Shown here: one piece after another, positions 1-64,000 of the stretch
Layout of the letters: each line of letters starts with the position of its first letter
Position numbering within the stretch: position 1 is the first letter of the stretch
Source of the DNA: Burkholderiales bacterium
Lineage (GTDB): Bacteria > Pseudomonadota > Gammaproteobacteria > Burkholderiales > Burkholderiaceae_C
Length of the DNA stretch: 64,000 nucleotides
Assembly (NCBI GenBank): GCA_039930465.1
Contig: JBDTTU010000006.1
Span: forward strand, 6,317-70,316
Direction of reading: 5' to 3'
Program-made: the position numbers and the translations under genes
The notes under the pieces: model-generated
Seen by the model: only the letters and a program-made list of their open reading frames with translations
The model's database searches: none
Told to the model about the DNA's origin: nothing

Positions 1-921
1 GCCGAGCTTGCGCGGCTCGTCCTTGGTGGTGAACAGTGCAACCCAGATCGCTTCGAACATCGCGAGTGGCTCGGGCTCGAGCAGCGCTTTCTCGATGCGG
101 CCGGCAGCTTCCTTCGGCCTGGCGCCACCCTGCCCGAGCATCAACGCCAGCTCGCGCAGCGACTCGCGCCACGGCATGGTCTGCAGTGCCTGGGCCGGGT
201 GCGAACCGGGGCTGCACGCCGCGGCCACGCTGCCCTCGAGCGCCCCGGCCGCATCGCTCAGTTCGAATTCGACCCGCTTGGACCATGCCGCTTCGAACCA
301 CTTGCGCACCTGGCTGCGGCCACGCTGCGCAACGAGCGCCTGGTGGTCGCGCTGCAGCGCCGGGTCGCGCAGGATCGCCGCGTGAAAGCGCCGGAACACT
401 TCGGCGCGGTGGTCTTCGATGTCTTCGATCAGCTCCATGTCGGGCTGCAGCCCGAGCTCGGCCAGCAGTTCCAGCGGCGCGGCGCGCAGCAGTTGCGAAA
501 ACCAGGCGTGGAAGGTGCGGATCTCGACCGGGCGGCCACCCGCCAGCAGCCGCTCGTGCAGGCCAGCGAGTTCGGGCGCAAGCGCGTCGGCCTTCGAGCG
601 CGGCAGGCCACGCTCGACCAGCGCCCGCACGCGAACCTCGTGCGCGGTGCCGGGCGCGGCGAATTCGCGCAGCCATTCGTTCAGGCGCTGGCGCATTTCA
701 CCGGCGGCTTTGCGGGTGAAGGTGATCGCGAGAATCTCGTGCGGCTGCGCGCCTTCGAGCAGTGCCCGCAGCATGCGCGAGACCAGCATCCAGGTCTTGC
801 CGGCGCCCGCACAGGCTTCGACGACGACACTGCGCTGCGGGTCGCAGGCCAGCGCGTAGAACGCATCGCGCGCGACCGGCTCGCCGCCGGCCTGGTAGGC
901 CGCCGCGCTGGCGCCGCTCAT
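1..921 (-). CDS. addA: UvrD/AddA-like ATP-dependent helicase-nuclease subunit (5' part; runs off the left edge)
   Basis: Not in the ORF track; read manually from ATG at 921: MSGASAAAYQAGGEPVARDAFYALACDPQRSVVVEACAGAGKTWMLVSRMLRALLEGAQPHEILAITFTRKAAGEM. Contains Walker A (AGAGKT) and the UvrD motif Ia (ITFTRKAA). ATGA overlap with the addB stop. Confidence 0.85.
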   Translation of the reverse strand, partial: MSGASAAAYQAGGEPVARDAFYALACDPQRSVVVEACAGAGKTWMLVSRMLRALLEGAQPHEILAITFTRKAAGEMRQRLNEWLREFAAPGTAHEVRVRALVERGLPRSKADALAPELAGLHERLLAGGRPVEIRTFHAWFSQLLRAAPLELLAELGLQPDMELIEDIEDHRAEVFRRFHAAILRDPALQRDHQALVAQRGRSQVRKWFEAAWSKRVEFELSDAAGALEGSVAAACSPGSHPAQALQTMPWRESLRELALMLGQGGARPKEAAGRIEKALLEPEPLAMFEAIWVALFTTKDEPRKLG

Positions 922-3581
922 GCCACACGCTCCGAAGACGACCACTGGTCGCGGCGGCACACGCCGCGCGCGGCGCAGAAATCGCACGTCGCACCCTCGC
1001 CGAGCGCCGGCAGGCCGCCGCCGGCGCGTATGCGCGACAGGTCGTGGGCCAGCCCCGTGACCAACACCGCGGCACTGGCTGCGACGTTCTTGTGCTCGAC
1101 CTCGTCGATGCGGCTCGTGCCGTCGACCGCGAGGTAGATCGCCTTCAGCGGCAGCGTCGTCTGCGTACCGGCCAGCGCGGCGTAAAACGCGAGCTGCGTG
1201 TCTTCGAGCGGCTCGCTGACCTTGTCGCGCAGGCCGCTGACGTGGCCGGTCTTGTAGTCGATCAGTTGCTGCGCTTCAACGCCTTCGGCCAGCACCGAGT
1301 CGACGCGGTCAATGACGCCGTGCAGCACCAGGCCGTCGAGTTCGGGCGGCGCGATAGTGATCTCGGCTTCGCCGCGCAGCCAGCGCGCACCGCGTGCCTC
1401 GCGCTCGTGCAGCCAGGCCACGTAGCGCGGCGCGAAAGCGGCGAACGACGCGGCGAACGGCAGAAACTCGGCCTCGTCGAGCCCCTGCGCACTTTGGCCT
1501 GCACGAGCCAGGGCCAGCAATCGCGCCAGATCGTCGGCGGGTTCGGCCGGCACGAGGCGGTCGCGATGGAAGTGATACAGCACGCTGTGCAGCCAGGTGC
1601 CGTAGTCACGCTTCTCGACTTCGGTGTCGAGCTCGTCTTCTTCACGCAGGCGCAACAGGTTGAGTGCGAAGAACCGGTACGGGCAGGCACGCAAGGCTTC
1701 GCAGGCGCTGGCCGACAAGCGCCCGGGCAGCAGGCCGCCGGCTCCGGGCGCGCTGCGGAAGATCGGCGTGGCTTCGAGCACACGCTCGTGGCCGGGGTCT
1801 TGCCACGGCAAGAGCGAACGCCCGGCGTGCGCGAGCGCCAACGCCAGGCGCTCGAGCAGCGGGCTCGCCGCCAGCGGTTCGGGGCCGTCGGCGCGGCGCC
1901 GCAGGAAGGTGATGCGCGCTGTTCGCAAGGCCTGCCCGAACGCGCTCGCCTCGGCGGTGCGGCGCTGCGCGGCATCGGGCAGGCCGAGGGCCAGCATCTG
2001 CGCTTCGCCGAGCAGTGCGTGCGGCGCCGCACGGGCGCCGAGGTGTTTGTCGTCGGCCCCGGGGAACACGGTGGCGGCGAAGGGCCGCAGCATCGCGCGC
2101 GCCAGCGGCACGATCGCGACCTGCGCGCCTTCGCCCGCGGCGGGAAGAAAGGTTTCCTGCTCGAGCACGCGGTCGACCCAGGCGCAGAACTCGGTGAACG
2201 ACATGGCGAACGTGGCTGCGGTCGCGGCCCAGGCGCTGGCACCCGCACGCGCTGCGTCGAGCCGCAACGCCACCAGCAGTTGGCGCCCGGCCTCGTCGGT
2301 GGTGAGCAGGGGCATCGCGCCGCAGCGTTGCAAGGCCTGCGCCAGCGTGGCCAGCCAGGCCTGCAGCGGCAGGCGCCCGGGCGGCGCGAGGTCGCGCAGC
2401 ACCGCGCCCGCCACAGCCCAGAGCTGCGCTGCCGGTTCGTCGAGCTCGGCCCGGCCGAGCGCCGCGAGGCTCGTCAGCTGTTGCTTTCGGCAGGCCGATT
2501 CGAGTGCGGCGAGCGCCGCCGCGTGGCCAGGCGCCGACCACGCGGTGCCCGCCCGCAACCAGTCGAACAAGGCATCGATGCGCGCGTCGGAACGCGCAGC
2601 GCCGAACAGCGCCATCACCTGCGCGGCGGCGCGTGTGGTCGACAGTTTCCAGCCGGTTTCGTCGATCACGCCGACCTGCTGGCGTTCGAGCAAGGCGCGC
2701 ACGCGGCGCACGAGCGCACGGTCCTGCGCGATCAATGCCACCGGCTGTTCGCGTCGGCGCAGGTGCTCCAGCACCGTGGCTGCCGTGCAGGCCGCTTCGT
2801 CTTCGAAGCTTTCGCAGACAGCGAGCGCTGGCAGCGCCGCGCTGTCGAGCAGCCCGAAGGGCTGGCCTTCGGGTGCATCGCAGTCGATCAGCAGGGCCCT
2901 CCCCGGTGCATCGCTCAACAGACGCACGCAGAGCGCGTCGGGGCCACCGGCCTGCACCACGATCCAGGCCGAGGGCTGCAAGGTGAACAATCGATCGGTG
3001 GCCGGTGCCGAAGCGAGGCTGGCCCATTCGAGTGCCACACGCGCCAGCCGCCGGGCGGTGGCGCCGGGCCCGGCCAGCGGCACCAGCAGCGCGCGGGCGC
3101 GGTCCCAGTGGGCAGGCCGTTCGGCCGGAGGCACGGCCGCCGCAGCGCGCACGATCTCGTGGCCCGTGGCCACCACCTGGTCGACCGCCTGCTCGAACCC
3201 GCGCGCGTCGCGGCTGGCCCAGGCAGCGCCCCAGGCTTGCGAGCGCAACAACTGGGCGGCTGTCAGTGCATCGACCGCGGCGTCAAACGTGATCTGGCCT
3301 GGCTCGGCCGACGCTTCAGGCCCAAGGCTGGCGGCGAGTGTGCGTGTGGTCTCGATGCGCGGGCTCCAACCGCCGGCCCGCGCGAAGGCGGTACGCGCCA
3401 ATGGCAGCAACTGCGCGAACGGCAGCAGCACGACCGCGTCGCGCAACGCCAACGAGCGCGACTGCGCCCATTCATTGACCTGCCGGGCCAGCGCCGGCCA
3501 GGGATCAGGGGCGTATTCGCTGCTTTCAAGGGCCACGCGGGCTATGGTTGCCATAGGCAGGAAGGCAGCGCTGCGCGCCAC
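918..3581 (-). CDS. addB: AddB-like PD-(D/E)XK nuclease family protein
   Basis: C-terminal RecB-type nuclease motifs (GVIDRVD...LIDYKTG, QLAFYA) and Fe-S staple cysteines (RACPY...CDFCAARGVC). Coupled to addA. The start may be ATG 3554. Confidence 0.8.
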   Translation of the reverse strand: MARSAAFLPMATIARVALESSEYAPDPWPALARQVNEWAQSRSLALRDAVVLLPFAQLLPLARTAFARAGGWSPRIETTRTLAASLGPEASAEPGQITFDAAVDALTAAQLLRSQAWGAAWASRDARGFEQAVDQVVATGHEIVRAAAAVPPAERPAHWDRARALLVPLAGPGATARRLARVALEWASLASAPATDRLFTLQPSAWIVVQAGGPDALCVRLLSDAPGRALLIDCDAPEGQPFGLLDSAALPALAVCESFEDEAACTAATVLEHLRRREQPVALIAQDRALVRRVRALLERQQVGVIDETGWKLSTTRAAAQVMALFGAARSDARIDALFDWLRAGTAWSAPGHAAALAALESACRKQQLTSLAALGRAELDEPAAQLWAVAGAVLRDLAPPGRLPLQAWLATLAQALQRCGAMPLLTTDEAGRQLLVALRLDAARAGASAWAATAATFAMSFTEFCAWVDRVLEQETFLPAAGEGAQVAIVPLARAMLRPFAATVFPGADDKHLGARAAPHALLGEAQMLALGLPDAAQRRTAEASAFGQALRTARITFLRRRADGPEPLAASPLLERLALALAHAGRSLLPWQDPGHERVLEATPIFRSAPGAGGLLPGRLSASACEALRACPYRFFALNLLRLREEDELDTEVEKRDYGTWLHSVLYHFHRDRLVPAEPADDLARLLALARAGQSAQGLDEAEFLPFAASFAAFAPRYVAWLHEREARGARWLRGEAEITIAPPELDGLVLHGVIDRVDSVLAEGVEAQQLIDYKTGHVSGLRDKVSEPLEDTQLAFYAALAGTQTTLPLKAIYLAVDGTSRIDEVEHKNVAASAAVLVTGLAHDLSRIRAGGGLPALGEGATCDFCAARGVCRRDQWSSSERVA

Positions 3582-3655
3582 GGGGGTTGGGGCTTTGTGT
3601 CAGAATCATTGTGCCTTGCCACCCACTTCACGCGGTGCTTGCCTGAGGACAATCA

Positions 3656-3985
3656 ATGAGCAGCGAACTGATCAAACACACTTCCGACGCATCGTTCGAC
3701 ACCGATGTGCTGAAGGCCGACAAACCCGTGCTGGTCGACTACTGGGCCGAATGGTGCGGCCCGTGCAAGATGATTGCGCCGATCCTCGACGAAGTCTCGA
3801 AAGACTACGACGGCCGCCTGAAGATCGCCAAGATGAACGTTGACGAGAACCGCGACGTACCGGCGAAGTTCGGTATTCGTGGCATTCCGACCTTGATGCT
3901 TTTCAAGGACGGCCAGCTCGCCGCCACCAAGGTCGGCGCCCTGTCGAAAGCCCAGTTGACCGCGTTCCTCGACGGTCATCTATAA
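3656..3985 (+). CDS. trxA: Thioredoxin 1
   Basis: WCGPC active site, 109 aa, directly upstream of rho. Confidence 0.98.
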
Positions 3986-3986
3986 T
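3956..3986 (+). promoter_or_regulatory. Putative sigma70 promoter for rho embedded in the trxA 3' end
   Basis: TTGACC (3956-3961), 19-bp spacer, TATAAT (3981-3986) overlapping the trxA stop codon. Confidence 0.55.
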
Positions 3987-4248
3987 CTGCGTTAACCGCT
4001 GCAGAAACCGGCGCTTACCCAGCTCCCGGTTTCTGCCGCAAGAGATCTGCCCCCACCGCACGACGCGGGCCGCTGAATCAGCGTAGCAGCGTCAACGCCC
4101 ACCCGGCGGCGCGTGTTTTCGGCACCCCCACTTCCCGTTCGTCGCGCGCTGCGCATTTCCGTACCCGGTCCTCTCTCTAGTTCCGGCTGCTCTCCAGGCT
4201 GGCCCTGCCCCGCGGCAGGCCGCCCGCATTCACCCAGGGTGTTCACCC

Positions 4249-5511
4249 ATGCATCTTTCAGAACTCAAGCTGATCCACGTCTCCGAGCTCATCACGATGG
4301 GCGAGGCGCTCGAGATCGAGAACGTCGCCCGCATGCGCAAGCAGGAGCTGATGTTCGCGATCATGAAGAAGCGCGCCAAGGCCGGCGAGCAGGTGTTCGG
4401 CGACGGCGTGCTCGAAGTGCTGCCCGACGGCTTCGGCTTCCTGCGCTCGCCCGACGCCAGCTACATGGCGTCGACCGACGACATCTACCTGAGCCCGAGC
4501 CAGATCCGGCGCTTCAACCTGCACACCGGCGACGCGATCGAAGGCGAAGTGCGGGTGCCGAAAGACGGCGAGCGTTATTTCGCGCTGGTGAAGGTCGACC
4601 GCGTGAACGGCGTGACCCCTGAGGAGGCCAAGCACAAGGTGATGTTCGAGAACCTGACGCCCTTGTTTCCCAAGGAGCAGTTCAAGCTCGAACGCGAGAT
4701 CAAGACCGACGAGAACATCACCAGCCGCATCATCGACCTGGTCGCACCGATCGGCAAAGGCCAGCGCGCGCTGCTGGTCGCGCAGCCCAAGACCGGCAAG
4801 ACGGTGATGATGCAGCAGCTGGCGCATGCGCTGGTCGCCAACCACCCCGAGGTCTACCTGATCGTGCTGCTGGTCGACGAGCGGCCCGAAGAAGTGACCG
4901 AAATGGTGCGCACGGTGCGCGGCGAGGTCATCAGCTCGACCTTCGACGAGCCCGCCGCGCGCCACGTGCAGGTGGCCGAAATGGTGATCGAGCGCGCCAA
5001 GCGCCTGGTCGAGATGAAAAGAGACGTGGTGATCCTGCTCGACTCGATCACACGCCTCGCCCGCGCCTACAACAACGTGTTGCCCTCCAGCGGCAAGGTG
5101 CTCACCGGCGGCATGGACTCGAACGCACTGCAGCGCCCGAAACGTTTCTTCGGCGCGGCTCGAAACGTCGAGGAAGGTGGCTCGCTGACCATCATCGGCA
5201 CCGCCCTGATCGACACCGGCAGCCGCATGGACGAAGTGATCTACGAAGAGTTCAAGGGCACCGGCAACTGCGAAATCCACCTGGATCGCCGCATGGCCGA
5301 GAAGCGCGTCTACCCGTCGATCCTGATCAACAAGAGCGGCACCCGCCGCGAAGAACTGCTGCTGCAGCCCGAGATCCTGCAAAAGACCTGGATCCTGCGA
5401 AAGCTGCTCTACCCGATGGACGAGATCGAGGCGATGGAATTCATTCTCGACAAGATGAAGTCGACGAAGAACAACCACGACTTCTTCGACATGATGCGCC
5501 GGGGCGGGTAG
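4249..5511 (+). CDS. rho: Transcription termination factor Rho
   Basis: [20 protein letters not shown]-binding motif, [18 protein letters not shown]-loop, DERPEEVT; 420 aa. Confidence 0.99.
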
Positions 5512-5527
5512 CCGGCGCCGCCCGAGC

Positions 5528-5533
5528 TATAAT
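5528..5533 (+). promoter_or_regulatory. Putative -10 element of the rpmE promoter
   Basis: Perfect TATAAT about 100 bp upstream of rpmE, flanked by the inverted repeat CCCGAG/CTCGGG. No clear -35. Confidence 0.5.
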
Positions 5534-5633
5534 CTCGGGTTTTCCGCTTGACGGAAAGTGCACCGAATGGTTCGGTGTGGCTCCCGTAACGACGGCGACC
5601 AAGTCGCCGAGGCAAATCATCAGCGAGGTTCGC

Positions 5634-5894
5634 ATGAAAGAAGGCATTCACCCCACGTACCGCGAAGTGTGCTTCGTGGATCTGTCCAACGGTTTCAAGT
5701 TCGTGACGCGCTCGTGCGCCACCAGCAAGGAAACCGTCAAGATGGACGACGGCCGCGAACTGCCGCTGTTCAAGCTGGAAACCACCAGCGAATCGCACCC
5801 GTTCTACACCGGCACGCAGAAGAGCGTTGACTCGCTGGGCGGCCGTGTCGAGAAGTTCCGCAACAAGTTTGCGCACCTGAGCACCAAGAAATAA
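5634..5894 (+). CDS. rpmE: 50S ribosomal protein L31 type B
   Basis: [12 protein letters not shown]...SESHPFYTG...GGRVEKF; 86 aa; lacks the paired CxxC zinc ribbon. Start reassigned from GTG 5577 to ATG 5634 (GAGG upstream). Confidence 0.95.
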
Positions 5895-5915
5895 GGATGC
5901 TCCGCATCCCGGAAG

Positions 5916-5939
5916 AAGGCAGCCTCGGCTGCCTTTTTT
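5916..5939 (+). terminator. Intrinsic terminator after rpmE
   Basis: AAGGCAGCC-TC-GGCTGCCTT stem followed by a T run. Confidence 0.85.
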
Positions 5940-6013
5940 GTTGCCCGCCCGTTGCACCGCGACCCGCGCGCCCGAGTTGCTGCATCATTCGCGGCTGATT
6001 CCCGAGCCCTGCG

Positions 6014-7669
6014 TTGAACTCCCCGAACCCTGCCCTCGTCACCCAACGCGCCGCGCAGCCCATTCCGCGGCTGGCCTTGCTGCTGTTCTGCGCCGCCTAT
6101 GTGCTGCCCGGCCTGTTCGGCCGCGACCCGTGGAAGAGCGCCGACATCACCGCGTTCGGCTACATGGTGAACATCGCGCAGGGTCACACGCCCTGGCTCG
6201 CGCCAACCGTCGGCGGCTTGCCGGCCGACGCCGCGCTGCTGCCCTACTGGCTCGGCGCCTCGTTCATCAAGCTGCTGGGCCCATGGGTCGATCCGGCCGT
6301 GGCGGCGCGCATTCCGTTCTCGTTGCTGCTCGTCGTCGCGCTGGTACTGACCTGGTACGCCGCGTATCACCTGGCCCGCACCGAGGCCGCCCAACCGCTG
6401 CCTTTCGCGTTCGGTGGCGAGGCCAGCCCGACCGACTACGCAAGAGCCATTGCCGACGGAGCATTGCTGGCGCTGATCGCTTCGCTCGGCCTGCTCCAGC
6501 TCGGGCACGAAACCACGCCTGAACTGGCGCAACTGGCGAGCGTGGCGCTGTTCGTCTATGCGCTCGCAGCAAGCCCGTTCCGCGGCCTCCAACCCCGGCT
6601 CGCTGCGCTGGTGGCGCTGCCCGCCCTGGCAGCCAGCGGTGCGCCGAGCATGGCCCTGGCGCTGGGTGTGGTTGGGGCGGTGATCTGCCAACGTTCGAGC
6701 TACGAGACCGCACGACGATTTGTGCGCTGGATCGTGGCCAGCGTCGTGCTGGCGCTGGTCGTGGCGACCGCACTCGGCGCCTGGGGCTGGCGAGTCGGTG
6801 CGGGCGAGATCACGCTGGCCCGGGCGTGGGAACTGCTGCGCCTGCTCGCCTGGTTCACCTGGCCGGCCTGGCCGCTCGCGCTCTGGACGGCGTGGCGCTG
6901 GCGCGGCCAGCTTTCCGACCGTCACATCGCCATTCCGCTGGGAGGTGGCGGCGTGGCCCTCGTCGCCTGCGTGACGATGGGTGGCTCCGACCGCGCCCTG
7001 ATGCTCGCGCTGCCGCCGCTGGCCGTGCTGGCGGCCTTCGCGCTGCCCACGCTGCAACGCAGCACCGCCGCGGCCATCGACTGGTTTTCGGTCTTCTTCT
7101 TCAGCATCGGCAGCATCGTCATCTGGGTCGTCTATGCCTCGATCCAGACCGGTTTGCCCCGCCAGCCGGCCCTCAACATCGCGCGCCTCGCGCCCGGCTA
7201 CACACACAGTTTTTCGCTGCTGGCGCTGGCCCTGGCACTGTTCGGCACGCTGGCCTGGCTGTGGCTCGTGAAGTGGCGCACCGGGCGCAGCCGCCACCCG
7301 CTGTGGAAGAGCCTCGTGTTGCCGGCGAGCGGCGTGGCCCTGTGCTGGCTGCTGATGATGACGCTGCTGTTGCCACCGCTCGACCACGCACGCAGTTACC
7401 GTTCGCTGGTACAGCGCATTGCGCAGCAGGTGCCACGTGGCGCCTGCATCGCCGCGCCCGGCGTGCCGCGCGCGCAGGTGGTCGCGATGGAGCACCTCGG
7501 CGGCTACCGTGTCGATGCGCTGACACCCGCGCGCACCACCGCGTGTGACTACCTGGTGCAGATGCAGTCGGCCACATCGCCCGGGCCGGGATGGCGGCTG
7601 TTGGCCCGCGAGCGACGCAACACGCGCGACGACGAAACCACCACGGTCTACCGCCGCGCGAAAAGCTGA
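6014..7669 (+). CDS. ArnT/PMT-like (GT39/GT83) polytopic membrane glycosyltransferase
   Basis: 551 aa with many TM segments and an N-terminal LFGRDPWK..D motif resembling ArnT-like proteins. TTG start. Confidence 0.7.
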   Translation: MNSPNPALVTQRAAQPIPRLALLLFCAAYVLPGLFGRDPWKSADITAFGYMVNIAQGHTPWLAPTVGGLPADAALLPYWLGASFIKLLGPWVDPAVAARIPFSLLLVVALVLTWYAAYHLARTEAAQPLPFAFGGEASPTDYARAIADGALLALIASLGLLQLGHETTPELAQLASVALFVYALAASPFRGLQPRLAALVALPALAASGAPSMALALGVVGAVICQRSSYETARRFVRWIVASVVLALVVATALGAWGWRVGAGEITLARAWELLRLLAWFTWPAWPLALWTAWRWRGQLSDRHIAIPLGGGGVALVACVTMGGSDRALMLALPPLAVLAAFALPTLQRSTAAAIDWFSVFFFSIGSIVIWVVYASIQTGLPRQPALNIARLAPGYTHSFSLLALALALFGTLAWLWLVKWRTGRSRHPLWKSLVLPASGVALCWLLMMTLLLPPLDHARSYRSLVQRIAQQVPRGACIAAPGVPRAQVVAMEHLGGYRVDALTPARTTACDYLVQMQSATSPGPGWRLLARERRNTRDDETTTVYRRAKS

Positions 7670-7676
7670 ACGCGCC

Positions 7677-9038
7677 TCAGCCGAACGCGCTTTGGGCGGC
7701 GTTGGACGCGCTCGGCACGGCCGCGCCGGCAGCGCTGGCGCGAACTCTGGCCGCCGGGAACACCAACCGGAACACCGAACCCTTGCCAACTTCACTCTGA
7801 ATGTCGAGCTCACCACCGTGGCGCTGCACCACGTGCTTGACGATCGACAGACCGAGCCCGGTGCCCCCGGTATCGCGCGAGCGGCTGCCGTCGACACGGT
7901 AGAAGCGTTCGGCCAGGCGCGGCAGGTGCTCGCGCGCGATGCCCGGCCCGCTGTCTACGACGGCGATCTCGCCCGACCCATCGGCCTGCACGCACCAAGT
8001 CAATTCAATGCGGCCGCCCTCGGGCGTATAGCGCACCGCGTTGTTGACGAGGTTCGTGATCGCGCTCTGCAGTTCGCTCTGCGCGCCGGCAATCTGCGCG
8101 TCGGTCTCGGCCGCAAAAACCAGTGTGTGGCGCCCTGCCGACAGCACCCGCGCGTCGACCTCGATCTGCGCCAGCAGCGGCTTCAGCGCCACCCAGCGGT
8201 CAGCGTTGGGCCGCGGGCTGCCTTCGAGCTGCGCCAGCGTGAGCAGGTCGCTCACCAGCGAGCCCATGCGATCGGCCTGTTGCGTCATCAGTTGCAACAC
8301 CCGTTTGCGCTCGACCTCGGTCAGCGGCAGGCTGCGCAGCGTTTCGATGAAACCCGACAGCACCGTCAGCGGTGTGCGGATCTCGTGCGACACGTTGGCG
8401 ACGAAGTGGCGCCGCATGCCGTCGGAGCGCTCGCGCTCGGTGATGTCGAGCGACAGCACCAGCTTCTGCGCGTCACCGTATTCGCGCACCAGCACCGACA
8501 GCAGCCCCTTGCCGCGTGGTTCGGGCATCTGCACCGGTTCGTCGAACTTTCCGGCCTGCAGGTAAGCCACGAACGCCGGCGCACGAACCAGGTTGGTGAT
8601 GCGTTGGCGGCGGTCACGCTGCGGGTCGAGCCCGAAATGGTCGGCGGCGAGCGAGTTGCACCACTCGATCTGGTCGCCCGCGTCGAGCAGCATCACACCG
8701 TTCGGCGAGGCCTCGATCGCCGAGAGAAACTGCGTGAGCCGGTTGCGTTCGGTCGTGGCCGACAGCTCGCGCAAACGCAGTGAGCGTTCGATGCGGTAAC
8801 CGAGCTCGCCCCACAAGCCGGCGTCGCGCGGCGCCGGCCCTTCTTGCGAACCACGCAACCAGGCGATCAGGCGGTAGCCGTGCAAGGTGTCGCGCACCAC
8901 GATCACGGTGATGGCAAACGCGCCACCCAGCAACAAACCCGCCAGCGACGCATTGGTACGATCGAACCACAGGCCCATCAGGCCGCCGGCCAGCATCGCC
9001 AGCACGACCGCCAGGAAACGCGGCAGTAACCAGATCAT
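7677..9038 (-). CDS. phoR: Phosphate regulon sensor kinase PhoR
   Basis: PAS region, H-box FVANVSHEIRTPLT, NAVRY, DSGPGI and GGTGLGL boxes; follows phoB. Confidence 0.96.
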   Translation of the reverse strand: MIWLLPRFLAVVLAMLAGGLMGLWFDRTNASLAGLLLGGAFAITVIVVRDTLHGYRLIAWLRGSQEGPAPRDAGLWGELGYRIERSLRLRELSATTERNRLTQFLSAIEASPNGVMLLDAGDQIEWCNSLAADHFGLDPQRDRRQRITNLVRAPAFVAYLQAGKFDEPVQMPEPRGKGLLSVLVREYGDAQKLVLSLDITERERSDGMRRHFVANVSHEIRTPLTVLSGFIETLRSLPLTEVERKRVLQLMTQQADRMGSLVSDLLTLAQLEGSPRPNADRWVALKPLLAQIEVDARVLSAGRHTLVFAAETDAQIAGAQSELQSAITNLVNNAVRYTPEGGRIELTWCVQADGSGEIAVVDSGPGIAREHLPRLAERFYRVDGSRSRDTGGTGLGLSIVKHVVQRHGGELDIQSEVGKGSVFRLVFPAARVRASAAGAAVPSASNAAQSAFG

Positions 9039-9051
9039 CGGGCGCGGCGCC

Positions 9052-9759
9052 TCACGCCGAAAGCGCTTGCGCCACCGGCTGTTGTGTCAGGCGATAGCCG
9101 GCGCCGCGCACGGTCTCGATCATCGTGGCGCACTGCACCGGGTTGAGCGCTTCGCGCAAGCGCTTCACGTGAACATCGACCGTGCGCTCTTCGATGAACA
9201 CGTGGTCGCCCCAGACGCGGTCGAGCAGTTGCGCCCGGCTGTGCACACGCTCTGGGTGGGTCATGAAGAAGTGCAGCAGGCGGAACTCGGTGGCACCCAC
9301 CTTCACCTCGGCATCACCGCGCGTCACGCGGCGCGTCGACGGGTCGATCTTGAGCGCGCCCACTTCCACCGCCGCGTCGAGCGCCTCGGGCGCCTTGCGG
9401 CGCAGCAGTGCGCGAATACGCGCCATCAGTTCGTTGGTCGAGAACGGTTTGGTGAGGTAGTCGTCGGCGCCCGAGTCGAGCCCGGTGATCTTGTCGGCTT
9501 CATCGGCGCGCGCGGTGAGCATGATCACCGGCAGCTCGCGCGTGCGCGCTTCGCTGCGCCAGCGCTTGGCCAGCGCCACGCCCGACTGGCCCGGCAACAT
9601 CCAGTCGAGGATGATCAGGTCGGGCAGTTCGCCGTTGACCGCTGCCTGCGCCTGCTCGGCCGTGCCGGCGATCGTGACTTCGAAGCCGGCGTGCCGCAGG
9701 TTGATGGAGATCAGCTCGGCGATTGCCGATTCGTCTTCGACCACGAGGATGTGGCTCAT
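9052..9759 (-). CDS. phoB: Phosphate regulon response regulator PhoB
   Basis: MSHILVVEDE, LDWMLP receiver, OmpR-type tail (VWGDHVFIEERTVDVHVKRLR). Start set at ATG 9759. Confidence 0.97.
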   Translation of the reverse strand: MSHILVVEDESAIAELISINLRHAGFEVTIAGTAEQAQAAVNGELPDLIILDWMLPGQSGVALAKRWRSEARTRELPVIMLTARADEADKITGLDSGADDYLTKPFSTNELMARIRALLRRKAPEALDAAVEVGALKIDPSTRRVTRGDAEVKVGATEFRLLHFFMTHPERVHSRAQLLDRVWGDHVFIEERTVDVHVKRLREALNPVQCATMIETVRGAGYRLTQQPVAQALSA

Positions 9760-9784
9760 GCGCAGCTCCTGAATGCCGTTCGGG

Positions 9785-10492
9785 TCATCGAACCAGCGAC
9801 TCCACGTCAACGATCGAGTTGTGGCGCACGTCGGTGCCCTTGACGATGTAGATGATCTGCTCGGCCAGGTTCTTGGCGTGGTCGCCGACACGCTCGATCG
9901 CCTTGGCCACGAACACCAGGTCGATGCTGGAGGAAATGGTACGCGGGTCTTCCATCATGTAGGTGATGAGCTTGCGCATCAGGCCGTCGAACTCCTGATC
10001 GATCAGGTCGTCTTGCTTCAACACTTCGATCGCCTTGTCGACATCGAGCCGTGCAAAAGCGTCGAGCGCCTTGCGCAACTGGGCCACCGCCAGCTCCGAT
10101 TCGTAGGCCAGGTCATTCACCGGCAGCCGCATGCGGCTCGACGCGCCAGAATTCACCAGCCGCTGCACGGTGCGTGCAATGCGCGCCGCTTCGTCGCCCA
10201 CACGCTCGAGGTTGGCGATGGTCTTCGAGATCGCGATCAGCAGGCGCAGGTCGCGTGCGGTCGGCTGGCGCCGCGCGATGATGGTCGAAAGGTCGCGGTC
10301 GATCTCGATCTCGGTCGTGTTGACACGTTCTTCGGTGGCGAGCACGTCGGACGCGATGTCGGCGCTGAAGTTGGTCAGCGCGTAGACCGAGCGCGCGACC
10401 TGCGACTCGACCATGCCGCCCATTTCGAGCACGCGGGTCGAGATGCCGCTGAGCTCGGCATCAAATTGGGTGGAAAGGTGTTTGTCGCTCAT
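9785..10492 (-). CDS. phoU: Phosphate signalling protein PhoU
   Basis: Two PhoU repeats (LERVGDEA, IERVGDHAKN); between pstB and phoB. Confidence 0.97.
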   Translation of the reverse strand: MSDKHLSTQFDAELSGISTRVLEMGGMVESQVARSVYALTNFSADIASDVLATEERVNTTEIEIDRDLSTIIARRQPTARDLRLLIAISKTIANLERVGDEAARIARTVQRLVNSGASSRMRLPVNDLAYESELAVAQLRKALDAFARLDVDKAIEVLKQDDLIDQEFDGLMRKLITYMMEDPRTISSSIDLVFVAKAIERVGDHAKNLAEQIIYIVKGTDVRHNSIVDVESLVR

Positions 10493-10523
10493 GTTGTGTG
10501 TCCTGGTTGATCCGCCGCCGCCA

Positions 10524-11309
10524 TCACCCGAAACGCCCGGTGATGTAGTCCTCGGTGTCCTTCTTCTTCGGCTTCATGAAGAGTTCCGAGGTCGGGCCGA
10601 ATTCGATCAGGTCGCCCAGGTACATGTAGGTCGTGTAGTCGGAGCAGCGCGCCGCCTGCTGCATGTTGTGGGTGACGATCACGACCGTGTAGTCACTCTT
10701 CAGCTCACCGATCAGCTCTTCGATCTTGCCGGTGGAGATCGGGTCGAGCGCCGAGCAGGGTTCGTCGAGCAAGAGCACTTCGGGCTTGATCGCGATACCC
10801 CGGGCGATGCACAGGCGCTGCTGCTGCCCGCCCGACAGGCCCGAGCCGCTCTGGTCCAGCTTGTCTTTCACCTCGGTCCAGAGTGCAGCCTTCTTCAACG
10901 CCCACTCGACACGCTCGTCCATCTCGACCCGCGGCAGCGTCTCGAAGAGTTTCACGCCGAACGCGATGTTGTCGTAGATCGACATCGGAAACGGCGTGGG
11001 CTTCTGGAACACCATGCCGACCTTGGCACGCAGCAACGACACGTCTTCCTTGCTCTTCAGGATGTTTTCGCCGTCGAGAATGATCTCGCCTTCGGCACGC
11101 TGCTCGGGGTAGAGCTCGAACATGCGGTTGAAGGTGCGCAGCAAGGTCGACTTGCCGCAGCCCGAGGGCCCGATGAAGGCGGTGACCTTCTTCTCGGGAA
11201 TGTCCATGTTGATGTTCTTCAGCGCGTGAAAGCCACCGTAGTAGAAGTTCAGGTTGCGCACCGAAAGCTTGGGCTTCTCGGTGACGGGCAGATCGACCTT
11301 GGTGTCCAT
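10524..11309 (-). CDS. pstB: Phosphate ABC transporter ATPase PstB
   Basis: [35 protein letters not shown]. Start ATG 11309. Confidence 0.97.
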
Positions 11310-11317
11310 CGGGGACC

Positions 11318-12220
11318 TCAGTGTTTGTTGCGAAGGAAGGTGCGCGCCAGGATGTTGAGCACCAGCACACCCATCGTGATCAGGAAGACGCCGGCCCACG
11401 CCAGCTTCTGCCAGTTCTCGTACGGGCTCATCGCGAACTTGAAGATCGTGACCGGCAGGCTCGCCATCGGCGAACTCAGGTCGCTGGTCCAGAACTGGTT
11501 TGACAATGCGGTGAACAGCAGCGGCGCGGTCTCGCCGGCGATGCGCGCGAGTGCGAGCAGGATGCCGGTGAGCACACCGGCGCGCGCCGACTTCAAGGTC
11601 ACGGTCATGATGACCTTCCATTTTGGCGTGCCCAGCGCATAGGCCGCTTCGCGCAGCGCATTCGGGATCAAAGACAGCATGTTCTCGGTCGTGCGGATCA
11701 CGACCGGGATCACGATCAGCGCCAGCGCCAGGATGCCGGCCCAACCCGAAAAGCTCTTCAAGCGCGCGACCACCACCGAGTAGATGAACAGGCCGACGAC
11801 GATGGACGGGGCGGCCAGCAAAATGTCGTTGATGAAGCGGGTGACGCTGCCGAGCCAGGTCTTCTGGCCGTACTCGGCCAGGTAGATGCCGGCCAGGATG
11901 CCGACCGGCGTGCCGATCAGCGTCGCCAGCGAGACCATCGTGACCGAGCCGAAGATCGCGTTGGCAAGACCGCCGTCTTCGGACAGCGGCGGTGGCGTCA
12001 TCTGCGTGAACAGCGACAGCGTCAGGCCGCCGATGCCCAGGCGCACGGTCTCGACCAGAATCCAGATGAGCCAGAACAGCCCGAAGGCCATCGCCGCCAG
12101 CGACAGGGTCAACGCGATCCCGTTGACGCGTTTGCGGCGCACATGCTTGGCAACGCGCGAGGCCTGCAGCGCGGAGACGGGTGGCGGCATCGTGGTGGTG
12201 GTGGGGATGGTGTTGCTCAT
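11318..12220 (-). CDS. pstA: Phosphate ABC transporter permease PstA
   Basis: ABC permease EAA loop (LREAAYALG), [12 protein letters not shown]. Confidence 0.96.
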
Positions 12221-13239
12221 GCGCGTGCCCCCTCGCCCTTCTTCAGTTGCGCGAGCAGCAGCTTCGAGCAGGCCAGCACCACGAAGGTGATGAAGAAGAG
12301 CACCAGACCCAGATAGATCAACGAGGCCTGGTGCAGGCCCTCGCCAGCCTCGGCGAACTCGTTCGCAAGCGCTGAAGTGATGCTGTTGGCCGCCTCGAAC
12401 AAGGAGGCCGAGTTGAGCTGATTCTGGTTGCCGATCACGAAGGTCACCGCCATCGTCTCACCGAGCGCACGGCCGAGCCCGAGCATGATGCCGCCGACGA
12501 CGCCGGTCTTGGTGTACGGCAGCACGACCTTGAACATCACTTCCCAGGTCGTCGAGCCGAGGCCGTAGGCCGACTCCTTCAGCAGCGGCGGCGTGACCTC
12601 GAACACGTCTCGCATCACCGAGGCGATGAACGGAATGATCATGATCGCCAGGATGATGCCGGCCGAGAGCAGACCGATGCCGACCGGCGGCCCGGAGACC
12701 AGCGCGCCGAGGTACGGCACGCCGCTGAACAGCGATTGCAACGGTTGCTGCACATAACTCGACAGCAGCGGGCTGAACACCAGCAGACCCCACATGCCAT
12801 AGACGATGGACGGGATCGCGGCGAGCAACTCGATCGCCGTGCCCAGCGGGCGCTTCAGCCAGCTCGGCGAGAGCTCGGTCAGAAACAGCGCAATGCCGAA
12901 GCTCACAGGCACCGCGATCAGCAACGCGATCAGCGAAGTGACCAGCGTGCCGTAGATCATCACCAGCCCGCCGTACTTGTTCTGCACTGGATCCCAGTCG
13001 CTCGTCCACAGGAACGACAAACCGTATTCCTGGATCGCCGGCGCCGCGCCGATGACGAGAGAGATGATGATGCCGGCGAGCAGCGCCAGCGTCAGCCACG
13101 CCGCAGCGTGGGCCAGGATCGAGAACAGGGTGTCGGCCCAAGGCATGACACGCCGTGGAGCGGGCGGACGCCCCTGCGACTGGGTTCGGTCCATCTTCAC
13201 GGGCTCGTTGTACGGTGTCGCGGGAAGTGTAGCGGCCAC
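12217..13239 (-). CDS. pstC: Phosphate ABC transporter permease PstC
   Basis: [25 protein letters not shown]; 4-bp overlap with pstA. Start uncertain. Confidence 0.95.
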
Positions 13240-13277
13240 GGTTGATTCCCTCGAAGTTCAGTCGCCGGGCACTCGAC

Positions 13278-14312
13278 TTACTTGGCCGCGACTGTCTTGC
13301 CCGAGGCATCCTTGAGGCTGTCGGCCCAGAGCTTGTGCACCAGAACCTTCACCGAATCAGGCATCGGCACGTAGTCGAGATCGGCCGCCATCTTGTCGCC
13401 GCTGGCATAGGCCCAGTCAAAGAACTTCAGCGTGTTGGTGGCGTTGAGCGGCTTGTCCTGGACCTTGTGCATCATGATGAAGGTCGCGGCGGTGATGGGC
13501 CACGAGTCCTTGCCCGGCTGATTCGTCAGCACCTGGTAGAAGGTCTTGTTCCAGTCGGCGTTGGCGGCGGCGGCCTTGAAGGTCGCGTCGTCCGGTGCAA
13601 CGAACGCGCCGGCCTCGTTCTTCAGCAGCGTGTAGGCCATCTTGTTCTGCTTCGCATACGCGTATTCGACGTAGCCGATCGAGTTTGGCAGGCGCTGCAC
13701 GAAGGCCGAGACACCTTCATTGCCTTTGCCGCCCGCACCGGTGGGCCAGTTCACGGCCGTGCCTTCGCCGACCTTGGCCTTCCATTCGGGGTTGACCTTC
13801 GACAGATAGTTCGTGAAGTTGAAGCTGGTACCCGAGCCGTCGGCGCGGCGCACCGCGGCGATGGCGGCGTCGGGCAACGCGACGCCAGGGTTCAGCGCGG
13901 TCAGCGCCGGGTCGTTCCACTTGGTGATCTTGCCGAGGTAGATGTCGCCAAGAACTTGGCCAGTCAGCTTGAGCTGACCTGGGGCGATGCCCTTGATGTT
14001 GACGACCGGCACAACGCCGCCGATCACGGTCGGGAACTGGATCAGGCCATCTTTCGCGAGCACTTCGTCGGTCAGCGGCGCATCCGAGGCGCCGAAATCG
14101 ACCGTCTTCGCATTGATCTGCTTCATGCCGGCACCCGAGCCGACAGATTGGTAGTTGATGCGCGCACCGGTCGCCTTGTTGTAGGCGTCGGCCCATTTGG
14201 CGTAGACAGGTGCGGGGAATGACGCGCCGGCACCAGTCACGTCCTGGGCGAAAGAAACAGTGGCAATGGCGCTCAGCGCCAGCGTGGCAGAGCGAATGAA
14301 GAAGAGCTTCAT
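13278..14312 (-). CDS. pstS: Phosphate-binding periplasmic protein PstS
   Basis: [30 protein letters not shown]; signal peptide [22 protein letters not shown]. Start ATG 14312 with GGAAAGG upstream. Confidence 0.97.
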
Positions 14313-14355
14313 GGGCAGACCTTTCCGTGCAGGGGTGATTGAGTTCATGCGCCGG

Positions 14356-14389
14356 ACTGTAGGCAAGCCAGATGACAAGCCTGTGACAA
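14356..14389 (-). promoter_or_regulatory. Pho box and -10 element of the pstS promoter
   Basis: Minus strand TTGTCAC-AGGC-TTGTCAT (11-bp period, 14389-14372), then 10 nt, then TACAGT. This matches the established PhoB-box geometry. Confidence 0.85.
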
Positions 14390-14441
14390 CCGCGCTTCAC
14401 AGCGCGCAAGCCAGCTGCAGGGCACCTTTGGCACCCTCTTG

Positions 14442-14470
14442 TTGTCACATTCGATTCACGGACTTGTCAC
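14442..14470 (+). promoter_or_regulatory. Second, oppositely oriented Pho-box-like array
   Basis: Plus strand TTGTCAC-ATTC-GATTCAC-GGAC-TTGTCAC: three half-sites at 11-bp period, the middle one degenerate. Confidence 0.55.
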
Positions 14471-14516
14471 ACGCAACGACGCGCCCCGACCCGACCCGCG
14501 CCCTCACGAACCGGGT

Positions 14517-15845
14517 TCAGCCCAGTGTGTCGGCCAGCCGCTGCGCGCAGCGCTGTGCCTGAGTGGCATCACGCGCTTCCACCATCACCCGCACCAGCGG
14601 TTCCGTGCCCGAGGGGCGGATCAAGACTCGCCCGTTGTCGCCGAGCTCTTCGGTCACGGCGCGCTGGGCGCTGGAAAGTGCGCCGTTGCTCTTCCAGTCG
14701 CTGCCCGGTTTCAGGCGCACGTTGATGAGTGTCTGCGGAAACAGCGTCAGGTCTTCCAGCAGTTGCGCCATCGACCGGCCCGAGCGGCTCACTGCCTGCA
14801 GCACCAGCAAGGCGCTGACGATGCCGTCGCCGGTGGTGTGCTTGTCGAGCGCCAGCAGGTGCCCCGAGCCTTCGCCACCGAGCTGCCAGCCGCGCGCCAC
14901 CAGTTCTTCGAGCACGTATCGGTCGCCAACCTTGGCGCGCACGAAGCCGACACCGCGCTCGCGCAGGGCCACTTCGACCGCCATGTTGGTCATCAGCGTG
15001 CCCACGGCACCGGGCACGGGCGCACCTTGCGCCAGCCGGTCGTTGACCATCAGGTAAAGCAGCTCGTCGCCGTTGTAGAGGCGCCCGGCGGCGTCGACCA
15101 GTTGCAGGCGGTCGGCATCGCCGTCGAGCGCCACGCCGTAGTCGGCACGGTGCTCCTTGACGGCGGCCACCAGTGCCGCCGGCGAGGTGGCACCGAAGCC
15201 GGCGTTGATGTTGGTGCCGTCGGGGCTGCAGCCGATCGCGACGACTTCGGCACCGAGCTCGTGAAACACGTTCGGCGCCACGTTGTAGGCGGCGCCATGG
15301 GCCGCGTCGATGACGATCTTCAGGCCCTTCAGCGACAGCTCGCTGCTGAAGGTGCTCTTGCAGAACTCGATATAGCGCCCGCGCGCGTCTTCGAGCTTGC
15401 GCGCCTTGCCCAGGTCGGCCGAGCTGACCCACTGCGCAGGCTGCTCGAGCGCGGCCTCGACCTGCTGTTCCCAGGCGTCAGGCAGCTTTTCGCCACGCGC
15501 CGAGAAGAACTTGATGCCGTTGTCTGGAAAGGCATTGTGCGAAGCGCTGATCACCACACCCAGGTTGAGGCGCAGCGCGCGCGTGAGGTAGGCCACGCCC
15601 GGCGTGGGCAGCGGGCCGGTCATCAATACGTCGACCCCGGCCGAAGCAAAACCTGCCTCGAGCGCTGACTCGATCATGTAACCCGAGATGCGCGTGTCCT
15701 TGCCGATCAGCACGGTCGGCTTGGCGTCGCCGGTCTTCAGCACCCGGCCGACCGCATGGCCAAGGCGAAGCATGAAATCAGGCGTGATCGGCGCTTGCCC
15801 GACCGTGCCTCGAATGCCGTCGGTGCCGAAATAGGTTCTGCTCAT
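14517..15845 (-). CDS. glmM: Phosphoglucosamine mutase
   Basis: [33 protein letters not shown]. Start ATG 15845. Confidence 0.98.
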
Positions 15846-15885
15846 GTTCAATGGATCTCCTCGGCGCGGATTATCGGCGTGTGCT

Positions 15886-16716
15886 TCAGCCCGGCAATCC
15901 CGCAATCGACCACAGCTTCAAGGCGTCAACGGTCTCTGCGACATCGTGCACACGCACGATGCTGGCGCCATGCTGCACGGCGGCCAACGCGGCCGCCACG
16001 CTGGCCGCCTGGCGCTGCGACACGTCACGCCCGGTGATCACCCCCAATGTCGACTTTCGCGACCAGCCGACCAGCAGCGGCCGGCCCAGCGCCAACAGTT
16101 CGCGCTGCCGGCGCAGCAGCGCGATGTTGTGTTCCGGGCGCTTGCCAAAGCCGATGCCGGGGTCGCAGGCGACGCGATCGAGGCCAATACCACGCGCTGC
16201 CAGCGCTTCGCAACGCGCGCGCAGGAAAGCGCCAACCTCGGCGACCACGTCTTCATACGCCGGGCGCGCCTGCATCGAATCGGGCGTGCCATGCATGTGC
16301 ATCAGGCACACGCCGCAGCCCGCGTGCGCGGCCACCACGTCGAGCGCTCCAGGTGCCTGCAACGCGCTGATGTCGTTGATGATGTCAGCGCCCAGCGCCA
16401 GCACCGCGCGCATCACTTCGGGCTTCTTCGTGTCGACCGAAATCGGGCAGCCCAGCTTCAGCGCCGCCTCGACCACCGGCATCACACGGGCGAGTTCTTC
16501 TTCCAGCGGCACGGCCAGCGAACCCGGGCGGGTCGACTCGCCGCCAATGTCGAGCATGTGCGCGCCTTCGGCCAACAGGCGTTCGCAGTGCGCCAAGGCT
16601 TGCGCCGTGCCGGCATGCCGGCCAGCGTCAGAAAAAGAATCGGGCGTGACGTTGACGATGCCCATCACGCGCGGTTGCGCCAGATCGATCGTGAAGCGTG
16701 TGGTGAGCCAGTGCAT
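15886..16716 (-). CDS. folP: Dihydropteroate synthase
   Basis: [40 protein letters not shown]. Confidence 0.97.
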
Positions 16717-16725
16717 GACAGGAGT

Positions 16726-16753
16726 AAAAACGGAAACGGGGCCGAAGCCCCGT
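16726..16753 (-). terminator. Intrinsic terminator after ftsH
   Basis: Minus strand ACGGGGC-TTCG-GCCCCGT followed by TTCCGTTTTT. Confidence 0.75.
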
Positions 16754-16780
16754 GTCGTGCGTGAACAGCCGCGTCGTGCG

Positions 16781-18682
16781 TCAGGCCGTTGCGGCGGCCG
16801 TGCCAGGCGCGGCCGGCGGGGTCGGCGGCACCAACTTGCTCATCGAAGGGTTCCAGTCCTTCGGCGGGCGTGGCGGCCTGTCGTTCATGATGTCGTCGAT
16901 CTGCTCGGCATCGATGGTCTCGTACTCGAGCAAGGCGTTGGCCATCGCGTGCATCTTGTCCTTGTTGTCTTCGATCAGCTTGCGGGCAACGGCGTATTGT
17001 TCGTCGAGGATCTTGCGGATCTCGCGGTCGACCGACTGCATGGTCTGCTCGCTCATGTTGGTCGTCTTGGTGACCGAGCGGCCGAGGAAGACCTCGCCTT
17101 CGTTGTCGGCGTAGACCATCGTGCCGAGCGCGTCGGTCATGCCGTAGCGCGTGACCATGTCGCGGGCGATGTGGGTGGCGCGCTCGAAGTCGTTGCTGGC
17201 GCCGGTGGTCATCTCGCCGATGAACACTTCTTCGGCGATGCGGCCGCCGAACAGGATCGAGATCGTGCTCAGCATGCGGACCTTGTCGGTGCTGTAGCGG
17301 TCGCCTTCTGGCAACTGCATCGTCACGCCAAGCGCACGGCCGCGCGGAATGACCGTCACCTTGTGCACCGGGTCGGCCTTGGGCACCAGCCGCGCCACCA
17401 GCGCGTGGCCCGACTCGTGGTACGCGGTGTTGCGGCGTTCGTCTTCGGCCATGGCCATCGACTTGCGCTCCGGGCCCATCATGATCTTGTCCTTGGCCTT
17501 CTCGAAGTCGCCCATCTCGACCACCCGGCCATTGCGGCGCGCGGCGAACAAGGCAGCCTCGTTGACCAGATTGGCCAGGTCAGCGCCCGAAAAGCCCGGC
17601 GTGCCGCGCGCCAGGATGTCGGCACGGATGTCTTGTCCGACCGGCACCTTGCGCATGTGCACGTTGAGAATGGCTTCGCGGCCACGCACATCGGGCAGCG
17701 TCACGTAGACCTGGCGGTCGAAGCGGCCCGGGCGCAACAGCGCCGGGTCGAGAATGTCGGGCCGGTTGGTCGCCGCCATCACGATCACGCCGAGGTTGGT
17801 CTCGAAGCCGTCCATCTCCACGAGCATCTGGTTCAGCGTTTGCTCGCGTTCGTCGTTGCCGCCGCCCAGGCCGGCACCGCGGTGGCGGCCGACCGCGTCG
17901 ATTTCGTCGACGAAGATGATGCAAGGCGCGCTCTTCTTGGCCTGCTCGAACATGTCGCGCACGCGCGCCGCGCCGACACCGACGAACATTTCCACAAAAT
18001 CGGAACCCGAGATCGAGAAGAACGGCACCTTCGCTTCGCCGGCAATTGCCTTGGCCAGCAAAGTCTTGCCGGTGCCCGGGGGGCCGACCAGCAACACGCC
18101 GCGAGGGATGCGCCCGCCGAGTTTCTGGAACTTCTGTGGGTCTTTCAGGAAGTCGACCAGTTCCTTGACCTCTTCCTTGGCTTCGTCGCAGCCAGCGACG
18201 TCGGCGAAGGTGGTCGTGTTGTTGGCCTCGTCGAGCATGCGGGCCTTGCTTTTGCCGAAGCTGAAGGCGCCGCCCTTGCCGCCGCCTTGCATCTGACGCA
18301 TGAAATAGATCCACACGCCGATCAGCAGCAGGATCGGGCCCCATGACGCCAGCATGCTGAGCAGGAACGAAGGTTCCTCGCGCGGCTTGACGTCGAACTT
18401 GACGTTGTTGTTGATCAGGTCGCCGACCAGGCCGCGGTCAAGGTAGGTCGCCGTGGTGCGCAGTTCCTTGTCGTCGCTCGTCTTGGCGCGAATCTCGGTG
18501 CCGCTGGCGGTCTCTTGCAGTTGCACGCTCTTGATGCGCTTGCTGCGGACTTCTTCCAGGAAGTCGGAGTACCCGATCATTCCGGTCTGCGATGCACTCC
18601 GGTCGAACTGCTTGAACACGGTGAACAGCACGAGTGCGATCACCAGCCAGACAGCCACTTTCGAGAACCATTGATTGTTCAC
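16781..18682 (-). CDS. ftsH: ATP-dependent zinc metalloprotease FtsH
   Basis: Two N-terminal TMs, [19 protein letters not shown] zinc motif. Start GTG 18682 (MNNQWFSK). Confidence 0.98.
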
Positions 18683-18832
18683 CGCAACTCCATTTCCGGG
18701 GCATGAGCTCTGGCGCGACAACCTCGTGCCGCACCGTGCAACCCATGTGCGGACGATTTTAGACCAGTCAAGCCCCTTGCCCGCATTGCAAACCCCAAGC
18801 GCGGCGGGCGTGTATCGGCTTGTTTGCGCGCT

Positions 18833-19531
18833 TTACGGCCGCCTACCGGCCGCGCTGGCCCGCGACTTCAGCCCGATTCCAACCAGGAAAGTCTCGGCCG
18901 ACTTGTCGCGTGAGGCCTTTGGCTTGATCGGCTTGACGACCCGGAACGTGGCCTTGAACAGCTTGGCGAGCTGGCTGTAGCCACTGCCGTGGAACACCTT
19001 GCAGACCAGCGCACCCTGCGGCGTGAGGTGCTTCTGGGCGAACTCGACTGCCAGTTCGACCAGATTTTCCATGCGCGCCGCGTCAGACGCTTCGATGCCC
19101 GACAGGTTGGGTGCCATGTCGGAAATGACCACGTCGACCGGTCGACCGCCCAGCAGCGCTTCGAGTTCTGCAACGACCGAATCCTCGCGAAAGTCGCCCT
19201 GGATGAAGCTCACGCCTTCGATCGGCTCGAAGTCGAGAACATCGAGCGCGATGATCGTGCCATTGAGCGAACCCGTCGCCGCGCCTCCCACACCCGCTTC
19301 CTTCGGCGCAAACTTGCGCCGCACGTACTGGCTCCAGGCGCCGGGCACTGCGCCCAGGTCGACGACGATCTGGCCCGGCTTGAGCAGATGCAGTTCTTCG
19401 TCGATCTCCTTGAGTTTGTAGGCGGCGCGCGCGCGGTAGCCGTCTTTTTGCGCCAGCTTCACATAGGTGTCGTTCAAGTGGTCGTGCAACCACGCCTTGT
19501 TGACCTTCTTGCTTTTGGTTTGGGTTTTCAT
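18833..19531 (-). CDS. rlmE: 23S rRNA Um2552 methyltransferase RlmE (FtsJ)
   Basis: [31 protein letters not shown]; upstream of ftsH. Confidence 0.96.
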
Positions 19532-19551
19532 CTCGGGTCAATAATACGGGC

Positions 19552-20028
19552 ATGACTGCGATTCACTTGACACCTGCCCAGCGCAAGGAACACCGGGCTG
19601 AAGCCCACCACCTCGACCCCGTCGTGATGATCGGCAACGACGGACTCACGCCCGCGGTGCAAAAGGAGATCGACGCGGCGCTGAACTCTCATGGCCTGAT
19701 CAAGGTGCGGGTGTTTTCAGACGACCGAACCAGCCGCGAGGCAATGTTCACGACGCTGGCCGACTCGCTCGGCGCCGCGCCGATCCAGCACATAGGCAAG
19801 CTGCTGGTGCTGTGGCGCCCGATGCCTCCGAAAGAAAGCACCCCGCGCGAGGGCCGCGGCGCCGGGCCGAAAGTTGTGAAGATCCTCAAGTTCTCGAAGA
19901 GTGGCAATCACCGCGCGCAGGTCAAGAAGATCACCGTGATGGGCAACATGCGCATCGCTGCCGGTGGCGAACTCAAGCGCGCCCGCAAGCGCGTGAGCAG
20001 CGTCAAGAAGACGTCGCAGCAGTCCTGA
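19552..20028 (+). CDS. yhbY: YhbY family RNA-binding (CRM domain) protein with basic C-terminal extension
   Basis: AHHLDPVVMIGNDGLT, HGLIKVRV, QHIGKLLVLWR; divergent from rlmE. Confidence 0.92.
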   Translation: MTAIHLTPAQRKEHRAEAHHLDPVVMIGNDGLTPAVQKEIDAALNSHGLIKVRVFSDDRTSREAMFTTLADSLGAAPIQHIGKLLVLWRPMPPKESTPREGRGAGPKVVKILKFSKSGNHRAQVKKITVMGNMRIAAGGELKRARKRVSSVKKTSQQS

Positions 20029-20479
20029 TCGTTGGCGCCGTTGGGGGTGCGCTCAGGCGCCACGCCAGCGCCAGCACGAGCAAGCCCTTCAGGGCGAACA
20101 GGCCACCCGACACCGCGTGCAGCGCGCCGAACGACCAGGCACCCTGCCCGGCCCGCGCGGCGGCCATCATCGGCTGCACCGCGAAATGGCTGGCCACCGT
20201 GCAGAACAGCGTGCCCATCAACAACACGATGTTGGTGCTGAGCACCGAGCCCGCCCCTGAAGCCGCCGCTTGCCGGCTGCGCTGGCGCTCCAGCGCGAAC
20301 AGGATCAACGCGACCGCCAGGCTGGCATAAGCCTCTTCCATCAAGACACGGCCGACCACACGCCCTGCATCGGCCGAGGCAAGCGTCGCGAAGGCCGACG
20401 GTGCTGCCAGCGCCGCGATGCACAGCAGCACTCCGGCCCACAAGCCGGCCAGCAAGGCCGACAAACGGGCGCTCTTCAC
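20003..20479 (-). CDS. DUF4149-like small membrane protein
   Basis: Four hydrophobic segments, AAPSAFATL motif, FGALHAVS near the C-terminus. Starts 3 bp after greA; its 3' end overlaps yhbY by 26 bp. Confidence 0.7.
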   Translation of the reverse strand: MKSARLSALLAGLWAGVLLCIAALAAPSAFATLASADAGRVVGRVLMEEAYASLAVALILFALERQRSRQAAASGAGSVLSTNIVLLMGTLFCTVASHFAVQPMMAAARAGQGAWSFGALHAVSGGLFALKGLLVLALAWRLSAPPTAPTIRTAATSS

Positions 20480-20482
20480 CGT

Positions 20483-20959
20483 TCACCCATAGCGCACAGC
20501 CATGATCTCGTAGTGCTTGATGCCACCCGGCGCCTGCACTTCGGCCACGTCGCCAGCGGCCTTGCCGATCAGGGCGCGCGCGATCGGCGAACTGATCGAG
20601 ATCAGCCCGAGCTTCAGGTCGGCTTCGTCGTCACCGACGATCTGATAGGTGACCTTCGCGCCACTGTCTTCGTCTTCCAGATCGACGGTGGCAGCGAACA
20701 CCACGCGCCCTTCGGCGTTCAGATTCGAAGGGTCGATGATCTGCGCCGCCGCAAGCTTGCTTTCGATCTCGAGGATGCGGCCTTCGATGAAGCCCTGCTT
20801 GTCCTTGGCCGCTTCGTATTCGGCGTTTTCCGACAGGTCGCCCTGCGCACGCGCTTCCGAGATGGCCTGGATGACCGCATGGCGCTCGACGCCCTTGAGG
20901 CGTGCCAGTTCTTCCTTGAGCTTGTCGGCGCCGCGAATGGTGAGGGGGATGGTGACCAT
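20483..20959 (-). CDS. greA: Transcription elongation factor GreA
   Basis: [31 protein letters not shown]. Confidence 0.98.
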
Positions 20960-20977
20960 GATGAAAAACCCTGGAGC

Positions 20978-21012
20978 AAAAATGAAGCCGCCGCCGGTGG
21001 AGCCGGCGGCGG
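20978..21012 (-). terminator. Terminator/attenuator-like hairpin between carB and greA
   Basis: Minus strand CCGCCGCCGG-CTCCA-CCGGCGGCGG (10-bp stem) followed by CTTCATTTTT. Confidence 0.65.
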
Positions 21013-21035
21013 ACAGAACGTGAAACGACTTTATC

Positions 21036-24273
<3,238 letters not shown>

Positions 24274-24290
<17 letters not shown>

Positions 24291-25464
24291 TCTTCTTCTC
24301 CGTGTGGGTTGCCATCAGCGCAGTGAAGCGGTCGAACAGGTATGAAATATCGTGCGGGCCGGGCGACGCTTCCGGGTGGCCCTGGAAGCAGAACGCCGGC
24401 TTGTCGGTGCGCGCCAGGCCTTGCAGCGTGCCGTCGAACAGCGACACGTGCGTGGGCCGCAGGTTCGCCGGCAGCGTTTTCTCGTCGACCGCGAAGCCGT
24501 GGTTCTGGCTCGTGATGCTGACGCGCCCGTCGTCGAGATCTTTCACCGGGTGGTTGGCACCGTGGTGGCCGAACTTCATCTTGAAGGTCTTGGCACCCGA
24601 GGCGAGCGCCATGATCTGGTGGCCGAGGCAGATGCCGAAGGTCGGGATGCCGGTCTCGATCAGCGCGCGCGTGGCGGTGATCGCGTAGTCGCAAGGTTCC
24701 GGGTCACCGGGGCCGTTGCTCAGGAAGATGCCGTCGGGCTTGAGTTCGAGCACCGCGGCGGCAGGCGTCTGCGCCGGCACCACCGTGACCTTGCAGCCGC
24801 GGCTCGCCAGCATGCGCAGGATGTTGCGCTTGACGCCGAAGTCGTACGCAACCACGTGGAAGGTCGGCGCCTTCAGCGCGCCGTAGCCGGTCTCGAGCGC
24901 CCACTCGGTCTCGACCCATTCATAAGGCTCGCGCTCGCTGACAACCTTGGCCAGATCAAGCCCGCTCATGTTCGGCGCGGCTTTCGCTTTGGCGGTCGCT
25001 TCGGCGATGTGGGCAGGCGTGATCGCCTCGCCCAGCGGCAAGCCCAGGATGCAGCCATTCTGCGCACCGGTGGTTCGCAACACGCGCGTCAGGCGGCGTG
25101 TGTCGATGTTGGCGATGGCGACCGTGCCTTCGCGCTTCAGGTACTCGGCCAAGCTCATGCTGCTGCGGAAGTTCGAGGCCAGCAGCGGCAGGTCCTTGAT
25201 CACGAGGCCAGCAGCAAAAACTTTCTTCGCCTCGACATCTTCAGCGTTGACGCCGTAGTTGCCGATGTGCGGGTAGGTGAGCGTGACGATCTGGCGGCAA
25301 TAGCTTGGGTCGGTCAGGATTTCCTGGTAACCCGTGAGCGCGGTGTTGAAGACCACTTCGCCCACTGTGTGCCCGGGGGCACCGATCGAAATGCCCTGGA
25401 ACACCGTGCCGTCTGCGAGTGCCAGGACAGCCTGGGCTTGGGGGAACAGCAGTAGCGGCGGCAC
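24274..25464 (-). CDS. carA: Carbamoyl-phosphate synthase small subunit
   Basis: [37 protein letters not shown]. Start set at GTG 25464 with GGAGA upstream. Confidence 0.97.
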
Positions 25465-25631
25465 CGGGAATCTCCGTGTTGTGCGCGCCCAGCTCAGCCC
25501 ATTCGAGCGCGGGCTCTTGGAGCTTGAGTCTTGTGAGAAAACCTGGGGTTTCCGGAGGGGAAACTTTGCCAATTTCCCTCAGGAAACATCGTGTGTTTCG
25601 CTGGGCGGGTGGGTTAGGGGTAAACCTCCGA

Positions 25632-25637
25632 ATTATA
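25632..25637 (-). promoter_or_regulatory. Putative -10 element of the carAB promoter
   Basis: Perfect TATAAT on the minus strand about 165 bp upstream of carA. No clear -35. Confidence 0.5.
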
Positions 25638-25877
25638 GACCACCGCGCCGGCAGCTTTGGCCCGCGAGCCCCGCGCACCTAGACGCAGGCGATGCCTTCG
25701 AAACATTCAAGAACCAGCGGTCCGCCGCGGTTCGGTCTGGACGATCCTGCCGATCCAGAGCCTGCTGCCGCTCGCCCTGCTCGCCGCACCCGCCGCCTGA
25801 GCCTGGAAACCATTGGTGTCCAGCGACCTGCAGTTGATCCTGCTGGCCGGCGGCCTGGGCGTTGCGCCGCTGAAGGC

Positions 25878-26285
25878 TCAGAGACCGAGCGCCGCGATGC
25901 CGGCCCGCGCGATCTGCGCGTCTTCGTTCGACTTGACGCCACTCACGCCGACCGCACCAACGCACTGCCCGTTCACCATCACGGGTACACCGCCTTCGAG
26001 CATGCCTTCGAGTTCGGGCGCGCTCAGAAACGACATGCGGCCCTGGTTGATCAGCTCCTCATAGACGCGGCTTTCACGCCGGCCGAGCGCCGCGGTGCGC
26101 GCCTTGGCCGGCGCGATGTGCGACGAGATCGGCGCGGCGCCGTCCAGCCGCTGCAGCCACAGCAGGTGGCCGCCATCGTCGACGATCGCAATCGTGACGA
26201 TCCATTGGTTGGCGACAGCTTCGGCTTCGGCGGCAGCGGCCATGCTCTTGATGTCGGCGAGCGAGAGGAAGGGTTTGGTGTTCAT
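25878..26285 (-). CDS. GlcG/HbpS family heme-binding protein
   Basis: IAIVDDGGHLL..RLDGA, AKARTAA, GGVPV...VGAVGVSGVKSNEDAQIA; 135 aa. Confidence 0.9.
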   Translation of the reverse strand: MNTKPFLSLADIKSMAAAAEAEAVANQWIVTIAIVDDGGHLLWLQRLDGAAPISSHIAPAKARTAALGRRESRVYEELINQGRMSFLSAPELEGMLEGGVPVMVNGQCVGAVGVSGVKSNEDAQIARAGIAALGL

Positions 26286-26460
26286 CGGGTTTCTGTCCGG
26301 CTTGAGTTGCGTGAATCAGCCCACAACTGTACGCACGAAACAGGCCCGAATCCGCCATGACGCAATCCGCCACAAGCCGCAAGGGCATGCGCCCACGGGG
26401 CAGCAGGGAACTAGAATTCGCCGCGCGAGTCTCACACCGCGTTACTCAACAGGAGGTCTC

Positions 26461-27156
26461 ATGAATCAACCCGTGCAAGCCACTTTCACCGGATACGCCG
26501 GCGAAGTCACGTCGGCAGAGCAACGCAACCGCGTCTTGCGCAACACCTACTGGCTGCTTGCGCTGTCGATGGTGCCCACCGTGCTCGGCGCCTGGATCGG
26601 CGTTTCCACCGGCCTGATGCGCGGCATGGGCGCGGGCATGAGCGCCATCATCTTCCTCGGTGGCGCCTTCGGTCTGATGTTCGCAATCGAGAAGACCAAG
26701 AACTCGGCGGCCGGCGTGCCGGTGCTGCTCGGCTTCACCTTCTTCATGGGCCTGATGCTGTCGCGCATGATCGGCGCCGTGCTGGGCCAGACCAACGGCG
26801 CGGGGCTGATCATGACGGCCTTCGCCGGCACCGGGCTGATCTTCTTCGGCATGGCCGCGCTGTCGTCGGTGATCAAGCGTGACCTGTCGGCCATGGGCAA
26901 GTTCCTGTTCATCGGCATGATCATGGTGTTCGTGGCCGCGATCCTGAACATCTTCCTGCAGTCGAGCGCGCTGATGATCACGATCTCGGTGCTGGCCATC
27001 GGCATCTTCTCGGCTTTCATCCTGTACGACCTGAAGCGCGTGAAAGACGGCGAAGAAACCAACTACATCACCGCCACGCTGGGCGTTTATCTGAGTTTGT
27101 ACAACGTGTTCCAGTCGTTGCTCGCGATCCTCGGGTTCGCCAACAGCAGCGATTAA
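26461..27156 (+). CDS. yccA: Bax inhibitor-1/YccA family membrane protein
   Basis: RNRVLRNTY, about 7 TMs, ETNYITATLGVYLSLYNVF. Start ATG 26461 with CAGGAGG upstream. Confidence 0.9.
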   Translation: MNQPVQATFTGYAGEVTSAEQRNRVLRNTYWLLALSMVPTVLGAWIGVSTGLMRGMGAGMSAIIFLGGAFGLMFAIEKTKNSAAGVPVLLGFTFFMGLMLSRMIGAVLGQTNGAGLIMTAFAGTGLIFFGMAALSSVIKRDLSAMGKFLFIGMIMVFVAAILNIFLQSSALMITISVLAIGIFSAFILYDLKRVKDGEETNYITATLGVYLSLYNVFQSLLAILGFANSSD

Positions 27157-27179
27157 CGCCTATCGGCGGGACGGAAGGC

Positions 27180-27206
27180 GGGGGCCCTTTGGGCCCCCTT
27201 TTCTTT
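27180..27206 (+). terminator. Intrinsic terminator after yccA (between convergent genes)
   Basis: GGGGGCCC-TTT-GGGCCCCC followed by TTTTCTTT. Confidence 0.8.
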
Positions 27207-27212
27207 GGCTTT

Positions 27213-28634
27213 TCAAGTTGCGGTGCTCGCCGTCAGGTGCGCAATCGAGTTGGCGTAGTAGGCCACCACCGTCCTCTCGGCCGCGTTGACGCGGAACAGG
27301 CCCTGCTCTTCCAGCACCAGGTGCCGCAGCGTGAGCATGCGCAGGCCAACGGTGAGCGCGTAGTCGCGGTCGGTGCGCGGTACGTAGACATGCGCGCCGA
27401 GCGCCTCGACTCGTTCGATCAGGGCGTGGACTGCGGCTTTCAGTTCCAGTTCTGACCACGCCCGTTGCGGGTCGCCCAGAAACACGCTGGCGACCAGCGG
27501 CACGGGCAGCACCGGCACGTTCAAGCCGATCTGCGTCATCAGCACCTGGCCGACCGCGGCCACTTGGACGCGCCGTTCGGCATCGTCGAGCGCGCGAAAG
27601 TCGATGCCACGTTCCTTCACGAACGCGCGCATCGAATACGGTTGGCCGAAGTTCACGCAGGCATAGCCAAAACGATAGCGCCGCCCCAGCAGCGTGAACA
27701 CGAACTGCCGCGCAAGGTAGCTGCCCGTGATGCGCAGCGTACGCAGCAAGCCACTGCGCTGCGGCCTGGCATCGAGCTTGCGCAGCAGCGTGCGGTCTTC
27801 GATCACACGGTCGTAGTTGATGCCGACCGGAATGAAGACCAGATCACGTTCGCCATCGGGGCTGAAGCCCTTGAGCATGTAGTCGAGCAAGCCAAGCTTG
27901 GGTTCGCGCAAGCGCCCGTCGACCGTGAGCCCGCCTTCGGGGTACATGGCCTGCGGCACACCGCCTTCGGTGGCCATCTGCACGTAGCGCTGCAGCACCA
28001 TCCGGTACAGCGGGTCGCCGGAATTGCGGCGCACGAAGTAGGCCCCCATCGCGCGGATCAAACCCTGCAACGGCCAGATGCGTGCCCACTCGCCGACCGC
28101 GTAGCTCAGCGCGACGCGCTCGGCGGCAAGAAAGGACACGAGGATGTAGTCCATGTTGCTGCGGTGATTCATCACGAACACGACGGTGGACTTCGGGTTG
28201 ATCGCGGCCATTGCCTGCGCGTCGGTGTAGCCCAGGCGCACACGGTAGACGAGCCGCGCGAAGGTCTTCGACAGCCAGTAGCCGACGCGGAAGTAGACGT
28301 AGGCGTTGAAGGCCGGCACGATCTCGCGCGCGTAGACGGCGATCGTTTTCATCACCACCGCCCGCGGCTGGCCGGTGGTGGCCGCGTGCGCCTCGGCGGC
28401 GGCCAGCACGCGCGGGTCGATCATCAGCCGGTCGATCAGCGCGCGGCGGCGCGTCAGCTTGAACTGCGGCAGCTCGATCTTCAGGCGCACGCTGATCTCG
28501 TCCAGCACGTTGCGCACCTTGCGCCTGAAGTACCAGCGTGCGCCCGGCAGCAGCAGCCATTGCAGCAGCGCCAGCAGCACCAGCGCGCACATCAGCACGA
28601 ACACCCACAGCGGCACGGCGACGGTTTGCGTCAA
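27213..28634 (-). CDS. Glycerol-3-phosphate/1-acylglycerol-3-phosphate acyltransferase (PlsB-like)
   Basis: HxxxxD motif NHRSNMD, GAYFVRR, YPEGG; N-terminal membrane anchor; TTG start. Confidence 0.8.
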   Translation of the reverse strand: MTQTVAVPLWVFVLMCALVLLALLQWLLLPGARWYFRRKVRNVLDEISVRLKIELPQFKLTRRRALIDRLMIDPRVLAAAEAHAATTGQPRAVVMKTIAVYAREIVPAFNAYVYFRVGYWLSKTFARLVYRVRLGYTDAQAMAAINPKSTVVFVMNHRSNMDYILVSFLAAERVALSYAVGEWARIWPLQGLIRAMGAYFVRRNSGDPLYRMVLQRYVQMATEGGVPQAMYPEGGLTVDGRLREPKLGLLDYMLKGFSPDGERDLVFIPVGINYDRVIEDRTLLRKLDARPQRSGLLRTLRITGSYLARQFVFTLLGRRYRFGYACVNFGQPYSMRAFVKERGIDFRALDDAERRVQVAAVGQVLMTQIGLNVPVLPVPLVASVFLGDPQRAWSELELKAAVHALIERVEALGAHVYVPRTDRDYALTVGLRMLTLRHLVLEEQGLFRVNAAERTVVAYYANSIAHLTASTAT

Positions 28635-28723
28635 GAGCGATCCTCCCGGAACACGCGGAGTATCGGGCGCAGCCGACGTGCCGGCGATTCGGGCAAACCT
28701 TCGCCTGTCAGCCCCGCTCGAAC

Positions 28724-28946
28724 ACCGCCATGCTTTGGCTTCGGCCCACGTCGCTACACGACATTACCCTGCGCCGAAGCATCGCGATCAAAGACCGCCA
28801 TGCTTTGGCTTCGGCCCACGTCGCTACACGACATCACCCTGCGCTGAAGCATCGCGGTCAAAGACCGCCATGCTTTGGCTTCGGCCCACGTCGCTACACG
28901 ACATCACCCTGCGCCGAAGCATCGCGGTCAAAGACCGCCATGCTTT
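28724..28946. repeat. Tandem array of three 70-bp palindromic units plus a 13-bp partial, overlapping the rlmD 3' end
   Basis: Unit ACCGCCATGCTTTGGCTTCGGCCCACGTCGCTACACGACATCACCCTGCGCCGAAGCATCGCGGTCAAAG starts at 28724, 28794 and 28864, with a partial at 28934. Only three single-base differences among the copies. Confidence 0.97.
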
Positions 28947-30291
28947 CTACATGCGCCGTGTGCGGGAACATGTTCACCGCGCCCGCCGCCGTGCAGCGGT
29001 AACCCGCCTGGTGCACCAGCACACCCGCATCGCGTGCCAGCGTGGCCGGGTTGCAGCTGACGTAGACGATGCGTGTCGGCGCCACATACCCCGGTGCCAA
29101 AGAGGGGTCGGCGTGGATATCGGCCAGCGCCTTGGCGAGCGCAAAAGCGCCTTCGCGCGGCGGGTCGACAAGCCACTTGTCGGCGTGGCCGTGGCCGGCG
29201 AGCGTGGCGGGCGTCAGCTCGAACAGGTTGCTGGCAGCGAAGCTCGCCTTCGCACCCAAGCCGTTGAGCGCCGCGTTGTCGCGCGCACGCTGAACCAGCG
29301 TTTCGCTGCCTTCGATGCCGAGCACTTCGCGCGCCTTCGTCGCGATCGGCAACGTGAAGTTGCCCAGGCCGCAGAACCAGTCGATCACGCGCTCGGCCGG
29401 GCTTGCATCGAGCAGGCGCAAGGCGCGCGTGACCAGCACGCGGTTGATGTGCGGGTTGACCTGCGTGAAGTCGGTCGGCTTGAACGGCATGACGATGCCG
29501 AACTCGGGCAGCGCATAGGCCAGCTCAGGCCCGCCGGCCTCCAGACGTTGCACGGTGTCGGGCCCTTTCGACTGCAGCCACCACTGCACGCCGCGCTCTG
29601 CCCCGAATACCCGCAGCCGTTCCATATCGGGCTCGCTGAGCGGCTCCATGTGGCGCAGCACCATGGCGGTCACATCGTCCCCGATCGCCAATTCGATCTG
29701 CGGCAAGCGGTCACGCTGCGCCATGCCCTCGATCAGCTCGCGCAGCGGCACGAGCAAAGCGCTCACGTGCGGCGGCAGCACCTCGCAGCTGTCCATGTCG
29801 GCCACGAAGCTCGACTTGCGCTCGTGAAAACCGACCAGCACTTTGGCCTTCTTCACCACATAACGCACCGACAAACGGCCCCGGTAGCGGTAACCCCAGG
29901 CCGGCCCTTCGATCGGCCGCAGAACTTGTCCAGGCCTGACCTTGCCAAGATGCCAGAGCGCGTCTTCGAGCGCACGCTGTTTGGTCGCGACCTGCGCGCC
30001 GACGTGGAAGTGCTGCATCTTGCAACCGCCGCAATGACCGAAGTGCCGGCACTGCGGCACCACGCGCTGCGAGCTTTCGCGGCGCAGTGCGCTGATCGTC
30101 GCCTGCTCCCAGTTGTTCTTGCGCCGGCCCACCTGCACCTGCACTTCCTCGCCGGGCAGCGCGTCTTCGATGAACACGACCTTGCCGGCGGCGTTGTGGG
30201 CCACCCCCTGAGCTTCGAGGTCGAGCGACTCGACCTTCAGCCACTCCTTTTCGACCACGGCTTTTTCGAGCACCACTTTTGCTGATTCCAT
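28894..30291 (-). CDS. rlmD: 23S rRNA m5U1939 methyltransferase RlmD (RumA)
   Basis: TRAM domain, C-x5-CGGC Fe-S motif ([10 protein letters not shown]), [42 protein letters not shown]. The last 11 codons come from the repeat. Confidence 0.96.
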
Positions 30292-30325
30292 GGGCCGCGA
30301 TTATCGGCGCGCGCAATGCCGCTGC

Positions 30326-30331
30326 TACACT
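30326..30331 (+). promoter_or_regulatory. Extended -10 (TGC-TACACT) of the gcv operon promoter
   Basis: TGnTACACT ends 7 nt before the first riboswitch stem. Confidence 0.55.
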
Positions 30332-30338
30332 TCGGGCC

Positions 30339-30574
30339 GTCAGGAGAGAGCTTTCCGGTGGGTCGAAACGACGCCCCGATGAAGCCGCCGAAGGCGCAGG
30401 GCCAAGCATGTGGAAGCAAGGCTCGAACGCTCAGGCAAAAGGACTGACAAGCGCTTCGTTTCGAAGCGTTCCTCGCTGGAGAGAGGCCCACCCCGAGTGG
30501 GCCCACCGAAGGGGCAAGCGGCTCTACCGCGAAAGCGGCGCTGCCAATCTCTCAGGTAAAGCGGACAGAGAGGG
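30339..30574 (+). ncRNA. Tandem glycine riboswitch
   Basis: Two aptamers, each with GGAGAGAG...CCGAAGG.GCA...CTCAGG.AAA..GGAC (about 30339-30448 and 30474-30574), directly upstream of gcvT. Confidence 0.93.
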
Positions 30575-30646
30575 CATTCCCGGTGCGATCATGAGGTCGC
30601 GCCGGTCCATTGAATTGCCCTCGCAGGACCTCCTCAGGAGACGACC

Positions 30647-31774
30647 ATGTCCGACACCGCCGTTCTGCAAACCACCCCGCTGCACGCGTTGCACCTCGAA
30701 CTCGGCGCCAAGATGGTGCCCTTCGCTGGCTACGAGATGCCGGTCTCGTACCCCGCCGGCATCATCAAGGAACACCGCCAGTGCCGCGAATCGGCAGCGC
30801 TGTTCGACGTTTCACACATGGGCCAGCTGCGCCTCGCCGGCCCTGACGCCGCGAAAGCCCTCGAAACCCTGGTGCCCATGGATGTGCAAGGCCTCGCCGA
30901 CGGCCAGCAGCGCTACGCGTATTTCACCAATGCGAACGGCGGCATCCTCGACGACCTGATGATCACGCGGCGCGCTGCCCAGAACGACCTGTTGCTGATC
31001 GTCAACGCGGCCTGCAAGGCGGCCGACATCAAATACCTGGTCACCAACATCGGCCACCGCTGCACGGTGCAGCCGCTGCCCGAGCGCGCGCTGCTCGCGC
31101 TGCAAGGCCCGAAGGCGGTGCATGCACTGGCGCGCCTGAACCCCGCCGTCGCTTCGCTGGTATTCATGACTGGCATGAGCGTCACCCTCGCCGGTGCCGA
31201 GTGTTTCGTCACCCGCTCGGGTTACACCGGCGACGACGGCTTCGAGATCTCGGTGCCTGCCGACCGGGCCGAAGCGCTGGCGCGCGAGCTGCTCGCACAA
31301 GCCGAGGTCGGCCCTGTCGGCCTGGGCGCACGCGACACGCTTCGGCTCGAAGCCGGTCTGTGCCTGTACGGGCACGACATCGACACCACGACAACGCCGG
31401 TCGAAGCCGCCCTCACCTGGGCGATCCAGAAAGTGCGGCGCGCCGGCGGCGCGCGCCATGGCGGTTACCCCGGCGCTTCGGTGATCGACGGCCAGCTCGC
31501 CACCGGCGCGGCCACCAAGCGGGTCGGCCTGATCGGGCTCGAACGTGTGCCGGTGCGCGAAGGCGCCACCATCCATGACGCCCACGGCCGCAAGCTCGGC
31601 CACGTGACGAGCGGCACGCTCGCGCCGACCGTGGCGCAACCGATCGCAATGGCCTACCTCGCCGCCAACCACGCACTGCCGAACCACGAGGTCTATGCCG
31701 ACGTGCGCGGCAAGGCCCAGCCCATGCGCGTGACTTCCATGCCGTTCACGCCGCACCACTACTTCCGCGGCTGA
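30647..31774 (+). CDS. gcvT: Glycine cleavage system aminomethyltransferase T
   Basis: LFDVSHMGQ, GGILDDL, TRSGYTGDDGFEI, GLGARDTLRLEAGLCLYG. Confidence 0.97.
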   Translation: MSDTAVLQTTPLHALHLELGAKMVPFAGYEMPVSYPAGIIKEHRQCRESAALFDVSHMGQLRLAGPDAAKALETLVPMDVQGLADGQQRYAYFTNANGGILDDLMITRRAAQNDLLLIVNAACKAADIKYLVTNIGHRCTVQPLPERALLALQGPKAVHALARLNPAVASLVFMTGMSVTLAGAECFVTRSGYTGDDGFEISVPADRAEALARELLAQAEVGPVGLGARDTLRLEAGLCLYGHDIDTTTTPVEAALTWAIQKVRRAGGARHGGYPGASVIDGQLATGAATKRVGLIGLERVPVREGATIHDAHGRKLGHVTSGTLAPTVAQPIAMAYLAANHALPNHEVYADVRGKAQPMRVTSMPFTPHHYFRG

Positions 31775-31819
31775 ACCCGCAAACCATCAACGTCCCCCGA
31801 CAAATCACTGGAGCCCCCG

Positions 31820-32194
31820 ATGACGACCATGTACACCAACGACCACGAGTGGATCAACATCGAAGACCACGAGGCCGCCACCGTCGGCATCACCCACCAC
31901 GCGCAGGACGCGCTGGGCGATGTGGTCTTCATCGAGTTGCCTTCGGTGGGCAGCACCTTCAAACAAGGCGAGGTGGCCGGCGTGGTCGAATCGGTGAAAG
32001 CAGCGGCCGACCTGTTCATGCCAGTCAGCGGCGAAATCGTCGAGGTCAACGAAGCGCTGCGCGACGACCCGTCGCTCGCCAACACCGACCCCTTGGGCAA
32101 CGGCTGGTTCTTCAAGGTTCATGTCAGCAACATGGCCGAGTTCGAACAGCTGATGGACGCGCCCGCCTACGACCTGCTCGTCAAGAACAGCTGA
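31820..32194 (+). CDS. gcvH: Glycine cleavage system H protein
   Basis: [22 protein letters not shown], lipoyl-lysine motif VESVKAA. Confidence 0.98.
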
Positions 32195-32204
32195 AGGGCT
32201 TTCA

Positions 32205-35120
32205 ATGTTGATGCCTGCCCACAAGCCGCTGCGCGAACTTGAAGACGCGTCGGAATTCGTCGCTCGCCACATCGGCGTGAGCGCCGACGACGAACACCAC
32301 ATGCTGTCGGTGATAGGCGCGGCTTCGCGCCGCGCGCTGATCGAATCCGTGATGCCGCGCTCGATCGCCCGCGGCGCGCCCATGGCGCTGCCCGAGCCGC
32401 TGACCGAAGCCTCGGCCTTGGCCGAGTTGAAGGCCATCGCCGGCCGCAACCAGGTGCTGAAAAGTTTCATCGGCCAGGGTTACCACGGCACTTACACGCC
32501 AGGTGTCATCTTGCGCAACATTCTCGAGAACCCGGCCTGGTACACCGCCTACACGCCCTACCAGGCAGAAATCTCGCAGGGCCGCATGGAAGCGCTGGTG
32601 AACTTCCAGACCATGGTCTGCGAGCTCACGGGCATGGCGATCGCCGGCTCATCGATGCTCGACGAAGCAACCGCCGCGGCCGAAGCGATGACACTCGCGC
32701 TGCGTGTCGGCAAAGCCAAGTCGACCACGCTCTTCGTCGCCGACGACGTGCTTCCACAAACACTCGAAGTGGTGCAGACCCGCGCTCGGCCACTGGGCAT
32801 CACGGTGCTCACGGGCGCGGCCGAAGCTGCGGGCAGCGCCGATGCTTTCGCCGTGCTGCTGCAGTACCCCGGCGTCGGCGGCGTGGTGCGTGATCTGCAG
32901 CCGGCGATCGACGCGGTGCACGCGCGCGGTGGCCTGGCCATCGTCGCTGCCGATCTGTTGGCGCTGACGCTGCTGAAAGCGCCTGGCGAAATGGGCGCCG
33001 ACATCGTCGTTGGCAACACCCAGCGCTTCGGCATGCCGATGGGCAACGGCGGGCCGCACGCCGCTTTCCTCGCGACGAAAGACGAGTTCAAGCGCTCGAT
33101 GCCCGGCCGGCTCGTCGGCGTGAGCGTCGACGCCCACGGCGCACCGGCCTACCGGCTGGCCCTGCAGACGCGCGAGCAGCACATTCGGCGCGAGAAGGCC
33201 ACGTCGAACATCTGCACTGCGCAAGTGCTGCCCGCCGTGGTGGCGAGCATGTACGCCGTGTACCACGGGCCTGAAGGGCTGAAGCGCATTGCGCGCCGCG
33301 TGGCCAGCTACACGGCTGTGCTGGCGAAGGGCCTGCAACAACTCGGTTGTTCGCTGCCGAACATCGGCGGCTTCGATACTTTGCAGGTCACGACCGGCGC
33401 GAACACCGAATCGGTGTTGCAGTCAGCGCGTGCGCTCGGCTTCAACCTGCGCCGCGCCTCGGCCGCAAGTGTGGGCATCACGCTCGACGAAACGACGACG
33501 CGTGACGACATCACCGCACTGTGGAACCTCTTCGCTGCGGGCCAGCCACGGCCCGACTTCGCGCCCTTCGAAAAGGGCATCGGCTCGCTGATTCCCGAAT
33601 CGCTGGTCCGCAGCAGTGCCTTCCTCACGCACCCGGTCTTCAATCGCCACCATTCCGAAACCGCGATGCTGCGTTACATCCGCAGCCTGTCAGACAAAGA
33701 CCTGGCGCTCGACCGCACGATGATCCCGCTCGGCTCGTGCACGATGAAGCTGAACGCGACCAGCGAGATGATTCCCATCACCTGGCCCGAGTTCGCAAAC
33801 ATCCACCCGTTCGCGCCGATCGAACAGCTCGCCGGTTACGAACAGCTGCGCACCCAACTCGAAGCCTGGTTGTGCCAGGCCACCGGCTACAGCGGCGTGA
33901 GCCTGCAGCCCAATGCCGGCTCGCAGGGCGAATACGCCGGCCTGCTCGTGATCAAGGCCTTCCACGCAGCGCGTGGCGAAGCGCATCGCGGCATCTGCCT
34001 GATCCCTGAATCGGCGCACGGCACCAACCCGGCCAGCGCGCAGATGGCCGGGTTGCAGGTGGTCGTAACCAAGTGCGACGACGAAGGCAACATCGATCTG
34101 GCTGACCTGGCGGCAAAGTGCACGGCCCACAGCGCGCAGCTCGCCTGCATCATGATCACCTACCCTTCGACCTACGGCGTGTTCGACACCCACGTGAAGC
34201 AGATCTGCGCGCTCGTGCACCAGCACGGCGGCCGTGTCTACGTAGACGGCGCGAACATGAACGCGCTGGTCGGCGTGGCCGCGCCGGGCGAGTTCGGCGG
34301 CGACGTGAGCCACCTGAACCTGCACAAGACCTTCTGCATTCCGCACGGCGGTGGTGGGCCGGGTGTGGGGCCGACCTGCGTGGTCGCCGACCTCGTGCCC
34401 TACCTGCCGGCGCACCGCTCGGCCGGCATCGGCACCGAGTTGCAGGTCGGCGCGGTGTCGGCCGCGCCGCTGGGCAACGCGGCCGTGTTGCCGATCAGCT
34501 GGATGTACATGCGCATGATGGGCGCCGAAGGCCTGACGGCGGCCACGGAAACCGCGATCCTGTCGGCCAACTACATCGCGGCGCGCCTGGCCGACCACTA
34601 CGAGGTTCACTACAGCGGCAACATCGCCGGCATCAAGGGCGGTGGCGTGGCGCACGAGTGCATCCTCGACCTTCGGCCGCTGAAAGAAGCGACCGGCGGC
34701 GCGGCTGGCGTGAGCGCCGAAGACGTGGCCAAGCGGCTGATCGACTACGGCTTTCACGCGCCGACGCTGAGCTTCCCCGTCGCCGGCACGCTGATGGTCG
34801 AACCGACCGAGAGCGAATCGCGCGAAGAACTAGACCGCTTCTGCGACGCGATGATCGCCATTCGCCACGAGATTGCCAAGGTCGAGTCGGGCGCCTGGCC
34901 GAAAGACGACAACCCGTTGAAGGCCGCACCGCACACCGCCGAAGCGCTGCTGAAAGCAGACTGGCCGCACGCGTACTCTCGCGAGGAAGCGGCTTACCCG
35001 GTCGCGGCATTGCGGCGGGGCAAGTACTGGTCGCCGGTCGGTCGTGTCGACAACGTCTGGGGCGACCGCAACCTGATGTGTTCCTGCCCTCCGCTCACCG
35101 ACTACGAGACGGCGAGCTGA
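32205..35120 (+). CDS. gcvP: Glycine dehydrogenase (P protein)
   Basis: [30 protein letters not shown] motif [17 protein letters not shown]. Confidence 0.98.
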
Positions 35121-35123
35121 CCC

Positions 35124-36515
35124 ATGGCCGTCTCGGTCTTCGACCTGTTCAAGATCGGCATCGGCCCCAGCAGTTCGCACACGGTCGGGCCGATGCGCGC
35201 GGCGCGGCTGTTCGCGCTGCGGCTGCAGCATGAAGGCCAGCTCAAAGCAACGGTGCGCGTGTGCTCGCACCTCTACGGCTCGCTCGGCGCCACCGGCAAG
35301 GGCCACGGCAGCGACAAAGCCGTGCTGCTCGGCCTGGCCGGCGCCGAGCCCGACACGGTCGACGTGGAAGGCATCGCGTCGCAGCTCAGGCAGATGCGCG
35401 AGGCAAAGTGCATCGCGCTTCTCGGCGCCCATGAGATCAACTTCACCGAGAAGACTGACCTCATCTTCTACCGTCGCGAAACGCTGCCCTTCCACGCCAA
35501 CGGCATGCGCTTCACGGCGTTTGACGCCGCAGGCGCCGAGCTGCTGGCACGCACCTACTACTCGGTGGGCGGCGGTTTCGTCGTCAGCGACGAGGTCGCC
35601 CACGACGGCAGTCTGCAGAAAGTGATCGCGCCCGACACCACCGTGCTCGCGCACCCGTTCCACAGCGGCGCCGAGTTGCTGGCGCTTGCACAGCAACAAG
35701 GCTGCAGCATCGCCGAGCTGATGCGCCGCAACGAACGCCACTGGCGCAGCGACGCCGAGATCGACGCCAACCTGCTGAAGATCTGGGCCGTGATGCAGGC
35801 CTGCGTGGTGCGCGGCTGCAAGACCGACGGTGTGCTGCCGGGCGGCTTCAAGGTGCGGCGCCGGGCTGCCGACCTGCACCGCCAGCTCTGCGCCAACCCT
35901 GAAGCGGCCCTGCGCGACCCGCTGCAGGTGCTCGACTGGGTCAACCTCTACGCACTGGCCGTCAACGAGGAAAACGCCGCCGGCGGCCGGGTCGTCACCG
36001 CGCCGACCAACGGCGCCGCCGGCATCGTGCCGGCGGTGTTGCACTACTACACCCGCTTCGTGCCCTCGGCCAGCGATGCGGGGGTGATCGACTTTCTTCT
36101 GACCGCCGCCGCCATCGGCCTGCTCTACAAGGAAAACGCCTCGATCAGCGGCGCCGAAGTGGGCTGCCAGGGTGAAGTGGGCGTGGCCTGCTCGATGGCA
36201 GCCGGCGCCTTGTGCGCCGTGCTCGGCGGCTCGCCGGCGCAGGTGGAAAACGCCGCCGAGATCGGCATGGAACACCACCTCGGCCTCACCTGCGACCCGG
36301 TCGGCGGGCTGGTGCAGATACCCTGCATCGAACGCAACGCGATCGCTTCGGTCAAGGCCATCAACGCGGCGCGCATGGCCCTGCGCGGTGACGGCACGCA
36401 TCACGTGAGCCTCGACAAAGTCATCAAGACCATGCGTGAAACCGGCGCCGACATGATGAGCAAATACAAGGAAACGGCCCGCGGCGGGCTGGCGGTCAAC
36501 ATCGTCGAATGCTGA
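35124..36515 (+). CDS. sdaA: L-serine ammonia-lyase (Fe-S dependent)
   Basis: [49 protein letters not shown]. Confidence 0.96.
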
Positions 36516-36576
36516 TGCACGGGTGGGCCCTGGCAGCGGCCGTGCAACTCCATTGCGACAACACTTACATCGGTAC

Positions 36577-36606
36577 TTGACCGAAGCCGGGCTCCGTTCG
36601 GACAAT
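36577..36606 (+). promoter_or_regulatory. Putative sigma70 promoter for the degenerate GGDEF gene
   Basis: TTGACC, 18-bp spacer, GACAAT. Confidence 0.45.
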
Positions 36607-36645
36607 GCCGCACCTTCCCCGCCCCACTCCGGCCGCCAGCAGCCC

Positions 36646-37248
36646 ATGTCCCGCCAGCCCCGTGATCACACAGCCATCTTCGGCCCCTCCGGCCGACGCA
36701 TGCTGTATGAACAAACGCAGCACGCTTCGGAGTTCGCCCACACGAACACCCCGCAGGGGCAGGTGGCGATGGTGCTGCTCGAAGTGGGGCTGGCGCCCGG
36801 CAGTTCGCACCTGAGCGAGCGCATTCTCGAGCCGGTCACCTCGAAGCTGGCGATGGTGCTAAATGCCCGGCTGCGCTCGATCGACGTGCTGGTGCGCACC
36901 GCCGACACCGAGCTGGCGGTCTTGCTGGCCCAGGCGCACCTGGGCGTGGCGGCGGCCTTCTCGGAACGTCTGAAGCAGCCGATCGACCAGGCGCTGAGCG
37001 AGATGCACGTGGCCTCCGACATCGTCGTCAGCATCGGCCTCGCCGCCAACCCGCCGGCCAGCTCGTGGGGGCCGGGTGCGTTGATCGAGCTGGCCGACTT
37101 CAGAATGCGTTCGGCGCGCCAGCGCGCCGCGGCGCACTCACCACGCGAATGGGCTGTCGAGGTCGACGGCGACTCGATTCCGCAGGCCTGGGCCGACTCC
37201 GAAGTCTGGCCCGCCACGACCGTGATCACCAGCAACATGGGGCTCTGA
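36646..37248 (+). CDS. Stand-alone degenerate GGDEF-like domain protein
   Basis: RLRSIDVLVRTADTELAVLL aligns with the canonical LRxxDxxARxGGDEFxVLL; also VSIGLA and LIELADFRM (cf. LLxxADxAM). Start ATG 36646 is inferred. Confidence 0.65.
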   Translation: MSRQPRDHTAIFGPSGRRMLYEQTQHASEFAHTNTPQGQVAMVLLEVGLAPGSSHLSERILEPVTSKLAMVLNARLRSIDVLVRTADTELAVLLAQAHLGVAAAFSERLKQPIDQALSEMHVASDIVVSIGLAANPPASSWGPGALIELADFRMRSARQRAAAHSPREWAVEVDGDSIPQAWADSEVWPATTVITSNMGL

Positions 37249-37332
37249 CACTTGGCGACGTGATCGCCCGGGCCTTGGAACGCCTTATGCATGTTGCACC
37301 TGCACATTGACTTGCCGCAGGAGGGCAGCCCC

Positions 37333-37755
37333 ATGTTGGACAAAACCAGCACCAAGTTTTCGCACGTCAAACCCGCCGACACACCCTGGCGCAGCGAAGG
37401 CCTGCGCGACTTCTTTCTCTACAAAGACCTGGGTGTCGCCGACGCGACCTCGGGCCGCGTGATCGCCCACCTGGTGAAAGCCAACATGGCACCAGAGAAG
37501 GGCACCGGCTGGCACCGCCATGAAGCGGAATTCCAGATAGTGTTCATGACCAAGGGCTGGGCCAAGTTCATGTACGGCGACGAAGAAACGCTGGTCGAGG
37601 CCGGTGACTGCGTGCACCAGCGGCCGGGCATCGTGCACTACCTGTTCGACTACTCGCCCGACATGGAGTACCTGGAAATCGTCGGCCCGGCCGACTTCAA
37701 GTCGATCGACGTGCCAGCGCCTTGTGAGGTGCCAGCACCCAAGCCCTGGGCTTAG
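37333..37755 (+). CDS. Cupin domain protein
   Basis: GWHRHEAEFQ...GDCVHQRPGIVH cupin motifs. Start ATG 37333 with AGGAGG upstream. Confidence 0.85.
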   Translation: MLDKTSTKFSHVKPADTPWRSEGLRDFFLYKDLGVADATSGRVIAHLVKANMAPEKGTGWHRHEAEFQIVFMTKGWAKFMYGDEETLVEAGDCVHQRPGIVHYLFDYSPDMEYLEIVGPADFKSIDVPAPCEVPAPKPWA

Positions 37756-37786
37756 ATTCAGCACCCGCCCTGCGAGCGCGCAGGGC

Positions 37787-38536
37787 CTAAAAGTCCATGT
37801 CGAGTTCTTCGATGTCGTCGGGCTCCAGCCTGGCTGCGGCGATCCATTCTTTCATCTCCGGCATCGCCATGATGGTCTGGCAATACTGGATGCAAGGCTT
37901 GTTGAGTTTCACGTCGTAGGTGAGGAAGCGGGTGGCTACCGGCGCGTACATCGCGTCGGCCATGCCACGCTGCTTTCCGAAAAGAAACGGCCCGCCGTAG
38001 GCGGCCAGGCACTCGGTCCAGATCTCGACGATGCGGTCGATGTCGGGCTGGGCTCCGGCCCAGACCTTGTGGCCTGGGAACTTGCCCTTCAGGTTCATCG
38101 GCAACGAAGCGCGCAGGTTCGCGAAACCCGAGTTCATTTCGCCGCTGACCGAGCGGCAGTGCGCACGTGCGATCCGCTCGTCGGGCATCAGGCCGGCGTT
38201 GGGCCTGATCTCGTTCAGGTATTGCGCAATGGCCAGCGTGTTCCAGACTTTGGCACCGTCGTGCGTCAACGCCGGAACGCGGATCGACGGCGCAAGCAGC
38301 AGCAACTCCTTGCGGGCGTCGGCATCGTCGGGCGAGACCATGAGCTCGGTGAACTCAAGCCCGGCAAATTTCGCCATCAACCAGCCGCGCAAGGACCACG
38401 ACGAATAGTTCTTGCTGCTCAGGGTGAGCGTGGCCGAGGCCTTGGTCGACCTGGCTTTCGCGGCCGGCTTCGGCGATGGCTTTGCAGCGCTCTTCGCAAC
38501 AGTGGTCTTGCTCTTGGCAGGTGTGGCAACAGGCAT
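37787..38536 (-). CDS. Glutathione S-transferase family protein with Lys/Ala/Pro-rich N-terminal extension
   Basis: SKNYSSWSLRGW, RVPAL, LAIAQYL, GPFLFG, ADAMYAPV. Start ATG 38536 with GGAGAG upstream. Confidence 0.88.
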   Translation of the reverse strand: MPVATPAKSKTTVAKSAAKPSPKPAAKARSTKASATLTLSSKNYSSWSLRGWLMAKFAGLEFTELMVSPDDADARKELLLLAPSIRVPALTHDGAKVWNTLAIAQYLNEIRPNAGLMPDERIARAHCRSVSGEMNSGFANLRASLPMNLKGKFPGHKVWAGAQPDIDRIVEIWTECLAAYGGPFLFGKQRGMADAMYAPVATRFLTYDVKLNKPCIQYCQTIMAMPEMKEWIAAARLEPDDIEELDMDF

Positions 38537-38643
38537 GGCGGCTCTCCGGCGCGGGTTTGGCGAATTCGGGTTGCAAGGGATGTGCCACGCGCGCTGGCGC
38601 GGTAGTTGCAGAGCTACCGGCACGAATCAGAACCGGAGAAAGC

Positions 38644-39861
38644 ATGATGTATCAGGCCTACCAGGCACAGTCCGATCTGATGTGGCCTTTGCGCACCTTG
38701 GCCAAGATGTCGGTTCCGATGCTGCAGGACCCCAGCTTCGGGCTGCCGGGGCAGTCGACCTCCCGCCAGGTGGCCGCCGCTTGCAAGGTGCTCGAACTTG
38801 CCGAAGTGACCCACAAGCGCCCGGCGTGGGCCATCGACAGCGTGATCGACAAGGGCCAGACCGTGCCCGTCAGCGAAGAAGTGGTCTTCACCACCCCGTT
38901 CGCCACCCTGCTGCGCTTTCGCAAGGAAGGCGCGCCGGCTCAGCCCAAGGTGCTGGTCGTGGCGCCCATGTCGGGCCACTTCGCGACGCTGCTGCGCGAC
39001 ACCGTGCGCACCGTGCTGCAAGACCACGACGTCTACGTGACCGACTGGCACAACGTGCGCGACGTGCCGCTCGCGGCCGGCCGCTTCGGGCTGGACGAGT
39101 ACACCGAGCACATCATCGATTTCCTCGCCGCAATGGGCCCGAACTCGAACGTGATCGCCGTTTGCCAGCCATGCGTCGCCGCGCTGGCCGCGGTGGCCTT
39201 GATGTCCGAAGACCAGCACCCGGCCACGCCCGCCAGCCTGACGCTGATGGCCGGCCCGATCGACTGCCGCATCAGCCCCACGGCCGTCAACAAGCTGGCG
39301 ATGACCAAGCCGATCGAGTGGTTCGAGAAAAACCTGATCAGCACAGTGCCCTGGCGCCACGGCGGCGGTGGGCGGCGTGTGTACCCGGGCTTCGTGCAGC
39401 TTTCGGCCTTCATGAGCATGAACAAGGACCGGCATGTCAATGCCTTCAAGGAGTACTACCAGCACCTCGTCGACGACGAGTTCGACAAGGCCGAGATCAC
39501 ACGCACCTTCTACGAGGAATACATGGCGGTGGCCGACCTCTCGGCCGACTTCTACATCGAGACCGTCGACCTCGTGTTCCAGAAGTACGCGCTGCCCAAG
39601 GGCGAGCTGACGTTCCGCGGCCGCAACGTGAACCCGGCGGCGATCCGCCGAACCGCGCTGGTCACGATCGAAGGCGAACGGGATGACATCTGCGCCATCG
39701 GCCAGACGCTCGCGGCGCAAGATCTGGCGAGCAGCCTGCGACCCTACATGCGCACGCACTACGTGCAGCCGAACGTGGGCCACTACGGCGTGTTCAGCGG
39801 CAAGCGCTGGCAGAACCACATCTACCCGGTGGTCAGGGATGTGATCCACATCTCCCAGTAG
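38644..39861 (+). CDS. phaZ: Intracellular polyhydroxyalkanoate depolymerase
   Basis: VAPMSGHFATLLRDTV, cysteine-type nucleophile AVCQP, EGERDDI, VGHYGVFSG. Confidence 0.93.
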   Translation: MMYQAYQAQSDLMWPLRTLAKMSVPMLQDPSFGLPGQSTSRQVAAACKVLELAEVTHKRPAWAIDSVIDKGQTVPVSEEVVFTTPFATLLRFRKEGAPAQPKVLVVAPMSGHFATLLRDTVRTVLQDHDVYVTDWHNVRDVPLAAGRFGLDEYTEHIIDFLAAMGPNSNVIAVCQPCVAALAAVALMSEDQHPATPASLTLMAGPIDCRISPTAVNKLAMTKPIEWFEKNLISTVPWRHGGGGRRVYPGFVQLSAFMSMNKDRHVNAFKEYYQHLVDDEFDKAEITRTFYEEYMAVADLSADFYIETVDLVFQKYALPKGELTFRGRNVNPAAIRRTALVTIEGERDDICAIGQTLAAQDLASSLRPYMRTHYVQPNVGHYGVFSGKRWQNHIYPVVRDVIHISQ

Positions 39862-39896
39862 ATGGCGGGCCGGCGCTGGCCCGAACCATCGCCGAA

Positions 39897-42800
39897 CTAC
39901 TCTTTTGCCGCCGGCATCTGCTCCGGAATCGCCCCGCCTGCCGACGCGGCCTCGTGCGACGTGCCGAAACGCCGCTTCGACCACGCCGCCAGCCCGTCGA
40001 GGTAGCTGTAGAGCACCGGCACGACGATCAGCGTGAGCAGCGTCGAGGTGATCACGCCGCCGATGATGGCGCGGCCCATCGACGCCTGGATCTCGCCGCC
40101 CTCATCGAGCGCGAGCGCCAGCGGCAGCATGCCGAAGACCATCGCCGCGGTCGTCATCATGATCGGGCGCATGCGCACCAGGCCGGCCTGCAGCAGCGCT
40201 TCGGCGGTATTCATGCCGGTCTTGCGCGCCTGGTTGGCGAAGTCGACCAGCAGGATCGCGTTTTTCGTCACCAGCCCCATCAGCATCACCAGGCCGATCA
40301 TCGAGAACAGGTTCAACGTGGAGCGTGTGATCAGCAGCGCGAGCATCACGCCGATCAGCGCCAGTGGCAGCGAAGCCATGATCGCAAAAGGCTGCAGGAA
40401 GCTGCCGAACTGCGACGCGAGCACGATGTAGATGAACACCACCGCGGCCACCAGCGCCAGCAGAATGCCCTGGAACGCCTCGGCCTGCTCGCGCGACTGG
40501 CCGCCCTGGTCGAAGCGGTAGCCCGGCGGCAGCTGCGTCGCCTCGACCACCTTCTTCACCTCGACGCCCACGTCGCCACTCGGCCGGCCGGTCACGCCGG
40601 CGTAGACGGCCTGGCGGCGCTGCAGGTCCTGGCGCTTGATGACCTCGGGGTTGACCACGCTCACCACGTCGGCCACGCGCGACAGCGCGATCGGCGTGCC
40701 GTCTTTGGCGTAGGCCACCGGCAGGCTGTCGAGCTGGGCCACGTTCTCGCGCAGCAGTTGGGGCAGGCGCAGTTCCACTTCCACCTGCTCGCCGTCGGGC
40801 GCGGTCCAGTAGGTCGCCACGTCGCCGTTGACGAAGCTGCGCAGGCTGGTGGCGAGCTGGGTCGGCGTGATGCCGAGCTCGCGCACCGCATCGGGCCGCA
40901 GGCGCACGGCGTAGGCCGGCAGGCCGGGCTTCACCGAAGTTTCCAGGTCGGTGATGCCCTTGATCTTGCCGATCTTCTCGGCCAGGCGCAGCACTTCGGC
41001 GTCGAGCACCTTCGGGTCGGGGCCGAGCAGCGAGACGAAGATCGGCCGGTTGCCAATCGACACGTCGGCACCGGGGATCGGTGCGATGGCCTTGCGGATC
41101 GCTTCTTCCACTTCTTTCTGCGAGCGCTTGCGTTCGCTCGGCTTGGTCAGCTGCAAGGTGAGCTTGCCGACGTTGCGGCTGCCGTCCACGTCGCCCACCT
41201 GCGTTGACATCAGGCGCACCTCGGGCATCACGCGCACCAGGTCTTCGACCTGCTTCATCTTCTCGTTGCCACGCGTCAGGCTCGTGCCCACCGGCATGCG
41301 CACGTTGAGCGAGATGTAGCTGTTGTCGGCATCGGGAATGAATTCGCTGCCGACCAGCGGTGCGAGCGCGAGCGCGCCCACAAAACTGGCCAGGCCTGCG
41401 CACAGCACGATCGCGCGCGGCGTGATCGTCGCGAAGCGCATGCGCCGCGGCTGACTCTTGTCGCGCTGGCCTTGTGAATCGAACGGGCGCCCGAAGGCCG
41501 GGATCGGCGGCACCCAGATGCGGTGGCGACTGCCGGCAAAGACCCAGTGGATCAGGCGTTCGTATACGGCATGCATGACGTCGAGCAGGCGGTCGGTGGC
41601 GCGCATCAGGTGGCCCAGGCCCCAGACGCGCCCGAGCCGGTTGACCGGCGGGTCTTTCCAGATGCTCGACAGCATCGGGTCGAGCGTGAAGCTGACGAAC
41701 AGGCTCACCAGCACCGCCACCGCGACCGTGATGCCGAAGGGAAAGAAGAACTTGCCGATGATCCCTTTCATGAACGCGACCGGCACGAACACGGCGCAGA
41801 TCGCGAACGTGGTCGCCATGACCGCAAGACCAATCTCGTTGGTGCCTTCGCTGGCTGCGCGGTGATGATCCTTTCCCATGTGGATGTGGCGCACGATGTT
41901 CTCGCGCACCACGATCGCGTCGTCGATCAAGAGGCCGATGCACAGGCTCAGCGCCATCATCGTCATGAAATTCAGCGTGAAGCCGAAGGCATACACCGCG
42001 ATGAAAGCCGAGATCACCGAGATCGGCAGCGTGAGGCCGGTGATGATCGTGCTGCGCCAGCTGTGCAGGAACAGGAACACGATCGCGATCGTGAGCAACG
42101 CGCCTTCGATCAGCGTGCGCTTGACGCCACTGAGCGAATCACGCACCCAGTCGCTGTCGGCGTAGACCAGCCGCAGTTCGACACCCGGCGGCAGGCTCTT
42201 GCGCAACTCTTCGGTGGCGAGCTTGATGCCTTCGCCGGTCTCGACGATGTTGGCGTCCTGCTGCTTGAACACTTCGAACGATACCGAAGGCACGCCGTCG
42301 ACCCGCGCGATCGACACCGGCTCCTGCTCACGCTCGACCAGCTCGCCCAGGTCGCCCAGCCGCACGATCAGGTTGCCACGGTTGGCCACCACCACGTCGG
42401 CGAACGCCTTCGGATCGCGCACCCGGCCTTCGACACGCACCAGCGCGTCTTCCTTGCCGCTGCTGAGCAAGCCGACCGGCACGTCGGCGTTGGCACGCTG
42501 CAAAGCGGCCGACACGTCGGCCGGCGTGAGCTGATACGCACGCAGGCGCTGCGGGTCGAGGTTGATGCGCAGTTGGCGCACTGTGAGGCCGCTCACGTCG
42601 ACCTTGGCGACTCCGCCGACGCGCTCGAGCCGCTTGCGCACGACCTGGTCGGCCAGCAACGACAGCTCACGCGCGCTGCGCTCGGGCGCCACCAGTGCGA
42701 GGTAAACGGTGGGCTGGGCGTTGTCGCCGTCGAAGCGCGAGATGTAGGGAGCCTTGGCGTCACGCGGGAAGCTCGGCTGCAGCGCCGACACCTTGTCGCG

Positions 42801-43124
42801 CACGTCTTGCACGGCGCGGCTCATGTCGGCGCTGAGCTGGAACTCGACCACGGTCTGGCTGCTGCCTTCCAGACTGTTCGAGCGGATCATCTTCACGCCG
42901 GCGATGCCGTTCAGCGCGAGTTCGATCGGGCGCGTGAGTTCGGTCTCGGCCGCTTCCGGCGAAGCGCCCGGGTAGGCCACGCTCACGAAGACGACCGGCG
43001 GCGAGATATCGGGCAGGCGCTCGACGCGCAACTGGCTGTACGAGAACAGGCCGAGCACACACAGCGCCGCCATCACCATCGTGGCGAAGACCGGGTTGTT
43101 GATCGAAACGCGGGTGAACCACAT
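39897..43124 (-). CDS. RND efflux transporter permease subunit (AcrB/MdtB-like)
   Basis: Proton-relay motifs [36 protein letters not shown]. Start ATG 43124. Confidence 0.93.
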
Positions 43125-43125
43125 G

Positions 43126-44292
43126 TCAGGACGCCTTCGCCGCGGCCGCAGACGCACTCGCCGCAGGCGCCGAGGGCGCAGCGCCCTTCGCGACGATCTT
43201 CGCTGGCGCGCCTTCCTTCAGGCTGTCGAAACGCGCACCCAGCACCTGCAGCTCGGGCGTCAAACCCTGCGTCACTTCGACGCGGCCACCCACGCTGTCG
43301 CGCCGGCCGGTGATGACGATACGGCGCACCAGCACGCCCTTCTCGACCGTCCACACGTAGTCCTGGCCGGAAGCCTGGCCAACCGCGGCGATCGGCACCG
43401 TCAGGCGCTGCGCCGCGTCGTCGAGCATCACGAGCGCGCTGGCGTACTGGCCGGCGCGAAAGGCTTCGTCGGGGTTGGCGAGCACCACCACCACGCGGAT
43501 GCCGCGCGTGCCCGGCTCGGCCGAGGGCGCGATGCGGTCGATGCGCCCTTTCACTGGCGCAGCCGCACCTTCGACACGCACCGACAACATCTGCCCCGGC
43601 TTCAGCGCCGAGACCTGGTGGGTGCCAACGACACCGACGAGTTCGAGCACCGACAGGTCGACGACCGTCATCAGTTCCTGCTCGGCGCTGACCTTCTCGC
43701 CCGGCAGCACGTTGCGCCGCCCGATCACACCGCTGATCGGCGCGGTCAGCGCAGCTTCACGGATGCCGAGCTTCGAAGTGGCCAGTGCTGCCTGCGTCGA
43801 CTTGAGCTGGGCGCGTGCGGTCTCGAGGGTGGCGCGCGACGATTCGAGCGCGTTCGCCGAGATGAACTGCTGGCGCGCCAGCCCTTCGTTCGCCGCGTGT
43901 GCGCGCTCTGCTTCCACGACTCGTGCCTGCGCCGAATCGACCCCGGCCGAACGCTCTGCGGCACGGCTTTGCAAGTCGGCCAGATCGATGCTTCCCAGCG
44001 ATTGGCCGGCCTTGACGCGGCTGCCTTCGGCCACCGAAAGCGCCAGCAACGTGCCCGAAGCCTTGGCGCGCACGACGGCGGTTCGCGGCGCCATCAGCGA
44101 GCCCGAAAACTCGATGCGCTCGGGCAGCGCCGCCAGCACCGGCCGAATCACTTCGGCGGGGGTGAATTCGAGCGTCACCTCGGGTTTTTTGTCTTTGGAG
44201 TCGTCGCTGCTTTTGGCACGCGACACGACTGCCAGGGCGACGGCGGCGACGATGATCGCAACGCCTGCGCCCACGAGCCACTGCTTTCGCAT
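43126..44292 (-). CDS. RND efflux periplasmic adaptor (MFP) subunit
   Basis: N-terminal TM anchor, lipoyl-like halves (VAEGSRVKAGQ; APISGVI) around a helical hairpin; 1 bp from the permease. Confidence 0.92.
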   Translation of the reverse strand: MRKQWLVGAGVAIIVAAVALAVVSRAKSSDDSKDKKPEVTLEFTPAEVIRPVLAALPERIEFSGSLMAPRTAVVRAKASGTLLALSVAEGSRVKAGQSLGSIDLADLQSRAAERSAGVDSAQARVVEAERAHAANEGLARQQFISANALESSRATLETARAQLKSTQAALATSKLGIREAALTAPISGVIGRRNVLPGEKVSAEQELMTVVDLSVLELVGVVGTHQVSALKPGQMLSVRVEGAAAPVKGRIDRIAPSAEPGTRGIRVVVVLANPDEAFRAGQYASALVMLDDAAQRLTVPIAAVGQASGQDYVWTVEKGVLVRRIVITGRRDSVGGRVEVTQGLTPELQVLGARFDSLKEGAPAKIVAKGAAPSAPAASASAAAAKAS

Positions 44293-44426
44293 GAGGCTTC
44301 CTTTCCTGGGTTGTTCTGGTGGACCCGGAGTGTAGACACGGCCCCCCGCGGCAGGCCATCCCCTGCGACAGTCTGCAGATTGTGCGGGTCAGGCTGCCGG
44401 CTGGCCGGCCGGGCCGGAAACCGGCA

Positions 44427-45536
44427 TCAGGCCCGCGCGGGGCGCTGCGCCGGGATCGGCGCTGTCGCGACCCGCACGTCGCCGCACTGCGCGCGGTGGC
44501 GCAAAGCATGGTCCATCAGCACCAGAGCGAGCATCGCCTCGGCGATCGGCGTGGCGCGGATACCGACACAAGGGTCGTGCCGGCCGAAGGTCTCGACCGT
44601 GGCCGGCTGGCCGGCCAGGTCGATCGACTGGCGCGGGCTGCGGATCGAACTCGTCGGCTTGACGGCGATGCTGACGATGATGTCTTGCCCGGTGGAAATC
44701 CCGCCAAGTACACCACCGGCGTTGTTGCTCGAGAAGCCCTCGGGCGTGAGTTCGTCGCCGTGCGTCGTGCCGCGTTGCGCAACGCTCGCGAAGCCGGCAC
44801 CGATCTCCACGCCCTTGACAGCGTTGATGCCCATCATCGCCTTCGCGATGTCGGCGTCGAGCTTGTCGAACAGCGGCTCGCCCAGGCCGACCGGCACACC
44901 GTGTGCGGCCACCGAAATGCGCGCGCCACAGCTGTCGCCGGCCTTGCGCAAGTCGTCCATGTAGGCCTCGAGGCGGGCGATGTCGCTCGTGTTCGCCGCG
45001 AAGAACGGGTTGTTCGGGACATGCGCCATCGACTCGAACGGGATCACGATGTCGCCGATCTGTGCCATGTGGCCCGAGAAGGTGGTGCCGAACTTCAGCT
45101 TCAGCCACTTGCGAGCAATCGCCCCGGCACCGACCATCGGCGCCGTCAGCCTGGCCGAGGCGCGGCCACCACCGCGCGGGTCGCGCAGGCCGTACTTGTG
45201 CAGGTAGGCGTAGTCGGCGTGGCCCGGGCGGAAGGTGTTCAGGATGTTGCCGTAGTCTTTGCTGCGCTGGTCGGTGTTGCGGATCAGCAGGCAGATCGGC
45301 GTGCCGGTCGTCAGGCCTTCGTACACACCCGAGAGAATCTCGACCGTGTCGGGCTCGTTGCGCTGCGTGACAAAGCGCGAGGTGCCGGGGCGGCGGCGGT
45401 CGAGTTCGGGCTGGATGTCGGCTTCCGACAAGGCCATGCCGGGCGGGCAGCCGTCGATCACGCAGCCGATGGCCGGACCGTGGCTTTCACCGAAGTTGGT
45501 GACGCGAAAGAGTTCGCCGAGGGTGCTGCCGGACAT
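44427..45536 (-). CDS. aroC: Chorismate synthase
   Basis: [27 protein letters not shown]. Confidence 0.98.
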
Positions 45537-45644
45537 GGTGTGTGGGGCGCCGAAACGCAGTGGCCAGAAGTGACACCACCGCCCGGAGGCGGTGGCGAGT
45601 GTTGCGATTTTAGGCCAGCCGCTGGCCGCGCCAGAAGGCGCCGC

Positions 45645-46115
45645 TCAGTTCGGCGTGGGCGTCTGCTCGTCGCTCGCGTCTTCGACCGGCCAGTCGCGGA
45701 TGTAGGCCTTGAGCATGCGGTTCTCGAAGTCCTGCCCGTCGACCACGGCCTTGGCCACGTCGTAGAACGAGATCACGCCCATCAGCGTGCGTTGCGTGAG
45801 CACAGGCATGTAGCGCGCATGGCGGCCGAGCATCATGCGGCGCACTTCGTCGATCTCGGTGTCGGGCGTGCAGGTGAGCGGGTGGTCGTCCATCACGCCG
45901 CGCACCTGCAGCGTGCCGAGCGCACCGTCGTTCTTCACGATGGCCTGGATCACTTCGCGGAAGGTGAGCATGCCCACCAGGTCACCGTGGTCCATCACGA
46001 CGAGCGAGCCGATGTCGCGGTCCGACATGGTGCTGACCGCTTCGTGCAGCGGCTGATCGGGTGACACGGTGAACAGCGTGCCGCCCTTGACTCGAAGGAT
46101 GTCGCTGACTTTCAT
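45645..46115 (-). CDS. CBS domain pair protein
   Basis: MKVSDILRVKG, IGSLVVMD, RHARYMPV, GVISFYDVAK. Start ATG 46115 with GGAG upstream. Confidence 0.88.
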   Translation of the reverse strand: MKVSDILRVKGGTLFTVSPDQPLHEAVSTMSDRDIGSLVVMDHGDLVGMLTFREVIQAIVKNDGALGTLQVRGVMDDHPLTCTPDTEIDEVRRMMLGRHARYMPVLTQRTLMGVISFYDVAKAVVDGQDFENRMLKAYIRDWPVEDASDEQTPTPN

Positions 46116-46212
46116 GGGCACTCCGCAACGGTGGTTTGCGGCCAATATAGCCCACAATTCGCAGCGGCGACACCCTGCCGAACCCACACCACCCCAAGCC
46201 CGCGGAGGCACC

Positions 46213-47514
46213 ATGCCCGGCCACTCAGACCCCGGCTTCGACACGCTGGCGCTTCATGCCGGCGCCGCCCCCGACCCGGCGACCGGCGCGCGCGCCGTGC
46301 CGATCCATCTGACCACCTCGTTCGTGTTCGAGAGCAGCGAACATGCAGCCTCACTGTTCAACATGGAACGTTCGGGCCATGTCTACAGCCGCATCTCGAA
46401 CCCGACCAACGCGGTCTTCGAAGAGCGCGTGGCCGCACTCGAAGGTGGCAGCGGCGCCATTGCCACCGCCAGCGGCCAGGCCGCGTTGCATCTGGCGATC
46501 AGCACGCTCGCAGGCGCGGGCTCGCACATCGTGGCGTCGAGCGCGCTCTACGGTGGCTCGCACAACCTGCTGCACTACACACTCGCGCGCTTCGGTATTT
46601 CCACCACCTTCGTGAAGCCGGGCGACATCGATGCGTGGCGCGCCGCGATCCGCCCCGACACACGTTTGCTGTTCGGCGAAACGCTGGGCAACCCCGGGCT
46701 CGACGTGCTCGACATCCCGACCGTCTCTGCAATCGCCCACGAACACGGCCTGCCGCTGATGGTCGACTCGACCTTCACCACACCCTGGTTGATGAAACCT
46801 TTCGACCACGGCGCCGACCTGCTGTTTCACTCGGCCACGAAGTTCCTTTCCGGCCACGGCACCGTGATCGGCGGTGTGCTCGTGGACAGCGGCCAGTTCG
46901 ACTGGGATCGATCGGGCCGTTTCCCCGAGCTGACCAAAGCCTACGAAGGCTTTCACGGCATGGTGTTCAGCGAAGAAAGCAGCGTCGGCGCCTTCCTGCT
47001 GCGTGCGCGCCGCGAAGGGCTGCGCGACTTCGGCGCGTGCATGAGCCCGCACACGGCCTGGCTGATCCTGCAAGGCATCGAAACCTTGCCGCTGCGCATG
47101 GCGCGGCACATCGAGAACACGCGCAAGGTGGTGGCCTTTCTGGCCGCACATTCAATGGTCGAGAGCGTGGGGTACCCCGAACTCGAGTCGCACACCAGCC
47201 ACACGCTCGCGAAGCGCCTGCTGCCGCGCGGCTGCGGCTCGGTGTTCAGCTTCAACCTGCGTGGGTCGCGCCAACAGGGCGTCGCTTTCATCGAGGCGCT
47301 GAAGATCTTTTCGCACCTCGCCAACGTGGGCGATTGCCGCTCGCTGGTGATTCACCCGGCCTCGACCACGCACTTCCGCATGGACGACGCGGCATTGCTG
47401 CAGGCCGGCATCACGCCGGGCACGATTCGCCTGTCGATCGGCCTGGAAGACGCCGACGATCTGATCGACGACCTGAAACGCGCGCTCAAGGTCGCCGAGA
47501 AAGCGGGTGCGTGA
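46213..47514 (+). CDS. metY: O-acetylhomoserine aminocarboxypropyltransferase/sulfhydrylase (Cys/Met metabolism PLP family)
   Basis: YSRISNPT, ASGQAA, PLP lysine HSATKFLSGHG, HLANVGD, HPASTTH. Start ATG 46213 with GGAGG upstream. The gene symbol is a family-level assignment. Confidence 0.8.
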   Translation: MPGHSDPGFDTLALHAGAAPDPATGARAVPIHLTTSFVFESSEHAASLFNMERSGHVYSRISNPTNAVFEERVAALEGGSGAIATASGQAALHLAISTLAGAGSHIVASSALYGGSHNLLHYTLARFGISTTFVKPGDIDAWRAAIRPDTRLLFGETLGNPGLDVLDIPTVSAIAHEHGLPLMVDSTFTTPWLMKPFDHGADLLFHSATKFLSGHGTVIGGVLVDSGQFDWDRSGRFPELTKAYEGFHGMVFSEESSVGAFLLRARREGLRDFGACMSPHTAWLILQGIETLPLRMARHIENTRKVVAFLAAHSMVESVGYPELESHTSHTLAKRLLPRGCGSVFSFNLRGSRQQGVAFIEALKIFSHLANVGDCRSLVIHPASTTHFRMDDAALLQAGITPGTIRLSIGLEDADDLIDDLKRALKVAEKAGA

Positions 47515-48329
47515 TGGAACTGAGCGTTCGTGGCTTCGATGCCAAGGCCTACGCCTACACCGGTGGCAAGGCTTTCGACCCGGCCCTGCCCTGCGTCGTG
47601 TTCATACACGGTGCCTTGCACGATCACAGCGTCTGGACGTTGCTGGCGCGCTGGTATGCGCACCACGGCCACGGCGTGCTGGCCGTCGACCAGCCGGGCC
47701 ACGGGCGCAGTGGCGGCGCGCCGCTGGCGAGCGTCGAAACCTTGGCCGACTGGTTGCTCGCGCTGCTCGACGCGGCCGGTGTGGCCAAGGCCAGCCTGGT
47801 CGGCCACAGCATGGGCTCGCTGATCGCGCTCGAAGCCACGGCACGTGCCCCTTCGAAGATCGATGCGCTCGTGATGGTCGGCACCGCCTACCCGATGAAG
47901 GTGTCTGAAGCGCTGCTCGAGACCGCGCGCACCGCACCGCTGAAGGCGATCGACATGGTCAATGTGTTTTCGCACTCCACGCTGGCCGCCAAGCCTTCCC
48001 ACCCCGGCCCGGGCACCTGGTTGCACGGCGCCAACCGCGCGCTGATGCGGCGTGTACAGGCCGGGCAGACGGCGGTCAACCTGTTCCACCACGACTTCAG
48101 TGTGTGCGACCGCTACACCGGTGGTTTGCAGGCCGCGGCGAAAGTGCAGTGCCCTGTCGCCTTGATCCTCGGCGAACGCGATCAGATGACTGTGCCGAAA
48201 CAGAGCCGCGAGATCGCGCTGGCCCTGAAGGCGCGTGTACACATGGTGGCCGCTGGTCACGCGTTGATGACCGAAGCACCCGACGCACTTCTCAAGGCCT
48301 TGCGTGAAGCCCTGCACAGGCCAAGGTAG
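47514..48329 (+). CDS. Alpha/beta hydrolase
   Basis: FIHGALHD oxyanion motif, GHSMG nucleophile, GERDQM, AGHALM. TGATG overlap with the metY-like stop. Confidence 0.88.
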   Translation: MELSVRGFDAKAYAYTGGKAFDPALPCVVFIHGALHDHSVWTLLARWYAHHGHGVLAVDQPGHGRSGGAPLASVETLADWLLALLDAAGVAKASLVGHSMGSLIALEATARAPSKIDALVMVGTAYPMKVSEALLETARTAPLKAIDMVNVFSHSTLAAKPSHPGPGTWLHGANRALMRRVQAGQTAVNLFHHDFSVCDRYTGGLQAAAKVQCPVALILGERDQMTVPKQSREIALALKARVHMVAAGHALMTEAPDALLKALREALHRPR

Positions 48330-48352
48330 CACGTCCCGGCTAAGCTCTGGCG

Positions 48353-49645
48353 ATGGCCGCCGCAGCCGAACCCCGAACCGCCCACGCCGAACGCCTGTTC
48401 GATGCGATCAACCTGCCCATCGCGCGCTGGGACCGTGCTGCGCGGCTGCTGTACTGCAATGACAACTACCTGACCTGGGCGGCGCGCGAGCGCGAATCGC
48501 TGCTGGGCCGCAGCCTGCAAACGCTGTACGGCGACGACGCCTGGGCGCAGGCCGGCCCGGCGTTCGCGCTGGCGTTCGCCGGCGGCACCACCAGCTACGA
48601 GCGGATGCTGCACCACGGGCCGACGGCGGGCCGCTGGAGCCGCGTGCAGATGTTCCCCGATGTCGGGCCCGACGGCAATGTCGAATCGGTGTTCACGATC
48701 GGCACCGACATCCACGCCGACGTGCTTGCACGCGAAGCATTCACCGCCGCGCAGTTGCGCCTCGACCACTTCACCGACAACATCCCGTACCCGCTGACCT
48801 ACGTCGACCGCGACTTCGTTTTGCGCTTCGTGAACAAGGCCTACACCACGGCCACGCGCGAAAGCCGCGAGGGCCTGCTGGGCCGCCACATCGGCTCGGT
48901 GCGCGGCGCGAAGCGCTGGGCCGAACACGAGCCCTACTTCCAGCGTGCGCTGCTCGGCAAGACGGTGCAGTACACCCGGCTGGTCGACTCGCTGCCGCAG
49001 GGCCCGCGCTGGATGCGCACCAGCTACGTGCCCGACTTCGATGCCGCAGGCGCGGTGATCGGCCTGTACACCGTCACGATCGACGTGCACGACCTGACCG
49101 TGACGCAGGAAAAGCTCAAGCGCCGTGTCGAGCACGACTCGCTGACCGACGTGCTGAGCCGGCGCACGATGATGGACCGCATCGAAGCCGCGCTGCTCGA
49201 CGCGAAAGACACGCCAGTGGCGCTGTTCTTCATCGACCTCGACGGCTTCAAAGCGGTCAACGACCAGCTCGGCCACCGCGTCGGCGACGCCTTGCTGGTC
49301 GCGGTGGGCGCGGCCTTGCAAGCCGCGGTGCGCGCCGAAGACGCGGTGGGCCGTTTTGGCGGCGACGAATTTCTGGTGCTCGCGCCAGTGCGCGACGCCG
49401 ATGGCGCGCAGGCGCTGGCGCTGCACATGCTGCAAGCGGTGCGCGCAGTGGCCAACGCCGGCGTGACGATGGGCAACGTGATGGCGGCCGTCAGCGCGAG
49501 CATCGGCTACGCGCTGGCACCGCTCGACGCGCGCAACCCGATGAACTTGCTGCAGCTGGCCGACAATGCGATGTACGCGGCCAAGCGTTTCGGCAAGAAC
49601 GGCGTGCGGCATTGCGCCGCCGTCTCGTTCGAAGCGACGCGCTGA
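48353..49645 (+). CDS. PAS-PAS-GGDEF diguanylate cyclase
   Basis: Two PAS_4-like domains, HDSLT, DLDGFKAVNDQLGH, RAED I-site, intact RFGGDEF. Confidence 0.92.
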   Translation: MAAAAEPRTAHAERLFDAINLPIARWDRAARLLYCNDNYLTWAARERESLLGRSLQTLYGDDAWAQAGPAFALAFAGGTTSYERMLHHGPTAGRWSRVQMFPDVGPDGNVESVFTIGTDIHADVLAREAFTAAQLRLDHFTDNIPYPLTYVDRDFVLRFVNKAYTTATRESREGLLGRHIGSVRGAKRWAEHEPYFQRALLGKTVQYTRLVDSLPQGPRWMRTSYVPDFDAAGAVIGLYTVTIDVHDLTVTQEKLKRRVEHDSLTDVLSRRTMMDRIEAALLDAKDTPVALFFIDLDGFKAVNDQLGHRVGDALLVAVGAALQAAVRAEDAVGRFGGDEFLVLAPVRDADGAQALALHMLQAVRAVANAGVTMGNVMAAVSASIGYALAPLDARNPMNLLQLADNAMYAAKRFGKNGVRHCAAVSFEATR

Positions 49646-49658
49646 GAACGCCGAGTTC

Positions 49659-50894
49659 TCAGGCGCGGATCAAATCGTCCAGCGTCATCGCATCAAAACC
49701 GGCGCGTTGCCAGAAGCCCTGCAACGACGCCGAGGGTTCGACCAGCAAGGCCGCGACCAGCGGCTGCGCTTTCGTGGTGGCCGGGTCGCACAGCAACACG
49801 TAGCGCGGGTCGGCCTTCTCGTCGAGCCGGCCGACCCAGTCGATCCCGACCAGGGTGTCGAGGATCGGCTCGGTCTGCAGCGGGTCGGTGCGCAACGCGG
49901 CCGACAACTCTCCGGCGCCCAGGCCGCCCGTTTGCTGCGCGCGCGCCTGCGCCAGTTCGGCCAGCACGACGATGGCCAGCTCGAATCGCCCGCCGGGGCC
50001 GTCGGGCCAGCGTTTCACGCGCGTTTGCAGGCTCGGCGCATAGGCCGCGATCACCGCGCCGAGCAGCACGATCACCCAGCCGAAGTAGATCCAGATCAGG
50101 AAGATCGGCACGGCCGCGAATGCACCGTACACGACCGAATACGTCGGCACTTGCAGCAAGTACCAGCCGAGCAGGCGTTTGGCGACCTCGAAGCCGGCCG
50201 CGGCGAACAGCCCACCGGCGATCGCATGGCGCCAGCGCACGTGGGTGTTGGGCACGTAGTGGAACAAGCCGGCCAGGCCCGCGGCGAACAGCACGAACTC
50301 AAGCGTGTTGAGCAGCAGGCTGATGCCACCCGGCACACCACCCACCAGCCCGCGCGAGGCCGACAGCACGTACGACGTCAACCACAGGCTGATGCCCAGC
50401 AGCAGCGGGCCGAGCGTGGCGCTGGCCCAGTAGACCAACACACGTTGTGCGATCGGGCGCGGCTCGCGCACGCGCCAAATGCCGTTGAGGGTGCGGTCGA
50501 TCGTGAGCATCAGCGCCAGCGCGGTCAGCACCAGCAAGGCCAGGCCCACGCTGCCGAGCCGGCTCGCCTTGCTGGCGAACTGCGTGAGCGCGGCCAAGAC
50601 TGGCTTGGCGATGGTTTCGGGCACCAGGCTCTGCAGGAAGTACTTCTGCAGCGCCTCCTGGAAGCTCGCGAACATCGGGAAGGCCGAAAACACCGCGAGC
50701 ATCACGGTGAGCAAAGGCACCAGGGCGATCAGTGTCGTGAAGGTCAGGCTGCTGGCCGTCAGGCCGAGGCGGTCTTCGCGAAAGCGGATGCGAAGGGTCT
50801 TGAGGGTGTCGAGCCAGGGCCAGGTCTGCAGGGTTTGCAGCAGGCGCGGCAGGTGCTCGTGAAGGGTCGCCTTCCACAATTGCATCAAATTCAT
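49659..50894 (-). CDS. yihY: YihY/BrkB family inner membrane protein with C-terminal extension
   Basis: ASSLTFTTLIALVP, YHVP-like FHYVPN, YGAFAAVPIFLIWIY. Start ATG 50894 preferred. Confidence 0.88.
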   Translation of the reverse strand: MNLMQLWKATLHEHLPRLLQTLQTWPWLDTLKTLRIRFREDRLGLTASSLTFTTLIALVPLLTVMLAVFSAFPMFASFQEALQKYFLQSLVPETIAKPVLAALTQFASKASRLGSVGLALLVLTALALMLTIDRTLNGIWRVREPRPIAQRVLVYWASATLGPLLLGISLWLTSYVLSASRGLVGGVPGGISLLLNTLEFVLFAAGLAGLFHYVPNTHVRWRHAIAGGLFAAAGFEVAKRLLGWYLLQVPTYSVVYGAFAAVPIFLIWIYFGWVIVLLGAVIAAYAPSLQTRVKRWPDGPGGRFELAIVVLAELAQARAQQTGGLGAGELSAALRTDPLQTEPILDTLVGIDWVGRLDEKADPRYVLLCDPATTKAQPLVAALLVEPSASLQGFWQRAGFDAMTLDDLIRA

Positions 50895-50914
50895 TGCTGG
50901 CATCATAGCCAGCG

Positions 50915-51292
50915 ATGAACCACCCACCTGCCCTGCCCGCCCGCGTTGTCTGGAGCCGCGCGCTCGCCCTCGTCTGCCTGCTGGCGCTGATCGGGCTCGG
51001 CCTGGCCTGGGAGCTGTGGCTCGCCCCCACCGGCCGCGGCACGCTCGCGCTGAAAGTGCTGCCGCTGCTGCTGGCGCTGCCCGGCCTGCTGAACTGGCGC
51101 ATGTACACCTTCCGTTGGCTCAGCCTGGTGCTCTGGCTCTACGTGGCCGAAGGCGCGGTGCGTGCGGCCAGCGACCGCGGTCTGGGTGCGCCGCTGGCTT
51201 TGCTCGAAGTCGTGCTCGGCGTGCTGCTGTTCGCGGCCTGTGCCGCGCACGTGCGCTGGCGCCTGAGCGCGGCAAAAGCGAGCGCGGCATGA
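50915..51292 (+). CDS. DUF2069-like membrane protein
   Basis: WELWLAP, LKVLPLLL.LPG, YTFRWLSL; four TMs. Confidence 0.75.
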   Translation: MNHPPALPARVVWSRALALVCLLALIGLGLAWELWLAPTGRGTLALKVLPLLLALPGLLNWRMYTFRWLSLVLWLYVAEGAVRAASDRGLGAPLALLEVVLGVLLFAACAAHVRWRLSAAKASAA

Positions 51293-52689
51293 GCCTGATC
51301 GAGAACCTGCGCGGCCTGGTCGGCGCGCCGCATGTGCTGACCGATGGCGATCTTTCGGGCTACGAGCTCGACTGGCGCAAGCGCTATCGGGGCCGTGCGT
51401 TCGCCGTGGTGCGGCCGGGTTCGACCGAAGAAGTGGCGGCCATCGTGGCGGCCTGCGGCAGGTTCGGCGCAGGCATCGTCACGCAAGGTGGCAACACCGG
51501 CCTGGTGGGCGCTTCGGTGCCCGACGCCAGCGGTGGCCAGGTGCTGCTCAGCCTGGCCCGCATGAACCGGGTACGCCAGCTCGACGCACAGAACCTGACA
51601 CTCACGCTCGACGCCGGCTGCATCCTGCAGAACGTGCAGCAGACCGCTGCCGATGCCGGCCTGCTGTTCCCCTTGAGCCTGGCGGCCGAGGGCAGTTGCA
51701 CGATCGGCGGCAACCTCGCGACCAATGCCGGCGGCACCCAGGTGCTGCGCTACGGCAATGCGCGCGACCTCTGCCTCGGCCTCGAAGTGGTAACGGCGCA
51801 GGGCGAGGTCTGGGATGGCCTCTCGGGCCTGCGCAAGGACAACACCGGCTACGACCTGCGCGACCTGTTCATCGGCAGCGAAGGCACGCTCGGTGTGATC
51901 ACCGGCGCCACGCTCAAGCTGTACCCACAACCGGCAGCGGTGACCACAGCGCTGGCCGCGCTGCCTTCGCTGGAGGCGGCAATCGGCCTGCTGCAACTGG
52001 CACAGGCGCGGCTCGGCCCGGGCCTGACCGGCTTCGAGGTGATGGCGCAGTACGCGCTCGGCCTGGTGCGAAAGCATTTCTCCCAGCTGACCCAGCCCTT
52101 GCCTGCGGCGCCGTGGACGGTGCTGCTGGAGCAGTCCGACAATGAAGGCGAAACGCACGCGCAGGCACTGTTCGAAGCGCTGCTCGAAACCGCGCTGGAG
52201 CGCGGCTTGATCATCGACGCTGCGGTGTCGGCGAGCACGCTGCAGTCACACGCGATGTGGCATCTGCGCGAATCGATTCCGATGGCGCAGAGCGTCGAGG
52301 GGCTCAACATCAAGCACGACATCGCGCTGCCGGTGTCGGCCATCGCGCGCTTCGTGGCCGACACCGACACAGCCTTGTTGAAAGCATTCCCCGGCGTTCG
52401 CCTCGTCAACTTCGGCCACCTGGGCGACGGCAACCTGCACTACAACGTGCAGGCGCCCGAAGGCATGGATGGCGAAACCTTTCTGCGCGAGAGCGAATCC
52501 GCGGTCAACACGCTGGTCTACGACGCGCTTGCCACGCACGGCGGCTCGATCTCGGCCGAGCACGGCATCGGTGCGCTCAAGCGCGACGAGCTGGTGCGGC
52601 GCAAGTCGCCGGTCGCGCTGAAGATGATGCGAGCGATCAAGCTGGCGCTCGACCCGCAGAACCTGATGAACCCGGGGCGGCTGCTGTAG
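51289..52689 (+). CDS. FAD-linked 2-hydroxyacid oxidoreductase (GlcD/D-lactate/D-2-hydroxyglutarate dehydrogenase family)
   Basis: QGGNTGLVG, GGNLATNAGG, GSEGTLGVIT, FGHLGDGNLH, ISAEHGIG. ATGA overlap with the DUF2069 gene. Confidence 0.9.
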   Translation: MSLIENLRGLVGAPHVLTDGDLSGYELDWRKRYRGRAFAVVRPGSTEEVAAIVAACGRFGAGIVTQGGNTGLVGASVPDASGGQVLLSLARMNRVRQLDAQNLTLTLDAGCILQNVQQTAADAGLLFPLSLAAEGSCTIGGNLATNAGGTQVLRYGNARDLCLGLEVVTAQGEVWDGLSGLRKDNTGYDLRDLFIGSEGTLGVITGATLKLYPQPAAVTTALAALPSLEAAIGLLQLAQARLGPGLTGFEVMAQYALGLVRKHFSQLTQPLPAAPWTVLLEQSDNEGETHAQALFEALLETALERGLIIDAAVSASTLQSHAMWHLRESIPMAQSVEGLNIKHDIALPVSAIARFVADTDTALLKAFPGVRLVNFGHLGDGNLHYNVQAPEGMDGETFLRESESAVNTLVYDALATHGGSISAEHGIGALKRDELVRRKSPVALKMMRAIKLALDPQNLMNPGRLL

Positions 52690-52696
52690 TGCGCCG

Positions 52697-53605
52697 TCAG
52701 GCGCTGCTCGCCTGCCCGAGCAACCAGGTGGCGAAGTCGTCGACCTCGGACTTGCGCGGGGTGGCGTCGGAGCGCACCAGGTAATAACCACGCGGTGAGG
52801 CCGCCGCCTTCTTGAACGGCGCCACCAGCTTGCGCTCACGCAGCAGGGTCTTCAGCAAGGGGTCGCGTCCGAGTGCCACGCCCTGGCCGGCGACGGCGGC
52901 GTTGATGAGCTGGTCGAACTGTGAGAAGTGCAACACGCTGGCCGGCTTCAAGCCCTCGAGGTTCATCGCACGCAGCCAGATCGGCCAGTCTTGCATGGCG
53001 GCACCCGGCCCCGAGTCGAGGTGCAGCAGCACGTGATGCGCCAGATCTTCGGGCTTCTTCAGCGGCCGCGCCGGGTCGCGCAGCAGCCGCGGGCTGCACA
53101 CCGGCAGCACCACTTCGCCGAACAGCAGCTCGGCACCGGGGCCGGCTTCCTCGGCCGCCTTGTAGCGGATGGCGAGGTCGACACCGTCGCGCTTCAAGTT
53201 CACGAGCGTGTAGCCAGCCGAGATGCGCACGTCAACCTCGGGGTGGGCCGCCGTGAAGTCGGCCAGGCGCGGGATCAGCCACAAGCCGGCAAACCCCGGC
53301 GTGGTGGTGACGACCACGGTCTTCGCCCGCCGCTCGCGGTTCAGCTCGGTGCCGACCTCGTGCAGGCGCGAAAGCACCTCGCCGACTGCGCGCTCCAGCG
53401 TGTGGCCGTCTTCGGTGAGCCGCAGCGCACGGTGCAGGCGGCGAAACAGGGGGAGGCCGTAGTGCTCTTCCAGCGCCGCGATCTGGCGGCTCACGGCCGA
53501 CTGCGTCAGCGCGAGTTCGTCGGCGGCCTTGGTGAAGCTCAGGTGGCGTGCCGCCGCCTCGAAGGCTTCGAGCTGGGCCAGCGGCGGGAGGTCGTAGTGG
53601 CGCAT
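52697..53605 (-). CDS. LysR family transcriptional regulator (GcvA-like)
   Basis: LPPLAQLEAFEAAARHLSFTKAADELALTQSAVSRQI, WLIPRL, AAVAGQGVAL. Confidence 0.92.
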   Translation of the reverse strand: MRHYDLPPLAQLEAFEAAARHLSFTKAADELALTQSAVSRQIAALEEHYGLPLFRRLHRALRLTEDGHTLERAVGEVLSRLHEVGTELNRERRAKTVVVTTTPGFAGLWLIPRLADFTAAHPEVDVRISAGYTLVNLKRDGVDLAIRYKAAEEAGPGAELLFGEVVLPVCSPRLLRDPARPLKKPEDLAHHVLLHLDSGPGAAMQDWPIWLRAMNLEGLKPASVLHFSQFDQLINAAVAGQGVALGRDPLLKTLLRERKLVAPFKKAAASPRGYYLVRSDATPRKSEVDDFATWLLGQASSA

Positions 53606-53636
53606 CGGCTTTCTTTCAGGCGAGCAGGGCTTTCAC

Positions 53637-53651
53637 ATTCCATTTTCGCAT
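53637..53651. promoter_or_regulatory. Putative LTTR recognition site
   Basis: ATTC-N7-GCAT containing T-N11-A, in the divergent LysR/DUF2917 intergenic region. Confidence 0.4.
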
Positions 53652-53780
53652 GCAAAGCATTCCAACATACCGTTTGAACAGGTGCAGGCCGGCGAGGACA
53701 CTCCCTTCACGTCTTCCCTGCAAGCGCTGCGCCGAACCGGCGCATTGCATGCACCGAGAGCATGTCAAAGGAGAACCCTG

Positions 53781-54032
53781 ATGAGTACCAACGACCTGAC
53801 CTTGTCTTCCACCCCGCTGCGCAAAGGTGAGATCCTGCGCCTGCACCACGCTTTGGGTCAGCGCATCGAAGCGCTCGGCGGCCGGGTCTGGGTCACGATG
53901 GACGGTGACCTGCGCGACATCGTGCTCGACGCCGGTGAGGGATTCACCGTCGACCGCAGCACCGACGTTCTGCTCAGCGCCATGAGCGACGCCCAGTTCG
54001 TGCTGCTGTTGCCGACCCCCGCGGCGGCCTGA
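53781..54032 (+). CDS. DUF2917-like small protein
   Basis: GRVWVTMDGDLRDIVLDAGEGF; 83 aa; AAGGAGA upstream; divergent from the LysR gene. Confidence 0.8.
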   Translation: MSTNDLTLSSTPLRKGEILRLHHALGQRIEALGGRVWVTMDGDLRDIVLDAGEGFTVDRSTDVLLSAMSDAQFVLLLPTPAAA

Positions 54033-54038
54033 CGCGGC

Positions 54039-54470
54039 TTATTGCAACGGGCCCTTGAGCGGCTCGGGCAGCGCCACGGCAACCACCTCGATGCCCTCTT
54101 CACGCAGCGCATTCGCGTCTTCCGGCGAGGCACGGCCGCGGATGCCGCGCTCTTCGGATTCACCGTAGTGGATTCGGCGCGCTTCTTCCGGAAACCGGTC
54201 GCCGACGTCTTCGGTGTTCTTCATCATGTGGCGCACGGCGCGCAGCCAGTGGGCCTGCATCTGCGCCGGAACCTGGGCCTCGGCAGGCAGCGCCTCTCGC
54301 TGCTTCGACACATTGAGCCGCGGCGCACTCGGCAGCCGGAAGATGCTGGCGTCGCTGCACATCGGGCAGCTCACGAGGCCACGCTCGCCTTGCGACTGAA
54401 AGTCGTCGTCCGACGCGAACCAGCCTTCGAAGCGGTGGTCGTTGCTGCAGCGCAGGTTCAAAACCTTCAT
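54039..54470 (-). CDS. DUF1178 family protein
   Basis: LRCSNDHRFEGWF, SCPMC, ENVG-like EDVGDRFPEEARRIHYGE, LREEGI. Confidence 0.88.
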   Translation of the reverse strand: MKVLNLRCSNDHRFEGWFASDDDFQSQGERGLVSCPMCSDASIFRLPSAPRLNVSKQREALPAEAQVPAQMQAHWLRAVRHMMKNTEDVGDRFPEEARRIHYGESEERGIRGRASPEDANALREEGIEVVAVALPEPLKGPLQ

Positions 54471-54477
54471 GGCCGCA

Positions 54478-55095
54478 TTATGGGCACGCCGACCCGGAGG
54501 GCGCGTCGTGCCACAGCAAAGGCCAGCGGCCGGCGCGCCAATTCTGCAACCATTGAAGGCCGATCAGGGTCTTGGCGTCGGTGAGTTCACCCTGCCGAGC
54601 CAGGTCGTCCAGTTGTGCTTCGCTGCACGCCAGCACGTCGAGAAATTCGCCAGCGTCGAGCTGGCGTGTGCCCAGGATCAGGCCACGTGCGAACCAGATC
54701 TCGATGCATTCGGTGGAATAGGCGATCGCGTTGTGCATGACACCGGCACGCGCCCACTCGGCAGCACGGTAGCCGGTCTCTTCGAAGAGTTCGCGCACGG
54801 CACACGCGAACGGCGCCTCGCCGGCCTCAAGCTTGCCGGCCGGGAATTCGAGCATCACCCTGGCCATCGGGTGGCGCCACTGGCGCTCGACCACGAGCCG
54901 GCCGTCGTCGAGCAGCGGCACGATCATCACGGCGCCGGGGTGGACGATGTATTCACGCCCGGCGGTACTGCCGTCGGGCAAACGCACTTGGTCACTCCGC
55001 ACTTCGAGGAAGTGCCCGCGATACACCTGCGCCGAGTGCAGCGGGTCTTCGCGCAGGTGGGCGTCGCGGGCGCCCTGTTGGTCGGGCACTGTCAC
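54478..55095 (-). CDS. NUDIX hydrolase (ADP-ribose pyrophosphatase-like)
   Basis: Complete Nudix box GKLEAGEAPFACAVRELFEETGY, REYIVHPGAV, DAKT. Start uncertain (GTG 55095 or 55089). Confidence 0.88.
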   Translation of the reverse strand: MTVPDQQGARDAHLREDPLHSAQVYRGHFLEVRSDQVRLPDGSTAGREYIVHPGAVMIVPLLDDGRLVVERQWRHPMARVMLEFPAGKLEAGEAPFACAVRELFEETGYRAAEWARAGVMHNAIAYSTECIEIWFARGLILGTRQLDAGEFLDVLACSEAQLDDLARQGELTDAKTLIGLQWLQNWRAGRWPLLWHDAPSGSACP

Positions 55096-55100
55096 CGCGC

Positions 55101-56582
55101 TCAGGTCGTCAGCGCTTTGACCAGCGCATCGCCGCACAGCGCCATCAGGCCACCCGGCAGCAGGCCGAAGAGCAGCACGGCCGCACCATTGAGCGAGAGC
55201 ACGGCACGCACATCACCGGTACTGACAATGGGCCGCAGATCAGCTGGCTCTTCGAAAAACATGACCTTGACGATGCGCAGGTAGTAGTAGGCCCCGACCA
55301 GCGACAGCACGACCGCCGCGACCGCAAGCCAGATGTAGCCGGTGCTGTTGGTCGAGATCAGCGACTGCAGCACCGACAGCTTGGCGTAGAACCCCACGGT
55401 CGGCGGCAGGCCGGCGAGCGAGAACATGAACACCGCCATCACCCCGGCGAACCAGGGGCTGCGCTTGGCCAGGCCGGCGAGGTCGCTCACCTCTTCCGAT
55501 TCGAAACCCTGGCGCGACAGCAGCATGATCATGCCGAAGGTGCCGAGCGTGGTGAGCACGTAGGTGACGATGTAGAACATCGACGATGCATAGGAATTGC
55601 CGGCCGAAACAGTGTTGCCGTAGACCACGCCAGAGCACAGGCCGAGCAGCATGAAACCCATCTGCGCGATGCTCGAGTAAGCCAGCATGCGCTTGAGGTT
55701 GCTCTGCGCGATGGCGACCACGTTGCCGAGCAACATCGAGCCGAACGACAGCACCACCAGCATCGGCTGCCAGTCGACCGCGAGGCCGAGCATGCCTTCG
55801 ACCAGCAGGCGGATCGTGATCGCGAACGCTGCCAGCTTCGGCGCCGCACCGATCAGCAGCGTGACCGCGGTCGGCGCGCCCTGGTAGACGTCGGGCACCC
55901 ACATGTGGAACGGTACCGCGCCGAGCTTGAAGGCCAGGCCGGCGACGACGAACACTTCGCCAAGGATCAGCACCTGCTTGTTGATCTGGCCGGTGCCGAT
56001 GGCCTTGAACACTTCGCTGATCTCGAGCGAGCCGGTGGCGCCATACATCATCGACAGGCCGTAAAGCAGGAAGCCGCTGGCCAGCGCGCCGAGCACGAAA
56101 TACTTCATGGCCGCTTCGGTCGCGTCGGCATGGTCACGGCGCATTGCGACCAGCGCATACAGGCTCAGCGTCATCAGCTCGAGGCCGAGGTAGACGACGA
56201 GGAAGTTGTTGGCCGAGAGCATCACGCAGATGCCGAGCAGCGAGAACAGGCTGAGCGTGAACAACTCGCCCTTGAGCATGTCGCGCGGGCCGGCGTAGGG
56301 GCGCGCGTAAACGAGCGAGATCATCACGGCCACGGTGGCGAAGAAGCCGAGCAGGTGGCCCATCGGGTCGGCCACGACCATGCGCTGCATCGCGTAGACG
56401 GTGTCGCCGGTGTTGAAGGCACCAAGCTGCATGGCAGCCACTACGGCCAGCGAGGCCTGCGTGAGCCAGTAGGTGGTGCTGCGGCGCGGGTCGGTGACCC
56501 ACAGGTCGACCATCGCGACCACGCAGGCCATCACCAGCAACACGATTTCCGGGTAGACGGACGACCAGTTCATCTGGGTCAT
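55101..56582 (-). CDS. nuoN: NADH-quinone oxidoreductase subunit N
   Basis: EAAMKYFVLG, FKLGAVPFHMWVPDVYQGAP, KRMLAYSSIA. Confidence 0.97.
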   Translation of the reverse strand: MTQMNWSSVYPEIVLLVMACVVAMVDLWVTDPRRSTTYWLTQASLAVVAAMQLGAFNTGDTVYAMQRMVVADPMGHLLGFFATVAVMISLVYARPYAGPRDMLKGELFTLSLFSLLGICVMLSANNFLVVYLGLELMTLSLYALVAMRRDHADATEAAMKYFVLGALASGFLLYGLSMMYGATGSLEISEVFKAIGTGQINKQVLILGEVFVVAGLAFKLGAVPFHMWVPDVYQGAPTAVTLLIGAAPKLAAFAITIRLLVEGMLGLAVDWQPMLVVLSFGSMLLGNVVAIAQSNLKRMLAYSSIAQMGFMLLGLCSGVVYGNTVSAGNSYASSMFYIVTYVLTTLGTFGMIMLLSRQGFESEEVSDLAGLAKRSPWFAGVMAVFMFSLAGLPPTVGFYAKLSVLQSLISTNSTGYIWLAVAAVVLSLVGAYYYLRIVKVMFFEEPADLRPIVSTGDVRAVLSLNGAAVLLFGLLPGGLMALCGDALVKALTT

Positions 56583-56612
56583 GGTTTTGTTCTCATGGCG
56601 TCAATCACCCTT

Positions 56613-58091
56613 TCAACTGCCGAGCTTGCTGACGGCCACGTGCTTCAGCAGCTCGGTCACCGAGACCTGCATCACGTCGGTGAAAGGCTTCGGGTACAGG
56701 CCCATCCACAGCACGGCGATGGCCAGCACCGCCAGCATCGCGAACTCGCGCGAGTCGAGATCGGAAAGCGTGCGCACGTGGTCGTTGGCAACCTCCCCGA
56801 AGTAGACCCGCTTGACCATCCACAGCGTGTAGGCCGCACCGAAGATCAATGCCGTCGCGGCAACGGCGCCGAGCCAGAAGTTGAACTTCACCGCGCCGAG
56901 AATGACCATCCACTCGCCGACAAAACCGGCCGTGCCCGGCAGGCCGCAGTTGGCCATCGCGAACAGCACCGCGAAAGCCGCGAATTTCGGCATCGTGTTG
57001 GCCACACCGCCATAGGCTGAGATCTCACGCGAATGAACGCGGTCGTACAACACGCCGATGCACAGGAACATCGCGCCCGAAACAAAGCCGTGCGACACCA
57101 TCTGCACGATGCCGCCGGCCATGCCGAGTTCGTTGAAGATGAAGAAGCCGAAGGTCACGAAGCCCATGTGGGCGATCGAGGAATACGCCACCAGCTTCTT
57201 CATGTCTTGCTGCACCAGCGCGACGAATCCGATGTAGACGACCGCGATCAGCGACAGCAGGATCATGAACCAGGCCCACTGGTGGCTCGCATCGGGCGTG
57301 ATCGGCAGCGAGAAGCGCAGGAAACCGTAGGCGCCGAGCTTGAGCATGATCGCTGCCAGCACCACCGAGCCGCCGGTGGGCGCTTCGACGTGGGCGTCGG
57401 GCAACCAGGTGTGCACCGGCCACATCGGCACCTTCACGGCGAAGGCAAGGAAAAACGCGAAGAACAGCAAGGTCTGTACCGGCCCGGCCAGCGGCAGCTT
57501 GTGCCAGGTGAGGATGTCGAAGCTGCCACCCGACTTGTAGTACAGGTAGATCAGTGCGACCAGCATCAAGAGCGAGCCGGCCAGTGTGTAGAGGAAGAAC
57601 TTGAACGCCGCGTAGACGCGCCGCGGGCCGCCCCACACGCCGATGATCAGGTACATCGGGATCAGCGTGGCTTCGAAGAACACGTAGAAGAGCAGGCCGT
57701 CGAGCGCGCTGAACACACCGACCATCAAACCCGACAGGATCAGGAACGCGCCCATGTACTGGTGCACGCGGTCGGTGATCACTTCCCACGCGGCGATCAC
57801 GACGATGACCGTGATGAACGCCGTGAGCGGCACGAACCACATCGATAGACCGTCGACGCCGAGGTGGTAATGCACGTTGAAGCGTGCAATCCAGTCGAGC
57901 TTTTCCTGGAATTGCATGGCCGCCGTCGTCTTGTCGAAACCACCGATGAGCGGCAACGTGACCAGCAGGCTCGCGAACGCAGCGACCAGCGCCACCCAGC
58001 GCGCCGTGCCGGCTTGTTCGTCACGGCCGAGCGCGAGCAAGACCACGCCCGACAGAATTGGCAGCCAGATGGCGAGGCTCAACAGACCCAT
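56613..58091 (-). CDS. nuoM: NADH-quinone oxidoreductase subunit M
   Basis: FAVKVPMWPVHTWLPDAHVEAPTGGS, KKLVAYSSIAHMG. Start ATG 58091. Confidence 0.97.
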   Translation of the reverse strand: MGLLSLAIWLPILSGVVLLALGRDEQAGTARWVALVAAFASLLVTLPLIGGFDKTTAAMQFQEKLDWIARFNVHYHLGVDGLSMWFVPLTAFITVIVVIAAWEVITDRVHQYMGAFLILSGLMVGVFSALDGLLFYVFFEATLIPMYLIIGVWGGPRRVYAAFKFFLYTLAGSLLMLVALIYLYYKSGGSFDILTWHKLPLAGPVQTLLFFAFFLAFAVKVPMWPVHTWLPDAHVEAPTGGSVVLAAIMLKLGAYGFLRFSLPITPDASHQWAWFMILLSLIAVVYIGFVALVQQDMKKLVAYSSIAHMGFVTFGFFIFNELGMAGGIVQMVSHGFVSGAMFLCIGVLYDRVHSREISAYGGVANTMPKFAAFAVLFAMANCGLPGTAGFVGEWMVILGAVKFNFWLGAVAATALIFGAAYTLWMVKRVYFGEVANDHVRTLSDLDSREFAMLAVLAIAVLWMGLYPKPFTDVMQVSVTELLKHVAVSKLGS

Positions 58092-58129
58092 GTTCTTTTT
58101 CTCCGTGCTCGCACTTACAAACGAGCCAT

Positions 58130-60154
58130 TCAGCGGCTGAGGTGGCTCATCAGGAACGGCCACAACTGCCAGGTCATCAGGCCGATGACACCCATGATCA
58201 TCACCAGCGCGTACCAGTAGAGGTAGCCGGTCTGCAGCGTGCGGCCGAGCGCGGCGAGGTTGCCCATGGCACGCGCAGAGCCGTTGATGGCACCGTCGAT
58301 CACGGCTTCGTCGCCGCCTTTCCACAAGCCCGTGCCGGCCAGGCGCGCGGCGCGTGCCAGCACGTTTTCGTTGAACCAGTCGAGGTAGTACTTGTTCTCG
58401 AGCACGCGGTTGACGAAGCCGAGACGTGCCTTGATGGCGGTTGGCCACTCGGGCTTGATCATGTAGAAAACGTACGAAACAACGACACCGGCCAGGGCGA
58501 ACCAGAACGGCATCGAGCTCAGTGCATGTAACGCCATCGCGCCCGCACCGTGGAACTCTTCAGCCAGCTTCTCCATCGCGTGGTGTGCTTCGGGGTTGAC
58601 GAAGATCGAGTCCTTGAAGAAGTCGCCGAACAGCATCGGGCCGATCGTCAGGTAGCCGATCACGACCGAGGGGATCGCCAGCGCGATCAGCGGGAAGGTC
58701 ACGACCCAGGGCGACTCGTGCGGAACATGCGGCTCGTGATGGCCGTGCTCGTCATGGTGATCGTGCTCGCCCGGGAACGGCTTGTGGCGGAAATTTTCCT
58801 TGCCGTGGAACACCAGAAAGTACATCCGGAACGAGTAGAGCGCGGTGACGAACACACCGGCCAGCACCGAAAAGTAGGCGAAGCCGGAGCCCCACAAGTG
58901 GCTCTCGTGCACCGCTTCGATGATGCTGTCTTTCGAATAGAAGCCGGCGAACAGCGGCGTGCCGATCAGCGCGAGCGAACCCATCAGTGCGGTGATCCAG
59001 GTGATCGGCATGTACTTGCGCAGGCCGCCCATGTTGCGGATGTCCTGGTCGTGGTGCATGCCGATGATCACCGAGCCGGCGGCCAGGAACAGCAGCGCCT
59101 TGAAGAAGGCGTGCGTCATCAGGTGGAACACCGCCACCGAATAGGCCGAGGCGCCGAGCGCAACCGTCATGTAACCGAGCTGGCTGAGCGTGGAGTACGC
59201 CACCACGCGCTTGATGTCGTTCTGGATGATGCCGAGGAAGCCCATGAACAGCGCCGTGATCGCGCCGATCACCATCACGAAACTCAGGGCCGTGTCAGAC
59301 AGCTCGAACAGCGGCGACATGCGCGCCACCATGAAGATGCCGGCCGTGACCATCGTGGCCGCGTGGATCAGTGCCGAAATCGGCGTCGGGCCTTCCATCG
59401 AGTCGGGCAACCACACGTGCAGCGGGAACTGCGCGCTCTTGCCCATTGCGCCGATGAAGAGGCAGATGCAGGTCACGGTGATCAGCATCCACTCGGTGCC
59501 GGGGAACACCAGCTTCGCGAGTTCAGGGCCCTTGGCGAAGGCCTCGCCGTAGTTCAGCGTGCCGGCGTAGGCCACAACCAGGCCGATGCCGAGAATGAAC
59601 CCGAAGTCACCGACCCGGTTGACCAGAAAGGCCTTCATGTTCGCGAATATCGCGCTCGGCTTGGTGAACCAGAAGCCGATCAGAAGGTACGAGACCAGGC
59701 CCACCGCTTCCCAGCCGAAGAACAGCTGCAGGAAGTTGTTGCTCATCACGAGCATCAGCATCGAGAACGTGAACAGCGCGATGTAGCTGAAGAAACGCTG
59801 GTAGCCGGGGTCTTCCTCCATGTAGCCGATGGTGAAGATGTGGACCATCAGCGACACGAAGGTCACCACGCACATCATCATCGCCGTGAGGCCGTCGACG
59901 AGAAAACCGACCTCCATCTTCAGGCCGCCGAGCACCATCCACTCATAGATGGTGGCGTTGAAGCGCGCGCCGTCGATCGCGACCGCCTTCAGCGTCATGG
60001 CCGAGATGATGAAGGCGACCAGCACGCCGAGGATCGTGACGGTGTGGGCGCCGCGCCTTCCGATGGTCTTGCCGAACAGGCCGGCCGCGATGGCGCCCAC
60101 CAGGGGCGCGAGCGGTACCGCGAGCAGCAGGTTTTGGGAGAGTTGTGCTGACAT
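58130..60154 (-). CDS. nuoL: NADH-quinone oxidoreductase subunit L
   Basis: GKSAQFPLHVWLPDSMEGPTPISALIHAATMVTAG. Start ATG 60154. Confidence 0.97.
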   Translation of the reverse strand: MSAQLSQNLLLAVPLAPLVGAIAAGLFGKTIGRRGAHTVTILGVLVAFIISAMTLKAVAIDGARFNATIYEWMVLGGLKMEVGFLVDGLTAMMMCVVTFVSLMVHIFTIGYMEEDPGYQRFFSYIALFTFSMLMLVMSNNFLQLFFGWEAVGLVSYLLIGFWFTKPSAIFANMKAFLVNRVGDFGFILGIGLVVAYAGTLNYGEAFAKGPELAKLVFPGTEWMLITVTCICLFIGAMGKSAQFPLHVWLPDSMEGPTPISALIHAATMVTAGIFMVARMSPLFELSDTALSFVMVIGAITALFMGFLGIIQNDIKRVVAYSTLSQLGYMTVALGASAYSVAVFHLMTHAFFKALLFLAAGSVIIGMHHDQDIRNMGGLRKYMPITWITALMGSLALIGTPLFAGFYSKDSIIEAVHESHLWGSGFAYFSVLAGVFVTALYSFRMYFLVFHGKENFRHKPFPGEHDHHDEHGHHEPHVPHESPWVVTFPLIALAIPSVVIGYLTIGPMLFGDFFKDSIFVNPEAHHAMEKLAEEFHGAGAMALHALSSMPFWFALAGVVVSYVFYMIKPEWPTAIKARLGFVNRVLENKYYLDWFNENVLARAARLAGTGLWKGGDEAVIDGAINGSARAMGNLAALGRTLQTGYLYWYALVMIMGVIGLMTWQLWPFLMSHLSR

Positions 60155-60162
60155 GGCTTTGA

Positions 60163-60480
60163 TCAACCCTTCAGCGCGTCGAGCTCGTCGACATTGATGG
60201 TCGCGCGGTTGCGGAACAGCACCACGAGAATCGCCAGGCCGATGGCCGACTCGGCCGCCGCGACCGTGAGGATGAAGAACACGAAGACCTGCCCCGCCAT
60301 GTCACCCAGGTAGTGCGAGAACGCGACGAAATTCAGGTTCACGGCAAGCAGCATCAATTCGATCGCCATCAGCAGCACGATCAGGTTCTTGCGGTTCAGG
60401 AAGATGCCGATCACCGACAGCGCGAACAGGATCGCGCCGAGCGTGAGGTAGTGGCCGAGCGTGACGGAAGCGACTGTCAT
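60163..60480 (-). CDS. nuoK: NADH-quinone oxidoreductase subunit K
   Basis: [20 protein letters not shown]. Confidence 0.97.
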
Positions 60481-61130
60481 TTCTTTTCCCCCGCTGGTGC
60501 GGCCACGGCCGCCGCTGGCACAGCCGGCGGAGCTTCGACTTCGGGTTTCATTTGCACGATGCGCACCCGGTCGGCCGCCCGCACCCGCACCTGGTCGGAC
60601 GGATTCTGGTACTTCGAGTCCTTGCGCTGGCGCAGCGTGAGTGCAATGGCCGCGATGATGGCCACGAGCAGCAGCACGGCCGCAATCTGCAGCGGGTACA
60701 GATACTGGGTGTAGACCTCGATGCCCAGCAGCTTGGTGTTGCCCGCCTTCAACGCGAGCGCGCTGGCGGCGGGCGCGTCGGTCAGGCTAAAGCCCGGCAG
60801 CAACACGGCGGCCATTTCGAGCGCGATCACCACGCCGACGAGTGCCGCCACTGGAAAGTGCTTCCAGAAACCTTCGCGCAACGCTTCAGAACCCACGTCG
60901 AGCATCATCACGACGAACAGGAACAGCACCATCACGGCGCCCACGTAAACAAGCACCAGCGCGATCGCCAGGAACTCGGCCTGCAGCAGCATCCACACGC
61001 AGGCCGCGTTAAAAAATGCGAGCACCAGAAACAGCGCCGCATAGACCGGGCTGCGAGCCGTGATCACGCGGAACGCGGCAAATAGCAGCACGACCGAAAA
61101 AACGTAGAAGAGCGCGGTGTTCATGTCCAT
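60477..61130 (-). CDS. nuoJ: NADH-quinone oxidoreductase subunit J
   Basis: [27 protein letters not shown]. Start ATG 61130 or 61124. Confidence 0.95.
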
Positions 61131-61184
61131 GTTGTTCTTGCGCGAAGGGTTTGCCCTCGCGGCCAACGCGCCAAGCGGTGAAGC

Positions 61185-61703
61185 TCAGCGGTATTTGGCG
61201 TCCGCCTCCTTGGCTTTGGCGATTTCGCCCTCGTAGCGGTCACCCACGGCGAGCAGCATGTCCTTCGTGAAATACAGGTCGCCGCGCTTTTCGCCGTGGT
61301 ATTCGAAGATGTGGGTCTCGACGATCGAATCGACCGGGCAGCTCTCTTCGCAGAAGCCGCAGAAGATGCACTTGGTCAAGTCGATGTCGTAGCGCGTGGT
61401 GCGGCGCGATCCGTCGTCGCGCACTTCACTTTCGATCGTGATCGCCAGCGCCGGGCAGACCGCTTCGCAGAGCTTGCAGGCAATGCAGCGCTCTTCGCCG
61501 TTTTCATAGCGGCGCAGCGCGTGCAGGCCACGAAAGCGTGGTGACAGTGGGGTTTTTTCTTCCGGGAACTGCACCGTGATCTTGCGTGACCAGAAGTGGC
61601 GCCCGGTCAGGGCCATGCCCTTGAACAGCTCGCCGAGCAGGAAGCTCGAGAAGAAGTCTTTGACGGGGGTGCGCGTCGATACAGAGGCAGATGCAGTGGC
61701 CAT
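61185..61703 (-). CDS. nuoI: NADH-quinone oxidoreductase subunit I
   Basis: Two 4Fe-4S motifs, [12 protein letters not shown] and [12 protein letters not shown]. Start ATG 61703. Confidence 0.97.
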
Positions 61704-61714
61704 GATTGCGCCCT

Positions 61715-62779
61715 TCACTTCCAGATGTTCCAGGGGGACTGGATCCACAGCCCCACGACCACCAGCCACACGAGCGTGATGGGGATGAAGATCTTCCAGC
61801 CCAGACGCATGATCTGGTCGTAGCGGAAGCGCGGGAAGCTCGCACGCACCCACAGGAAGATCGTCACGACGACGAAGGTCTTCGCGCCCATCCAGATCCA
61901 GCCCGGAACCCAGTTGAACAAGGCGCTGTCGATCGGGGGCAACCAGCCGCCGAGGAACATGACGACGGTCAGCGTGCTGATCAGGATCATGTTCGCGTAT
62001 TCGGCGAGGAAGAACATCGCGAACGCCATGCCCGAGTACTCGACCATGTGGCCGGCGACGATCTCCGACTCGCCCTCGACGACGTCGAACGGCGCGCGGT
62101 TGGTCTCGGCGATGCCGGAGATGACGTAGACGACGAAGATCGGCAGCAGGGGCAGCCAGTTCCAGCTCAGGAAATTGACGCCGTGCGAAGCCGCGAAGCC
62201 GCGTCCCTGGCTCTGGACGATGTCGGTCATGTTGAGGCTCGCGGACACCATGAGCACGACGACGAGCGCGAAGCCCATCGCGATCTCGTAGCTCACCATC
62301 TGCGCCGCGGCGCGCATCGCGCCGAGGAAGGCGTACTTCGAATTCGAGGCCCAGCCGGCGATGATCACGCCGTAGACCTCCATCGAGGTGATCGCCATCA
62401 GGAACAGCAGGCCGGCATTCACGTTGGCCAGCGCCACTTCGGGGCCGAAGGGCACGACCGCCCAGGCGGCAAGCGCCGGCATGATCGTCATCACCGGGCC
62501 GAGGAAGAACAGGCTCTTGTTGGCCGCCGTGGGGACGATGATTTCCTTGAACAGCAGCTTCACGGCATCGGCGATCGGCTGCAGCAGGCCGAACGGCCCG
62601 ACCCGGTTCGGGCCGGGGCGGATCTGGCTCCAGCCGATGGCCTTGCGTTCCCAGAGCGTGAGGTAGGCCACGCTGAGCATCAGCGGGATGATCAGCGCGA
62701 CGATCTTGATCACGGTCCAGATCACGGGCCAGAAGCCGCCGAACCAGGCGCTGCCTTGCGAAGTGATGGTGTCCAGCAT
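61715..62779 (-). CDS. nuoH: NADH-quinone oxidoreductase subunit H
   Basis: [36 protein letters not shown]. Start ATG 62779. Confidence 0.97.
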
Positions 62780-62780
62780 G

Positions 62781-64000
62781 TCAGGCTTTCTCGACGCGGA
62801 CTTCGCCGAACATCGCACCCAGCATCGCGGTGTCGGCGTGGCCGGCCGGCACACGCACCGCGCCGGCAGCCAGCGTGGTGTCGACGCGCGCTTCAAGCAC
62901 GACCATCGCGGCGCCTTGCGACACCCGCACCTTGTCGCCGTCGTTCAGGCCGAGTCGCGACCACAGGGCCGCCGGCAGGCTGGCCACTGGCGCGCGTGCA
63001 TCGGCGGTGAGTTGCAAAGACGTGGCACGGCGCACCAGCGAATCGGTGGCGTAGATCGGCACGTCGGCGATGCGTTCGAGCGCGGCGCTCGATGCACTGC
63101 CGGCCGCCGCCGCCGTGCCGCCAGCGTTGTTGAGGCGAGCAGGTATCGAAGCCGTATCACCGAGCGCTTCGGCGCGCACCTCTTCCGAGGTCTCGAAGTC
63201 GAAGCCCTTCAGGTCGAGCATGTTGCCCAGCACACGCAGCAGCTTCCAGGCCGGGCGCGTGTCGCCGAGCGGCTTCACCACGCCGTGGAAACTCTGCACG
63301 CGGCCTTCGGCGTTGACGAAGGTGCCCGAGGTTTCGGTGAACGGTGCGATCGGCAACATCACGTCGGCCACATCGGTGCCGGCCGTCTTGAACGGGCTCA
63401 TCACGACGACCAGGTCCATCGCGCTCAGTGCCGCGCTGGCGGCGGCGCCGTTGTGCGCGTCGAGCGCGGGCTCGAGGTTCAACAGCAGGCATGCCTTCAA
63501 GGCAGCCCCCGCGGAAGCGCCGAGCATCTGGCCGGCATTCAGGCCACCGCTGCCCGGTTGCGCGGCAACCAGTTGCGCGCCGACGCTGTTCGCCGCTTCG
63601 GTGAGGTAACCGACGCTCGCGCCGGTTTGCTCACCAATCCAGTGGGCCAATGCCAACAGCGTGGATGCGTTCGGATGCTGCGCCGCCGCGTTACCGAGCA
63701 GCACGGCCTTGCGTTCGCCACTGAGCAGCGAAGCAGCAATGGCTTGCGCCGCATCACTCGCCTGCCCCGGTAGCGGTGCGTTCGTGCCCTTGACTTGGCC
63801 CACAGCCACCGCCACATCGGCAAGCGCCTGAACCCACTGGCTCGGCGCGGCCGAGAGCTGCGTGGCGACCGGCATCAACCAGTCATCGTGCAGCGCGTTG
63901 ATGCTGTGCACCTTCGCGCCCTTGCGCGCCGCCTGGCGGATGCGTTGCGCGAACAGCGGGTGGTCTTTGCGCAGGAACGAACCGACGACCAGCACACGTT
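62781..64000 (-). CDS. nuoG: NADH-quinone oxidoreductase subunit G (3' part; start beyond the right edge)
   Basis: [38 protein letters not shown]; directly upstream of nuoH. Confidence 0.93.

Follow-up and report, generated by a model that had tools for sequence, protein, structure and literature searches.

Small palindromic repeats in bacterial genomes are usually viewed as extragenic clutter moved by a known transposase, a picture from which the family of structured repeats described here differs. REP, BIME and REPIN elements are short imperfect palindromes with conserved mismatches that often lie near terminators, sometimes form tandem or mosaic clusters and can lie in larger composite repeats, all of which is also true of this family. 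However, the family has 0–9 copies per genome and not hundreds, carries no conserved GTAG head, and is found without a Y1 transposase in the genome studied here and in 32 of 35 genomes of its genus. It also differs from REP in having copies inside open reading frames and a tRNA, a first hairpin derived from the target, and a duplicated gene end. Mycobacterial MIRU minisatellites are built of 50–100-nt units arranged in tandem arrays at a few dozen loci; the arrays overlap the ends of flanking open reading frames and differ in copy number between lineages. We know of no MIRU with a conserved covarying hairpin core, with insertions inside open reading frames or tRNAs, or with stranded gene ends.

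Larger rearrangements and larger elements offer other parallels. Template-switch products, as in quasipalindrome correction and DUP-TRP/INV-DUP, are direct-inverted-direct triplications with microhomology at their junctions; these are sporadic mutations, whereas the present family delivers the same conserved core each time. The gene rumA/rlmD is a known target of integrative and conjugative elements (ICEs) in streptococci, and such ICEs duplicate the end of the same gene that concerns us here and replace it with a version differing at synonymous sites. In contrast, the family has no recombinase and no cargo, its insert at rlmD measures 70 nt, and it is not site-specific to that gene. Rickettsia palindromic elements (RPE) sit inside open reading frames and in the tmRNA gene (PMC1458961). 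Like the family, they are small palindromic repeats tolerated in frame in protein genes and in RNA genes, but they are unrelated to it in sequence and taxon, longer and far more numerous. To our knowledge, neither a gene-end duplication nor a target-derived hairpin has been described for RPE. In Torulaspora and Lachancea yeasts, WHO elements replace the 3′ end of FBA1 at each integration (PMC7282813). Repeated WHO events build clusters and, as in the family, the 3′ end of the target gene is replaced; yet a WHO element is kilobases in length and carries an endonuclease gene, whereas the family element is bacterial, 47–70 nt long and devoid of an open reading frame. WHO elements also leave the old gene ends behind as downstream relics. 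The family works in the manner of palindromic repeats of the REP/BIME or RPE type.

Results

A tandem array at the end of rlmD

The DNA analyzed (the window) is a 64,000-nt stretch of a Burkholderiales genome that is 100% complete (G000). The features discussed below are as follows.

28894..30291, minus strand: rlmD, 23S rRNA U1939 methyltransferase, 465 aa as now read (open reading frame list)
28877..28946, minus strand: repeat unit 1, 70 nt (BLAST and covariance-model matches, sequence)
28917..28945, minus strand: hairpin 1 of unit 1 (folds; compensatory pairs in other lineages)
28877..28915, minus strand: H2 of unit 1, the conserved family core (match of 63.9 bits to covariance model CM R2; covariation counts)
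28807..28876, minus strand: repeat unit 2, non-coding, 1 difference from unit 1 (BLAST, core search, covariance model)
28737..28806, minus strand: repeat unit 3, non-coding, 2 differences from unit 1 (BLAST, core search, covariance model)
28708..28736, minus strand: T′, the stranded native rlmD end AAAGCATGGCGGTGTTCGAGCGGGGCTGA (SMAVFERG*) (sequence)
27213..28634, minus strand: GPAT/PlsB-like acyltransferase gene, co-directional and downstream (open reading frame list; Pfam Acyltransferase and GPAT_C)

An earlier note, made from the letters of the window, had described a 70-bp tandem array in the last codons of rlmD. This array is real: Tandem Repeats Finder gives a period of 70 with 3.2 copies, 97% matches and a score of 425 at 28724–28946, and a motif search finds the 13-mer AAAGCATGGCGGT four times on the minus strand (28724, 28794, 28864 and 28934) at exact 70-nt spacing, against a chance expectation of 0, so that there are three 70-nt units and a fourth 13-mer. 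A search for the 57-nt core gives three occurrences, with 0, 1 and 2 mismatches (0 expected). The array is placed between the rlmD stop and the acyltransferase gene, and the last 16 codons of rlmD fall within unit 1, which encodes S450 to V465 and the working stop TAG (28894–28896). After unit 3 the sequence reads AGC ATG GCG GTG TTC GAG CGG GGC TGA (SMAVFERG*, with its stop at 28708–28710), a seemingly intact native rlmD end that sits 210 nt downstream of the working one. Deleting these 210 nt (3 × 70) leaves the reading frame intact, and the upstream GTC TTT GAC CGC differs from the downstream GTG TTC GAG CGG mainly at third codon positions, both as the note had said. The first 13 nt of T′ are the start of every 70-nt unit; T′ is identical to its counterpart in metagenome contigs L233 and L234, and a single nucleotide separates it from the coding end in the sister species G020.

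The Pfam domains of RlmD are TRAM and tRNA_U5-meth_tr. Because the match extends to residue 452 of 465, and because the element re-encodes S450–R456 (SMAVFDR for the native SMAVFER) before adding nine residues, RlmD is most likely functional, and the enzyme is probably unharmed by the array. An exact-protein look-up of the window's RlmD returned no record. A simple terminator scan after rlmD found no sense-strand terminator, its sole match lying on the antisense (plus) strand.

Fold of the 70-nt unit

On the sense strand of rlmD the unit folds as two hairpins (−38.3 kcal/mol, z = −5.0), compared with −27.4 kcal/mol for the antisense strand. Hairpin 1 is AAGCATGGCGGTC-TTT-GACCGCGATGCTT, in which the left arm AAGCATGGCGGTC consists of the rlmD codons (E)SMAV, the loop TTT is the Phe codon, and GACCGCGATGCTT, the right arm, repeats the left one in reverse complement and is translated as D-R-D-A; hence most of the "new" RlmD C-terminus is the old one copied in inverted form. 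Where other lineages have a different M/I/L codon, its pairing partner has changed with it (ATC:GAT, ATT:GGT, ATT:AAT, CTT:GAG). After hairpin 1 comes H2 (~40 nt), which contains the stop codon and is an irregular hairpin with a conserved U·G pair, a bulge and a 3×3 GAA/GRA internal loop. The layout at rlmD is GAA-[AGC ATN GCG GTC, gene-end copy]-TTY-[reverse complement]-H2-[native gene end], and residues S450–R456 are therefore re-encoded, a short new tail and a stop are added, and the native end lies untranslated downstream. The canonical element of the family is (T)GAAAGCGC-nnn-GCGCTTC followed by GGYGMAGGCTCAYRTCGCGMAGCGAYGTGAYGCCGRAGCC and AAA; more generally, members have a variable hairpin 1 with an AAAG...CTTC foot, then the conserved ~40-nt H2, then AAA.

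Some identities for H2 were considered and rejected. A mimic of the U1939 substrate hairpin of RlmD in 23S rRNA (U-GUCG...CGAC) does not fit, since the stem is not conserved (GGCGC/GCGCC in G013) and the core is found at many genes unrelated to rlmD. A group II intron domain V, an attC site and a self-cleaving ribozyme were likewise set aside, since the motifs that define them are absent and there is no Rfam match.

A dispersed family in related genera

CM R2, a covariance model of H2 alone built from 13 copies, scores the three units of the window at 60–65 bits. In the 13-copy set 94% of cells are paired, double-sided changes occur at seven pairs, and none of 500 shuffles scores as high; in 81 matches to the model the paired fraction is 98.5%, with bulk pair switches GC/AU, UA/CG and AU/GC. 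The U·G pair is retained in 65 of 69 distinct H2 copies although the search pattern permitted C-G, which identifies the folded strand as the strand sense to rlmD.

Copies are dispersed. The model finds 0–9 per genome within the genus and has matches in 45 genomes of a 301-genome family sample, in 37 of 201 genera; the covariance-model scans score a capped number of candidates in each genome and under-detect the H2b subfamily, which has an extra mini-hairpin, so that these copy numbers are lower bounds, and many of the genomes are fragmentary MAGs. The MAG UWPOB_RUBRI1 is an example of a recent burst of copies. An exact-pattern scan of public genomes yielded 69 loci, all of them in Burkholderiales of the Rubrivivax, Ideonella, Roseateles/Pelomonas, Methylibium, Piscinibacter or Rhizobacter type. 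H2 copies are present in cultivable members such as Pelomonas sp. Root1237, Methylibium sp. Root1272, Pelomonas cellulosilytica P8 and Rubrivivax sp. A210. The core is thus present elsewhere, with covariance-model matches at many unrelated sites in related genera. Within the window's own genome the answer depends on the method: the 70-nt unit finds only the array itself by BLAST, whereas the covariance model finds two loci, the rlmD array and a diverged H2 at argF. Searches of plasmid and phage collections returned no match to the array. Rfam gave no match to the array at E values up to 1 and none of relevance at nine other loci, and a search of the literature on Rubrivivax and betaproteobacterial repeats found no relevant description. 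The family, found neither in Rfam nor in the literature searched, is apparently undescribed.

Filled and empty alleles of rlmD

Across the order, RlmD ends in ...HVES[MI]A[VL]F[ED]R plus 0–3 residues. It follows that the long tail is derived and that SMAVFERG* is the stranded native end, so that the note's claim of a swapped C-terminus with the original left downstream holds. A 6-bp palindrome is already present in the native codons for AVFDR (GCGGTC-TTC-GACCGC).

In G020, G004 and G006, the closest relatives, the rlmD site is cleanly empty. Three units are present in G000 and in G002, where the left arm is degenerate in the non-coding units, and one unit in G018 and in G013, where the direct repeat is identical at 23 of 23 positions. 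Other genera have the element as well: G304 carries a three-unit array; in G103 the element begins exactly at the native rlmD stop; and in G279 one unit is followed by the stranded TCG ATC GCA GTC TTC GAT CGC TGA (SIAVFDR*), which differs from the working end at synonymous positions only, including an AGC/TCG serine switch. Metagenome contigs L232, L233 and L234 have one unit and L235 has two. Copy number at rlmD therefore varies among 1, 2 and 3 across lineages. H2-derived tails also occur in 18 of 120 metagenomic RlmD proteins, these being the 120 closest in the C-terminal region.

In the 11 genomes or contigs with filled alleles, the contents are 1–3 units only, flanked by direct repeats of 13–23 nt. 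Filled and empty alleles differ by 70 × n nt, so the insert has no cargo, and the flanking synteny (gcvT, rlmD, acyltransferase or yccA) is intact; in other lineages, a terminator and a convergent yccA lie 3′ of rlmD. The neighbors of the array are housekeeping genes. Empty alleles have no H2 downstream of rlmD.

The rlmD trees intersperse filled with empty alleles at every depth: G000 (three units) pairs with G020 (none), L235 (two) with G014 (none), L232 (one) with G007 (none), G002 (three) with G022 and G008 (none), and G279 (one) with G103. All filled alleles that were read out have the GAA AGC that hairpin 1 needs; in the empty alleles of the clade (G020, G004 and G006) these codons are GAG AGC. 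The empty alleles of G007 and G019 have GAA, and these two may be former carriers. The unit is 93–99% identical among G000, L232, L233 and L234, whose rlmD coding sequences are 85–88% identical, and structural constraint could account for part of this conservation. Between distant lineages the core differs by roughly 20–25% (manual count), with compensatory changes. A recombination-tract test found rlmD of G000 to be clade-like up to ~25 nt before the unit, with no long imported tract upstream. Third-position conservation over the last 17 codons is raised among carriers but also in empty alleles, and is not diagnostic. Taken together, the rlmD evidence points to repeated gain and loss of the unit.

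Other gene ends and other insertion sites

The same order (gene end, inverted copy, H2, stranded native end) is seen not only at rlmD but also at argF, at proB, at an AMP-ligase gene and at one that ends ...INYAKEKH*. In this gene-end class, the last codons of the gene pair with their own reverse complement to form hairpin 1, and beyond H2 the native end appears again. In the window's own genome, argF (contig C44, outside the window) ends ...LLLGRIG* with its TGA in the hairpin loop, followed by an H2 variant with an extra mini-hairpin and then by a stranded duplicate of the last ~60 nt. The two copies of the argF end have 8 differences, all synonymous; the arrangement is common to the sister species G020, and it is the stranded copy that has the clade's usual codons. 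At proB the new end is DNMVLA* and the stranded end DNMARA*, and the AMP-ligase gene has the same layout as rlmD. The INYAKEKH* gene shows the layout in six genomes of several genera, and its arms covary (AAACAC:GTGTTT, AAGCAC:GTGCTT, AATCAC:GTGATT). When the left arm of hairpin 1 is compared with the 3′ flank at 73 non-redundant loci, nine agree at 13 or more of 16 positions, where cross-pairing of loci gives an expectation of 0.4. Three of these nine (L137, L131 and L106) are internal junctions of tandem arrays. A general rule by which each copy would rebuild its hairpin 1 from the target was rejected, as canonical copies keep AAGCGC-nnn-GCGCTT at unrelated loci with dissimilar flanks.

The target is an A-run or GAAAG. 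Comparison of filled and empty alleles reveals a 58-nt insertion within an A-run (...ATG AAAAAGGCCGC) next to a terminator. G022 and G002 have this canonical copy, in G024 an internal deletion has left it decayed, and at least 10 members of the genus have an empty site. Copies also sit inside genes: directly after the ATG of hom, two members of the genus have an in-frame copy of 57 nt and another genome has a tandem pair, also in frame. An RND pump gene has an in-frame internal copy. The RND-pump copy may be without a true downstream duplicate, T′ matching T* at only 9 of 16 positions. A tRNA anticodon loop, within tRNA arrays, is also occupied; joining the flanks gives a tRNA back, which is Trp(CCA) if 55 nt are taken out at CTCC^AAA. 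Further copies occupy the loops of REP-like hairpins, or lie within a 415–457-nt composite repeat that has no open reading frame and at least eight copies in one MAG, and other loci have tandem arrays with periods of 56–112 nt. Among 66 non-redundant loci, nine have a sense gene that stops within the element and none has an antisense gene that does so, a sense bias at gene ends. The genes neighboring family copies share no function.

Comparison with known mobile classes

The sequences and the searches can be set beside the known classes of mobile DNA. The REP/REPIN class is matched by H2 as a short imperfect palindrome with conserved irregularities; it is not matched in the number of copies (0–9 matches per genome, possibly an undercount), in the copies within open reading frames and a tRNA, or in a cognate Y1 transposase. 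Of 35 genus genomes only 3 have Y1_Tnp (PF01797, RAYT), and neither G000 nor the H2 carriers G002, G013, G018 and G022 are among them. RVT_1 occurs in 13 of the 35 but not in G000, G013 or G018, so that these three carriers lack the reverse transcriptase that a SINE-like class would use, although such activity may have been past or transient. The duplications measure ~3 nt (AAA), 13–23 nt (rlmD) or ~60 nt (argF) and are not of the fixed length of a MITE, and an unsystematic look for a parent insertion sequence saw none. Direct repeats of a gene 3′ end, as at an att scar, are present at rlmD (13–23 nt) and argF (~60 nt), with neither recombinase nor cargo between those of the 11 filled rlmD alleles. 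In a type III toxin-antitoxin system the unit would be ToxI-like, and here the downstream gene encodes a GPAT/PlsB-like acyltransferase and not a ToxN-type protein. As with WHO elements, the 3′ end of the target gene is replaced and the old end is stranded, but the 70-nt unit has no open reading frame of its own that could encode an endonuclease.

Discussion

We put the probability at roughly 0.75 that the 70-nt unit at rlmD represents, in a form adapted to its locus, a dispersed, low-copy family of small structured repeats in Burkholderiales of the Rubrivivax, Roseateles and Ideonella type. Our verdict on the array is that it is a miniature non-autonomous element, locally amplified by slippage, whose insertion would have occurred by template-switch or snap-back copying or by homing-like recombination. 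A miniature element amplified in tandem was one of the readings offered in the earlier note, and the place of the H2 core in a dispersed family bears it out.

It is worth considering the explanations that do without a mobile element of this kind. Hairpin 1 and H2 together might be a cis-acting RNA structure selected by the host, that is, a 3′-end or intergenic element that is rarely duplicated and acts as a transcript stabilizer, a processing or termination signal or a protein-binding site; at rlmD, the array would serve to adjust the read-through or stability between this gene and that of the acyltransferase. The covariation and the strand-specific U·G pair are what such an element should display, as are the covariation of hairpin 1 with its coding arm at orthologous sites across genera, the exclusively sense orientation of the gene-end overlaps (9 vs 0), the low copy number and the better conservation of the unit than of the flanking coding sequence. 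It is harder to reconcile with copies that interrupt a tRNA anticodon loop or lie in frame inside hom and an RND pump gene, with a copy decaying in place (G024), with the missing element in the closest relatives, with neighboring genes that have no common function and with the lack of an Rfam family match. On balance we consider this explanation unlikely, though a serious one.

Two further alternatives fare much worse. A purely local origin, in which the old rlmD end and a downstream hairpin were duplicated by replication slippage, would account for a unit that is unique in its own genome by BLAST, would exploit the palindrome already present in the AVFDR codons, and agrees with the three units differing by only 3 bases, as expected of recent slippage. 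H2, however, has dozens of homologs at unrelated loci across many genera, is missing downstream of rlmD in empty alleles and is part of the same architecture at argF, proB and other genes. The family-wide covariance-model matches refute slippage as the origin of the unit, and the slippage that the earlier note held out as its alternative survives only for the amplification from one copy to three; as a full account, it is very improbable. An att-type scar, left by an ICE, prophage or genomic island that had earlier occupied rlmD and brought a replacement 3′ end, was that note's other suggestion. It would explain the gene-end direct repeats that flank the insert and the wobble-position differences of the upstream copy, and it has a precedent in the streptococcal ICEs that target rumA/rlmD. 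Nonetheless, filled and empty alleles differ only by 70 × n nt with synteny intact, the plasmid and phage searches were negative, and the same core lies at A-runs, in open reading frames and in a tRNA loop with no island there. We regard such a scar as extremely improbable.

Returning to the miniature structured repeat, a route for its movement can be sketched from these comparisons of sequence. The step from one unit to three would have taken place by slipped-strand events or unequal recombination between the 13–23-nt direct repeats, which we infer with moderate confidence. A cassette adapted to rlmD may spread among related lineages via recombination across the two gene-end copies, and recombination between the same two copies would delete a unit precisely. 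For the first insertion our confidence is low: it may have proceeded without a dedicated enzyme in the genome, by copy-choice replication at a GAAAG/GAAAA site, where the nascent strand would jump into a donor H2 element aided by microhomologies, GCTT(C) ahead of H2 and AAAG behind it. At gene ends, an initial snap-back would copy the target in inverted orientation and the target would then be copied again, with a direct-inverted-direct triplication as the outcome. Alternatively, a homing-like route, comparable to that of the yeast WHO elements, would fit the synonymous-only differences and the spread of adapted cassettes, and would need a nuclease.

Several observations count against a mobile reading. 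By BLAST the unit is confined to the array, and the sole family link in its own genome is the diverged H2 at argF; 0–9 copies is far below the number typical of selfish repeats; upstream of the unit in G000 there is no long donor tract; and orthologous copies with compensatory changes persist across genera at rlmD and at the KEKH* gene. Such cross-genus orthologous copies fit a selected RNA structure as well as they fit a mobile element, and the high identity of units between lineages could be due to structural constraint and not to lateral spread. With this in mind, we raise only tentatively, and with some doubt, the broader idea of a form of bacterial mobile DNA not described before: a protein-less core of ~45 nt, copied into GAAAG/GAAAA sites by host replication with snap-back or by homing-like recombination, building hairpin 1 from its target, supplying replacement gene ends and spreading as cassettes between species. 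With a target-built hairpin 1 and a replacement end, the core could thereby settle in essential genes, tRNAs and operon junctions without killing its host.

For the window alone, the array amounts to a benign, variable minisatellite, and RlmD function is probably intact. The H2 family is distinct in being low-copy, in having a covarying, strand-specific fold, in lying in sense orientation at or inside genes and in its repeated stranded-end layout. If it is mobile without an enzyme of its own, it would be a tractable bacterial model of template-switch insertion, or of homing without a homing enzyme, and would account for unusual C-terminal tails, for gene ends present in duplicate and for short in-frame inserts, which annotation pipelines misread.

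The argF site in the same genome

The repeat family is represented a second time in the genome from which the window is drawn, at the 3' end of argF, the ornithine carbamoyltransferase gene:

G000, contig C44 (locus L160), about 49-212, minus strand: family member at the argF 3' end, outside the window

Here the TGA stop codon of argF lies inside a hairpin formed by the end of the gene and its reverse complement, and H2, the conserved hairpin core of the family, carries an extra mini-hairpin. The final ~60 nt of argF are repeated 3' of the element as a stranded copy, which differs from the gene end at eight positions, all of them synonymous (8/8). This arrangement is shared with the sister species G020, and the site is empty in other members of the genus. 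Many contigs of this genome, among them C38, C118, C178, C91 and C86, carry at an end the 55 nt that lie directly 3' of the stranded argF end (L160 1-55, at the start of C44). These 55 nt are probably one end of a multi-copy IS at which the assembly is broken.

Copies within genes

Members of the family also lie inside protein-coding and tRNA genes:

L061 (G008), L084 (G002) and L108: 57-nt in-frame copies in the homoserine dehydrogenase gene, directly 3' of the ATG
L168 (G270:C1:310830-310904): 75-nt in-frame copy in an RND efflux pump gene, reading VVVEN-IHRHLAMNVSAQAHIAEGDVSRSQ-NMARLIQ
L133 625-671 and L093 6698-6743, minus strand: H2 element in a tRNA gene, in two MAGs

Homoserine dehydrogenase gains 19 or 38 residues (..SAQxHVAQxRDxE..) from these copies, two of which stand in tandem and in frame in one genome, and the reading frame of H2 is identical in all internal in-ORF copies. 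In each of the two MAGs, the element splits a tRNA gene at the anticodon loop; the interrupted gene belongs to a long array of tRNA genes and was missed by ARAGORN. Once joined, the flanks give a 76-nt tRNA, which is tRNA-Trp(CCA) if 55 nt are taken out.

Composite, variant and decaying forms

H2 is also found within a larger composite repeat:

L124, L143, L099, L116, L132, L115, L149 and L094: composite repeat containing H2, in MAG UWPOB_RUBRI1

This repeat is 415-457 nt long and non-coding, with no ORF, its long inverted arms covary, and at least eight copies occur at 88-91% identity. Copies are present in SZAS TMP-57 as well.

A subfamily, H2b, bears an extra mini-hairpin at the H2 bulge and occupies other loci in many members of the genus:

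G044, G022, G008, G021, G002, G046, G045, G049, G004, G005 and G006: H2b-bearing genomes, matches to query 227-313

Because R2, the covariance model of H2 alone, matches H2b weakly, the family copy numbers are underestimates. Within the window, R2 gives two very weak matches (12-13 bits, E 0.6-0.8), which are probably GC-rich hairpins arising by chance:

18199-18265, plus strand: very weak R2 match
40839-40878, plus strand: very weak R2 match

Finally, an orthologous canonical copy, one with its own hairpin 1 (the variable hairpin 5' of H2), has lost the H2 apex by internal deletion in G024 (contig C275, L204), and is an element in decay at its site.
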